This document shows positions 1-64,000 of a stretch of DNA of 64,000 nt, in pieces. Position 1 is the stretch's first letter; each line of letters opens with the position of its first letter. This DNA is from Adineta vaga. Its lineage: Eukaryota; Animalia; Rotifera. The translations under genes were made by a program, and so were the position numbers. The notes beneath the pieces were generated by a model that saw only the letters and a list, made by a program, of their open reading frames with translations, did not search any database and was not told where the DNA came from. Location of the stretch: the NCBI GenBank assembly GCA_021613535.1, contig CP075492.1:9982001-10046000 (forward strand). The letters run 5' to 3'.

Positions 1-1576
1 AGTAACATGTATCAAATGGTTATCGAATCCGAAAACTTATTTTATTGCATCCTATTCAAGTGGTTATTTATATGTATTTGATGAACAACTTAATTATCAA
101 CGTGATACAAATATTCAACCAACATATACAACAATAAAAGATGATGAAAAAAACTTTTCTATATCGTATATAAAGGTAAAACGATTTGTTCGATCATAAA
201 GAGATAATGAATGGATTTGTTTCTATTTTAGAATAAATCTAAACAAGCCCGAAATCCAATTGCACGATGGTCTGTTGGTAGTGGAAGTATCAATGAATTT
301 TCGTTCTCGCCTGATAATATTTTTCTTGCTATTGTCTCACAAGATGGTTTTCTACGGATATTTAATTATGAAAAAATGGAATTAATTGCTTATATGAAAA
401 GCTACTTTGGTGGACTTCTATGTGTCAGTTTTTTTTCCAACTTTTCTGTGTTTCGACATAATGTCAATTTGTTTTAGATTTGTTGGTCTCCTGATGGTAA
501 ATATATAGCGACTGGTGGTGAAGATGATTTTATCACATTATTTACATTCGATCCTGATGAACATATATCTCGTGTTGTATGTCGTGGATACGGGCATACA
601 TCATGGATAAGTGCAATATCATTCGATCCATATATGAACGCAAAAAGTTATTATTCATCATTCGTTCAAACATCTTCATCATCGTTCGATCATGATAATG
701 ATGATTTGAAAAAATCAATACCATGTTCGCGTAGTAATTCGTCATGTTTTGATACGACAATTCCATCTTTATTCTATCGAATTGCTTCAGTTGGTCAAGA
801 TAATCGTCTATGTTTATGGGATATAACTGAAGATATATTAAAATTTAATCCTAATAGTAAACAAAATTCTTCATCATATCCATTAATATCCTCGCCATCG
901 ACATCCAATGGTTATGCATCATCATCCGATGCAACAGTGAATACTCAACCTCCCGTAGGAAAATCTTCATTTTCATCGTTAACATCACGTCTTTCATTTG
1001 TTCGTAATTCCAATAAAATCAATAAATCTGTTGATGATACACCGGATACATCGGTCGTAACAATTTCTAATGGAACATCAAAAAAATCTCGAAAATTATC
1101 TTTATTATCGAATACGTTAACTGGATCGAAATCTTCATCATCAAAATTACAGACAAATTCCGAAGATTCCAATAATGGATCATTATCGACATTAACAACT
1201 AATCAAAATCATTCATCATCACGACAAACTAATTTTGATCTAACAAGAAGTACTTTTGGAACCAATCTTTGTCCTAAACTAGATGATATACAATCGATTG
1301 AACCAGTTATTACTGAATTTATTGCTCATGAACGTTTAAATGGAATTTATTTCGGTGAAAATTATCTTTTGACATCTTCACAAGATGGAATTATTGCTAT
1401 TTGGGAAAAGCCACAGAAACTTCTAAATGCTGAGATTGTATGTAGGAAATAATAAGACTTTTCGAGCTGATCAAAAATATTTTCTCTTTATTTTGTAGAC
1501 TGATGATCTAACAACGAGTTCAACAACATTACCTAACAGTAGTACTCATCATTCGACAGTTTCCCACCGATTATAG
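1..1576 (+). CDS. WDR20: WD-repeat protein 20 / DMWD family (5' end outside window; multi-exon)
   Basis: Spliced translation gives RNPIARWSVGSGSINEFSFSPD...VSQDGFLRIFNY...[43 protein letters not shown] and GTNLCPKLDDIQSIEP..IAHERL, matching WDR20 motifs; last exon 1499-1576 ends in TAG. Confidence 0.9.
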
Positions 1577-2312
1577 ATCCCTTTTTTTTCTTCTTCATTC
1601 TACGAACTAAGAGAAAAACAAACAATATCATACTTTCTATCTGTTCTTCGGTAATTAATATTCTTTCTCTTCTTTATTTCGATTTATTTCTTTTTCTAAA
1701 AAGTTCGGAGAGACAAAGTAGCCGAAAAAAAAATCTATACTTGTTATACCACACACAGATACACCCGGTGATTTTTTTTCTGTTCATATCCGTCAATGTT
1801 TCTTTTCGTTTGAAATTCTCTCTTTTCCGTTCATAAACTCGCCTAAACTTTTCTTCTTGAAGAACATCTGTGTGTTCATGTGTATGCGAATGCTTTTAGA
1901 ATTGCTTTGTACTTGTACTGTGTATCGGACTACTGTTGCTACTTTTCTTTTTCTCTCTCTATCTCTCTCTCTCTTGCGCGCGCTCTAAAAATATCCGTGT
2001 GTTCTCGTTGTTGAAAACAAAGAAAAATTTTGACTGAACGATAATATTCAAATATATCAATGTCCTATAAGAAAACATTTTCTTGTTTGTTTATTTTTCT
2101 TTTCTCTCTAAATGAAAACAAAAACCACAATGATGAAAACTTTCTTTTAATATTTGAATGTGAAGACATGTCGAGGAATAACATGGTTAGCTTGTGTTAT
2201 CTCACATGTTGGATCATTTCTATGATTATTGATTAATCTTCTCTCTGAGTGGTTTTGTTTTTTATTTATTGAATTAACTGTTTTTTTTGTTTGTTTGTTT
2301 GATATTTTCTAG

Positions 2313-3699
2313 ATGAAAGCAACAAAATCCATTCCACCACTACTCTCATGTCAAGCATTAAAAGATTTATTACGATCGTCATCACAGAAAATATCCGTAC
2401 TTGAAGCAGATATTGGTAAACAATTTGAAAAGGAATTTCTGCAGTAAGTTTCATTGAATTGTGCGGAAAGGAAGAGAATTAAGAGATTTATTTCAATTTA
2501 GTGCTCATATTCCACAAGCTCGTTTTTTTGATCAACTTGAATGTACTCAACCAACGAAACTTATTCCGCGTGGTTTACCTGAAATCAAATGTTTCGAATC
2601 GTATCTTTCACGTTTAGGTGTATCAAATAAAGATCATATTGTTCTATATGATCGTTCACCAATCGGTTTCTATGCATCAAGTCGAGCTTGGTGGTTATTA
2701 AGAGTAAAATGCTTTTATCAACAATTATATTGGTAGTAATTGAACTTTAATTTAGACATATGGAGTCGATAGTTTATCCATTCTTAATGGTGGGTTTCAT
2801 AAATGGGTAAAAGAAGTGGATGACTTAGAATCATCAGTTGATAATCAAACATCGAAATCAAATGAAGAAGTACTAAAATAAGTCGACAAGTCAATACAAA
2901 ATATATCATTATCGTATTTTTTATTTTTTCTATCCAGACTGGAAAATTTACTGTACAATTAAATGAGAAAATGTTAAAAGATTTTAAAGATATGTTGAGT
3001 ATTGTTTCTACCAATAATACAAACCAACAAATTGTTGATGCACGACCACCTAATCTTTTTAATGGTAAATTTCATTGACCGTCTAATTACGGCAGCATCC
3101 GATCATTTTAGGTTCTAATGCTGGTCATTTACCAAATTCGGTTAATGTTCCATATACTGACGTATTCGATCCAAACAATCAATGTCTTAAATCCAAAGAA
3201 GAACTTAAATCAAGTGAAATTTAACAATTGAATAAGTCTTACTTTGCATCGTTTGTTTTTTCGTTGTTTAGCTTTTGAAAAGGCCGGTGTTGATCTGTTG
3301 AAACCAACAATCTATAGTTGTCAAACAGGAACGACAGCGAGTACATTAGCTTTTATTGCACATGTTCTTGGTCAAAAAACATATTCAGTTTATAATGTAA
3401 GAAGAAAACTTCATTCTTTCGGAGAGCTCTATGCACATTACTATCTCGACGTCTATATAAATGTTGATTGAGAGAGAAAGTTTCTGTGCGAAATTAAACA
3501 TGGCTAAAATTGAATTTTTCGTCAAAACCTAAGGGCTGTTTGACATAAAGATGCTAGTCAATTGCAGCAGTATAGTTTTGAAACAAATCTTGATTTATTT
3601 TCTTTTTTCTTTTAGGGTTCATTCACTGAATGGCAACAACGAGCTCCAAAAGAATATATTATAAATGAGAAAAGTAACTCACCTGCTACTGGTGCATAG
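2313..3699 (+). CDS. Tandem-domain rhodanese / 3-mercaptopyruvate sulfurtransferase-like (multi-exon)
   Basis: HIPQARFFD, LGVSNKDHIVLYD, SRAWWLL, LNGGFHKW, VDARP, GHLPNSVNVPY, active-site loop CQTGTT, YNGSFTEW; GT-AG introns. Confidence 0.85.
3433..3588 (+). ncRNA. Candidate intronic box H/ACA snoRNA (last intron of the rhodanese gene)
   Basis: Hairpin 1 (GCACA 3433/TGTGC 3485; TCGACGT/ATGTTGA), H box AAATTA 3491-3496, hairpin 2 (TCAAAAC/GTTTTGA, GCTG/CAGC, TTGAC/GTCAA) with an internal pocket 14 nt before ACA 3583-3585; host intron is about 219 nt versus the usual ~55 nt. Confidence 0.6.
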
Positions 3700-3822
3700 A
3701 ATTGTGAAAAAATATCTTTCATTTTACGTTTCTTTCATTTTTAATTATTTATTAAGATAAAAGTTACTTTTGTTAGAAAATAGTTTATATCGATTATTTA
3801 TTGCAACGATCTTTCATTTCAG

Positions 3823-4607
3823 ATGATTTTACCCGGCAAAGCGGGTTATCAGTTACTAACGCGGTGGCGACCGCTTTTAACACAGCCATCTGTACGTACA
3901 ATTATCGCTGGTCGTTCACGTTCTGAAACACCACAAGCTGTTCCTGATGGTTAGTTGAATGAATTTTTTTTACTTTTATACGTTCTTCTTTTAATCTATT
4001 AATAGATTGGGGTACGGCAAAACCATTGGATAAAGAAAGTAAATCATCACCATTAGTACGCAATGAAAAACGCGTTGGTGCACCGGATGAAGTCAAAGGC
4101 AAAGAAATTGAAATTTTATGGCCAACAGAACGTGAAATACAAGAAGGAGAATACACAAAACCACAATGGGAAAGAAAACAAGTCAATGTAAGTTGAATTT
4201 AATATTCATATGCTCAATTTCGAATGAACATTTTCAACTGTATATATGTATACATATTTTCCAGCATATTTGGTATGGTTATGATTACAATGATAAATTT
4301 CGGGATGAAGCCAAAATGAAACAACGAATGTTTTCACTTGTTTCTGTTGGAATCTTTCTCTTTTGGTTTACCTATAGATATTTTCCTGATCGTTTGTAAG
4401 TTCATTTTGATTTATAAATCATTCGATTATGAAAAAGATTTTGATTTTAGACAAACCCATTGGTGTCACCGTGAAGCTTATCTTCGCTTAGCTGCACGTG
4501 AAAGTCTTGGTCAACCGGGTGTGAGTCCATGGTATGTCGATCCAGTTAAAATTGCACCATTTTTACCAAGTGATGAAGAACTTGGCGATATGCCTATTGA
4601 AATTTAG
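3823..4607 (+). CDS. NDUFB11: NADH:ubiquinone oxidoreductase subunit ESSS/NDUFB11 (4 exons)
   Basis: Arg-rich presequence; WYGYDY..D, one TM, YFPD..HWCHREA..RE..G.P..YVDP.KI..LPSDEEL pattern typical of NDUFB11. Confidence 0.8.
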
Positions 4608-5470
4608 ACAAAAGAAAAGGAAAAACAGTAGATTATTATTATTAACACTCACACGGTTTTTTTTTTCATCCCTCTTTTTTCAATCTTTCTCGCTCTACTT
4701 GTGTAAATGACTGTGGTCTTTTTTCTTTTGGATATTAAACACATAAATATAACCGAAATAACACCACACTATTTATTGTCATATAGTAATCTATCATATT
4801 CTTAAAAACGATTACTAAATGTATGATTAGAATTATCTTCATATCGAAAACTGAATAGAATCGATTTGGACTAACAATAAACAAAGAAAATCATTGAATT
4901 CACTCTGCCTATAGTATTTGATTTTCTTAGCCGATATCCGTATCAACGATATAACTTACATAAAGCCGAATACTATTGTTATAAGGACATTTTCCTAACA
5001 AAATGACAATTCAAACATAAACGTCCGCGAATATCGTCCATCGTTGTACAAAAAGAAAGGCTTTCTTCTACATATACAAACTTCAATCGACATTGTCGAA
5101 AATGTCAGCGGACGATTTGAAATTCGACTAATTCTCTAACCAATAGGCATATTTGCACGAGTTGTTGTTATCAGATCAAACAAGAGAATGCTATTGTTTT
5201 TTACTAATTCATGAATTCGCTTTCCATCTTTCTTTCTCTCCAGCTGATATGATACAAAGGAACATGTACTTACAAAACATTGTATTCACTCATTCTGTTC
5301 TCTGTTTACATATGCATGTGCATGTGCATATATATATATAGGCAGTGAACATATGGTTTCCTTCGTCATTATTCGACACAGATCGTATTGATTCGTCAAT
5401 TCAACAGCAAGGAATAGTTTGATCCATATTGACCGAATCACTCGTATTTTATATTAATTCAATAGAAGTA

Positions 5471-6847
5471 ATGATGATCAATTCGTGTGGAACTTCTCGT
5501 AAACGAGCCTTTGGTTCTGATAAAGAAAATATATGGCCAACAATGTTAGGTATAGAAGCGTAAGTAGAAAACATCTAATTATTATTGATTTTCAATAGTT
5601 TTCTTTTCATCTAGTAATGAGAATGGTTTAGTAATAAAACAACCACGTTTGGCACTTGGTTCAGCAGTTATGGATAATAATATTTTCAATACAAGTTAGT
5701 ATTATTTGAATAAATATAAACTATAAATATCAAGAATGATTGAAATTTATTAAATTCTAGTGCCATATTCACCTCCAGACAATTTCTTCCTCACATCCGT
5801 AGATCGTAAGTTTATGAAAGCAAACTAAACTGTCTGTCATTTAACATGATTGATTCTTCATCTAGCTTGGTCACCTTTGAAATCTGAACCAATTCCACTT
5901 CTTACTACACCTGATCATCGATCACTTAGTCAGTAAAATCAACTAGTTTTTATCTTTTGTTTTTATTATCAAACTTTCTTACAGATCGTCCTGAAACTCG
6001 TCACAAAAATGGTGCTAGTCGACAAATATTAAAATGGACTCGATCCATTGGTGAATACGGTGATGGAAATAATGCATTTCGTGAACCAAATAGTGTTGCA
6101 TGGCTTGAATGTGGCAAAATTGCTGTTGTTGATACCAATGCACATTGTATAAAAATATTCGATAGTGAAACGGGTCAATTTCAATATTCATTTGGTCGTG
6201 GACGAACATTAGGTTGTCAAAATTTACTCTATCCATATCGTTTAGCTGTTGTACCGAATGGTAACGATCAATTGGTTGTTATTCAACGTCATCCTCGACC
6301 ACAAATTCATATATTCAGTTGTCAAGGAGAGTTTATTCGTCGATTTGGTCAACATTTAGAAAAACCACGTGCATTGACTGTGGATAAATCACATCGAATA
6401 TTAGTTATCGAATCTCAAATACAAAAATTACATATTTTTTCACTCTATGGACAAATTCTCAATGTCGTTTCATTCCATCAACATTTACAATTTCCAACAT
6501 CGATTTGTTCGAATAATTCGGAAATTTTCATCTCAGATAATCATCTTCATTCGATCAAAGTTTTCTCCTATACAGGACAATTACTTCGTGAAATTAAAGA
6601 TGATATTTATATTCAATTTCCAACAAATATCAAATTAAATTCTAAAGGACAATTAATTATTATTGATAATCATCAAGGTTTAAATATTACAGTTTATGAT
6701 GAAAATCAACAAAAGAAACGTTTAGGTGCTTATACAGCACGCATATGTCATTCACAAATTCTTGATGTAGCTATTCAATCGAATACAAATATTCTTCATT
6801 TAGCTTCGAAAGATTATCGAGTTTACACTTATCAATTACTTTTGTGA
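5471..6847 (+). CDS. Brat-like NHL six-bladed beta-propeller protein with short N-terminus (5 exons)
   Basis: GEYG..FREPNSVA, DTNAHCIKIFD, LLYPYRLAVV, HLQFP, EIFISDN, DNHQGLNITVY, LASKDYRVY are colinear with the Drosophila Brat NHL domain; upstream exons 5471-5559, 5615-5694 and 5761-5806 splice in phase. Confidence 0.8.
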
Positions 6848-7197
6848 ATAAATGTGTTTTCTTTTCTCTTACAAAACTTGTCTGTTTAGTCTTCTTTTTT
6901 TTGCCGTTCGAGATTTGTTCATATTTTTTTATCAAGTTAACGTTCGGACTTTCTCTTTCTTAAATATATTTTTATTTTTTTACATTGCAAACAATCTATA
7001 GCGTCATCTGTTGTCGAAAAAAAAAGATTTTTATTAGTCGTCGAAGGCTTGGCCGTTGATAATTGGTTGAAATCGATTCATCAAATGAAGTAGATTACAT
7101 GAGAATATTATTTGAGATACTAGTTTGTGAAAAATAATAGAATTACCATCGTCAAAAGAGAAAATAATCAATAGTTCATTGAAATCCATTTCTCTAG

Positions 7198-10370
<3,173 letters not shown>

Positions 10371-10718
10371 TAGTTACTTTTTTGTCGCTCACTTCTTTTT
10401 TTACTCGTTTTGTTATTTAACATATTATCGTTTCATGAGATGTTCATCTGTACAAAGACAAGAAAGAAAATCATTTTGCTAATAATCAGACATTTGTTGT
10501 CTATTGTATTTTGTTCATTTGTATACACGGCAAAGCTTGAAGAATGAAATATTTCTTAGCATTTTTAGATATATCATGTATGATATATTATTGATCAATA
10601 ATCATTTGTTAATATTCGAATTTCTTGAAAAGAAATAGCGATTCATCAATCACAAGCTTTTTTAATGACTAAAACTTGAGAAAGTTTTTGTCTTATTTAT
10701 TTCATTATAATCAATTAT

Positions 10719-11138
10719 TTATAACTTTTTAAGCTTAGTTAACGTTGCGGTACAATTCGATTCTACACAACGAAAGAAACTACAATGATTATTGGCACAT
10801 TGAGCATTACGCGCACAAGCACCACAATGTTTCATAGCACAGTATCGTGATATCGTGCAATATTCTTTCGTTGTTGAACAGTTACTGTCTGAACGACATG
10901 ATTGGCGACACATTTTATCATGACATTTATCACTTACACATTCATTATCGCTTTGGCATGTAGTATTCAATGAATATTTCAGTAGACACACACGTTGTTT
11001 CGTATTGCAAAACTGAGTTTTTGTACATTGAGATTGCCTTGTACAATTAACGATCGGAACTCTTGTTGTGTTAAGAGCATATAAATTTGTAGTGAAGAAT
11101 ACCAGCAAAATAGCGAGTAAAATCGATTGAAAATACAT
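10719..11138 (-). CDS. Small secreted cysteine-rich protein (139 aa, 18 Cys, four C-x5-C-x4/6-C-x4/6-C modules)
   Basis: Single-exon ORF with hydrophobic signal peptide and regular Cys spacing. Confidence 0.75.
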   Translation of the reverse strand: MYFQSILLAILLVFFTTNLYALNTTRVPIVNCTRQSQCTKTQFCNTKQRVCLLKYSLNTTCQSDNECVSDKCHDKMCRQSCRSDSNCSTTKEYCTISRYCAMKHCGACARNAQCANNHCSFFRCVESNCTATLTKLKKL

Positions 11139-11317
11139 TGTAGAAAGAGATGATCGTAATGGTAGATTTTTCAGTGACCTCTGTATATATATATATACGA
11201 GAAATTATTGTGTAACATATGCTATAAATGATACAGATGTGACTCGAAGAAGTTATTCAGTAAATCTGTTATCTTCAATGTAACCATAGTAATTTTTGAT
11301 TCTTATTCATCAAAACT

Positions 11318-12135
11318 ATGAATAATTTCATTGATATTCAGATGTTTATTATCGATTACATTAAATTATTAGAAAAAGTACATTCATCAGAGAGAAACAT
11401 TTTGGCAATTAAAGTCGATAAAGACATATTTCTACTTCCAGCAACATTGAATTATTTTTCACAACGAACGAATGATCTCAAAATTCAATTACAACGTCAA
11501 ATGCGTTCTCTTGCACAAAAACGACGATACAAGATTTCCAAAGGTATTGATGCTGAACATGAAACTATTAATATTCAAAAGATATCTTACATCTTCAACG
11601 ATGATTTACCAGATAGAATTGATCAATTATCAAAGGATATATCTGATAAAAATGCGCGTACTATGCTAGGATATATTCAAGCTATACTTGATTCATTTGA
11701 ATTATATAATGATATATTAACAAGAAAAAGTTCTTCAAATGTAACATTTTGTCTATTACCAATATTACAAAATATTCATAAACAAGTAAAAATCAATTTA
11801 CATTGGATGTATCTTGTTAATTGATTCTCATTTAGTTATGTTGTCTATCGAGAATGATTCAGAATATTCTCGACGAGAATTCTTTGATGATAAAAGAGCA
11901 TTTATCAAAACTACAAGAGAAATTAGTTTCGTTTCATAGAAATATGAAAAATAACTTTGATCAATATATGTCACGTGATATTCGACCACCTACACTTGTG
12001 ATTCCATGTCCACCTCACACTTTCTCGCGAGAGATATATACTAAGATCAAATCATCAAATGCATTTATTGATGATGACAACGACTCTGATTATACTCTTA
12101 CAAATGTTGGTAGTGAAGATTCATTATCAAAGTGA
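11318..12135 (+). CDS. Uncharacterized, probably helical protein (~255 aa, 2 exons)
   Basis: ORFs 11318 and 11854 joined by a phase-0 GT-AG intron at 11786-11835; no recognised motif. Confidence 0.6.
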
Positions 12136-12255
12136 TCTATAATGAACACATCAAAGAACAAGAGTTATAATATAATAATCGAGTTTATTAAAAAATCAAG
12201 GATATTAATATAAAGAAATTCAATATTCAAGTCCATTTTTTAACATAATACACAT

Positions 12256-13851
12256 TTACGTGTCTTTTCTTTTTCGTTTCTTATCTAGAATGAAACATTG
12301 TAATTTCTTAAAATTGAAATACAATCTATACCTTCTATTGCCATTTGTGAAATACATCGATCTCGTACTTGATTTTCACAAACTAATAGACAACCTAGAT
12401 GATATTTCTCACTAGAAAAATTCAAATCATTCGATGTAGATGTCGATAATAAACGAGGATCATTATAAATCACTTGACATCCTATATCAGGAATTTTTCG
12501 TAATCTATTCTTTTTAAGCATTGGTAAATTATGAATATTACAAACACGTAAACGAATTCTAAACGAAAAGAATTTTTTTTCTTAGAACATTATATTATAT
12601 CATTTTGATCTGACTCATATTGTCCTTGTTGAATTTGATCTGAAGATAAATAAATAACATCTGGATTGACAAGATTGGAATTTTCAATTGGAGCAAATCG
12701 ATCATGAAGTTTATTTACATTATCATATATACCCTTGGATGCATGACGATAAAAAGTACCACTAGAATCACATTCAGTCAGAACGTACAAGCGTAAAGAC
12801 CAACGAGAATTCCATTGTGATTTGGGAATTTCAAACTGTAGAAAAGAAAATAAAAATAAAGTTTTGATTTTTGTTTTGTAAAACAAAAACTCATTTTACA
12901 TAAACTAGTGGATGTAATGTAGGATCATTTGTATTCGATCCTCGTAGAAGAACTCCGCCCAGTATTGAACTATAGGATTAATCAAATCACATATTATTGT
13001 ATATATATATATGAATATCATACTTTGAACTTCCTTTTCGAACCATATCACTTTCATATTGTCTTCGTTGATGATCAGCAATATCAATTTCAAAACGAAA
13101 TTTCAAAGATTGAGATATAACTAACAATGATACAATTTTTATTAGTTATTTTCTTTCATCAACACATCAAATCTAACCGAAATCAGATTCATTGGATAGT
13201 TTATGTCGTTTTCCTGATTCTACTTGAGACGATGTGCTAACGCCATATAAATCAGTGATATTTATCACTTAGGAATAGAATTGAAAACAAAAAACAACTT
13301 ATTTTTCTAAATCTAAACTGACAAATGATTTACTCGAATCTAATGATGATGTACTATCATCAATTTGATTATTTGTTTCAGATGTTGACTGTTCTATAGA
13401 TTTGTCGCTGTTTTTCTTCGGTGGATAATTATTTATGTCAACAGTTACTGGGTCACTGGATGTAAGATCTACGAATATAAAAAGAAAAGAAAAAACAAGA
13501 CAATGTGGAATGTTCTTGGCTGATAGAAAACATACTGATCCTTGCCATTTTATTAGGGATTACATTCAAACACCAAATCTTTTCATTTCTTGTTGAAATA
13601 TCTGATGTTTGAAGTTTCTGAAGAAGTTCTCGAAAATCATCAAGTGTATTATCGGATAAATCAATAAATGTTTGATAAATTTCGTCATAATATTGGATTT
13701 GATAATTGATAAAATCTATTGATTGTTGTAAAGAATACACTTTTATGATTGACTGTTTGATAGTATCCAAATTATCGTTATTATCGACATAGATGAATCG
13801 TCGATGTTGTTCCCAACAAACTAGCAATTTATTGCATTCATCATTAGCCAT
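12256..13851 (-). CDS. Protein with N-terminal PB1/ubiquitin-like-looking domain, S/T/D linker and divergent Rel-homology-like DNA-binding domain ending in a KKRKRK NLS (8 exons)
   Basis: Phase-consistent GT-AG splicing gives ...HQRRQYESD...GGVLLRGS..HPLVYFEIP..LRLYVLT..YRHASK...YHLGCLL..CISQMAIEDKKRKRKDT*. Domain calls are by eye. Confidence 0.6.
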
Positions 13852-14837
13852 CCTTCCGAAGTTAATCAATGACAATATTTACAATGATACTCACCTTTGA
13901 ATAAGTTGGAAAGGAGGAAAAAACCAACTAGATACCTTATAAGTTAACACTGAAAAAAAAGTCACGACTCATTTAACTGTAAAAGAAATATGTAAAAGAA
14001 CAAACAGTCATTTGTTGAATCATTACAAAAATCACAAATGAGTCATATTTTATAGTTTATCACTAAGACCAATGGAAGATTCAACGCAGAATATGTTGTA
14101 AAAATAGAATCTCATATCCGTACTTGTGTTTTTGAAAATATACTCGGATGTTTATACTCATAAATAATAAATCAAATACTTTTCATATGATGAAATTGAT
14201 TGTCGTCGATGATTAATCTCTATTTTATGATAATAATTAGTCTTTCAACTATGGAGAGGTATATCAACTAGCAAATACTGTTTTTTTTTCTATAACAAAA
14301 AGTCACATGAGATGCTTTTTTCCTTCTAAAGATTTCATTTCGGTAGGTCACATCTGGTTCTTATCAAGTAAATGCAATGATATATCCAACTTTAATTTGC
14401 TTTTCAAAACCCAAAAACAAATCTCTCTTTTGTTGTTTTGTTCTAGTTATTTTTATTAGAAAAGATTTTTCATATGAATATGATGATCTTATCTTTTCAC
14501 AGATGAATCGTTCCATAGTATAGTTTTTTGACATTAACAGCGAATGAAAAAATAATCAACATGGATACATTTCTTTCTTTATGTGGGCAGATATAGATAG
14601 ATATATATAAACTTCTGTTGTTTGTCTTTATTGCATTTCAACAGATAGACATAGGACAAACAGAAAACCACACAAAAAATATTGTGCCATTTCTAACAAT
14701 ATAATATAGAACATCTTGCAATTCAATGCGCAACTAGGAAATTAACATTGTTGCCAGGAGTCTATATTCGTTCTTGATGTGAGCGTATGATCGCAATTGA
14801 AAGACGAGGATCTGAAGCATCGGAAGAACACATACAG

Positions 14838-14862
14838 CGAGAGAGAGAGAGAGAGAGAGAGA
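14838..14862. repeat. (GA)n microsatellite
   Basis: Perfect GA run upstream of the GPCR; similar runs near 1951, 52521 and 62096. Confidence 0.9.
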
Positions 14863-15579
14863 TGGAGGGAGGGAGAAGAAAGAAAAAGTTGAGAATAGAA
14901 AAGAAGGAGAGCTTTGACTACTAATACCATTTCGATTAATCTAACCATAATAGAAAAATATCTTGTGAGATGATTGTATTTCGTTGGACATCATCTAACA
15001 CAGCAGGAGTTATGCCCATGTTACTGTCAGTTCTATCTATTACGGTGTGTCATATCATTCTGTTTTTGTATTCTGACATTTAGTATAGATGAGACAAAAA
15101 AAAACAAGTTTACCCATCGATCGACAAGAAAAGAAACAAGAGTATTATTCTCATCAAAAGACATCAAGCAGTCAGCAGAACGATTAGAGACAATCAGCAC
15201 AAGGAAACACCCTACTGCCATCATCTTACTTGTGTTATCGTGTTGAGAGTATATATATATCTTTCATTTTCTCGTTCGATCTACTAGACTAAATATCTAC
15301 TTATGTCACGTTCGATTATTTCTTACTATAAAACCGACATCGAATGATCAATCAGAATAATGATGAAACTAATTTGAAGATAAGTAAATACGCATTTACA
15401 ATTCATCACTTTTTCATGTCTACTTCTTCTTCGTGTTATTTTTTGGCTTGCTTCTCTCTTCCATGTTCTTTTTTTTTGTGTCTCTAGATCGTTTCTATCT
15501 ATTGTCAGTTTGTCAATTGACATAGTATCACATAAAGAATTCTTTAGACAAGTATGTGTTTATTAGTAATATTACAACA

Positions 15580-18522
15580 ATGACTAGTTATACAATTTTC
15601 AATGAAACAACAACATCGATCATGTTCAAAAATGAATCAACAACAATAACATTGATAACGAATAATGATTCAACAATAGACCAATCGTCATTAGATAATA
15701 TTTGTAAAAATTTTCATGTACGTATGTTTAGTTAAGAACATCTGTTTGTATTTATTTGTCCCCTGAGATGTAAAAAATTTTCTTCGTCATTGCAATTTCT
15801 TTTCTTGTCTCATTTTAGCTCATCGTTTTTCTCTGTATTATATTTGTATTAATTGTTACGGCTAATATATCTGTTATTCTTCAATTAAGTTGTTCAAAGA
15901 AAAGTCAAAGTCGAATGAGTTTTTTTCTGTTGAATTTAGCATATGCTGGTAAGTTTTCTTCTCTTTGTTGATGTTGTTGTTGTTGTTGTTATTATTATTA
16001 TTATTGCCGGAAATCGTTCGTTCGTATGCTCGCACATCCGAACGATATTTGTCGACTAGTAGCACTTGACTTATTCAATCATGAATGTATAGTATGATGT
16101 GATGTTACGTGTAAACCCTTCTCGAATATAGAATTAGAGCAAATGTTTATAATCAAGAAAATGTTTTTCTTTTTCTTCAAAATATTACTTCTAGTAGTGC
16201 ATTAACACTAATTTAATTTTAACAATTATTCAGATGAGTGAATTGTTAATAAAATGAATTTTCCTATTCGAAGAAAAGAAAAATTCATTTATTCATTGAT
16301 GAAAGTTTCTCCCTTTGTGTTTTTCTTTTTAATGTATGTTTTTTGATTTTCGATATTTAGATTTATTTGTTGGAATTATTATTGTCACTCGTGATATCAT
16401 TGAAAAAAGTTGTATACCATTTGGACTTGGTTCTCTTGGATGTCGATTGATCAGCTTTATACAAGTTCGTATTTCTTAATTTCGAAGGAAATAATTGATT
16501 CAATTGAGAAGATTTGTTTTAATAAACGATTGATCTCAGTAATCTCAAAAGTGTTTTTCTCGGAAAAAAAAGAAAGCTTTTTTTTTACCAAATTATTCTA
16601 ATACTTGAGACGAAAATTGTAGGAAAACAAAGATTAGCATATTGTTGATAGGATAGAATGTACTCAAAATGTCTATTTTCTTTTGTTGTTTAGGGAACAA
16701 TTTCATATAATTCGAGGTACATACATGTTTTTATAATTAGAAATCTACAAATAAACATTTCTGGACTTTAGTTATGTACTTGTTTGTGTATCAATTGATC
16801 GTCTTTATGCAATTATTCGTCCAATGGATGTTCGAAGTGCGTCTTCAGGTAGATAAATCAATTGAACTTTGATCTTCTTTGATCAACATTTTCTTCTAGC
16901 ATTTCGATATTCGTTAATTATTGGTAAGAAGAATACTTCTTTTTTCTTTTTTCAACATATAATTTGATTTGAATTGATTCATTCCAAAGCATCATGGATT
17001 ATTTCAATGACCTTCGCGTCTACTCAGTTGTATTTCCGCGATATCAATACAATTGAAGGAATGCGTATATGTGGTAATCGATCGGACGTTCAAAATTGGA
17101 ATGTAAGGTTGACAATGAATTGATAGACAGACTGAATTCTCGTTTTAATTTCGCTTTTCTAGGCATACGTCTATTTCTTATTTATCTCATTATATCTTGT
17201 TCCATTGATTGTTATGACAGTGTCATATGTAATAATAATAATAATAATATGGAGAAAGGGCTCGGTGAAAATTAAAGATGGATTAACAAATGAACGACAT
17301 GAGAAATCAAGAATACGTCGATTGCTTTCATCAAAAAAATCCACTTTCAATGGTAAAAATCGTTGAATTTATTGTTCTACATTTTTTGATTGTCTTCTTC
17401 TTCTATGCATCTAGATGATCAACAAATTGAATCACGTATACGAGATGTGCGTTCACTTGGTGTAATACCTCGAGCTAAAATCAAAACAGTTAAAATGACC
17501 TTAGTCATTGTTATTGGTAAATTTTCTTAACAGATTGATGACAGGATATCCGACACTGTCTTGATTGATGAAAAACTAAATAGAATTAGGCATAACATAA
17601 TAGCAAGTCTAACCTTCATTATTCATTGTCTTAGTACACTGATATATCAACAAATCTAATTTAAATGCAAAGATCTTTTCTTTAATCTTTTAAATTGTTT
17701 TCTTTTATAGCTTTTACTGCTTGTTGGTCGCCTTATTTCATTTTAACTATAATGAATACACTTGGTTTTATTCAAAATTTCGTTCTTATACGTGTTACAT
17801 CATCTTTATGTTACATGAATTCATTAGCTAATCCACTTATTTATTGGCTTTTTGCAACAAATTTCTGTCTAAAATTCAGGTAATTCGATCATTTGATATT
17901 CAAAAACTTCAAAATCTTATATTAAACAAAATACATTATAATTTCTTTTCAGCACAAAAACGACCAATGTTTCCCTTTCTTAGTAAAGCATAACCGAGTG
18001 AATTGCTTTTTTTTTCTATTTCCTCTTATTCATAACATTGCTTTTTATGCATGTGGTTCTTTTTTTGGATGAATAATACATTGAAAAAAAAAATCACTAA
18101 CACCCGAATGACAAGATGATACATGCATGATGAAAAGAATTCGTAAATACGCGTGAGTGACATGTCTATCGTCAGAATTTGTTTACTATTCAATTACAAA
18201 TGATACGATTTGAATAGTAAAACAGTTACTTTCATTGTTTAATGATTGAAATTCTTATGTTTGTTTGTTTATGTTCATATTTAGAGAGACTCATGGTTGT
18301 CAAAAATTGACAACAATTAAATCGACGTCAAATGGAGAAAATGGTCGACGTTCTTCACTATCCGATCGTCGACAAAGTGTTAATAGTGTGAAATATCAAC
18401 GGCGACGTTCAGAAGATTATCATCGTGCACATAATCCACGTATACCACTACCTTCAATACCTTTACCTCATCAGTCAAATTGTCGTACACAAACACAAGG
18501 AAATAAACGTTTTCCTCAATAA
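15580..18522 (+). CDS. Class A neuropeptide GPCR, CCAP/NPS receptor-like (vasopressin/GnRH superfamily; multi-exon)
   Basis: N-glycosylated N-terminus; SRMSFFLLNLAYADLFVG, SIDRLYAIIRP, GVIPRAKIKTVKMTLVIV, CWSPYF, NSLANPLIYWLF. Confidence 0.82.
15972..16005. repeat. Compound (TTG)n(TTA)n microsatellite in a GPCR intron
   Basis: Directly visible trinucleotide runs. Confidence 0.9.
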
Positions 18523-19372
18523 CAAAATTTACTATCAATCGAATCTTCAATCCTAACGTCTAAATTCTTCTTCTTCTTCTTATTATTATTTTTCTTGTTT
18601 TTTTTAGTAGTTCTGATGAATAATTTCTTTTATTTTGTTTGCCTTTGTTTTGTGTCATTTCGTATATTCTAAAAAAAAAGATGATGTCAGTCTGTTATCT
18701 TAATTGATTGTCAATCACGCACGTAACTGTCTCTCTTGGTATTGTATCGAATATGATGTATTTATCTATATCAATGATAGAAAAGAATAAGAATAAGAAG
18801 TCTTGTTGATTTCTCGAATATAGGAAACAAGAATAGGCGATCTTCTTTTTTTTAAGTATTACAATCGTTTATGTTATCCGCTTGTAACTAGTCCATCAAC
18901 GCTTGTCTAAGTAATTCTATCGATGAACTGTTTTTATTCGAGTCAATATTGCACATCAGTTGCTTTTCTTTCTAACCTTGACGATCTATGGGAGCCACCC
19001 ATTGACGATAAAATAATAATTGATCCTTGTTGTGCCTTGCAGACTATAGAGTTTGGTTAAAGTATTTTGCTGACGTCTCTTTTAATACATTGTTTGACAT
19101 TCCGAGTAATTAGTCTTTCTATCTCTATTTCTTGTCGTTTTGATGGACAAAAGAGATCACTGGGGTCCTCAAGCTTTATTATTAATCTTTCATTGCTGCC
19201 ATTCGTGTGTCTTACCATCCGCAAGACTAAATCTATTGTGAACCTTACAGCGACAATTATCTCTTTTCTTTTCTGCTATATAATTCTGTCGATTTTAATA
19301 ACAGAACAATGTTTTATTCTATCATTATCTTCTCCTTCTTCTTCTTCTTCTTATTTCGTTTCAGACATTTCA

Positions 19373-21743
19373 ATGTATCACGGGATGTCTAAAACTGAAG
19401 AAACTCTACGCGAATGTGGCCGATGGATATGTCATTCATTCGATATTTTAAAAGCGATTATTATTCGAGTTATTTTTGCACTTCATGCAACGATTGCAAT
19501 CATGCGAACTGTTATTACAAAAGGAGATTATTGGTATCTAATAAATATGTGTGGAGTTAATTTTCTTCTCATTGAATTGATTGTTACGATTATTAAACGA
19601 AAAGGTTTGTTGAATTTTTCACTAGAAATTTATATCGGATTATTTGATTTTGTAGGAAAAGAACCAAAATGGTAAAATGTTTGATTTCTAGATTAGCAAA
19701 TATCAAGATTCATTGTTCATATTTAGGTTTTCACCATGTTTTTTTCTTTATATTTGTACAATGATTCCTCCAATATGGTTTTTAGAAATCAATCGGATTA
19801 ATGTTAAACTTGGTGGTGGATCAATGAATCAAACTGAAGGCAAAGAATTAGAAATTCTGATTGAAAAAGGTCTTATATCAAAAGCAAATATCAATGATAA
19901 AACGGTTTGTTTCATTTTATAGACTTTTTTTCTTCTTTTTCTAATTTTCTTTCTTTGCGCACAACAATATCAAATTTCTTTTCTCTTTTTTAAACATAAA
20001 ATCTCAATCGAAATGAATTCTATAGAATTTAGTCGTTGAAAAGGTGAGAGATAACTCAAAAGAACATGAATTTTCGCATGATGCATGATTATATATCAAT
20101 ATATTTTATATTTAATATTACATAACAATAACAAAAATGAAAGAAATAATGACAAATATTGCCGTTAAATATCGACAGTGGTTTGTTGAGGTTTGAGTTC
20201 AAAAGTTACATATTGTTCAGGTCGTCGTGGTCGAGCACCCCATGCTGGATAATAGTGATGATGACGACGTAAATAAAACGCTAAGATACCACAAAGTATT
20301 GATAGAAGAAATAAAGATGGAAGAATAAAATTACGAAAAATAGTTTGAGCTTTTTTTTCACGATTACTCAAGATAACTGGAGGAGGACGAGAAGATGAAG
20401 AAGAACTAACGATGGTAGTAGTTGTTTCTATTGGTTGTTCATCAACGATACTTTGTGGTGCCCAAAACGTAATTTGCGATTCATCAATCGTTCGATTTGG
20501 AGTAAAACCAAAATAAATTGATAATGTTCGTGTAATACTATGTTTATGAAGAACAGTTCGAATTAATAAACCTGTTGTTAATATACAAACAAGAGTTATC
20601 ATAACAATAATTAAGACTGAAATAATTGACGATGATTTAAAATAAATGAATGAATCTTCATTTTCATCGTTGTCGTCATCATTTTTTCCATAGTTTTTAT
20701 CACCCAATACTTTGGATATATCTTCATCTGTAGCTTTAGCGGGTAGTACTTGATCACCATCATTTTCTCCCATTATTGTCAAGGGCACATGCGTATACAA
20801 CGTGTGCAATGTACTGATGTATAGAATAGCGTTATTCTTTCTATTCTTCGTTCTTTTTCTTTTCCCGTTCTTCGCTGGAATATGACAATATGTCGGTTTA
20901 TGTTCTTGTTCTCTAATATACGAGTTGCTTTAAGAGAAAAACTAATTCTAGTTGAGTTTTGATTAATAAACAGAATAAATTTGAAATTTATCGAACTTTT
21001 TCTGCATGATCAATATAATCAGGCATGTGCATCTTGGCATGTTCTAGAAAAGACCTTTAACTATTGACGATTGGGTTGTGGTTATTGAAGTAACATTTTT
21101 AATGATAATTATTATTGGCCGGTGGTTATTACCAAAAGGAAAAATTAGTCGTTCTGCACTTTCTCAACTGTTACTTGTTTATCTTTCATTAGCATCAGAT
21201 ATGATTGATTTATTATCGATATTTCAAGAAGATAAAGTGATTCGAAATTCCAAAATGATCTATTCAACTTTAGCTGTTTTCTCCTGGTCAACATTTCAAT
21301 TTAGTTTAAATCTTGTTGCATCACGTGGTCGAACATTTCGTTTCGATGCCGAAAGTATAAATTCAAACAATCAATTAAATCTAATCAAACAACAAAAACG
21401 TCGTCGACCACAACAACAAATTCTATCTGTATGTCACAAATTAGCAAATAGTGAATTACCCTCGATATTTCTAACTATTTTAATGCAAGATTTACCATTT
21501 CTTGTCATTCGTCTTATTGCTGTTGTACATTTTAAAGTACAATCTTATACAACAATCTTTTTTACTTGTAAAAATTTAATTATTTTATGTTTACAAGTTT
21601 ATCGTTTATGGTCAATTTGTATTGAACATATTCATCAAGAGGAACCAAATAATAATGTCGATAAATATTCCATAACAGCAGCAACAATACAACGTTTACC
21701 TCCATTACCTGAGTCAGCAACAACTCAATTTATCTTAGCATGA
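19373..21743 (+). CDS. TMEM26: TMEM26-like protein, isoform A (shared exons 19373-19604, 19656-19671, 19727-19904, +/- microexon 20026-20043; terminal exon A 21048-21743)
   Basis: KAIIIRVIFALH...KRKGKEPKWFSPCFFLYICTMIPPIWFLE and IIIGRWLLPKG.ISR..LSQLLLVY...DM, MQDLPFL.IRL, IFFTCKN are TMEM26 motifs; phase-0 acceptor at 21047. Confidence 0.82.
20165..20773 (-). CDS. Nested antisense gene: two-TM membrane protein in a TMEM26 intron
   Basis: About 200-codon uninterrupted ORF from ATG 20773 with acidic N-terminus, two hydrophobic helices, S/T/P linker and tail YVTF...TTVDI. Confidence 0.65.
   Translation of the reverse strand: MGENDGDQVLPAKATDEDISKVLGDKNYGKNDDDNDENEDSFIYFKSSSIISVLIIVMITLVCILTTGLLIRTVLHKHSITRTLSIYFGFTPNRTIDESQITFWAPQSIVDEQPIETTTTIVSSSSSSRPPPVILSNREKKAQTIFRNFILPSLFLLSILCGILAFYLRRHHHYYPAWGARPRRPEQYVTFELKPQQTTVDI
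21003..21041 (+). promoter_or_regulatory. Cluster of three RBFOX-type (T)GCATG splicing elements at the exon A acceptor
   Basis: TGCATG 21003-21008, GCATG 21023-21027 and GCATG 21037-21041, all within 45 nt of the AG at 21047; further copies at 20076, 20082, 21738 and 21748. Confidence 0.6.
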
Positions 21744-21862
21744 TATCGCATGAGCCAGATAGCTTGAAATCTATCGAACAATATTATATATATATATATA
21801 CATATATCTATACATATGATGTAAATTGCTTTTTTTATGAAGAAAATTTTTATTTAATTTAG

Positions 21863-22980
21863 ATGAAAGAATGGGGTATTGAAGATGCCATGATGGTTGA
21901 ACTATCATTTATGTTTATTATTATTCTTGGCCGATGGTTATTACCAAAAGGAAATATATCTCATAGTGCATTATCTCAGTTATTACTTGTTTATTTATCT
22001 CTTGCATCGGATATTTTGGATTTATTGACATTATTTGGTGAAAAAGAAATCTATTTAAGTAAACCGATGGTTCATATTGTGCTGGTCGTGTTTTCATTAT
22101 GTATGTTTCAATTTGCGTTGAATTTAACTGCAACACGTGGTCGATCATTTCATGCAGAATTTGATGATTCAGAATTTGAAATTCATCAATCAGCACCACT
22201 ACAACTAGCATCACGATCCTTACCAGTACATCAAAAGATTACAAATAAATTTATCCCAAGTATAGTTTCATCATCAACAGCTCGACCATTAACGACAACA
22301 TCAGCAAATCAAACACCACGTGTGAAACCACGCGCAGCATCATTTTCGATTATAGAGCCATCTGATACAATCTTTGAAAATCCAATAAATCGTGGACATT
22401 TTGAAATGCGAGCGAGTAAGAATAGTTTAGGTAAGAGACTTCTTTCAATGAATAGATCATTTCAAATTCTATTCTTCTTTTTCCATTTACTCCTACAGCT
22501 CTTAAACCATCGTTTCCTGAATCTGATTTACTTTCAAATATTCCTCATCCACCACCAATGCTGCAGCGTCTATCCATAGGTTCTTTTAATTCACTACATT
22601 CATCCTTATGGCATACATCACGTTCAAAACAAATATCAAGAAAATCGGTTGCAGAAAGTGTGAAAATCTTTGTTAAAAAACGATCTGCAAAATTTCTTCG
22701 ATCAGAAATTTGGTCTATTCTAGTAACATTATCTCTACAAGATGGTCCATTCTTCGCTATTCGTCTTGTTGCTATTATCGTTTATCATGTACGATCATTT
22801 TTAACATATTTCTTTACATTTAAAAATTTCTTAATTTTACTTTTTCAAACATATCGTATTGCTTCGATATGTTTAGAAAAAGATGAACAAGAACAAGAAT
22901 TCGAAGAAAAAATCGATACAATACGACGCATGAGTGTTGCAGCATCACAACTTGGCGTATCATTGAATAGAAAAATCTAG
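21863..22980 (+). CDS. TMEM26: TMEM26-like alternative C-terminal half B (exons 21863-22430, 22499-22980)
   Basis: Second copy of GRWLLPKG.IS.SALSQLLLVYLSLASD and LQDGPFFAIRL..FFTFKN, preceded by a phase-0 acceptor TTTAG at 21862; it has no N-terminal half of its own. Confidence 0.78.
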
Positions 22981-23297
22981 TTTGAATTTTACGAAGTTAG
23001 AGAACAATAAACAAGAAGTTCTTCTTTTTTTTAATATTGTATTTGAAAATAGATATTGTCAATAAAAGCTAATGAATTCTATAGTTTCAATCAGAGAGAA
23101 AGAAATTTATTTATTCATTTTCTATAAGTCTCGTAGTATCTTTGATACGAATGTTTTATAGCGACATCTTTGATGCTTCTTCATGATTGTGTTACTCGGT
23201 CAACTCTACTATATGCGCGATGTGACATGACAACATCGGAAAAATTCATTCATTTAACCTTCCTTGTTTACTATCGATTACTCATATTATTTTACGG

Positions 23298-25258
23298 ATG
23301 AAGAATCAATTAATTCTTTTTTGGCGATGTATATTTGGTCCGAAACTTTATCAAACATATCCAGTATTACCACCAGCTCCTATTCGAAATGACCAACAAG
23401 TAGAAATTGAAATCAATTACTTGAAAAGTCTTATCTATTTTTTGTTTCTAGCCATCTCATTTCTATGAGAAAAATACAGCGGAAAGTCTTAGTGACACGG
23501 TATTCTTCGCTGTAAGATTTCTTTTCGATATAGACATACATAGATATATAAATAGTTTATTTTTAGCTAAAATTATCCATTGGCATACTTAAAGTGACAT
23601 GGCCATTATGTTTGATGTACTTTTATCGTAAAGGTTTATTAACATATGACAATGGAATTGTAACACTACGAATTGTTGGTTGCATTGCCATTGTTTCCGC
23701 TTATTTTATGTTATTACGTGGTATGTATTGAGTAATATTCCTTGTAGATAAAATGTATCTTGTCTTTTTTGATTAGGTGTTGGTCGTTATGTTAACCCGA
23801 GTTATAAACTTTTTATTGACGAATTTTTTAAAGTGAAAAATAATTTATCAAAAGAAGCTCGACAAGTAAGGTTTCAAAAAGTGGACTTGAAAAGAAATCT
23901 AAGAAATAGTATTTGTTCAGAATTTTTTAGCTAAATTTGATTTTTCTCTTTCACATTGGCAACCAGATTATATTATTGAAGCTTCAGCTGTACGAAAATT
24001 ACCAATGATATCTACAACAAAAGATGATTTAATTAATCGTACTGAACCATCTATTCTCGAACGTCTTTTTCATTATCCATCATTATTTCTTGGCTATATT
24101 TGTGTGAATGTCTTTGGTCGACGTTTAATGTTTCCAGGTAGTTTACAATTACTTCGACAAATGATGGAACGACCTTTACTGGATGGACGTACAAATTTAA
24201 TTGTTCAACATCGTGCTAAACGTTATGTTATACGAACAGCTGATGGAAATAATATCGATACAATCTTTGCTGATCGACGCCAATCAAATCATTCACAAAA
24301 TGGACGAATATTAGTCGTTACTTGCGAAGGTAATGCTGGCTTTTATGAGATGGGTTGTATGGGAACACCAATTGATCGTGGCTATTCTGTACTTGGATGG
24401 AATCGACCAGGATTTGGAGAAAGTTCGGTAAGATCTCTATTTTGAACATGATCATTATATGATTTGTCATTGTTTCAGGGTTATCCTGGCGCAATTTCAG
24501 AAATCAATTCTATCGATGCTGTAATGCGTTATGCAATTGAAGAACTTCATTTTCTTGTTGATGATATTGTTATATTTGCATGGTCGATTGGTGGTTATTC
24601 AGCATGTTGGACAGCTGTGAATTATCAAGATATTCGTGGTCTTGTTTTAGATGCTGTATTTGATGATGTTCTACCATTAGCACAACGTCAGATGCCAGCA
24701 TTTGCATCAAAATTTGTTGAAAAAACAATACGTTACTATCTTGATTTGAATAATATACAACTACTTAAATTATTTAATGGACCATTCTATTTAATACGAC
24801 GAACACAAGACGAAATTATTAGTTTGATACCTGGTCGTGTTGAAACCAATCGTGGTAATGAATTGTTATTTCAAGTTCTTAAATATCGTTATCCATATAT
24901 TTACAATGATGATCAAACATTAACACTTCTACAACGATTTATTTGTTCAAATCAAGTGCATAGAATCGAATTAGTTGAGAAATATTGTTCCAATCAAAGT
25001 GAATTACAAACAAAAACAAGAGAATATCGTATGGAACATCCAACTCCATCATATCCATGCAAATTTGGTAATTTGTTTTTGAATTCAAAAAAAGATTTGT
25101 ACAAATTCATTTGTTTTAATTTAGGTGAAAATTTCTCTTTGCTTGAACGACAACGTTTTGCTATTTATTTTATTGATCAATATTTAGTCGATTTCGATTC
25201 TCAACATTGTACACCTTTACCACAAAACTTCTTTCGAATACCTGAACGATCTGTGTAA
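23298..25258 (+). CDS. ABHD16A: Phosphatidylserine lipase ABHD16A-like alpha/beta hydrolase (multi-exon)
   Basis: CIFGPKLY, FGRRLMFPGS, DGNNIDTIFADRR, LVVTCEGNAGFYEMG, GYSVLGWNRPGFGES, AWSIGG nucleophile motif, LIRRTQDEII, HCTPLP. Confidence 0.92.
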
Positions 25259-26134
25259 TACTTATTGTCTTTTGTTCTTTTATATGTTTGTCATGTACGA
25301 GATATAATAAATATCGAAGAAAATCATTTTGAAACATAATGTCAATGTTGAAGATAAAAAAGAGAAATGATGTTCGTATTACGTTCTTTTTTTTTTACAA
25401 ACAATCGACCTGCTACCAAGTAACTATTACACATCATACACAGTCCATCCAGGTGTTATACATGTTGAAAAACTAAATAATAGAGTGAAAAATATTGTCA
25501 AATCTCCATTAATAAAGCAAACAATTGGCACTTTATAGAAAGATAGAAAAAACAAATTTCTTCATTACTCATATTTGAAAAAAATAGTGTTTTCGAAATA
25601 TTCGCATTCTGTATGGAATTTTTTCAGTGCATACTTTTGTAAACTCCTTGTTAAGAAATAATCGTGTCTTATGTGTGATTTTCATTCATCAAACATCTTC
25701 ATATCGGAGTAAAATCACAACGATCATAACGTACGTAAAGAAAAAAGTAAATCAATTATTTATATATGAAAAAAAAAATATATGCACGTGCCAATCGCAT
25801 TTATTTCATTCGATGATCTTATTTACATATGTCAATTCTTTCTCTTTTGAATAGTTTCATACATATATATAAAGTTTTTTTTAAATCTTTCTCAATCCTA
25901 TTTTTACATTTATATCGAATTGATATTTGATCATCGAATACTAAGTATGAATAGATTTCACCTCTGAATAATCAGTATACCGTCAATAGGATAGAAAAAA
26001 AATTGAAGACCTTAAAAATGTTATACGATAATCATCTAAAGGTAATATTGACAAACGTAAAGTTCGTCGCCCGAGCTTTTTTTTATCCACATTATTATTA
26101 TATTGCTCTTTTTTTATTTCTGATTAAAAAAAAC

Positions 26135-29100
26135 ATGAATAACGACGAAAACCATCTGACTGATGTGATCAATCGATTGAAATCGGGTTCAGTTTTAACC
26201 AAACAAAAATTTAATGGAAAAAAATTTCCACGTCGTTTTTTTCTTCATGAACGTGAAGGTTTTATATCCTATGAAAAATCTGGAAAACTATTTCGTAAAC
26301 CACGAGTTTGTAAGTTATAAATCTCATTGATTCTGTTCGTCAAGAAAATGTTCTCTCTCTCTCTTTCAAATTTAGATCATCTGAAAGATATTGACGAAAT
26401 TCGATCAGGAATTCGTGCACCAAAATTTGATCGATTGATTAAACGTCGTGTTATCAATGATACTGATGTATATTTTGAACATCTTAAAATTCTTTACTTT
26501 GTATTTTTTATATATCATTTAGGATCAACGAGTTTTTACAATAATGTACGATAATCATCGAAAAGAGGAACATCTGATAACACCCGATTTTACTACACGT
26601 GAATTGTGGATTCAAGGTTTACGACATTTAATGGATCAACATGCTCAAAAAACTCAATATCATCTCATTCAAGAAGAAAAGTACAAGAAAGATAATTATT
26701 TATGGAGATTTGTAAGCATAGATTTTTTGTAGATGGATTTTAGATTTTTTTCATGCTGCTGATCGAAATCAATCGAATACATTGACTAAAAATGAATGTC
26801 GAGAATTACTTGCGAATAAATTTCATGTAGATTTACCAAATCATCTTTTCGAACAAATGTTTAATGTAAGATTCTTTTGAATTGAATTTTTTTTCAAAAA
26901 TTTTTCTTATAGAAAGCAGATCAATCGAAAGAAGGTGTATTAAATTCCGAGGAATTCATCAAGTTCTTTCATTTATTAACACGTCGAAAAGATCTTTATG
27001 AAATTATGAAGAAGTAAGTTGAATTAAAACCAATGAATCTCTCGAATTCTATGTCGATTTAGATATACAGATCATGATTATACACAAACAATGGAAACTA
27101 TGTATATCAATAGAGATGGATTACTCTCGTTTCTTCGAGTACATTATAAACAGACAATGAAATCAATCAATCTCGAACAAGTGCAACAGTTAATCAATGA
27201 GTTTGAATTGAATAGTGAATTAAGAGAAAAAGGTTTATTGAGTGTTGATGGTATGTTTCGATATGATATAATCAATTGAAAGAAAACCAAATGTTTGTTA
27301 AGGTTTTCGAAATATGTTATTATCCAGTAATTTTGATATTATTGGATCAGCTCGTTCTCATCAGGTCTATCAAGATATGACAAGGTATAGATAAACAAGT
27401 GAGAATCAATAGAGAATAGTAATTGATTATTTTGTTTTCATATTCCAGACCATTATGCGATTATTATATCAATACGTCTCATAATACGTATGAATTTCAA
27501 ATTGTTTGATTTTTCATAAAATTTTTCTATTGTAGTTATTTATTCTACAGTCAAATATCGGGTGAAAGTAATCCAGAAGCTTATAATCGAGTATTATTAA
27601 TGGGTGTTCGAGCAGTTGAACTTGATTGTTATGATGGTGATAATGGTCGTCCAATAGTAACACATGCTCATACACTTGTAAAACCATGTTCGTTTGAATC
27701 AATTATTCATTCTATAGAACCAAATCTTTTCAAAACATCACCGTAATTCTATTTAATCTACATTTTCGTTTCTCTTCACCTTTTTTTCTTTGGAAAAATT
27801 TTAGATATCCAGTTATATTAAATATTGAAAATCATTGTTCATCTGAACAACAAAAACAAATGGCACAAATTCTGAAGAGAATTCTTGGTGGTTAGTAAAT
27901 AACAAAAATGTATTGAATAAATTGTTTTTTATTTCGAATATCTAGATCGTTTGGTTACAAAACCATTACCAAATACAGATCCATCGATTTTACCATCACC
28001 AGAAGATTTAAAATATAAAGTTCTTATTCGCGTTAGTATAGACTCTTATTATACACATGAACAAGAAAAAATATCACTTCTATTTCTATTTATTAGAGTA
28101 AAAAAGTTTCAACGTCTTTACAAGCCAAAGAAGAAGATGATGATGATGATGATGATAATGATACGATTCTGAATCCATTAAGTAAGGTATATTGACAATT
28201 TTGATTTATTTTTATCTTAATTTTAAAAGTTTTTCAAACATTATTCTGATTATTGTAGGATGTTCAACCAGAATTAGCTGCATTATTTGTTTATTTACAA
28301 AATGTTCCTTTTCGTGAATATGATTATGCAAAAGTTCATTGTAAGTGATTGTTATTTCTATACAAACATTTACATTATATTCTATTTTAAGATTCACCCT
28401 TTCATTCATCATCATTAGCGGAAAATCGTTTTCTTAAATTTGCACAAAGTGATCCTATTGGTTTAGTTCAACAAACAACTTGGCGTCTTCTTCGATTATA
28501 TCCTGGTGGTTTAAGACAAGACTCAAGTAATCCAGATCCTATTGTAGCATGGAATTTTGGCGTTCAAATGGTTGCATTAAATTATCAAAATGAAGATGAT
28601 ATGATTGCATTATGCTATGGAAAATTTCTCGATAATGGTGGTTGTGGTTATATATTAAAACCGAATTACTTACTCGATGCACAAGACACAGAATTCAATC
28701 CATGGGATATAGAAATGAATTTTGATTATCCTCAAACTTTAACTATAACAATAATTAGTGGACAATTTTTACCTCGATCAAATTTAAAATCATCGGATAT
28801 ACCTGATCCATTTGTTCGCCTATCGACACATGGTATGCATTGTGATGAATACGTACGAAAAACAAAAGTTGTCAACAATAATGGATTTAATCCAGTTTGG
28901 AATGAAAATTTTCAATTTCGAATTAAATTTCCTCAAATGTGTCTTATCTATTTCTCTATTATGGACTATGATGTATTAACAAATAATGATAGATTAGCAT
29001 ATTTTTGTTCACCAATAACAATGATACAAGAAGGTAATTGATAGATCTCATATTGATTATCATGGAATGAACTATGGATCTTTTTCTTTAGGATATCGTC

Positions 29101-29231
29101 ATATTCATTTACGAGCAAATAACAATGATCAAATTCATTCAACTCTATTTATTCATGTTAATATTCAACATGATTATACTTACAATAGCGATGATAATGA
29201 TGATGATGATATTATACGTACACGTCTTTAA
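26135..29231 (+). CDS. Phosphoinositide phospholipase C, delta-like (PH-EF-X-Y-C2), paralog 1
   Basis: PH and EF exons; YYINTSHNTYL, RAVELDCYDG..P.VTH, IENHCS, LPSPEDLKYK, RLYPGGLRQDSSN, QMVALNYQ, NGGCGYILKP, C2 NNGFNPVWNE, GYRHIHL. Confidence 0.92.
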
Positions 29232-29384
29232 AGACATATTTTTCATCTGTGATATAGACAGAATAAATAAAACTAAACATTAGAATTATTTTGAGTCTTT
29301 TTTACTCATCTATTTTTATTCTTTGATCAAGATCTTTATCATAGAACGGAAATGCTCTACCTACAATGAAACAAGCAAAAACAA

Positions 29385-30830
29385 TTAAGCAAAAATAGGA
29401 GTCGGAGTTTGAACATGGCCTAATCGTTTTTTCAGATGTTCAACTTCACCACCATATCGACAAACAGCAACACGCATCATTGCAAGCATATTATGTGCTG
29501 CTGTATTATGATCATGTATACCACCATAAAATGCGACAGTCGCATCTTTTCCGACATAACTTTTAATTAATGCTCGACCACCGGGATGTGAACCAATAAA
29601 ATTGCTAACATCATGAATAAAACCGGCAATTAAAACTAATACACGATCATCATCTTTTTTAGCTAAATCTTGATATTCTTCGAATGAAAGTAATGGTAAT
29701 TCTTCATTTCCTTTTGGCCATGTAATACGTTGTCCAAATTCATCTAATGCTTTGCGTGCCATTGTATAACGACCTTTTTGAATTTCATTTTGAGGAAATT
29801 CTTTAAGATTACTAGCAAGTCCAATTCTTCTAAAGAATTGAATTAAACGTTTTGTTGGATCATATTGAAACCATCTAAGTGCATTACGATAATCGGATGG
29901 AAATTCATGGTGAAAATTATGATAACCTTCACCAAGAGTAACAAGAGCTGTTATAAAATGATCACGTGGTGTATGTCGATCATCAAATGGTGCATCACCT
30001 AAATAATGTGCTAAAGAATTAACACAAAATGTTGAATGATGAACGAATACAAGACGAAGAACACCGGCAAAAAAGTAACCACCACGATAGTCACCCCATA
30101 AAAGACCACAAAAAAGAGTTGGAAAAACAAATGCGATGAAGAAAGCTAATGTAAGATAATTACGATGTTGCCATTGAACACTTTTATCACGTGAAAGATC
30201 AGTTACATCAGCTACACCTGGTCTACGACGTGGTTTAAATATTAACCAGCCAATATGTGAATAAAAAATGCCTTTATGTGCACTATATGGATCAAGATCT
30301 GTATCGGTATAACGATGATGAGCTCGATGACCACGCGCCCACCATTGAGCAGAACCTTGAACTGAACCAGCAGCTAAAATTAATAATAAATACTTCAATA
30401 ACGATTTTGCTTCATAAGCTCGATGAGCAAATAAACGATGATAACCAGCTGTAATACCAAAACCAGTTAGAAAATACCATATAATTGTAAAAATAATTGT
30501 TTGCCACATAAATGTTGTTGTAAATAGACCATATATTGCTACAAAAGGTTCCAAACATAATAATGTTGCTTGAGGCCAATTAACATGTTTATACCAATTT
30601 GACCAAGTGATAGGCGGTAATTGAGGTTCGTTTAATAATGTTCGTGCAACATAATTATTCTTAATAAAATCTTCTTGTTCTTCTTCTTCAGATCCATGAA
30701 ATCTATTGAATTTTTGTTCAGCTATTGATGAAGTTTTCTGTTCAATAACTGGAGTCGGTATATCTAATGGTGTTGGGACATATGGCATTGATGTACTAGA
30801 CGTTTTAATTTCGTCAACGATATACACCAT
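29385..30830 (-). CDS. OLE1: Delta-9 acyl-CoA desaturase with C-terminal cytochrome b5 domain (fungal OLE1-type), intronless CDS
   Basis: His boxes GYHRLFAH, HRAHHRYTDT.LDPY and GEGYHNFHHEFP.DYRNA; C-terminal b5 motif IHDVS.FI..HPGG..GKDAT.AF..H. Confidence 0.92.
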   Translation of the reverse strand: MVYIVDEIKTSSTSMPYVPTPLDIPTPVIEQKTSSIAEQKFNRFHGSEEEEQEDFIKNNYVARTLLNEPQLPPITWSNWYKHVNWPQATLLCLEPFVAIYGLFTTTFMWQTIIFTIIWYFLTGFGITAGYHRLFAHRAYEAKSLLKYLLLILAAGSVQGSAQWWARGHRAHHRYTDTDLDPYSAHKGIFYSHIGWLIFKPRRRPGVADVTDLSRDKSVQWQHRNYLTLAFFIAFVFPTLFCGLLWGDYRGGYFFAGVLRLVFVHHSTFCVNSLAHYLGDAPFDDRHTPRDHFITALVTLGEGYHNFHHEFPSDYRNALRWFQYDPTKRLIQFFRRIGLASNLKEFPQNEIQKGRYTMARKALDEFGQRITWPKGNEELPLLSFEEYQDLAKKDDDRVLVLIAGFIHDVSNFIGSHPGGRALIKSYVGKDATVAFYGGIHDHNTAAHNMLAMMRVAVCRYGGEVEHLKKRLGHVQTPTPIFA

Positions 30831-32579
30831 TGTTACACTATGTTGTAATTCGACTCTTAGTTAATAATCTGAAAAATAGAGTGTTATAGACAAATAAAAA
30901 TAATTGATTTTTATATGAAGCATTATCTGAGACAACGGGAAAAAGAGAAAGATAACATTCTTCAGATGTTTTGATAAAAATACAAATAGAAAAAAAAGAC
31001 GAGATACAGTCTTTATCAATGCCGTTTAACCTGGCTAATAAAAATGCTCTTAACCTATTAGATCTTCGTCATCATTACTGAAATAAGTTTTATTTTTGTT
31101 TATGTCAATTTGAAATATGAAAAGGTAAACTAAGTTCATTTTTCAATATCAAACGAATGACATGACGAAAGTTTACTCTTGATGATAAAACTCGAGATAT
31201 TTTTATCTACAAAAATTATCAATACCTTGAACTTACTTACAAAAATATCGAATTGTTTTTTTTGGATCGTCATTTTGACCTAGATTTGCTGATGAAGATA
31301 TTGAGAGAGAGAGAAGAACCCGAATAGAGGAACAAAAAGAATATATTTATTTTATATATAACGATTATATCAGTAGAAATATCTAAAAACGAACCTCTTT
31401 TCTACATCTAAAATAGAGTGTATCTATCGATAAATTCTTACAATTAGTTCTACATGTTTTTTCAATTTCCATCGGCCCCTTATTTCTGTTCTCTCGGTTT
31501 TTTTTCTTCTTATTTTCTATTTTTCTTGACTCCATTCTGCTCTCCAACCCTCCTTTAATCACCCTTTACGTCGTCATCAGCATACATAGACGAGTAAAAG
31601 TACCCACTATTTATTTTCTTACGAACGTGAATAAATTATGGAACGTATATCTACGTAGTCGATTTTTTCGACAAATTATTCATAACTCATTTCTCTATAT
31701 AATCATATATACATTCTAGAACTATCTAATGACGCGATTTGAAAAGCAAAAAAAAAGAAACGTTTTCTTAAGTAAATAAGAACACACAAAAGAAATAACA
31801 TTCCTTTGACCTCTGAAGCTTTTCACCATTAAATTTGTACTCAAACGTTTATTTTCTATAATGAAAGATCAATATTGTAATTTCAACACGAATCAAATAA
31901 GGATAAACAGACACGTTCATCTGATTATTACAAATGTGTAATTTATTCATTCTAAAACTAGAATATGTCATATAGAAATAATTATTCACGAAATAGTTTG
32001 ATAGGACCAGGACAAAAATATTAACGAGAGGACTGGATCATGCACTGATTTAATATCTTCATGTAATTTGCTACTCTAAGAAGAACAAAAGAACATTGAT
32101 GAAATAATGAGTATACTAGAAAAAAGATTACCTAGTCTGTCTCAGCTATGCTAAAAGTATGAAAGAAAGTTTCACGTGTTAAAAACTGTTGTTTTATTTT
32201 TCTATAGATTGATTGAAAAAAAAACGGATAGTATCGATACAAACACGATCTATTCGTTATGAAGAACTTTATCAGCAAACGTTTAGGACTCCTACCAATT
32301 AATAAATTCTACTACAAATGTTAACATCTTGTACGTCTTTTATCTGCACAATGATTTTTGTAATAATAGCATGTTGAATGACACCACACTTCATGAATAT
32401 GATAAATAAATAACATTGGAAGATTCTCATCATGTTAGTGCCTGAGAGCGACCTCTATCATGTAGCAAATATATTATTATTGGCTTTAACAAACGATAAT
32501 AAAAAACAAAGAAATTACGTCTAGTACACAAAAGAAGATTGAATATTCTAGTTTCAACTCATTTGATCAATTTTCAATC

Positions 32580-35118
32580 ATGACTGATACTCTTTCGAAA
32601 AGTTTAAAATCAACTGAACATGAATTATCATGGGCTGGCCGAGGTTTAAAAGCAGATAAAGCTGAAGATGGTAATTTTCATCAGTACATTTCCCATTGTG
32701 TATAACAAAATTTTCTTTTTTAGTCAAAGATTTATGTGATGAAATTGATCAATGTCAAGAGTTAGTTGCTTTACGTCTTGAAGGAAACACAATTAATGAA
32801 GCAGCAGCGACAGACATTGGTAAAGCAATAGAAAAACATAGTGAAATTCAAGTAAATAATTTATTTATTTCTTATCAAATACTTTATTTCGTATCTTAGC
32901 GTCTTATTTGGAATGATTTATTCACAACTCGATTGAAAACGGAAGTACCACCATCATTGGTATGTTTCAATTTCTTTTGATTAATCATGAAAAAATGTTA
33001 TTTCTTTTGAATAGATTAAATTAACACAAGGCTTAATAACTAATGGTTGTCATATTGTTGAAATTAATTTAAGTGACAATGCATTTGGTCCAATCGGTGT
33101 TGAAGGTCTTAAAACATTTCTTTCGTCATCAGCTTGTTATACACTTGAAGAACTACGTCTAAACAATTGCGGTATGGGTATTGGTGGTGGAAAAGTATGC
33201 GAAAGAAATTTATTCGATTGAATATACAGAACTTTATGTATAATTTTAGCTATTGGCTGAAGCATTAATTGCATGTCATAAGAATAGTGGAGGTAAATTT
33301 GCTTTGAAACAATTTGTTGCCGGTCGAAATCGATTGGAAAACGAAGGTGCACAAGCATTATCGAAAGCATTCGAAGTAAAAAATTGATAAAATGATATTT
33401 CATTTTTCTAATAAGTTGTCTTTGCATTGTTATAATTATTATTATTAGATTATTGGAACATTAGAAGTTATTCGTGTACCACAAAATGGTATTCGTCCAC
33501 CAGGAATCGAAGCATTAGCAAATGCATTTGTACAAAATCAAAATTTACGTATTATCGATTTGAATGATAATACTATTACATTAGCTGCTGGAAAATTAGC
33601 ATCAGCTATTGAAAATCTACCTCAATTGGAAATACTTAATCTTGAATCATCATTAATTCGCACACTAGGTGCAAATGCTCTAGCTCGAGCGATTGGTTCA
33701 CATAAAAACCTTCAAGTAATCATTTCTTGAAAAAAATTATCTTTTTTGTTTTGCTATACTATAGCATGAACTGATTTATTTAGGAATTATATCTGGGATG
33801 CAATGATATGCACACGGAAGGTGCTATGGAAATAGCACATGCAGTAAAGAATATGTCAACATTGAAAGTTTTAGATTTGAATGGTTTGTATTTCTTGTTT
33901 AAATCAATTCATCTGTAAATGAAAAGAAATTTATTGTAGGTAATTGCTTTGGTCCGGATGGCATCGATGAAATTCGTGCTGTACTTGAAAATACGAAATT
34001 TATTAGTCAAATGGTTTTTAGGTAGAAAAAATTACTTTTACTGAAGTGAATGAAAGAATTTTCGTGTTTTAATTTGTAACAGTGATGATGAAGGTAGTGA
34101 CGAAGAAGAAGAAGAAGAAGAAGGAGAGGAAGGAGATGAGAACTATGAAGATGAAGAAGAAGATTATGAAGAAGAAGAAGAAGGTGACGAAGATTATGAA
34201 GATGAAGAAGGTGACGAAGAAGATGTTGAATCTCCATCATTCTTTTTTGGTCAAAATTCGAATCAACAACCAGCACGGAATAATTTTCAATTTGGTTCCA
34301 ATAAAACAACGCCAGCACAACCAGAATCTGTCAGTGATTTATCCAGTATGATAGCAAATTTTAATGTTTGTTCACCATTCAGTTTTGGTACACAATCGAA
34401 AATTGAAGTAATTTCAATCTACATTGTCCTTTCCTTCATTCATTTCCTCTTTGTAGACGAACGCAAATAAATGGACATCATTTGCTAATCTCGAGAAAGT
34501 TAAAGAATATTTAAAAGTTCGTAATTATAATCAAAGTAGAGATCAATGTCTAATCAATTTCTATTCTATTTAGAATGATGATCAATCAACTCAACGTGCT
34601 GTTGAATTACTTGAAGAAATGTGGAATGATAATTCTGTTTCTCAAAACGATACTTCTTCAATTGCTAGTAAGAACATTTTCCTCATTATCTTCTTTGTTC
34701 ATTCATACGTACATTCTCTTTAGCCAATACTTTGACAGCATTAACATTCACACCGGATAGTGAACGTAATTTTAATGAACGATTACTCGTTACATTAGGT
34801 TTTGTTAAAGTATGTATTACTTTCATGTTTATGCAAAATATGGAAACTGTTGTTTTGATTTAGGATGAACAAACAGGACGTCAACGTCGAACAAGCAATC
34901 AACGTGATCGAATCTTTCGTACACTTGTCGATATTAATAAATCGTTACCGAAATCAACAAAAAATCTACTTTCTGTTTTTCTTCAAAATACTCCGTAAGA
35001 TTATTTTTCATATTGAATATTTCAATTGAAAGTTTTCTCATTTTTTTGTAGGAACGACAAAAATCAATCTTTATCTCCCGAAATGAAACAACAATTATTA
35101 TCAGTTTTGAAAGGATAA
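32580..35118 (+). CDS. RANGAP1: Ran GTPase-activating protein 1 (LRR + acidic tract + C-terminal domain; multi-exon)
   Basis: [60 protein letters not shown]; acidic tract 34083-34230; LGFVKDE. Confidence 0.92.
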
Positions 35119-35285
35119 TAAAACATTCTCTCTTTTCTTTTTGTCTTTTGCTCACTGTCTTGTATCTATTTTTGTTACGAACTTTAAACAAGAAATAGAT
35201 GATGAAATATGAACTATTCTTGTCTTTCTTTCTTTCTTTCTTTCACTATTTTGTTTTCTGGTGTTGTATATTTGAAGATAAAAAA

Positions 35286-36335
35286 ATGTTAAAACGACTT
35301 TTTACGAATCAACTGATGATTTCGTCACGTTTTCTATCACAATATTATTCGAAAAAGAAAATTCTCGTACCGACTAGACTCGGGTATGACATTTGAATAA
35401 AACTAATGAAGGAACCTATTTCAATCTTAAACGTTTTTGTCAGAAAATTAAAACAGACGTGTCAACAACTTCGATTGTGATTAGAAAGAATAGAGATAAC
35501 TATCTTTTGCTCATCAGTATCGATTTGATTCAAAGTATAAATGAGTGTCTTGAATATAAGCGCAAACTGATTGAATTAGGTTCCTTCATTAGTAAAATTA
35601 ACTTAAACATTTTGGTTTAGTTTATTTTTCTTAGTGTTACTCCAGGTAATCAACATTTAGAAGTGAATCTATTCGATGAAGAAAACAAACAAGCACTTGG
35701 TCGAATGTTATTGATAGAAGCTCAAAAATTAGCAAAATTTCGTGAATTAATTCTTGTTCTTTTCGATGAATCTCATGATCCACCTGATGTTCGATTAATG
35801 ACTGGAAAACAATTAGCACAAGTACGTGATGAAACACGTGCAAATAAGAAACAAGAAGTATCGAACGATAAAATTACTGATTTCGTTGTACGACTTCGAG
35901 CAAATATTGCTGAAAAAGATTTATTAACAAAATTAGGACAAGCAAAAGCAGCTTATGCGAAAGGATCTAGTATTCGATTTTCATTAGATTTTGGACATGC
36001 GATTGATGAGAAAGAAACCGCAAGATTGGTAAGTAATATGAAAGACATTAAAATAAAATAGTATTGAATAAAAAAACAATTTCTTCTAGGCTGCACGAAG
36101 CAATGAGCAAAAAGACTTTCTTGAACGATTGAAACCATATTTTGAAGAATTTTCGAAAGTTCACACCAATTCTAAAAGTACACGTTCAATTATTTTAATT
36201 GTCCCATCAAAACTACAAACAGAAAAACCAACGAAAAAACAAGAAACAACTACTGCAACACAAGACATGCAGTCAAAAGATGAGAATAATAAACCTCCGA
36301 CATCTTTTCAACATAAACGCAGAAAGTCTGTGTAA
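35286..36335 (+). CDS. MTIF3: Mitochondrial translation initiation factor IF-3 (3 exons)
   Basis: Presequence MLKRLF..SSRFLS; VNLFDE..LGRM...EA..LA...L.LV....PPDVRLMT (IF3-N); IAEKDLLTKL....KG..IRFSL (IF3-C). Confidence 0.75.
35403..35592. mobile_element. MITE-like non-autonomous DNA element in MTIF3 intron 1
   Basis: 24-bp terminal inverted repeats (CTAATGAAGGAACCTATTTCAATC 35403-35426 versus 35569-35592, one mismatch) flanked by a direct TAAAA repeat (35398-35402 and 35593-35597). Confidence 0.75.
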
Positions 36336-36416
36336 CATTTGCTTTTCCTTATCAACCTTAAATTTCCGTTTCGTTTTTCTTTGTTGAAAATGTTTTTCAA
36401 TCTTCATATTTTCTAG

Positions 36417-37890
36417 ATGATCATTCTAAAACGTAATCTTCTCCGTTCACCTATTCAATATTTCTATCGTACAAATAGTACGAACCCTCAAAAGAAGTCC
36501 AATCCATTCAATATTCAATATGATCCAATCAAACAAACAATAATCTATCCATCTGACTTAGTCATCAATAATCAGACATATCCAACTGATTCATGGACAA
36601 ATGTTAGTCCACATATTCTTTCACGTATTGGCCAAAATTTACATCAACATAAACATCATCCACTTAATCATTTAACTAATCGTCTTCGTCAATATTTCTA
36701 TCAGCAATATGATCCAAGAAAATTATCACCGAAATTTTCAATCATTGATAATCTTTCACCTATTGTAACTGTTGATCAAAATTTTGAATCTATATGTATT
36801 CCGAAAGATCATGTTAGTCGAACGAAATCAATGAATTATTATATCAATCAAAATACACTTCTTCGAGCACATACATCTGCTCATCAAGTTGATTTAATAC
36901 GATCCGGATTGAATGCATTCTTATGTATTGGAGATGTTTATCGACGAGATAGTATTGATCCAACACATTATCCTGTTTTTCATCAATGTGAAGGTGTACA
37001 ATTATTCAATAAAGAACAATTATTTGTTGACAATCGAAATGTTCGAGGTGACAAAGATCATTTAGAGATTTTCAAATCGGATGGTAAGAAAATAAAATAA
37101 ATTGAGTAGTAAAATAGATTGTAGTTCAATTAATGATACAAATATTCAGTATATGCTATAGAAGTTCTAGTGATTTATTGGTTATTTAGAACATCGTGAT
37201 GTAACTAAACAAGAAGGGCATACTCTTGAAGCAGTGAAATTAGTTGAAGCATCATTAAAACAAACGATTACGGATCTATTTAAAAGTCTCTTTCCAAATG
37301 CAGCAACATTAAATTCGCGTTGGGTCGATGCAACATTTCCTTTTACGCATCCGTCATGGGAATATGAAATTGAAATTAATGGTAAATGGTATGAATTACT
37401 TGGATGTGGTATTATAGAACAACGTGTCTTAGAAAATAGTGGATTAGGTAAAGATTATATTGGTTGGGCATTTGGTCTTGGTTTAGAACGTATTGCAATG
37501 ATTATGTATGATATACCAGATATTCGTTTATTTTGGTCAAATGACTCAGGTTTTCTATCACAATTTGCATTCGATGATTCGACACGTTCAGTTCAATACA
37601 AACCCATTAGTATTTATCCTCAATGTATCAATGATTTGTCGATGTGGTTGGGTAAAACAAAAGTTGATCCATTAGATTTCTATGATCTAGTTCGTTCAAT
37701 TGCTGGTGATCTTATTGAACAAGTGATGTTAACTGATGAATTTTATCATAAGAAAAAAGATCGACATTCTCAAACCTATCGTATTATTTATCGTTCTCCA
37801 GATCGAACATTAACAAAGAATGAAATCAATATGATACATAAAGATATTGAACATCATTGTAAACAGCAATTCGGTGCTGAAATTCGTTAG
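36417..37890 (+). CDS. FARS2: Mitochondrial phenylalanyl-tRNA synthetase (2 exons)
   Basis: LH..HHPL, LLRAHTSAHQ, GDVYRRD.ID.THYPVFHQ, FPFTHPSWE, GWAFGLGLERIAM...IPDIRLFWS, C-terminal FDX-ACB domain. Confidence 0.96.
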
Positions 37891-38014
37891 ATAAAAGTAT
37901 TTCTAAATATAAATATGAGTTTGACGATATATATATATATACTCATTTGTTTTAGCTTTTCTAGAATAAAAGATTTTCGGAAAGAAAATTAATTTGATTT
38001 GTGTATTCTTTAAG

Positions 38015-38969
38015 ATGAAATCTTTATCTCTAGTATTACTTCAGATTGTTTCACCTTTATTTCATCTACGTTATTATTCAGCACTAAAAATGAGTAATAT
38101 TCAAATAGAAACAGTTCTTGTGCGTGATGATGGAGAATTCTTTCCGAATAATAATCAATTACCAGTAATTGTTTATCGACAAGTATTTGATAATAAATCA
38201 GTCTCTGCTTCCAATTGGGAGCAGTTATTTAAACAGAATAACTTTGGAAAATCATGGCGTGATGGTATATTTACTTATCATCATTATCATTCAACTGCTC
38301 ATGAAGTATTAGGATGTTATGCTGGTCATGCTCGTGTACGATTAGGTGGAGATAATGAGCAAGTACGAAAAGATGTGGAATTAAATGCAGGCGATTGTAT
38401 ATTAATTCCAACAGGTGTTGCACATAAAAATATAGGACAAGATTCGGAATTTGGTGTAGTTGGAGCATATGATTTAGATGGAAAAAGTTATGATATGAAT
38501 TATGGAAAGAATGCCGAAGAAAGACGAAAAGCAGAAGAAAACATGAAAAAGGTAATCAATTAAACTTAAATAAATATGAGATTTAGAAAGAAAAAACGCT
38601 AGATTAACTTTCTCATAAATAAATACAGTAATCCTTCCATAATATTCGATAGTTTTGATTTGAAACGAATGAATCTTTTTCATATCGTTTAACTTTAACC
38701 CGATGTTTTATTATTTCATCATTTCATCTCACTAAATCATACACATTAAACATTGTTGATATATATATGTGATGCTATTTCTTCTGCAAACAATTTGATG
38801 ACCTTTAAATTATGTTTTTTTTTCTTGATTCGACATACACATAATTACAAGGTGAAAATGTTGTAATTAACAGGTAGAAGTCCCACGAATCGATCCAGTT
38901 GTTGGTGAAAATGGTGGTTTGATTCAATATTGGAAGAAGAAGAATAATAATAATCATCATGAAACATAA
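38015..38969 (+). CDS. YjlB-like cupin protein (exons 38015-38551, 38874-38969)
   Basis: PNN..LP.IVYR, WRDGIFTYHHYHSTAHEVLG, LGG, AGD.ILIP.GVAH, VVGAY and terminal-exon DPVVG..GGL..YW follow the microbial YjlB cupin pattern. Confidence 0.8.
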
Positions 38970-39202
38970 TGTTTATATTTTTTGTAATCGAAAAAAAAAG
39001 AAAACGTATCGATTTTGTATCTTCCTTTTTTCTTTTTCGTTCGTTCGTTCGTTTATTCTCGCTATTTGTCAGACTGATTTCATACTGCTATTATTATGAT
39101 ATGCAAGAAAACCTACACCATATTCGCTTCATTTACTAATAAACATCGAAAAAAAAGAAACGTATATTAAATGCACTAAATAAAACTTTTTTCTGCACAA
39201 CT

Positions 39203-42200
39203 ATGGACGATACGAAATGGCAAAGGTTAGCTGAATGATTAATTGAAATATCGTTAGATAATTGTTTGTTTTAGATTAATGAGTACTGATTCATCTGATT
39301 TAACGGAAACTCAAAAATCAAATCTTCTCGATGGTCTTAAACGTCGAGTGACATTCATTAAATATAAACGTAATGGCCGAACTTATTCGCGAATCTATTA
39401 TCTTGTTCTAGCTGAAGATGCTATCCATTATCGAGGATCAACACATTCCAAGCGTGAAGCATGTATGAAATAGTTACCATTATTTATAAAATAGAAACAT
39501 TATTTTCTCTTCTTTTTTTTTCTTTTGTTCAGGTAAAGTTAAAGATATTGATCAAGTTCGTCCTGGTTTTACAACTGCTGTTTGGAAAAGATGTTTAGAC
39601 AAAGGCAAAATCACATTGAACAAAGCTCATATGGCGTTTTCGATTCTCTACGATAATAATCGACATTCTCTTGATTTATTAGCTGATTCAGAAGAAATTC
39701 GTTCACAATGGATTCAAGGTTTAGAATATTTAATTCATCGTTATCGTTCACATGTTCGTTCACATTATGAAATAACCGATCGTTGGCTTTGGTCATTATT
39801 TTCTGAAGCTGATCGTGATCATTCTGGACAGTTAAATCGTCGTGAAGTTCGTCGACTTCTATTTCTACTTAATATTGAATTAGATGAATTCGAAGTGAAT
39901 AAATATTTTAATTACGCAAATATTCGAGCGACCAATCATGAAGAATTAAGAAATTTAGATAAGGATGAATTTATTTCATTCTACAAATTCATTTCATATC
40001 GACCAGAATTAATTAAAATTATCTGTCAGTAAGTATTCATTTTCGGAAAATCAATATAGAATTTAAATTTTAATCATTCGTTAGATACAATGGTAGTACT
40101 TTGGAACAGATGACTGAACTTCTTTCTAACTATACAATTCTTTCCAAATTATCACATATGAATCCACTCGAACAACCACCAGATGTTTCTACAACTCGTT
40201 GTTGGAAATCTTCAACAAAAAGTCCTTCATCAGGAAAGAATCAACACGGAAAAATCTCAGCAAAAACTTCATCCAATCGATCACCATCAACTACGAAAAC
40301 GATTCATAAGAATAATTATTTAACTGTTGAACAATTTCAGAATTTCTTACAAACAGAACAACATATGAAAGGTATAACCATCGAAGATTGTTCAAAATTA
40401 ATGGTGAAATTTGAACCATCAGAAGAAGGATCGAAATATGAAGAAATCGGTATTGATGGTCTTCGATTATTTTTACTTCATGATGAATTTTGTTTAATGA
40501 ATGCCGATAAAGCACATCGAATTTATCATGATATGACACGACCAATTACGGATTATTTTATAGCTACATCCCATAATACGTAATTATTCATTTCGATAGT
40601 TTTATATAGTGATAGATGTCATGTTTGATCTTCTTAGTTATATTCGTGATAGTCAAGTGTATGGTGATTGTACACCTGAAACATTTATTCATGCTTTACG
40701 AACTGGTTGTCGTGCTGTTGAAAGTAAGTTTTTGTTTTTCTAATAAAATGATTTCTATTTTATTCAATTAAAGTGGATTGTTATGATGGTGATGATGGAG
40801 AACCAATTGTATATCATGCAAATACATGGACGAATGCAATTACCTTACATGAAATTCTTGTTGCTATTGAAACACAAGCATTTGCCGTTTCTCCGTACGA
40901 GAATTTTACGTGTTTCTATTTCGAAAATATGTCGATATCTCTATTTATTGTAGATATCCACTCTTTCTCAATATGGAAAATCATTGTTCATATGAACAAC
41001 AAGGAGTTATGGCAAGGCACTTAAAAAATGTCTTCAAAGGTATTTATCAATTATATGTTTCGTTCTTTTTCTTATTATTGTTATAGATCGTCTCTTAACC
41101 AAAGCATTAAAAAGTAATTTTGATAGATTACCATCACCAGAAGATTTGAAATATAAAGTGATTGTTAGGGTAATGATTATTATCGTTTTCTTACATATTT
41201 TCACTAAAGAATTCGAATAAAATAGAGTCGAAAATATCCAAAAGGTAAAGTACCAGCTGATCCAAAATCTAATCGAAGTAACGATGAAACTGAACCAAAT
41301 CCAAAAGTATTTAATCAATCTATTTCTTACGATATTCGAAATTAAATATGTATATTTTTAGAGTTATCATCCTGATTTTTCGAGTTTGATTATCTATGCT
41401 GAGATCGTTTCCTTTACAAATATTGATCATACAATATCCACACGTAAAAATTCATTGATTAGTTTTACGTTTCATCTAATACCTTTGTTTATATTCAATA
41501 GAGAAATGTTTTCATTCCATCTCATTCAAAGAATCAAAAGCGGATGATTTTATTGAAGCTAGTCCACCTGAACATTTAGATTTAATCAAATTATCAAACA
41601 AACATTTAGTACGAGTTTATCCCGGAACAATACGACAAGATTCAAGTAATATAAATCCTGTTTCATATTGGACTTATGGTAAGACTATATTTGAATAAAA
41701 ACAGAGAGAGAGAGAGAGACAGTGAAACATTCATTTTATTAGGTGTACAAATGGCTGCACTTAACTATCAAAAAAATGATGAAGCTATGTGTCTTCAACA
41801 TGGATTCTTTATTGATAATGGTGGATGTGGTTATTTACTCAAACCATCATTTTTACTTTCGGATAATTCAACATTTGATCCAAAAGAAACAGTTTATAAG
41901 AAAGCGAAACGTATCAAACTACATATCATCAGTGGACAACATTTACCAAAAGAAAACGAATCTCAAAATGATTCGGATGTAGCCGATCCTTATGTTGAAA
42001 TCAATACATATGGTATTGAATGTGATTATACCAAACATCGTACACCTTCTGTACGAAATAATGGTCTTAATCCTATTTGGGATTATAAATTTCATGTTGA
42101 TATTTATTGTCCAGAATTATGCCTAATTAAATTTCAAGTGCGTGATGAAGATCGACATGGTGGCTCATCATTTCTTGGTCAAGCTTGTTATCCATTCACA

Positions 42201-42299
42201 GCACTTCAACTTGGTTATAGACATATGAAATTAAAAGCTAAAGATGGTGATTATACTCATGGAACCATATTTGTTCATATTAAAATTGAAGACTTATAA
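39203..42299 (+). CDS. Phosphoinositide phospholipase C, delta-like, paralog 2 (multi-exon)
   Basis: PH (SLDLLA....WIQGL), EF-hand ADRDHSGQL, DMTRPITDYFIATSHNTY, GCRAVEMDCYDG..EPIVYH, MENHCS, RVYP..RQDSSN, QMAALNYQ, C2 NNGLNPIW. Confidence 0.92.
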
Positions 42300-42481
42300 G
42301 TCTGCTTTTTTTATCATTAGTATTGCCGTTGTATGTCTTTTGTCAGATCAATATATTTTTCATTATTCTAGTTTCAAATCTCATATATAATAAAAGAAAT
42401 ATTTTTATGTTGTATGCTCATTAATTCAATAAATCATTTCAATTGTACACGTAGTTTATTTTGCTTTTTTTCCCTTCCAGA

Positions 42482-43925
42482 ATGGTATTCTTAAAAATTT
42501 CTTCTCGTTATCTTTCATTTTCTCAACAAATACGATGTTTACATCGTTCAACATTCCTTTTGGCACGAGGTATTCGTCGTACAGATATTTCTTCTCCATC
42601 ATCATCACCAATGACAAAGTTAGATAAAAGTTCATCTATGCATGACGATTCCAATGATATGTCTATACAAGAACAATTTGCACGTCTTGAATTACAACGT
42701 CTCGAACAAGAATCAGGAATATCTAGAGATGAAGCTAGTTCAATTATTGATGAAGATACTCAAAGTCAAGAAGAATTTGATGAACAAGATTCTAAACGAG
42801 CATCCATTGATCCAAGTACGAGAAGTATTCTTCTCTTTCCTGGTCAAGGGACACAATTTGTAGGAATGGGGTAAGATTTATATTCAATCATTTACATAAC
42901 AATGACGAAAATCTTATCTAGACAGAAAGTAATCAATTATCCGAATGTCAAAGAGATGTTTAGTATTGCAAATCGAATACTTGGCTATGATCTTTATGCA
43001 AAATGTATTAATGGACCTATTGAAGAATTAAATCAAACACTGTACTCTCAACCGGCTATTTATGTTACATCATTAGCTGCTGTACAAAAGTTAAAGGCCG
43101 ATGATCAAAAAGTAGAAAGAAATGAAAGATCAAATGATTTTCATGTAAAATTCTTTTTAGGCTGTAGAAAATTGTGTTGTAACAGCTGGTTTTAGTGTTG
43201 GAGAAATTACTGCATTAGTATTTGCAGGTTGTATGACTTATGAAGATGGTCTTCGATTAATCAAAGCACGTGCTGAAGCAATGCAATCGGCATCAAATGA
43301 AGTTCAGAGTGGCATGATGTCAATTTTTATTGGTCATGAAACGAAGTTAGCATTAGCTATAGAAGCTGCAAGAGAATGGTGCAATAAATATATGAAAATT
43401 GATGTACCTTGCATACAAATAGCCAATCATATGTATGCAGAATGTAAAGTACTTGCTGGACATAAAGAGGTTTCGTTTTGCTTTTTACCTATAATTTCAT
43501 CCTTCTCTTCTTTTCTGATCGTTTAGGCTTTACAATTCATTGCACATAATTATAAAGTTTTTGGTATTCGTCGAATAAAATATTTACCTGTGAGTGGTGC
43601 TTTTCATACACCATTGATGTCATCAGCAAAACTAAAGTTAATTAAAGTTTTGGATAAAATTGATATACAACCACCATTAATTCGTGTGATGTCAAATGTG
43701 ACGGGAAAACATCATTCAAGTGACGCAGCATCGATTAAACGATCACTTAGTCAACAATTAACTAAAAGTGTACTTTGGGAACAATCGATTCATAAAATGT
43801 ATCAACGAGCGAAACATGAATCGTTTCCAAATACGTATGAATGTGGTCCTGGACGACAGTTAGGTTATTTATTACGCTTGAATAATAACAAAGCGTATCA
43901 ACAGTATAAACACGTGGATGTCTAA
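42482..43925 (+). CDS. MCAT: Mitochondrial malonyl-CoA:ACP transacylase (4 exons)
   Basis: Presequence; LLFPGQGTQFVGMG, T.YSQPAIYV.SLAA, AGFSVGEITA, R.EAMQ, LPVSGAFHTPLM, ECGPG.QL. Confidence 0.94.
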
Positions 43926-44367
43926 GATATTTTGTGTTTTGAAATAAAAATTAGAAAAAAGAAATGTACAAGTTATATGAAATCTGTTTCACATCATTGA
44001 AGACTAAAGAATGTGCAATTATATTGAGAACAAAGAGAAATATGAATGAATTTATTCTGTGATCGTTTATTTTATCGAATAAAAATACTGGTATACTCTT
44101 CTTTGTTCTTCCTTAAGGAAAGGTTTAATTTCATAAAAATAAACAACAAAACATTTGCTTTTTTTGCCTTTTGTCTATTTGATTTTGAATACAAAAAAGA
44201 AGAAAAGAAAACAAAATGAAAACGGTCAATGGAACATTGTCTTATTTTCTCCAACACACATACATTGAAATGAGAAGAGAAAGTATATGCACACACACGC
44301 ACACACACACGCAAATATAAATAACTGGATTAGAAAGGGAAAGAAAAGGCACGAGAAATCTTCAGAT

Positions 44368-45990
44368 CTACGGTGAATCTGATGCTGTTGATGTTGCTGT
44401 TGCTCGCTTATCGTGTGCTTCTTGCCATAATTCACCCATTTTCTGTAGGGCAACACATCGACGTCGTCGAGTTTCGCGATTACATGTTGCATCGTTGAGT
44501 ACACGATCACAAACATCTCGTTCGATACTTTCAATTTCAAGTTTTGTTGCGCGCCAAAGTGCTTCCATTGATTTAGCTGCTGTATCTGCTTCGAGTTTAC
44601 GCTTTTCCTCTTCAGTCAATGGAACAGGTGGTTGTGCAGACGAAGCTTTACCATGACGATGATGTTTCACTGTCGAAGATGAAGGTGAAGTCGATGCCGA
44701 TGTTGTCGAATTCGTATTCGGTTGTTGTGTTGATGCAGATGCAGATGCAGATGCAGACGTTGATGCAGAAGCTGAAGCTGAAGCAGTCGGTTCCGGAGGA
44801 ACAAAACCTTCATATTCTAAATGACCTGAATGATGTGTAAATGGATATTGAGAGTTTTGTCCATCTTCATGTGCTGCTGCTTCTTCATCAGCAATTTGTG
44901 CTAATTTAGACATTGATTGTCCCCATTCAACAGCACATTTCACTGTTTTAACTGTTTCCTTAACGACATGTACACGTTCCTTCCATGAGGATTGTACATG
45001 TTTACCAAAACCTAATACACGTTTACCAATATGACCTTCTTGTGAATCTAATTTATTTAACCATAATTTAGCTTTGGATGTATAGATATATCCAATAGCA
45101 TGTAATAAATGTTCACCATAGGGCGCACTTAATAAATTTGGAATGTCCAAACGAGTCACTTCTGTAAAAGTATTTAAAGTCTCTTTTTGTTGTTGTTCAC
45201 TACAGTTTGATGGTAGTGATTCGGTAAAAATAGATAATTTATAAGATAAATTTTGTGCTAATTGAGTAACACGTGCTTCACGTGCCTGAGAACGTTCGTC
45301 AGCGTAAGCAAGACGTTTACGCATTTTTTCTTCTTTTTGTTCACGTGTTTCTTCTACACTTTTATTTTCAGCATCTTTAATAACTTCACTAATTGCATGT
45401 TTAAACGATTTAGCTAATTCAAAATCACCAATAATCTTTGTAAATTGTTCACCACCAAACATTAATCGAAAGAATTCTTCAGCATCAAAATCTTCTAAAT
45501 TAATTCCATCCGAACCATTAGCAACAAGACGATCATCTTTACCATATCTAAATACAAGAAAAAAAATAGAGACAAATTTAATCTTCAAACTTTCTTTCTT
45601 CTATGTACCTATTGTAAAGTTTTCTTTTTTCTGGATCACTGAGTATACCTATAAGTAAACAAAAGATAATCGATGCTGTCTTCAATAAATAAAAGTTATC
45701 ATCTTACTATAAGCCTGAGAAATAAGTTTAAATCTTTCTGCATATTCTCGTCGAGTGAAATCATTGAGATTCTGTGTTCGATCGGGATGATATTGTAACG
45801 AAAGTGAATAATAAGCTTTCTTAATTTCCGATGCAGTTGCCGTTGGTGAAACATTAAGAATATTGTAATAAGTTCTATCTAATGGTGCTTCGTCTGTACC
45901 ATTTTTCCCGAGAAATCCAGAACGTATACCACCGCCACTACTAGAGGATTTCTTTTTATCATCATTATCACCGGATGATGCAGAAGCCAT
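44368..45990 (-). CDS. DnaJ-domain protein with DnaJ-X region (Caj1/Djp1-like; 3 exons)
   Basis: J domain YYNIL.VS..A...EIKKAY...YHPD..FKLISQAY.ILSDP.KR..Y.RYG; then DAEEFF.LMFGGEQF..IIG, G..LLHAIGYIY, EIES..R.VCD.VL.D, R..AL..MG. Confidence 0.8.
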
Positions 45991-46098
45991 TATCGAAAAA
46001 TAAAACCTAAAGTATAATTTATCTAGAAAAATAAAAAGTTATGTGCAAAAATATCATTCAATTCAATTCATGGGAAATAGAAGAAAAACATTCTTTAA

Positions 46099-46821
46099 TT
46101 ATGCATGGATTGTATTAACAGTGGATTTATCAGCATCGATTTTTTCGTTATAATGAATTAGTTGTCGAAGAAAAGCAGCGTTTGGTTGAATGATATGACG
46201 ACGTGAACGAAGATGCGTAAGTGCCTGTTCAATAGACATGGAATGATATTTTATCAAATATGCACAACATAATGTTGACGAACGAGATACACCACAAGCA
46301 CAATGGACAAGTACACGACCATCACATTGTCGTGCATCTTCAATAAATTGACAAGCTTGTTCGAAATATAACGACATATCAAATGTTGTACAATCATCAG
46401 CTTTTATGAAAAGATGTCTGATATTTGAAGAAATATACGCTGATCTTGGTTGAATCCAAACAACTGACAAAATATGAGTAATATTTAAACGAGTGAGATA
46501 ATCCTAATTATATAGTAAATATATTCAGTATTAATAGAGAATAACAAAAATAAAACTTACTTTATCATTCAATGATTTCAATCCACCTAAATAAAGAAAT
46601 TTTCTGAAAACAAGCGTAGGTTCTGGAGGTATGATATGTCGTGGAAATCGACTACTTAATAGATGAGTACGAATATGATTAATACGTTCTTCAATCGGAT
46701 CAATCAGATTCTCATGTGTTGTTGTTGTTGTTTTTGTTTTAGATGTGACGTTTTTCGGTTTATAGGATGTAGCAATATGAGTCTTCGATGTTCGTAAAGG
46801 TCGATGCAATGCCGTCGCCAT
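46099..46821 (-). CDS. Atypical dual-specificity protein phosphatase (2 exons)
   Basis: PT.V..FLYLG, general-acid DD, FIEDA...GRVLVHCACGVSRSST, AYLI, IIQPNAAFLRQL. Confidence 0.9.
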
Positions 46822-47138
46822 ATAAATATATATATATATAAATGATTAAATGAATAAGAAAAAAAGATTTTTCTTTTCGTTGATCAATCAATTCATACAT
46901 TCATTTCGTAATGGTCGATGAGTCAAGGTCGACATTTTCATTGACTCATTAGAGACATCTCTCAATGGTAGATTTTAGATTCGATCCCAATATTTTTCTT
47001 TGATAGATGTCTGTATTAGTCACGTTTTCTTCTTCGAACTAAAAAGATTTAATTTTATTTATTTTTTTTCTGTAAAAAGAAAACTAAGAAATACAATAAC
47101 AACAACGAACGAAAAACAAACTGTTTTTAAACACTGTC

Positions 47139-50100
47139 CTATCGACGTTGTATAGTAGGCATATTATGAAATGTTGATATCGAATGTTCATCAGGAAATG
47201 TACAAGTTACTTGAGATTGTTTTTTCGCTTCGAAACGATGATCTGGTGAGAGATATATTTCATCAATTTCATCATCTCGTCGATTGAGATTTTTCAATTG
47301 TGATACATTAGTTGTTAAAGATTTTAATTGTTGATAAACAAAGCGAAGATCACTTGTTTGTTCATAATTAAAATTATATCGATAACCGGATCGTTTAGCT
47401 GGAATTGGAGGTTGTTTCATTATTGGATGATCATATAATAAAATAGATGAATGTTGATCACTGTTTCGTTGTTTTTCATCCGATGAATTTCCAGTCAAAA
47501 CAACAGCTGCAGCTGTTGTTGAAGATATTAAACCTTCACCATTTGTTGCCACTAATAATGCATGTTTACGAAGAAATTTCAAATATTCATTGTGTATTAA
47601 TGTATAACAAAGATGCCATTTAAATCGAACGGAATGAACTCGTGTATGCACAATAGTATCGTACACTAATTTATTATTTTTAGATTGATGATTTAGTCGA
47701 CGTTTACGTTCAATATCATGCCAAATTATATCACAAAATGTTACTAAAAATAGAATTTGAATCGAGATCGTAATTCATCAAATTTCTTTGTGAAAAGTAA
47801 AAACAAAATAACACTCGTAATATTCTTACCCAATAACGGATGTCCATGAATGATTTCCATATGAATAAATGTAACATACGTTGCATAACCTTGATCTAAT
47901 CTTTCTAAATTTCTTCCCATAAATGAATAATCTAATCTTCCCATGAATAAAAATGAAGCTAAAACAGATTTGGATACACGAATAAAACATGATAAAATGC
48001 CCAGAAAACAATCAAAGAAAAAATTGAAATAATTAAATATAAAATAAATTCGTCGATTATTTAATGATGGTGTTCGACCAAAATTTTGTAAGAAGACAAA
48101 TTCCGATAATAATGATATAAGAATATGTTTCAATATATAAATTAATACAATTGGTAAACACAATGCTAACATATTTTGAAACCATCTAGTATCATATCGA
48201 ATCCAAAGACGAAGAATTAAACAAATAACAAATGAAATTTTATAGAATATAATAAATCCCCATGCTGTATAGCCACATAAATAACCAGAAAAATGTAAAC
48301 ATTTCGACATTAATTCATTATTCGAAAAATTATGACGAGGTGGAATATCGAGATATTTTCCAGCATAAGCAGATATTAAATGTTGTTGAATTTTAATTAA
48401 ACCATTGAATATTTGTGTACAGTAAATAAGAACAGAAAGAATTGAACAAAGAAAAAGATCATTAACAAATGTTGTACCCCAATCAATATTCCAATTGAAT
48501 TGATGAAGAACTAATAGATGTATACGATCTAGTTGACTTTGAACTGAATGTATACCGTAGAATGTTAATAAACATGTTAGATTATAAATTACTATGAGTA
48601 CAACAGTATAAGTACATAGAATTTGATTGGAAAATGTAAAATAACGATGCCAACGATAGATTCTAGCAAATGGACGAGTCAAAACATTGTTGTAATACAT
48701 ATCCGACGATGTTTTACTTTTGAATAAACCTTGTGTATAATAAAATTCTGGTTTAGTTTGGTAATCGGGTACTAATGAGTCAATGGAAAGTGTAGATGAA
48801 ACTAATGATATTTGATGAACTTTTTCATTTATTGTATGATTTTTTATTATTGTTGATTGTTGGCAACATCGACATTTGAGTTGTTGCATTAATAAATAAA
48901 AGAATTTAACAAATACAAAAGATATCAAAGTAAAATGTGGTAAATTTCGAATTATAAGATAGTTGATATCGGCTTGAGATAATTCATCTGTTGATTTTTG
49001 TAAAAGTAATGTTCGACCAAAACGAAATAAGGAAAAACGAGAACAATAACTTGCATAAACTAATGAATAAGTACCATCAATAAATGTATAGATCAAGCCA
49101 AGTGTGTAAGATATTGGATGTGCAATATTTACACTATAAAAAAATCGAAAATAACAATAATGATTTGTAATTTTTCAATGTATCTATAAGAAAAACTTTA
49201 CCTGACTAATAATGGGAAATATCTCATTCCAACGAGTAATACAATTCCAATTCGTTTTAATAATTCAATAATAATTCCTTCATTATCAACTCTATAATTC
49301 GTATTTAATCGAACTAATAATTCTTCTAAGATTTTCAAGACTTCATTTGCAGATATACCAAAAATAGCTGCAATAACATGACGTTGCCGTTTATCGAATA
49401 AATTAAATGGCATTGGTAATGATGGTTTTCCATTACAAAAATTTAAACAAACTGTATCCCGTTTTCTTAAGCATGAACATATCAATGTAACAAGAATAGC
49501 TAATGGTAATGAAACAAAATTTTGCCAAACATAATTATCAAATTGTCGACATTGATGAAGACGATGAATTGTTGAATTGAGTTTTTGTATTAATGTTATA
49601 TTTATACTTTGATTCGAAATCGATGGAAGTGAAAGACGATATTGAATAAATGGGATTGTTATTAAGCAAAATGTTGCAATTAGAAAAGTACTGAAGAGAA
49701 GAATAAATGTTGATGAATTGCAAAGATTTGTATAGGATAGATTAGAAAGTAATTTGAATAGGCTATCAAAACTTTTTTCTTGTTTAATTGAATGATGAAT
49801 TTGATGTTTACCAAAACCAAAACCACTAAAATCAAATAAAACAATTTCAATGATTACTCGATTTTATCTTTTTATAGTATCACAAGAAATTTTTTTTTAT
49901 CATTCGTTATTCTATTCCAATCATTGTCTATGCCATTCAGAAATTACAAATCAACTCATCTCATTGCATCATAACACAAAAGAAAACAAACTTGATTGTT
50001 TTATTACATCATCTTTCATTCGAATGAAACCATCAATATTTAAATAAACTTGTTCGTCATTCTTACCTGTTATCTAAACAATGAAGTTTACCATAGATTG

Positions 50101-51764
50101 TTGAAGAACGATCTAATTTCTTTTTCAATATTCTATAGATTGATCGAAGTAGAATTGGTGTTAAACATGCAAGAATAACAAATATTGCTGCCATGATTAC
50201 TTGACTACCTTCTTGACTAACTACAAAAAAGATTGATTAAGAAAATTAAAAAAAACTTTTTTTTCTTACTTGATCGACATCGATCTCCTCCATAAAGAAA
50301 ATAACATTCGCAACGAAATTGTCCATCATCTGTATTTACACATCGACCATGTTTACCACAGATATCATTCAATGAACTACAGCGATCAACAACTGCAAAG
50401 AAAGAACGACAAACCTTCTATAGATTAAAACAATGAATTGATGAAAACAACAATCAAACCTTTTTCACAAATAAAATTCAATTTTCGATCGCATACATCA
50501 ACATTCATGCATAATCGTCCACGACGAGCACGATCAAGAATACCGCATGAACGATGACGAGGTTCAATTGGTAATCGATCTTCACAGAGATCGGCTTCAC
50601 TATAATATGTATAGTCTGATAAAGCTCGACCATTAATCCAAGACCACGATTCTAAGAAATATAAATTTTCATTTCGAAAATACAAATAGATTCTCTCTTT
50701 TTTTTTACCATTGAAATAATGAAATCCGACATAGAAATCATCTCGTACATCAGTTAGATTTCTTGCAATATAATCAAATTCATTATCACTATCAATAACA
50801 ACAAGATCTGCACGAAATCTTGCACATTCTTGACGTGCTTCAGTCCATGAACGTTTAATTGGAAATTTCCAATAACAAGATGCAGCAAAATATTGCCATG
50901 CTATTGGACATTGAGCTAGGAAAAGAATAGATACGATAATTAATACTGTCCATTAAAGAGAACAGTTACAATTGCTAATTGATTAGTTGACACCCTTCAT
51001 GATTCCCTTATGAAATCTTTCATAACTATACATTTTAAATGAATCGTTTCGAATTTCAAGACATAACAAACATGATCGGATTGGATCTGTCATTGTCTCT
51101 GATTGTTACTCGTTTAAAACGAATAAAAAATAAAACTAAAATGTACTTGAAGGATAATATTCATTTATCACATGTGAATCTGTATAACAATAATAGTCTT
51201 CGTACTCAATCAAGGTATATGAAAGCGTGTCTGATGATTTCTTTCGTATGTATAATTGTTCAGACAAGTGTCTATATAGGTATATATATATATGTAATAT
51301 GTTACATTGAACCTCTTAATGTATATATACTAGACATAAAATATTTTGACCATCATCTTATCGTTGTATGAACGATAATTGACTTTGAAAATGCATTGTC
51401 GCGGGTCGGAGGACATACAGTGTTTGTCGCGTGTATATCTCAAGATCGACTATCTTTGTCTTTCATATTTTCAATACATATATATAAACGTTTATATACA
51501 ATGAGACGATACTTTTAGATTAATGATTGAGATGAAAGAGAAATCTAACTGAAGACACACAACATGAAACATTATTTATAGTTGATTATTGACTTAAAAG
51601 ATTTCTTTCGATTGACACTTACATTTTTCTTGAATTTTTTCAGTGATTTTTTCTTTGGCTTTTGTTTTCAATTTTCGAAATCGATTCTTCCAATTATCCG
51701 AAGATGTATTCGAAGAAATCATTGTTATTAATACCAAAAGAAGTAAAATCGATCGTATCAACAT
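47139..51764 (-). CDS. C-type lectin/EGF - STRA6-family (RBP receptor-like) fusion protein; exons 51764-51623, 50915-50709, 50651-50460, 50392-50270, 50220-50067, 49825-49202, 49133-47830, 47743-47139
   Basis: Signal peptide; CTLD CP.AW....SCY...WTEAR..C....LVVIDS.NE...W.W.NG...C.....FICEK; EGF C.....ICG.HG.C.N...F.C.C...Y.G.RC; TM helices; STRA6 motifs GKPSLPMPF, LNNRR, RLDYS..GR.LE.LD.GY.TY, HP.L.TFC, W.L.YTL.HN..L...RK. All junctions are GT-AG and in phase. Confidence 0.8.
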
Positions 51765-52520
51765 TTTTTGACGTTGTTAGATAAAATCGGATATCTAAAA
51801 AGGTCAAGATTGGAAACAACTGAAAATAAGAGAAAGGGCATGCATCATGTATTGATAAGAAAGTGACGACATCATATGACAGCATAAGAAAATACAATGA
51901 AGTGAATCTAAAGATGACTTAGGAGAAAAGAGATTCACCTACCTTACAACCAAGTGTCTCGTCGAATAATGATGAGCTCATAATCATAATCGTAATTTAT
52001 GACGCGCTCGATATGTCCCTTGTCTTTCCTCTTCTCTCCTTTTCTGTCTGTCTCGCATCTGGTTTCAGTTTTGTGATATCACCTATTTCTTTTTTTTCTC
52101 CCTCTTTTCCCTTTGTATATTCGATGGTCTACACATATCCGATTAATTAGAAAAAGTTCACTCTGTATGTGTGTATATATCTATATGCATCCACTTACAT
52201 AAAACAATTCGACTACTGCATATGGATATATTCAGGTGAGAAAAAGACCTTTTAGCAAGTACCAAAAATAAATGGTTCACTCATGATTTATACGCTTAAT
52301 TCGAGCTATTTGGTCAAGGTAAAAAAAATGAAGAGAAAAAAGACGGAAATTCTACTCACTATTTTCAATAAAGATATCTAATAAAAAGCATTGTCGAACA
52401 TCGTTATGATGAGATATCTAACACGTTTTGATGGACAGCACAAACAGTGTCTGGTCTGTAGCGGTATCCTCGAGGCTAAATGCACCTTAATTGGCTGTGC
52501 CATCGATCATACAATAGAAA

Positions 52521-52552
52521 AAGAGAGAAACGAGAGAGAGAGAGAGAGAGAG
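52521..52552. repeat. (GA)n microsatellite in long non-coding region
   Basis: Directly visible. Confidence 0.85.
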
Positions 52553-54808
52553 AAAGAAGGAGAAAAGAAGATATTCAATTGGAGAAGAAGAGAAAGAGAA
52601 CAAGTGTGTATGTGTCTTAATGATAATAGAGTTTGACAACGGCATGTTCATTCAAGTAACATTACTGATTGATCAGAAAAGAGGAAAAAAAGCATTTGAT
52701 AGATCATTATGACTTGTCTCCTATGCTTTTAAAAATGAATATCAAATCTTATTCATAACATGAGTAGAGATAACTCATTGTGCATCTACATATGAGCAAA
52801 GAGACCGCTCTCATTAATCTTATTCATCATTTAGTAAGAAAGATTCCAGACTTGGTAATATACATCTAAGCACTTGTTTGGTATTTGCGAGAAGATAAGA
52901 AAGAGAAGCGCTCATCTACCTCCGCACATACACACACTGATTGTGTTCATTGACCATGAATGACGTTAGACACAGGGTCAAATCTTCTATCAAATATCGA
53001 TCAATCGATCAATCCAATTAAATTCTTGTTCATCTTATTTTATGACAATAATAATCTCCTCTTGAAAAACAAGTGTCTCGACAAGACATGTGGTTATAAA
53101 CAATTTCAAGATCATATCTTTCAATCAGATAAAAAATCACTGCAAAAGGCACAAATCTGTTTATTCAAGATTTCTCCTGTGGGTACTTACTTTTCCCTCT
53201 TCTAACAGAAATCAAAGTTAGAAAGAAAGAGAGAAAGAAAAAGAAATGACTTTTCTTTTGAGCTAAGCAACAGGTGGAGAGTCTCTCTTTCGATGTCTCA
53301 ATTATATAAATATTGAACGATAAAGAAGACGAAGAAAAAGAAAAGAAAGATACTTGAACATAGTTGAAACTTTATTGGATTGTAATGAAGCGCATCGAAT
53401 GATCAAGCTGGTGCGTTAACTAAGTTGCACAACTGGATACCTTTGAAGAAGAACTACATATACACCTGCTTATTGATGAACTAGACAAACACTTTCTTTT
53501 ACTTTTATTATCACTGATCTGATTTTCTTCTTCTTCTTCTGCGTGTGAGTGAGAGGTGATGATGAGGCCCTTCGACACAATGCACTATAAGTTAGAGATA
53601 GCATTCCATTGACATTGAATAAAGTACCAGCCCTCTTCTTTTCGACAATTGAGCGCTATTAAGATAGCAGCAAACTATACACATGATGAGTTGAAGATAA
53701 GACCAATTGGACATATCACTTTATTTCATGGTCAGAATAAGTGTGACCAACAAATCGTTTTGTCTCTTGTTCTTTACTTTTCCTCCATAATCATATATTG
53801 ATCAGCTCAGTGAATCGTTTCACGTCGTGTACATGCATGGATGTATGTATGTATATATGTTATAGGCAATTAACAACAGGTCAAGAAACAATAAAAATAA
53901 CAACACGGATATTTACATATTAGACTCAAGTAATGATTATCATCAAATATGATTGAACATTGACAATGAAAATTGGATATTTTACTTCATTTTCTTTCTA
54001 TTTCTTCTAACAATCAAGTAGAAGATAATTATTTGTTCATTTAATTTCCATAAATTACATTGGCAAAATGAAAATTTGTAGTACATATTCATGATGAATT
54101 ACATCATAAGAATATGTTTCTATTCATGGTCGGTTTATTCTAAATTGGTTCATTTACTATCATTGAGAAGGAAGAAAAACGAGGAGTAATCATAATTTAA
54201 AAAGTTTTTCTTAAATCGGAAATGAATAAACTTCAAAGAAGTCATTTTTACATTCACTTTTCTTGGTAGCATGGTGCAGATCTTAGTACTATGCTGTTTG
54301 AACAAATCGCTCTCTAATTTTTGCTTTAAAAGAAGATATTTTGACTACTTTTTTACTCTGTATTTGATTACCGTGAACAGGGCGTTCCGTTTGAGAAAAA
54401 AAATAAGAACAATAGGGTGTGAAGCAAAAGAAGAAAAAGAAAACAAGAGCACACACGCACACAAAAACGTACATAAACATGATATGAACAAAAACCAAAC
54501 GACGGATGATAATAATCTGTTTCGTCAGTCTCATTGACGGATCGTGTATGGCTATTGTTTCTTTCTCGTAAAAACAATATGTTCTTCATCTTTTGGTTGC
54601 AAACTATGCAATTATTGAGCGAGTTAAATAAGAAAAAAACAAAACAAAAACAAATAAAGAGAAATTAATCAGAGAAGACTAGATAATGAATATTTTGTTT
54701 GAATCGTTTCTTTTTTTTTTGATATCTATAATCTAAAAATATGACAATGAGAATATGTGGATGAAGAAATATGGTGTTTGAAACTTGCAATATTAATATG
54801 GAACTTAA

Positions 54809-57800
54809 TTATTGAGATGCTGTTGCTGTTTCTCTTGGACGATCATGATAAGAATTTAAATTTGTTGACGAAGGTAAACTTAAATGAATGAAGAAAAACA
54901 AAATGAAATGAATTTTCAATAAAGTTGACTTACTGTAGATCATTATGACCATTAGTCGTTGTATTAATTCTTGAAGTTTCGTGATGATCAACATTTGAAA
55001 GATTGTTTGATGTTGATGATAGTCCAATCGATACGGATTCTTCGATCATACTTTCAGTCATTATCTGTGATGCTGTCATACTTGTTTGTACTAAATTATC
55101 GGTTGATCGAGTATTTCGTGCTTTATTCAGGAGACTTTGTATTAATGGTGATTTAAATCTATAGAAATAATAAAGAATTTTCAAATGATATTGAATTGTT
55201 TTCTTCAATAAGACATTACTTTGATGTATCAATGGTACTTGTGGTAAGAGTTGATGATACCATTGGATCATGATTGAGTAAGAAATTGTCGGTGGATGCA
55301 GATGTAGGAAAGTGAGTATCTGATATAGAATGTGGTAACGAAGATTTGATCATACCGGTTGGAGATGAGATATTATTGCTTTGATCATGTCCATTTATTT
55401 GTTCGACGGCTGGTTTATTTGAATTGTTTTCCTGCTAGATGAGAATAGAAGACTTTTCAAATCTTGTATCAACGAAAAATACTATGTACGAAACAATTAT
55501 TTAGAATGTTTAGCTAAGTTTATTAGTAATAGATTTTGTTTAGTATTATTGTAAATCATGATTCTTGAAGAAGGTTAAAGTTTTAATCTTGTTCTTAGAT
55601 GGAAGAGAGAATCTATCTATTCATTCTGTTTAAACTTTTAATCCTCTGATTTAGAAAAGAGTTAAGCTTTTTTCATTCAGTTTTAATCTAGAAAAATTAC
55701 TTTAGAAGTTGGAGAAACCTGTCTTGTACGTCTCATAATTAAATCGAGCCGTTTTTTCCGTTCATTTCTTTCTTCTTCTTCTTTTTTAGCTCGTTCTTGT
55801 CGTTCACGATTTAAACGTTCAGTTTCTTCAGCTTGCTTTCTTTCTAATTCTTCACGTTGCTGTTGTAAACGTTGTTCTTCTTGTCGTTTTAATTCATTTT
55901 CACGTTCTCGTTCTTCAATAGCACGTTGTAAACGTTCTTGTTCAGCGCGACGTTGTTCTTCAACAAATCGTATTTGTTCTTGTTCACGTTCAAATTCTTC
56001 TAATTCTAATTGACGTTTTTGTTCCTCTTCACGCTGACGCTCTAATTCTAAACGTTGTTGTGCTTCACGAATTTTTTGATTTAATTTACGTTGATATTCT
56101 TGTTCATCCATCGTTGGTTGTTCTCGTTTGATAGGATTAATCGGCTCAGAAATTGTATCTGAATCAATTGGTTCAGAAGAGTTTTCTTCATTCACCGGTA
56201 GAATTTCTTCTTCATGATTTGTGGACACTAATGGATTTTCAGATGTTAATTTTAATTTTGATGGTGATTCTGTTCTTGGTGCTACTGGTATTGTTGTTGA
56301 TGTCACAGGACGACGTTTAGTCATTGTTGCTGTTGCGGATGATAGTGACGAAGATGAATGTGAAGTAGTCATCAGAGAACGTTGTGTAGGAGCACGAGAC
56401 TGAGATGCAGTATGCGGAAGTGGTTTTGTTGAAGATGGTGGCATTTTAGATTGAGTTGTAGCACGATGTGAGACTGATTTCTGTGTTGATGTATGATCAG
56501 ATCTATGAATATCATCTGCTGTTGGAGATGTTCGAGATTCATTAGTGGAAGTTGGTACAGTTGCTGGACGTGAAGGCTGACGCTACAAATAAATTGGGGC
56601 ATGTATGTATTTTATAATCGATTTCTTATGTACATACCCTTCGAGTATTTGAAGAACTTGTAGAAATCGATGATGTTGTTAAACGCAATTGATGACTCGA
56701 TCTTGACAATGGCATTCCATTAGAGTGTGCTGTTGCTGCTGCTGCTGCGGCTGATGTTGTCGTTGCACCAATATGTATTGATTGAGTCATAGGATTTACT
56801 TTAGGTTTAGCTAAACGACGAATAGTTTCATTTAGATGTTGACGATTTGTATTCGTTAATCGACGTTGAGATTCGCCATTTATCGGTACAGTAGGATTGA
56901 GTGCTTCTTCTCGAGCTAAATATAACAAAAAAAAGATAAGTTTAGAAAGGAATGAGAAAAATATTTTTTGTTAAGCAATATAATTGGTGATATATTGAAA
57001 GCCAAGCAAGAAAAATTAAGAAAAAAAGGAAACATGTATGCAACATGAACATGCCTACACCAAATTCAAACGAAAGCTGACAAAAAAAACTGAATTAGGG
57101 GAAAAGTTAGAATACCTCGAGCAGCTCGAGGGCACCGTTCAGCACTGTGACTTATACGTGATCGACATGTTGCTGTAAATGTCGAACGCATAAAATTTGA
57201 GCTATTATGGTTACGATTATCACCGGTCTTTAACCAATAAGCGTGAGACGTTGGCAGTGGTCGCTTTTGACTACGTGCCGATGAAATAGGCGTACCTGAA
57301 CTCTCGTCATTTGGCGAATGACTTTGATTTTCATCAATCGAATTAAGTTGATGGGAACTGATCACAACTACAAGTGGAGAGAGAAGAATGAAAGAAAGAA
57401 AGAAAGAAAGATAGAAAGCATAACTAAAAAACATCTTCGATGAACAAACATACTCTACACAAAGGATTACTAATAAAATTCTTACAAAAGAAAAAGAAGG
57501 AAAAGTCGTCATTTAAACTTACTATTTGAATTATCATCTGAAAAATCATGTAATTCTCGTCGGTTGTTCATATCTATTTAAATAGAAGCCATATTTTTTC
57601 TTTCAGTTCAATTTTCTTATATATATATATATATATATGAACATACCATGATGATTTGTACGTGAACGTGAAGCTGAAGTAGCACGCCGAGTGGAGAGTA
57701 CATCTGTCGACGCACTCATTACAGAATCAGGTTTATGTGGCACAGTAGTTGTTCTAAACGAGTAAATGATATTCTTAAATGAATTTAGTGTTCCAATGAT

Positions 57801-60800
57801 CTCTTGAATTACTTAAGATTCTGTTGAACTCGTTGTTCTCGTTCTTTTTCACGACGTAATAATTCATCAATTTTTGCCTAAAATAGAAAGATTCAACCTT
57901 ACAACAAAAAGCATGAATTCCAAAACTTCATTCGTACTTTAGCTTCTTCTTCGCGTTTTTTTCGTCGTTCTTCTACTTGTGATCGATGATCAGTATCACG
58001 ATTACGTAATTGTAACCATTTTTTTACTCGTTCTAATTGTTGTTGTTGCCTAAAAATAATAAGCATGATATATTAACATAGCTAAGCATTCTTTCGTATT
58101 TTCCGTATTTTTTTTCTCCTCATTTGTATCGAGCAATTTCTCGTAATGTTGTTCTTCCTATTCAATACGCATCAATCACTGAAAATAAGAAGCAACAATG
58201 GATTTTCTTCGCTTCATAGCTAATCCAGCAAAGAAATAAGAAAAAGTCTTTTCGTTCTGTGATTGAGAAATCTTTTATCGATAAGAAAGAAAAAGAAATG
58301 TTTTCGTCTCATTGTTCTAAGATAACGATGTCAAACTCGTCCCTAATGTCGATAACAACTAATGATTAAGCCTGCAGCTATTCAGAACAACTTGTAAACA
58401 ATCAATTGTTTGATCAATACAAATCAAAGTAAGATCTGCAGAAAATCCAATGAAACATCTAACGAATCGTTGTGAGCAATGAAGTATAAAGACAAAGTCT
58501 ACAAAATTATCATACAGTTCATTATTCGGTATAATCGCTCGTTAAAAAACTAAAGATTCGATTTCTTTTCTAATTGTTGACGTAAAGAAAAAGGTGAAAG
58601 ACGCATGATTAATTTTTCTTTAGAAATCATTAAAAAAAATTTCGAAATATTATGTAATATGGAATATCAGTAGGGAGTGTCATTAATAATCACTTACCAC
58701 TTTTGTTCTTTTTTTCGCAGCTGTTCTTGAAATTTTTGTAAACGTAATACTTCAGCTTCTTCTTTCTTTTGTTTCACTAATTTAATATGTTCATCGAGAG
58801 CAAGAGATCGAAGACCTAGAAATGAGAGTTTTAATGAAAGAAAATTGTTTTTCATCGAAGAAAAATTACCATTGGTTGTAGATTTTATTGTGGACATTTT
58901 ACTACTGACTTTTGATGTTTCTGCTGATGTTGGCCGTTCAGTTTTATTGGGACTATTATTATTATTATTATTATTGCTATTGTTATGATTTTGTTCACCG
59001 TGAGTCAAAGAATCCTGAGATATACTGTCTATAAATAAAAGAAAGAAAAATGTTTTATTATTAATGATTTATTATTATTGTGCTGATTTTATTTCCGATA
59101 CTAATCGCGCACTTATGAATATATATATATATATATGATTATATGTATACAATAAAAACGAGAGAATTCTTGAAATATAATCAACTCGTTCTAAACGATC
59201 AAAAAGGTGAGAAAGAAAAAAGGCATTCACACTCTCGTTCATTCTGCTTAACAACTGCCGCCGTCATGATGTCGACCATATTTTGTTGTATATTCTGTTT
59301 CCTCTTCATCATAATCGATACTATAAATTGATTTTTCACCACCACCACCGTCATAGATACTTTGAGTTGTACGACAATTATTTCCTGTTTCATCCATGTA
59401 GTATTCACTTGATTGATAATCAGGCATTGATGGTGAAGGTCGATGTTGACGACGTCGATGCCGACGATTCCCTATTGTACTTGTTGGCGTATTGGATGAT
59501 GTATGGGATTGTTGATGTGAATCACTTGGTGAACAAAATAATAGTTTACTAGCTTCACAACAGAATAGAAAGGCAACATTTGCATTCGTTTTTAAACGTT
59601 GAATGCAATTGGGTTGTTTAATTCTTAGACAATAGACTATAAGAATTAGAATTGTTAAAGAAACAAGTACAAGAAGAATAATAAGAAGAGTATTGGATGT
59701 TGATGATGATGATGATGATAAACGAACTTTTTGATCCGATGTTAGAACTGATGCCTGAGTTGCACTGACAAATGTTCGATTGTTTATTGATAAAGTTTGT
59801 TTTGAATTTGCTTGAGAATCAATATTCGCTAATGATAATATACGTAACCATTCTTCATCATCAGATGATGAAGTTGATGCACTTATTGTCTTGGACATTT
59901 CTGTAGTTGTAGTTGTTGCTATCGTCGTGGTAGTAGTTTTTGATCGTTTTGGTTTCTTGATTTTCGATGTTTTAACTACAATAGTAGTAGTTAAAGTCTC
60001 TTCTTCGATTACTTCTTCTGCTTCTTCTGCTTCTTCTTCTTCTTCTTCTTCTTCGTCTGGTGGTGGTTGTTCTTCACCAGTCTCTTCTTCGGTTATTTCT
60101 TCTTCATTATCAGCAATATTCGTCGTATCGTCCATTTCAACAGGATCTTCTTGTTTTACGACTGGTTGATGTCGAATCAAATCTAATCGACTCAATTTAC
60201 TTCCACGTTGCATACTAATTGTTGTTACTTTTCGTTTTTTTGTAACTAGTGGTATTGTTGTACTGGCAATCGTTGTTGTGGTTATTGGTGTTGGTATTGT
60301 TGTTTGTCGTCGTCCCCAATTACAAATAATTTGTACATGATGATCTTTTTTCATCGGACTAGCTTTTAATTCAAAATAAAAGAATAATTCTGAGAAAGGA
60401 TCATTTTTCACATAAGTTAAAGTAAAATTATGTGAACCAGAACCAAATAAAGCAATATTATTTGTCGGTAACATATCCATACATTTTCTTTCCGAACGAG
60501 AAATAGCAATTTCAAGAAATGTTGTTTTTTTACATTCAAGATCAAACGATGATTTTGGCAAAATCAAAGACTTTAATAATGCATGTTGACGATTCATTTC
60601 ACGAGCTTGTAGTAAAACTTGACCATTCGGTATTGATGAACGTACTTTACAATGACAACGATTATACGGTCGATCTTTTGAATAAGTATGACTTAAATGT
60701 ATCGTTGAACCTTCTTCTTTCCAAGTATCACAAATGTCTTTGGAATCAGGTATGCAACCAAAATTCACTTGAACATAATTAAAATCTGGACAACTTGGAA

Positions 60801-61949
60801 CGCCTGGTGTTGTGATCGATGATGAAAGCATCTCATTCTTTGTTAAATTAATTGAACATGTTTGTTTTCCATTACATGAAAGTATATTATGACTGGCACC
60901 TTCTTGTATACAATCATAGATACTAAAGTGACATTCTTGTAAAATAGTTTGTTTTGTATAACCATAGATGATTCGAACGATTTGAATATGTTCATATTGT
61001 GAACAACGAAGATTTAAATGAACAGCATTGGTTTGTTGTATACAGGCACTTTCGAAATGTAATGTCTCAACATTTGCATTTATGAAATGAATTGATGAAA
61101 AAGATAGGAAATGGAATACGATGAGTAGAAAGATCATGATTGAAGTTTAGATAGATTTATGCAAGTTATGAGAGACAACGACAACAAGTTGTATTTGTCA
61201 TTTTGTCGACAATCGACGACGGGACGAGGTCGGTGTGTTGACAAATAGATGAACATCAGAAGAAATAGACAAGAGAGATAGAGAGAAGAAATAGTTAATC
61301 TCGAGTAAAAAAAACGAATAAGATAAAACACTTTCACGTACTAAAAGGCAATCCTTTGATGGTGATTCTTATGCAACAATATACAGTCAATGGAATACCA
61401 CATTTCGAAAAGATACCTTTAATTGAAGGTCTTATTTCTTAACTAATTCTTTTGATAATATAAATTCAACATTAGAAGAAGAAAAAAAGAAGGAATTCTT
61501 ATGAACGTGTTTTACTTACGATTTAATTCACCTTGTTCGTCATTATTTTGTGGTAATTTGTCAATGTTCGTGTCGATTATATACACTGAATCTGTTGTTG
61601 AATCATTATCTGAGATCGGATAGGTATCTATATGTACATAGAAGAGAAGAAAAAAAAAAGAATGTAGGAGGTATATGCAAGGTGAATAAGAATATTTCTT
61701 TTCATTTTACCCCCTTCAATTATTCTTGTCATTGACAATGTAAGTCCTTCGACACAATCATTTGATGAAATTTCTATTAAAAAACGATGAAATTGCAAGT
61801 ATTCAAAATTTGATTTCTTTACCATGATGATCATTAGTTGGTATATTTATTAAATTTTCTTTTGTAAAGAAAGAAAGAAAGAGAGAGAGAAAAAGTTCAA
61901 AACCAATCATTGAACAAAATGAGATTTTATATTTACCTTGGTTTTCCAT
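54809..61949 (-). CDS. MAP7: MAP7/ensconsin-like microtubule-associated protein (multi-exon; probable first coding exon 61949-61937)
   Basis: N-terminal coiled coil (..RSQVEERRKKREEEAK..), IRRLAKP, C-terminal E/R/Q helix ending ERNERKKRLDLIMRRTR (MAP7 domain). Exon at 59028 needs a phase-1 partner, supplied by ATGGAAAACCAAG|GTAAAT. Confidence 0.78.
59248..61137 (-). CDS. Intronless type I membrane glycoprotein with N-terminal SUEL/rhamnose-binding lectin-like domain (629 aa), apparently nested in MAP7 intron 1
   Basis: Signal peptide; L.L.C.....IQI....YG...C...CNGKQ.C.I...CP...YVQV.F.C; second Cys-containing domain; Thr-rich and acidic stalk; TM LLIILLVLVSLTILILIVYC; Tyr-rich tail. Confidence 0.78.
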   Translation of the reverse strand: MIFLLIVFHFLSFSSIHFINANVETLHFESACIQQTNAVHLNLRCSQYEHIQIVRIIYGYTKQTILQECHFSIYDCIQEGASHNILSCNGKQTCSINLTKNEMLSSSITTPGVPSCPDFNYVQVNFGCIPDSKDICDTWKEEGSTIHLSHTYSKDRPYNRCHCKVRSSIPNGQVLLQAREMNRQHALLKSLILPKSSFDLECKKTTFLEIAISRSERKCMDMLPTNNIALFGSGSHNFTLTYVKNDPFSELFFYFELKASPMKKDHHVQIICNWGRRQTTIPTPITTTTIASTTIPLVTKKRKVTTISMQRGSKLSRLDLIRHQPVVKQEDPVEMDDTTNIADNEEEITEEETGEEQPPPDEEEEEEEEAEEAEEVIEEETLTTTIVVKTSKIKKPKRSKTTTTTIATTTTTEMSKTISASTSSSDDEEWLRILSLANIDSQANSKQTLSINNRTFVSATQASVLTSDQKVRLSSSSSSTSNTLLIILLVLVSLTILILIVYCLRIKQPNCIQRLKTNANVAFLFCCEASKLLFCSPSDSHQQSHTSSNTPTSTIGNRRHRRRQHRPSPSMPDYQSSEYYMDETGNNCRTTQSIYDGGGGEKSIYSIDYDEEETEYTTKYGRHHDGGSC

Positions 61950-62916
61950 TTTTCTTTTGTTCAAATCACTAGATAATGAAAGAAAAACATATTCATAGAG
62001 TTCATATTCATTAGTGAAGCAAAAGATATGATTACTCTTACTTTTTTTCCTTCGTCTTTATGCTTCGCTCGCTTACTCGCCGTCGTCTGTTCAACAGAGA
62101 GAGAGAGAGAGAAAGGGGAAAGAGAGAGAGCGTATGTGTGTCTCTTTACCTATATATAATCTAGAAAAAAAGAGAAGAAGAAGAAAAAGAACGAATAAGA
62201 AGGAAACGAACAACGACTCACACACAATGTGCTTCCTTTCTTCATCGTCTTTTGTATGTTACTGTGCTGAGAAAAGAGAAATGTTTCCATCCCAATGGCC
62301 CTCACACTCTATCAAGTATATGTGGAATCACGCGGAGAGAAAGGAAAGAAGAACAGCAACAACAGAAAAAAAAGTGCCAACGATGCCGGTGAGGCCAAAC
62401 ATTAGAAAAGCTTCGTCTTAACATGCGCTCAGTCAAATAACATTTGTGTTACTGTCAACGATAACAAAAAAAGAAATCAATTAGATTGAACTATTTTCAT
62501 AATGCACGTGTCACACATACCGACTAGTGATTAGAATGTCTGTCTATTGTCGAGTAAAATTTTCTAATGCATCTTTAAACTTTGCTCATAAACATAAATT
62601 AAAGATCATTAACGATAGATTTAACTATGATGAGAGTAGAACAGAGAAAAATCCATTGATCAAATCCATATATATTTATATATATATATACATATGCGTG
62701 TGTGTATATACATTTGATGTTAAATTCGATCGCGAGATGAAAGTCACACTAATCCTTCATTTTTCATTTATCTTGACTTTTGATATCAATAAAAAACGTA
62801 TCGTTCACAATGTCAAGCAATTTCATGTATATAATCTAAAACAAAACAAGAAAAAAAAACATTTTATATCGTTATTTCTTTTACATCACGGAAGAATATT
62901 TCTCTCTTTTTTTTCT

Positions 62917-63611
62917 TTATTCTTTTAATTTAAATATACGACATAAACCTTGCATATATGCACAAAGTAAATGTCGTTTATCTTTTGTAATGACCATATC
63001 CATTATTTCACAACCTTGACCACCACCACTTTTCCATTCTTTTAATGGTTCACCATTTCTTATGTCCATCAAACGAATATGACCATCAAGACATGCTGTA
63101 TATAAAAGATAACCTTCATTTAATAAACATTTAACAATACCACTTTGTAAATTTAATGTTGAACGTAATAATTTGGTATTGATATCCCATATATAGATAT
63201 AACCTGATAAAGTACCACATATTAGTAAATGGCCAGTACCAAATGTTACACTTTCGATAGTTGTTGCAGTTTCATCTTCATTCTCCTCCTCTTCCTCATC
63301 ATCAGCATTGTCGACGCCATCATTTCGGGATTCTCCTCCCGTCGAAGATTTTATTGATGATGGTTGAAAGCAAGCAAATGATGAAAGTAGTTTACCAGTG
63401 TTTAAATTAAGTACTCGACAGTTACCATCAGCTGAACCACAAGCTACTAATGTCTGTTCGTCATTCAAACACATTGAAATACATTTATTATTATTATTAT
63501 TTGTTGCGGCATCACCTTCAGCACTATTGTCATATTGCCAAACAATAGAACATTGTTTTAAATCCCATAATTTAATATGACCATTGCCATAGCCACAAAT
63601 ACACTGTTTAC
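62917..63611 (-). CDS. AAMP: AAMP/Sqt1-like WD40 protein, last exon (rest lies beyond the window)
   Basis: GKQCICGYGNG.IKLWDLKQ, GSADG.CRV...TGK, acidic loop then IES..F, G.L.G.I.IWD, GIV, YTACLDG.IRL.D.R.G, EIMD; acceptor at 63612. Confidence 0.8.
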
Positions 63612-64000
63612 CTAAAAATAGAATAGATTATTCAATAACATTCGACAGTATCGAGTTATAGAGTATAATATATTCATGAAATGAATACGTCGACGATAAA
63701 TTAAATAGATGACTTAGAAATAATATTTAGTGATGCAACATTGAACAATGCAACAGTCACTCGCGAAGTCCTTCGGACAAAATTCTGTTAATTTAAGTAA
63801 TAAAAACTAAACGATTTAGTTCTACTGATGATTAATGACATCGTCAATAGAATGTATCCTTCATCATCAAATGTGCTCAATCGACTCGAACTGCGCAGTT
63901 AATGATCTAACAAGAATACTATCAAACACCAATCCCGTAGATTGTGAAAAACAATACTCATTAGATTCCGACATATTGATATATACCATAAATGTCTGCT

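Follow-up and report, generated by a model that had tools for sequence, protein, structure and literature searches.

The TMEM26 gene of the bdelloid rotifer Adineta vaga has one N-terminal half (the N-half) followed by two tandem duplicated C-terminal halves (blocks A and B), and this raises the question of how one front is used with two backs. Our comparison of this locus, which lies in a window of 64,000 nucleotides (the whole stretch of DNA that was analysed), with its counterparts in other bdelloids leads us to a reading in which this is probably one TMEM26 gene, the shared front of which would be spliced to either the A or the B back half. The parts that would be shared by both products are as follows.

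19373..19604, forward strand: exon 1, encoding TM1-TM2; Pfam Tmem26 positions 2-56, 29 bits
19656..19671, forward strand: exon 2, 16 nt (G-KEPK-W), linking phase 1 to phase 2
19727..19904, forward strand: exon 3, encoding TM3 and the start of the loop; Pfam positions 63-114, 24.8 bits
20026..20043, forward strand: microexon NLVVEK, 18 nt, phase 0, between tatag and gtgaga

Exons 1 to 3 (19373-19904) together cover positions 2-114 of the Pfam family Tmem26 (PF09772), and exons 1 and 3 both score above the family cut-off of 22.2 bits. The window was searched against Pfam exon by exon, and the joined models of the N-half with A or with B that are referred to here are stored database proteins only. 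The peptide produced across the very short exon 2, KGKEPKWF, is found in three of these public models (P0121, P0072, and P0080). Translation starts at the second ATG, at 19385 (MSKTEE), which is invariant in seven of seven loci, and the ATG at 19373 is an additional in-frame codon upstream of it that is common to A. steineri. The stretch preceding the initiator is unconserved in the seven loci, which provides a control for the start of block B discussed below. Shared 5' exons with a phase-0 donor at 19905 had been described in the earlier note and were found there to within one base; the GT is at 19905-06, after ACG and within gtttgt, and is conserved in six loci. Splice donors and acceptors at the junctions in question are in phase 0 in all loci compared.

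Downstream of the long intron lie the two back halves and the elements that separate and terminate them.

21048..21743, forward strand: block A, encoding TM4-TM8 with a short loop, stop at 21741-43; Pfam positions 127-285, E 6e-48, 164 bits
21744..21862, forward strand: A-B spacer, 119 nt, with a T-rich tract and the TAG acceptor of B at its end
21863..22430, forward strand: block B exon 1, encoding TM4-TM6 and the first part of the loop; Pfam positions 129-228, E 6e-29, 102 bits
22499..22980, forward strand: block B exon 2, encoding the rest of the loop, TM7-TM8 and the C-tail, stop at 22978-80; Pfam positions 223-285, E 3e-16, 60 bits
23006..23011, forward strand: AATAAA, 26 nt after the block B stop

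The phase-0 acceptors (21047 and 21862) and separate stops (21743 and 22980) that had been read earlier from the sequence were reproduced to within one base, with the AG of A at 21046-47 and that of B at 21861-62. Block B is interrupted by a phase-1 intron at 22431-22498, its first exon thus ending in a phase-1 donor, and the same splice is made in P0121. That A and B are paralogs, as had been proposed, is borne out by 49% identity over 135 amino acids (E 8e-37) and 41% over a further 88 (E 4e-20), and the two acceptors are homologous as well, the conserved E(V/L)(T/S)F motif following them after 13 (A) or 12 (B) residues. The blocks differ in size (231 versus 349 codons for A and B, respectively), and the long S/T/R-rich loop that had been singled out as specific to B is indeed about 160 amino acids against about 45 in A, some 115 residues longer. 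An AlphaFold2 model of the N-half, microexon and B (32-row alignment; pLDDT 61.7, pTM 0.45) did not reach the quality needed for a fold search and served only for its count of 3 + 5 helices.

Because block A closes with a stop codon and lacks a donor, no single protein can contain both C-halves. The earlier claim that B has no N-half of its own is also correct, as only the 119-nt spacer separates it from A, and no N-half was found in the spacers between A and B at any locus (80-388 nt). These spacers, which end in TAG, measure 80-119 nt (Didymodactylos, 388 nt). Neither AATAAA nor ATTAAA is present in the A. vaga spacer, and the spacers of eight loci are without a canonical poly(A) signal, while such a signal is located 26-106 nt past the B stop in every locus examined. 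Since no canonical signal follows A, what is chosen in the switch seems to be one of two acceptors and not one of two independent terminal exons. We infer, rather than observe, the route by which the 3' end of the A form is made.

The arrangement is not confined to this chromosome. The order of N-half, microexon, A and B is also found on the ohnologous chromosome C6 of A. vaga and in A. steineri, two Rotaria loci, Didymodactylos and metagenomic bdelloids, giving 10 loci in total; a metagenome scan gave just three loci. The synteny check proposed in the earlier note found N-A-B preserved on C6 as well as in four or more additional bdelloid genera or lineages. The C-block was duplicated together with its acceptor before the living bdelloids diverged. 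In Brachionus calyciflorus a single C-half is followed by an unrelated gene, and a tree of A, B and monogonont sequences, in which the sole outgroup has a branch length of 10, places the duplication neither before nor after the monogonont split. The cores of both blocks are under strong purifying selection, with dN/dS values in five comparisons of 0.08-0.25 for A and 0.05-0.17 for B, next to 0.09-0.28 for the N-half. Within B, the values were 0.05-0.17 for codons 1-100 of exon 1 and 0.06-0.12 for the core of exon 2. The dN/dS check on the two blocks, also proposed earlier, hence gave a purifying range of 0.05-0.25.

The start of block B was also compared. Its first codon directly follows a pyrimidine tract and TAG in all 10 loci and is ATG in three of them, ATT, ATA or ATC in six and GTA in one. 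The eight codons after it, KEWGIEDA in A. vaga, show coding-like evolution. Over codons 1-9, the minimum numbers of substitutions at codon positions 1, 2 and 3 are 6, 0 and 12 (P = 0.0007 for zero changes at position 2), compared to 14, 14 and 16 in the 27 nt upstream; pairwise dN/dS is 0-0.36, E3 and G5 are invariant, and W4 is present in 9/10 loci. Judging by this substitution pattern, coding-type conservation starts exactly at the B acceptor, and the block has no separate start codon. A block constrained from its acceptor onward and lacking a start needs an upstream coding exon ending in phase 0, and exon 3 and the microexon are the sole candidates for this role. Translation of B from the ATG at 21863 with its own start site, the case that according to the earlier note would speak against a switch, is contradicted by a non-ATG codon in seven of the 10 loci, and we reject it because this ATG is lineage specific.

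The reading that we favor can then be put as follows. Exon 3, or the optional microexon, would be joined through its phase-0 donor to the acceptor of A (21047/48) or, with A skipped, to the acceptor of B (21862/63). The outcome would be two full-length TMEM26 proteins that have TM1-TM3 in common and differ in TM4-TM8, the cytoplasmic loop and the tail, and the long S/T/R-rich cytoplasmic loop of B is probably regulatory. The splicing switch suggested in the earlier note gains support at the sequence level from the conserved layout, selection on both blocks, the lack of a separate start in B and a public model, P0121 (A. vaga I4U23_029129, from the ohnolog, 481 amino acids), that joins the N-half and microexon to B. 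Other models represent the alternative form, with P0072 containing the N-half, microexon and A and both P0080 and P0103 containing the N-half and A, and several public annotations give B as a separate gene. A junction-spanning protein search with P0121:90-260 returned only genomic single-exon fragments and one monogonont-type open reading frame and no cDNA-derived fragment of either isoform; it is the comparison across bdelloids that suggests an N-to-B junction in RNA.

A different use of the same sequence is conceivable in bdelloids, where a 23-nt leader is trans-spliced to >50% of transcripts (PMC1925144). The N-half and A would then form the whole TMEM26, and B would be a separate downstream cistron that receives the spliced leader and is translated from its first in-frame AUG (codon 1 here and Met10 elsewhere), giving a five-helix half-protein that never occurs with the N-half. 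Besides the abundance of the leader, the short spacers (80-119 nt), in which no canonical poly(A) signal occurs, resemble an operon-type junction, annotation pipelines often call B alone, and Met10 is conserved, as an independent start would be, in 9/10 loci and in the majority of some 65 B fragments from databases. However, Met10 is lost in one Didymodactylos copy (L024) and in P0033, and in 9/10 loci it is preceded by an out-of-frame AUG in good context inside KEW. The codons ahead of Met10, with no position-2 change and the low dN/dS given above, are unlike an untranslated leader. In addition, B alone would span just positions 129-285 of the 285 in the Pfam family, and its acceptor matches in position and phase that of A, which certainly needs the N-half. 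We therefore consider it unlikely that B is only a downstream cistron.

The two modes could also be combined, with the B acceptor cis-spliced to give N + B and, whenever A is chosen, the same acceptor trans-spliced to the leader. This trans-splicing would create the 3' end of N + A and free a B-only mRNA that is read from Met10. Such a scheme would account at once for the constraint on codons 1-9, for Met10 and for the missing poly(A) signal in the spacer, and it draws on a process that is established in bdelloids (PMC1925144), but it is more complex than either single reading, and for TMEM26, a family with one domain of eight helices, no half-protein is known as a precedent. We judge it distinctly improbable; if true, three proteins would come from one promoter, with a mechanical coupling between alternative splicing and operon-type processing. 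It overlaps with the favored reading, an N + B isoform being part of both. Tandem exon duplicates often decay, and one block might be a pseudo-exon with the other alone in use, but both have open frames, splice sites and dN/dS values of 0.05-0.25, and both have been kept in the two ohnologs and in five or more bdelloid lineages, Didymodactylos among them. We find this extremely improbable and, on the grounds of selection and conservation, reject B as a pseudo-exon.

Around the microexon and in the long intron, the following features are located.

20076..20087, forward strand: pair of GCATG motifs, 33-40 nt 3' of the microexon
20165..20773, reverse strand: antisense nested gene within the long intron, open reading frame of about 202 amino acids
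21004..21041, forward strand: three GCATG motifs, at most 45 nt upstream of the block A acceptor

The microexon is kept as [DN]LV..K in five loci and is always 18 nt; of the public models, P0121 (with B) and P0072 (with A) contain it, and P0080 and P0103 do not. The GCATG pair recurs at +24 to +40 from it in five loci, two to three copies are located at -47 to -11 from the A acceptor in five loci (one copy in Didymodactylos), and the motif is also found on the A stop and just 3' of it. Across the whole window GCATG is not enriched (71 found versus 67 expected), and only its placement is special, being fixed at the microexon, the A acceptor and the A stop in five to six loci. The clusters may regulate the splice choice through a putative Rbfox-type factor, the presence of which would favor the microexon and B and the absence of which would favor A. 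Six-frame genome searches gave no match to the Pfam domain Fox-1_C, which does not show that it is absent. The product of the nested gene has an acidic N terminus and a single hydrophobic helix and matched no Pfam family. Its position is conserved in A. steineri, Rotaria and L018, with 58-67% identity; the ohnolog and L027 lack the gene. The earlier note listed neither this gene nor the coordinates of the microexon.

Should the N-to-B junction be confirmed, two proteins that share three helices and differ in five and the loop come from a single promoter, in an arrangement that has been kept through the whole of bdelloid history and on both ohnologous chromosomes. Public bdelloid annotations split the gene into two or three or give one isoform, and gene counts and orthology tables would then be wrong for TMEM26 in those annotations. 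Since bdelloids also trans-splice a leader, the locus is well suited to asking how cis- and trans-splicing compete for one acceptor. Vertebrate TMEM26, a member of the same Pfam family, spans the membrane several times, and its molecular function is unknown; in contrast to the bdelloid gene, mouse and human TMEM26 have a single C-half, with reported splice variants that only truncate or frameshift the protein (PMC3182993). The exchange of C-halves in bdelloids would provide a natural experiment on this family.

Parts of this organization have parallels in other systems. Spliced-leader operons of nematodes and tunicates likewise have a short spacer, no obvious poly(A) signal and a strong acceptor before the next frame, but in TMEM26 the nine codons after the B acceptor are constrained, the acceptor codon is mostly non-ATG, and the "cistrons" would be paralogous halves of one domain. 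Mutually exclusive tandem exons of membrane proteins, such as the segment exons of ion channels and those of Dscam, are similar to the proposed switch in that homologous exons of the same phase with homologous acceptors are used singly and are both under selection. Those are internal one-segment cassettes between constitutive exons, whereas the unit in TMEM26 is the whole 3' terminal block, and the blocks are exclusive because A has a stop and no donor, in contrast to classical cassettes. Drosophila lola and mod(mdg4) have shared 5' exons and many paralogous 3' blocks, partly trans-spliced, and resemble the arrangement proposed for TMEM26 in combining a constant N-terminal part with one of several tandemly duplicated C-terminal blocks that have their own stops. 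They exchange soluble zinc-finger or FLYWCH modules, however, while TMEM26 has two blocks that would exchange five of the eight helices of one membrane domain, and such a swap of most of the membrane core within a single domain is unusual in alternative splicing.

The window lies on contig 3 of the six-contig, 100.8-Mb genome of the bdelloid rotifer Adineta vaga, whose name the top protein matches carry, and is AT-rich (about 30% GC). The coordinates that the earlier note had given for the N-half and the two C-half blocks of TMEM26 were accurate to within one base, and a microexon and a nested antisense gene, both absent from its list, are added here.

Features of the TMEM26 locus (window coordinates, plus strand unless stated)
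19373-19604, exon 1
19656-19671, exon 2 (16 nt)
19727-19904, exon 3, with a phase-0 donor GT at 19905-06
20026-20043, microexon (18 nt, phase 0)
20165-20773, minus strand, antisense gene nested in the long TMEM26 intron
21048-21743, block A
21744-21862, spacer between A and B (119 nt)
21863-22430, block B exon 1, followed by a 68-nt phase-1 intron (22431-22498)
22499-22980, block B exon 2

In an exon-by-exon search against the 285 positions of the Pfam Tmem26 profile, exon 1 matches 2-56 and exon 3 matches 63-114, block A covers 127-285, and the two exons of block B cover 129-228 and 223-285. A and B are 49% identical in the first conserved core and 41% in the second, and the long S/T/R-rich loop reported for B is indeed there, with about 160 residues compared to about 45 at the same place in A. 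Three membrane helices are predicted for the N-half and five for each block; the predicted structure model was too poor for use apart from this helix count. In each of the two A. vaga copies, an acceptor-like ttcag lies 8-21 nt 5' of the conserved ATG at which TMEM26 starts (window 19364-19385; L013, the copy outside the window, reverse complement 1880-1891), as would fit the addition of a spliced leader at the 5' end of the gene itself.

In a six-frame, genome-wide Pfam search, the ohnologous copy on contig 6, with exons 74-79% identical to those in the window, showed the same order of N-half, A and the two exons of B. The N-half/A/B order is also found in A. steineri (L020), two Rotaria sp. 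loci (L021 and L027), Didymodactylos carnosus (L024 and L025) and several metagenomic bdelloid contigs (L014-L018). In the monogonont Brachionus calyciflorus there is one C-half, and the gene after it is unrelated. The C-half sequences fall into three groups in a tree, namely A (support 97/98), B (100/99) and the monogonont type (91/90). The order of the A/B duplication and the monogonont split depends on the root of this tree, which is unreliable; the duplication is certainly older than the divergence of the sampled bdelloids. The earlier note had called for synteny and dN/dS of both blocks in related species; the order is kept across bdelloid loci and the ohnolog, and core dN/dS is 0.05-0.25 in both blocks, which rules out decay of either.

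Pairwise dN/dS against five loci
N-half: 0.09-0.28
Block A, codons 1-100: 0.08-0.21
Block A, codons 136-195: 0.10-0.25
Block B exon 1, codons 1-100: 0.05-0.17
Block B exon 2, codons 56-130: 0.06-0.12
Loops: 0.5 to above 1

The flanks of the locus are syntenic in bdelloids (L020 and L021), with a 7tm_1 receptor gene upstream and an ABHD16-type hydrolase gene downstream. The intron within block B is missing from three metagenomic bdelloid lineages (L014, L015 and L016), and its 68 nt in the window correspond to a gap of about 860 nt in Rotaria sp. (L021 6555-7415). The A. vaga genome also holds another TMEM26 paralog, with a single C-half (L003, G000:C2:11031123-11031950), whose motifs (VYMSIASDIVDLL) look nearer the monogonont type than A or B and whose branch in the tree is very long. 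The nested antisense gene encodes about 202 amino acids, with an acidic N-terminus, one hydrophobic helix and a basic tail, and its product matched no Pfam family. A. steineri, Rotaria sp. and one metagenomic bdelloid carry it at the corresponding position (58-67% identity), and it is missing from the contig 6 copy and Rotaria L027.

Whether block B depends on the N-half was addressed by sequence comparison alone. In ten loci, a pyrimidine tract and TAG directly precede B, in an acceptor homologous to that of A in place and phase. The earlier note had named ATG 21863 as a possible start of B's own, and this is rejected: the first codon of B is ATG in only 3 of 10 loci (the window, one Rotaria and one Didymodactylos), ATT, ATA or ATC in six and GTA in one, making it a lineage-specific Ile/Met variant and not a conserved start. 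Synonymous changes are seen among codons 2-9, which nevertheless read KEWG(I/V/L)(E/D)(D/E)(A/S/T) in nearly all loci. For codons 1-9, which precede the conserved Met10 (the tenth codon of B), the minimum numbers of substitutions in the first, second and third codon positions are 6, 0 and 12 without Didymodactylos (P = 0.0007 for zero position-2 changes) and 8, 2 and 14 with it (P = 0.005). The 27 nt 5' of B give 14, 14 and 16, and codons 10-36 share the coding pattern of codons 1-9 (10, 2 and 13 variable sites). The initiator ATG at the true 5' end of the gene (MSKTEE, 19385) served as a control: it is present in 7 of 7 loci, and the preceding bases are unconserved. A coding pattern in codons 1-9 without a conserved start argues that translation must enter B from upstream, and the only phase-0 donors able to supply it are those of exon 3 and the microexon. 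No locus departs from phase 0 at exon 3, the microexon or either acceptor, so all four joins are in frame, and since A has a stop and no donor, A and B are mutually exclusive in the protein. In one metagenomic lineage (L015 and L018), the first nine B codons are duplicated in tandem and in frame (27 nt), reading IKEWGIEESM and then KQSDVEEPM.

In bdelloids, over half of the mRNAs carry a 23-nt spliced leader (PMC1925144). A leader-spliced message could yield a B-only product, since the A-B junction resembles an operon-like junction and 9 of 10 loci keep Met10. That B is solely leader-spliced is, however, hard to reconcile with the coding constraint on codons 1-9, with a well-placed out-of-frame AUG within KEW before Met10, with the loss of Met10 in two lineages and with the fact that B alone is the second half of the domain only. 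Dual use of the B acceptor, in cis for N+B and in trans whenever the donor joins A, would account for all observations, and we regard it as improbable.

Public gene models contain both combinations, with the microexon either included or skipped. P0121 (A. vaga I4U23_029129, the contig 6 copy, 481 amino acids) joins the N-half, microexon and B; P0072 (Rotaria magnacalcarata) joins the N-half, microexon and A; and P0080 and P0103 join the N-half to A, skipping the microexon. A piece of P0121 that spans the junction, used as a query, retrieved no cDNA-derived fragments. The A. steineri and Rotaria sp. annotations cut the locus into separate genes for the N-half, the antisense product, A and B, and the B models (L020, L021 and L027) begin at various internal Met codons or run into the intron (P0005 and P0009).

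Neither AATAAA nor ATTAAA was found in the A-B spacer in eight loci (80-119 nt; 388 nt in Didymodactylos), and a canonical poly(A) signal lies 26-106 nt past the B stop in every locus, so the choice looks like one between two acceptors in one transcription unit. Five bdelloid loci share the conserved microexon ([DN]LV..K). Over the window as a whole, GCATG shows no enrichment (71 observed, 67 expected), and its placement is fixed across loci: a pair 24-40 nt 3' of the microexon (window 20076-20087), two to three copies within 47 nt 5' of the A acceptor and one to three copies on the A stop or just past it. Rbfox-type factors promote inclusion when bound downstream of an exon and repress it when bound upstream. 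By this rule, an active Rbfox-type factor would favor the microexon and B, and A would be used elsewhere; a six-frame Pfam search did not find the Fox-1_C domain in this genome.

In conclusion, the comparative evidence supports the splicing switch proposed in the earlier note, in which the N-half is joined to A or, skipping A, to B, and an N+B isoform probably exists beside N+A. A search of the accessible literature found no mention of rotifer TMEM26, and for mouse and human TMEM26, truncating variants alone have been described (PMC3182993). Shared 5' exons followed by alternative, duplicated 3' blocks are an arrangement of a known kind. What is unusual here is that five of eight helices would be swapped inside one membrane domain, that the arrangement is old and that it is found in a group with spliced-leader trans-splicing.

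What the first reader, a model, noticed from the sequence alone, without database searches (positions are those of the whole stretch)
47139..51764. C-type lectin + EGF ectodomain fused in frame to a STRA6-type lipid/retinoid channel
Seen: the exon carrying the first STRA6 TM helix (49825-49202) is open from its acceptor with no ATG before the STRA6 core, so it needs upstream exons. Those upstream exons encode signal peptide (ATG 51764), CTLD, EGF and a TM helix, and every junction is GT-AG and phase-matched (e.g. ..HCLDN AG|T GGT.., ..QEK T|CT CAA TGT). Two extra TM helices would return the chain to the extracellular side before the core. Known: vertebrate STRA6/RBPR2 have only short N-termini, bind RBP4 and carry C-terminal calmodulin-binding helices; the W.L.YTL.HN..L...RK segment is retained here. 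Inference: a hybrid receptor coupling lectin-type recognition to a hydrophobic-ligand channel and CaM signalling, in an animal not expected to have RBP4. The CTLD lacks canonical EPN/QPD and WND (it has EPR), so it may bind protein or lipid carriers rather than Ca2+/sugar. I do not know this architecture from model animals.
Basis: partly seen in the sequence, partly recalled or inferred. Interest (0 to 1): 0.88.

Follow-up and report, generated by a model that had tools for sequence, protein, structure and literature searches.

The report
Rotifer STRA6 receptor with lectin-EGF ectodomain
A rotifer gene really does join a lectin-like and an EGF-like outer domain, through two extra membrane helices, to a complete STRA6-type (vitamin A receptor family) membrane protein; this design is unpublished but is the normal form of a large gene family in rotifers and thorny-headed worms.

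Summary
Confirmed. On the minus strand, eight GT-AG, phase-matched exons (51764-47139) give one open 1116-codon frame. Searched exon by exon, Pfam finds Lectin_C, then EGF, then RBP_receptor (STRA6).

Contigs from a spliced (RNA-derived) public run join 50067|49825. That is the junction between the lectin/EGF/TM part and the STRA6 part. Four other predicted junctions are also seen.

The Rotaria sordida ortholog is colinear through all seven exons it covers, with introns at the same positions. Two Pomphorhynchus (Acanthocephala) proteins have the same three Pfam domains.

It holds 19 STRA6-like loci. Of the 18 others, 17 have an EGF exon just upstream, and about 8 also have a lectin-like N-terminus. 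So this is the family norm in rotifers and their acanthocephalan kin, not a one-off. This scan had already noted it at two other loci of this genome.

Caveats:
- The only RNA contig across intron 3 uses another acceptor (50417), which shifts the frame.
- Junctions 51623|50915 and 49202|49133 were not covered.
- Function is inferred: lectin-assisted capture of a lipophilic cargo, regulated by calmodulin.

No paper found describes the architecture.

The parts
51623..51764 (-). Exon 1: start codon at 51764, hydrophobic signal-like N-terminus, Lys-rich stretch
   Evidence: 62% identical to residues 2-48 of the Rotaria sordida ortholog P0182. The junction to exon 2 was not covered by RNA contigs.
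50709..50915 (-). Exon 2: N-terminal half of the C-type lectin-like domain
   Evidence: Pfam Lectin_C E=4.4e-6, 27.8 bits, profile positions 2-47. 84% identical to P0182. RNA joint 50709|50651.
50460..50651 (-). Exon 3: C-terminal half of the lectin-like domain, with EPR for EPN and M-N-V for WND
   Evidence: Pfam Lectin_C profile positions 55-107, 13.4 bits. 94% identical to P0182, the best-conserved exon.
50270..50392 (-). Exon 4: six-cysteine EGF domain (productive acceptor at 50392)
   Evidence: Pfam EGF 23.8 bits against a cut-off of 21.5. 88% identical to P0182, with the same junction residues. RNA joint 50270|50220.
50393..50417 (-). 25-nt extension of exon 4 when the alternative acceptor AG at 50419-50418 is used. 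It shifts the frame and gives a stop after 10 codons.
   Evidence: RNA contig joint 50460|50417 in run X6. Frame read. There is no equivalent AG in the Rotaria sordida intron.
50067..50220 (-). Exon 5: extra TM helix A (about 50147-50203), followed by a basic, presumably cytoplasmic stretch
   Evidence: Hydropathy peak 2.55 at aa 228-246. 70% identical to P0182. RNA joint 50067|49825 with 83 and 173 nt on the two sides.
49202..49825 (-). Exon 6: extra TM helix B (49645-49710), a linker with three N-glycosylation sequons, STRA6 TM1 (49468-49524) and the start of the STRA6 core
   Evidence: Pfam RBP_receptor E=2.8e-10 from exon residue 103. Hydropathy and sequons. No in-frame ATG before TM1.
47830..49133 (-). 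Exon 7: main STRA6 / RBP_receptor transmembrane core
   Evidence: Pfam RBP_receptor E=1.1e-33, 117 bits. Zebrafish STRA6 5SY1 E=4.8e-12. 571 relatives in the representative library.
47139..47743 (-). Exon 8: end of the core, BP2-like calmodulin-binding helix (47562-47627), a roughly 140-aa C-terminal tail, and stop TAG at 47141-47139
   Evidence: Pfam RBP_receptor profile positions 568-605, 20 bits. Motif match to the sheep and zebrafish BP2 peptides. RNA joint 47830|47743 in two runs.

Best explanation
Shown: this is one eight-exon gene of the bdelloid rotifer Adineta vaga (chromosome-scale contig 3). It encodes a 1116-residue multi-pass membrane protein.

The order of parts is: signal peptide; a selectin-like pair of a C-type lectin-like domain and an EGF domain; extra TM helix A; a basic loop; extra TM helix B; a short linker with glycosylation sequons; then a complete STRA6/RBPR2-type core with its BP2 helix and a C-terminal tail.

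Inferred topology: the lectin-EGF pair is outside the cell. The two extra helices take the chain in and out again, so that STRA6 TM1 starts from the outside, as in zebrafish STRA6.

Inferred mechanism:
- The lectin-like domain has lost the Ca2+/sugar site and resembles protein- or lipoprotein-binding CTLDs. It captures a carrier or particle at the cell surface.
- It presents lipophilic cargo to the STRA6-type cleft. In vertebrates that job is done by soluble RBP4 docking on STRA6.
- Calmodulin on the BP2 helix regulates the direction or rate of transport.

The gene is one of about 19 paralogs in this genome that share this build, and the build is common to Syndermata.
For: Gene model and domains:
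- One open frame with GT-AG, phase-matched exons.
- Domains found exon by exon.

RNA evidence:
- Spliced contigs of run X6 join E2/E3, E3/E4, E4/E5, E5/E6 and E7/E8. Run X1 also joins E7/E8. Runs X4 and X5 are unspliced DNA.

Relatives:
- Rotaria sordida ortholog P0182 carries PF00059+PF14752 and is colinear with E1-E7. Identity is 84-94% in the lectin exons against about 72% in the core.
- Its locus has the same exon sizes (207, 192, 123 nt) and the same AACAG|GT donor before the STRA6 exon.
- Pomphorhynchus laevis P0002 and P0007 have Lectin_C+EGF+RBP_receptor.
- Adineta steineri, A. ricciae and Brachionus proteins have EGF followed by two helices before the core.
- In this genome, 17 of the 18 other loci carry an EGF exon upstream on the same strand.

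Structure and motifs:
- The core matches solved STRA6 by sequence.
- In the AlphaFold model of homolog P0002 the core matches 5SY1 by fold (Foldseek E=2.6e-12, TM 0.66). Its N-terminal domain matches LOX-1, NKR-P1, CD69 and CD94-type CTLDs.
- The BP2 motif is conserved.
Against: - The only RNA contig spanning intron 3 uses acceptor 50417. This adds 25 nt and gives a premature stop after the lectin domain.
- RNA depth is only about 4, from assembled contigs and not reads.
- Junctions E1/E2 and E6/E7 were not covered.
- No single molecule spanning E1-E8 was seen.
- No ligand, transport, glycan-binding or calmodulin-binding data exist.
- E8 alone finds no solved structure by sequence.
- The structure model is of a 40%-identical homolog, with only moderate confidence in the lectin domain and the extra helices (pLDDT about 50-75).
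Confidence: 0.75

Rival explanations
1. The main product is not the fusion. Use of the 50417 acceptor gives an mRNA that stops 10 codons after the lectin domain. That mRNA would encode a small secreted lectin or be degraded. The full-length lectin-EGF-STRA6 protein would then be a minor or conditional isoform.
For: The single RNA contig across intron 3 (run X6, 255 nt, covering E3-E4-E5) uses 50417. The site has a canonical AG and gives a 42-nt intron.
Against: - The EGF exon is read in frame with the lectin exon in the Rotaria ortholog, at 88% identity and with the same junction residues.
- The Rotaria intron has no such upstream AG.
- The same contig continues into E5, and another contig joins E5 to E6, so the downstream exons are spliced and kept.
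- Contig depth is about 4, and assembly drops minor variants.
Confidence: 0.15
2. These are two neighbouring genes: a lectin-EGF single-pass protein and a STRA6-like protein. The joined form would be a read-through or chimeric transcript, or a gene-prediction artefact.
For: - Retaining intron 5 would stop translation one codon after the donor and give a 273-aa single-pass protein. The intron also contains an AATAAA.
- One Rotaria sp. Silwood1 model (P0153) starts just at the exon-6 equivalent.
- Bdelloids are known to trans-splice (my own knowledge, not checked here).
Against: - The RNA contig joins 50067|49825 with 83 and 173 nt on either side.
- Exon 6 has no ATG before STRA6 TM1.
- Phase and donor are conserved in Rotaria sordida.
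- The same order is seen at 17 of 18 paralogous loci and in acanthocephalan proteins.
- Only with both extra helices does TM1 start from the outside.
- The Silwood1 copy is broken and lies at a contig end.
Confidence: 0.05
3. It is one fused protein, but the lectin-EGF pair does not feed cargo to the channel. It would serve adhesion, oligomerisation, sorting or signalling. The STRA6-like core would work independently, or as a signalling scaffold and not as a transporter.
For: - The lectin domain lacks the sugar-binding motifs.
- Its nearest folds are NK-receptor-type CTLDs that bind proteins.
- About half of the paralogs have EGF but no detectable lectin domain.
- Invertebrate STRA6-like proteins have no known function (PMC3184775).
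Against: - The lectin exons are the most conserved part of the protein (84-94% against about 72%).
- The fixed EGF-helix-loop-helix tether to TM1 is kept across the whole family. This points to a functional coupling with the core.
Confidence: 0.25

Closest known systems
Vertebrate STRA6 (zebrafish structure 5SY1, in complex with calmodulin)
   Same: - RBP_receptor Pfam family.
- Sequence match to 5SY1, E=4.8e-12.
- Fold match of the homolog model, TM 0.66.
- Conserved R-L-D / G-R / D-x-G-Y block at the end of the core.
- BP2 calmodulin-helix motif.
   Different: - About 370 extra N-terminal residues: signal peptide, lectin-like domain, EGF and two extra TM helices.
- Only about 16-25% identity in the core.
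- No RBP4 partner is expected outside vertebrates (PMC3184775).
- RBP4-binding residues were not examined.
STRA6-like / RBPR2 and invertebrate STRA6-like proteins
   Same: Same family. Amphioxus sequences group with vertebrate Stra6l and not with Stra6 (PMC3184775). Typical hits of 600-750 aa have a short glycosylated N-terminus directly before TM1.
   Different: Those have no lectin, EGF or extra helices. Among the listed hits, every one that a source assigns to an organism and that has a long N-terminal extension is from Rotifera or Acanthocephala.
Selectins (lectin domain directly followed by EGF)
   Same: A C-type lectin-like domain is immediately followed by one EGF domain at the N-terminus of a membrane protein. 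P- and L-selectin align across both domains with the ortholog.
   Different: There are no complement-control repeats. The EPN and WND Ca2+/sugar motifs are lost. The anchor is a multi-pass transporter-like protein and not a single helix.
Non-sugar CTLDs: LOX-1, NKR-P1, CD69, CD94, and DEC-205 / Endo180 domains
   Same: These are the best sequence and fold matches for the lectin-like domain. They are CTLDs that bind proteins or oxidised lipoprotein without the Ca2+ site.
   Different: Identity is only 18-25%. No ligand is known here.
Paralogs in the same genome noted earlier by this scan (s1-494318, s1-505308)
   Same: Same lectin-EGF-STRA6 build. The earlier follow-up reached the same family-wide conclusion. 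The locus at contig 3 near 12.07 Mb is L023 in my census.
   Different: These are different loci, at most about 35-40% identical in the core. This copy has the clearest Pfam Lectin_C match and a close Rotaria ortholog.

Membership tests
STRA6 / RBP_receptor (PF14752) | Profile match above the curated cut-off | tested here: met
   E7 scores 117.3 bits and E6 40 bits against a cut-off of 25. E8 scores 20 bits on the last 38 profile positions.
STRA6 / RBP_receptor (PF14752) | Homology to the solved STRA6 structure | tested here: met
   E7 against 5sy1_A: E=4.8e-12 over 293 residues. Model of homolog P0002 against 5sy1_A: Foldseek E=2.6e-12, TM 0.66.
STRA6 / RBP_receptor (PF14752) | Nine TM helices plus an intramembrane helix, with the N-terminus of TM1 outside | tested here: inconclusive
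   Hydropathy gives about 8-9 peaks in the core. The homolog model is all-helical and aligns over 657 columns. Orientation is inferred from charge and sequons only.
STRA6 / RBP_receptor (PF14752) | C-terminal BP2 calmodulin-binding helix | tested here: met
   At sequence level only. The motif W.L.YTL.HN..L...RK at 47562-47627 matches the sheep BP2 peptide and most of the zebrafish one. Binding was not tested.
STRA6 / RBP_receptor (PF14752) | Binds holo-RBP4 and transports retinol | not testable with these tools
   This needs binding and uptake assays. RBP4 is regarded as a vertebrate-type component (PMC3184775).
STRA6 / RBP_receptor (PF14752) | Short N-terminus directly before TM1 (the usual architecture) | tested here: not met
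   About 370 residues with three domains and two helices precede TM1. This is the point of difference.
C-type lectin-like domain (PF00059) | Profile match and the conserved cysteine/WIGL-type framework | tested here: met
   E2 scores 27.8 bits against a cut-off of 22.6. E3 covers profile positions 55-107. Ortholog P0182 carries PF00059 and hits 171 solved CTLD chains.
C-type lectin-like domain (PF00059) | Ca2+-dependent sugar site (EPN or QPD, plus WND) | tested here: not met
   EPR and M-N-V occupy these positions, in both Adineta and Rotaria. So it is a lectin-like fold, and not a shown lectin.
EGF domain (PF00008) | Six-cysteine pattern and profile match | tested here: met
   23.8 bits against a cut-off of 21.5. 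The six cysteines have EGF spacing and are conserved in relatives.
Selectin family | Lectin-EGF pair followed by complement-control repeats and a single TM helix; functional EPN/WND site | tested here: not met
   No Sushi/CCP match. The motifs are lost. The anchor is multi-pass.

The most novel reading that the evidence does not exclude
In Syndermata the STRA6-type transporter carries its own built-in ligand-capture module in place of a soluble RBP4-like carrier. The roughly 19 paralogs, with diverged lectin-like or EGF-only ectodomains, would form a repertoire of surface receptors. Each would direct a different carrier or lipophilic cargo (retinoids, carotenoids, sterols, fatty acids) into the same channel type under calmodulin control. 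This would show how STRA6-family proteins recognised cargo before RBP4 existed.
Probability: 0.25. Interest if true: 0.8.

Novelty: new variant of a known kind. Interest (0 to 1): 0.55.

Why it matters
STRA6 is the vitamin A receptor of vertebrates. The function of its invertebrate relatives is unknown (PMC3184775).

A whole clade of animals tethers a lectin-like and an EGF domain to this core through a fixed two-helix adaptor. That offers a natural experiment on how such transporters meet their cargo without RBP4. The lectin exons are more conserved than the core, which points to a real extracellular partner.

Rotifers have RXR (PMC7225927), so retinoid or lipid handling is a reasonable context. 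One A. vaga STRA6-like gene is already reported as stress-responsive (PMC12220480), but its architecture was not discussed there.

For annotation, it shows that the 'EGF-like domain-containing' and unnamed proteins of rotifers and acanthocephalans belong to one expanded receptor family.

Tried and rejected
1. Joined protein. All searches were made exon by exon, by reference. The exons were joined only inside a local script, to test that the frame is open and to plot hydropathy. Full-length homologs (P0002, P0182) stood in wherever a whole protein was needed.

2. The search for homologous proteins with a seven-protein alignment returned only its own first sequence. It was uninformative for a census of the architecture.

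3. The ESM Atlas search with P0002 gave no usable hit.

4. The Rotaria sp. Silwood1 locus L013 is a broken copy at a contig end. It has only a remnant of the exon-3 equivalent, so it neither supports nor refutes the fusion.

5. E8 alone against solved structures gave only chance-level hits. The BP2 assignment rests on Pfam and on the published peptides.

6. Calmodulin docking was not run. The best EF-hand loci in the genome were calmodulin-like and not canonical calmodulin, and the tool takes no eukaryotic reference.

It was repeated with 101 rows.

8. Literature searches for STRA6 with lectin, rotifer or the Pfam name found no description of the architecture.

9. Pseudogene reading rejected. 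The frame is intact, it is expressed, and it is conserved.
Full report
**Observation**

The minus strand between 51764 and 47139 reads as eight exons. Their coordinates are 51764-51623, 50915-50709, 50651-50460, 50392-50270, 50220-50067, 49825-49202, 49133-47830 and 47743-47139.

- A local script confirmed that every intron is GT-AG and that the phases match. The exons sum to 3351 nt, with a single stop at the end, giving 1116 codons.
- Exon 6 is open from a stop at 49866-49864. It has no in-frame ATG before the first STRA6 helix, so it cannot start a complete protein on its own.
- The window has about 30% G+C and mostly 49-86 nt introns.

**Rule followed**

The joined protein was not given to any search tool. 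Each exon was searched by reference, and stored full-length homologs were used where a whole protein was needed. The join was made only in a local script, for the open-frame test and the hydropathy plot.

**Domains, exon by exon**

| Exon | Pfam match | Score |
|---|---|---|
| E2 | Lectin_C, profile 2-47 | 27.8 bits (cut-off 22.6) |
| E3 | Lectin_C, profile 55-107 | 13.4 bits |
| E4 | EGF | 23.8 bits (cut-off 21.5) |
| E6 | RBP_receptor, from exon residue 103 | 40 bits |
| E7 | RBP_receptor | 117 bits, E=1.1e-33 |
| E8 | RBP_receptor, last 38 profile positions | 20 bits |

- E7 matches zebrafish STRA6 (5SY1) at E=4.8e-12.
- Hydropathy gives a signal-like N-terminus, helix A at aa 228-246 and helix B at aa 312-333. 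STRA6 TM1 follows at aa 374-392.
- A basic stretch follows helix A. Three N-glycosylation sequons lie between helix B and TM1.
- This fits the lectin-EGF pair being outside, the A-B loop inside, and TM1 entering from outside. The orientation is inferred, not measured.

**One gene or two**

Four public runs were laid on 46800-52200. Runs X4 and X5 cover introns without gaps, so they are DNA. Runs X6 and X1 carry joints with CT..AC ends, which are GT..AG on the minus strand, so they derive from RNA.

X6 contigs join:
- 50709|50651.
- 50460|50417.
- 50270|50220.
- 50067|49825, with 83 and 173 nt on the two sides.
- 47830|47743, which X1 also shows.

The limits are:
- These are assembled contigs at depth about 4.
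- 51623|50915 and 49202|49133 were not covered.
- No single molecule spans the whole gene.

**An unexpected isoform**

The contig across intron 3 uses an AG at 50419-50418, not the one at 50394-50393. This lengthens exon 4 by 25 nt and stops the frame after ten codons.

The productive junction is the conserved one. The Rotaria ortholog reads lectin to EGF with the same junction residues, and its intron has no upstream AG. The share of each form cannot be judged from contigs. This is kept as a rival reading at 0.15.

**Organism**

The window's genome has 100.8 Mb in 6 contigs. Contigs 1 and 6 have exactly the lengths of the contigs that carry the NCBI Adineta vaga proteins UJR16802.1 and UJR38048.1. 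The window is therefore A. vaga, contig 3, 9,982,001-10,046,000.

**Relatives**

A full HMMER scan with E7 found 571 relatives. Many are 970-1300 aa long, with the core far from the N-terminus.

- Pomphorhynchus laevis (Acanthocephala) P0002 and P0007 carry Lectin_C + EGF + RBP_receptor.
- Proteins from Adineta steineri, A. ricciae, Rotaria sordida and Brachionus calyciflorus show an EGF followed by two helices before the core. Some are named only 'EGF-like domain-containing protein'.
- The partial Rotaria sordida protein P0182 (PF00059+PF14752) is the ortholog. It is colinear with E1-E7. Identities are 62, 84, 94, 88, 70, 72 and 72%, with exactly one residue left over at each split codon.
- Its locus has exons of 207, 192 and 123 nt, like E2-E4. 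It has the same AACAG|GT donor before a 2-kb intron that leads to the STRA6 exon.
- Hits with a short N-terminus look like ordinary STRA6-like proteins.
- Every long-N-terminus hit that a source assigns to an organism is a rotifer or an acanthocephalan. Several others come from unnamed metagenome contigs.

**Family in this genome**

E7 finds 19 loci. I fetched the 18 others with upstream flanks and compared them with the N-terminal parts of family members.

- 17 have an EGF exon a few hundred bases upstream of the core, on the same strand.
- The exception (L021) is a partial copy near L014.
- About 8 also match the lectin-like N-terminal region: L022, L024, L025, L026, L029, L030, L031 and, weakly, L023.
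- The architecture is thus the family norm.
- This scan had already noted it at two other loci of this genome. One follow-up reached the same conclusion, and one of those loci is my L023.

**Structure**

An AlphaFold model of the full-length homolog P0002, built with 101 aligned sequences, has mean pLDDT 67.6 and pTM 0.65.

- The core is confident, with many blocks at 85-96.
- The lectin-like domain, the EGF and the two extra long helices (226-262 and 354-395) are moderate.
- The loop between the two helices is disordered.
- Foldseek puts 5SY1 first (E=2.6e-12, TM 0.66 by target). CTLDs of the LOX-1, NKR-P1B, CD94, CD69 and DNGR-1 type follow for the N-terminal domain.
- By sequence, the ortholog's ectodomain is nearest to DEC-205 and Endo180 domains. 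It aligns with P- and L-selectin across lectin plus EGF.

**Lectin site and calmodulin helix**

- E3 has EPR where sugar-binding CTLDs have EPN or QPD, and M-N-V where they have WND. Rotaria has the same. It is a lectin-like fold without the canonical Ca2+/sugar site.
- In E8, the segment at 47562-47627 fits W.L.YTL.HN..L...RK. That is the pattern of the sheep STRA6 BP2 peptide and largely of the zebrafish one.
- BP2 is the main calmodulin-binding helix, with sub-nanomolar affinity in zebrafish (PMC7154012 and PMC12714816).
- Calmodulin binding here is inferred. I could not assemble a calmodulin by reference for a docking test.

**Mechanism**

Shown:
- A single expressed gene with this domain order.
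- Conservation across Syndermata.
- Lectin exons that are more conserved than the core.

Inferred:
- The ectodomain captures a carrier or particle and hands a lipophilic cargo to the STRA6-type cleft.
- Calmodulin on BP2 regulates this step.

Background:
- Invertebrate STRA6-like proteins have no assigned function, and RBP4 is a vertebrate-type component (PMC3184775).
- Rotifers have RXR (PMC7225927).
- One A. vaga STRA6-like gene was among the most down-regulated in a spaceflight transcriptome (PMC12220480).

**Novelty and verdict**

None of the paper searches turned up a description of this architecture. It does exist in public protein sets as uncharacterised predictions.

I rate it a new variant of a known kind. 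It is real, undescribed and clade-wide. However, it is one of many copies, it has already been met by this scan elsewhere in the genome, and its function is untested. Interest is 0.55.

Noticed in passing
window 50393-50419 (-): An alternative 3' splice site in intron 3 was seen in an RNA contig. It adds 25 nt, and the frame stops 10 codons after the lectin domain. The product could be a secreted lectin-only protein or an unproductive isoform. The site is not conserved in Rotaria sordida.
   Followed up: partly
window 49826-50066 (-): Intron 5 begins with an in-frame stop one codon after the donor and contains an AATAAA. Retaining it would give a 273-aa single-pass lectin-EGF-TM protein. No RNA evidence for this was seen.
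   Followed up: no
window 46099-46821 (-): The next gene starts only about 320 nt downstream of the STRA6-like stop. It is a dual-specificity phosphatase (Pfam DSPc, E=2.4e-31) with an upstream exon starting at the ATG at 46821. An RNA contig of higher depth lies on it.
   Followed up: partly
window 44368-45990 (-): A J-domain protein gene: DnaJ domain in the exon at 45685-45990 and a DnaJ-X domain in the 406-aa open frame at 44371-45588.
   Followed up: partly
window 47091-47603: The RNA contig of run X1 differs from the window at 7 of 513 positions, while run X6 differs at 2. This suggests a different strain or allele in that study.
   Followed up: no
G000 contig 4, 13.246 and 13.263 Mb (L021, L014); contig 3, 7.31 and 7.68 Mb (L031, L022): STRA6-like paralogs occur partly in local pairs. 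L021 looks like a partial copy lacking the N-terminal exons. Several matches carry in-frame stops that may be introns or decay.
   Followed up: partly
L013 1-9442 (Rotaria sp. Silwood1): This Rotaria copy of the gene is interrupted after the first third of the exon-7 equivalent. Its 90% cluster also holds retroelement-like proteins (P0151, P0152). This suggests a transposon insertion or a chimeric prediction.
   Followed up: no
L038 4684-6746 (Rotaria sordida): The intron before the STRA6 exon is about 2 kb in Rotaria sordida, against 241 nt in Adineta vaga. The other introns keep similar small sizes.
   Followed up: no
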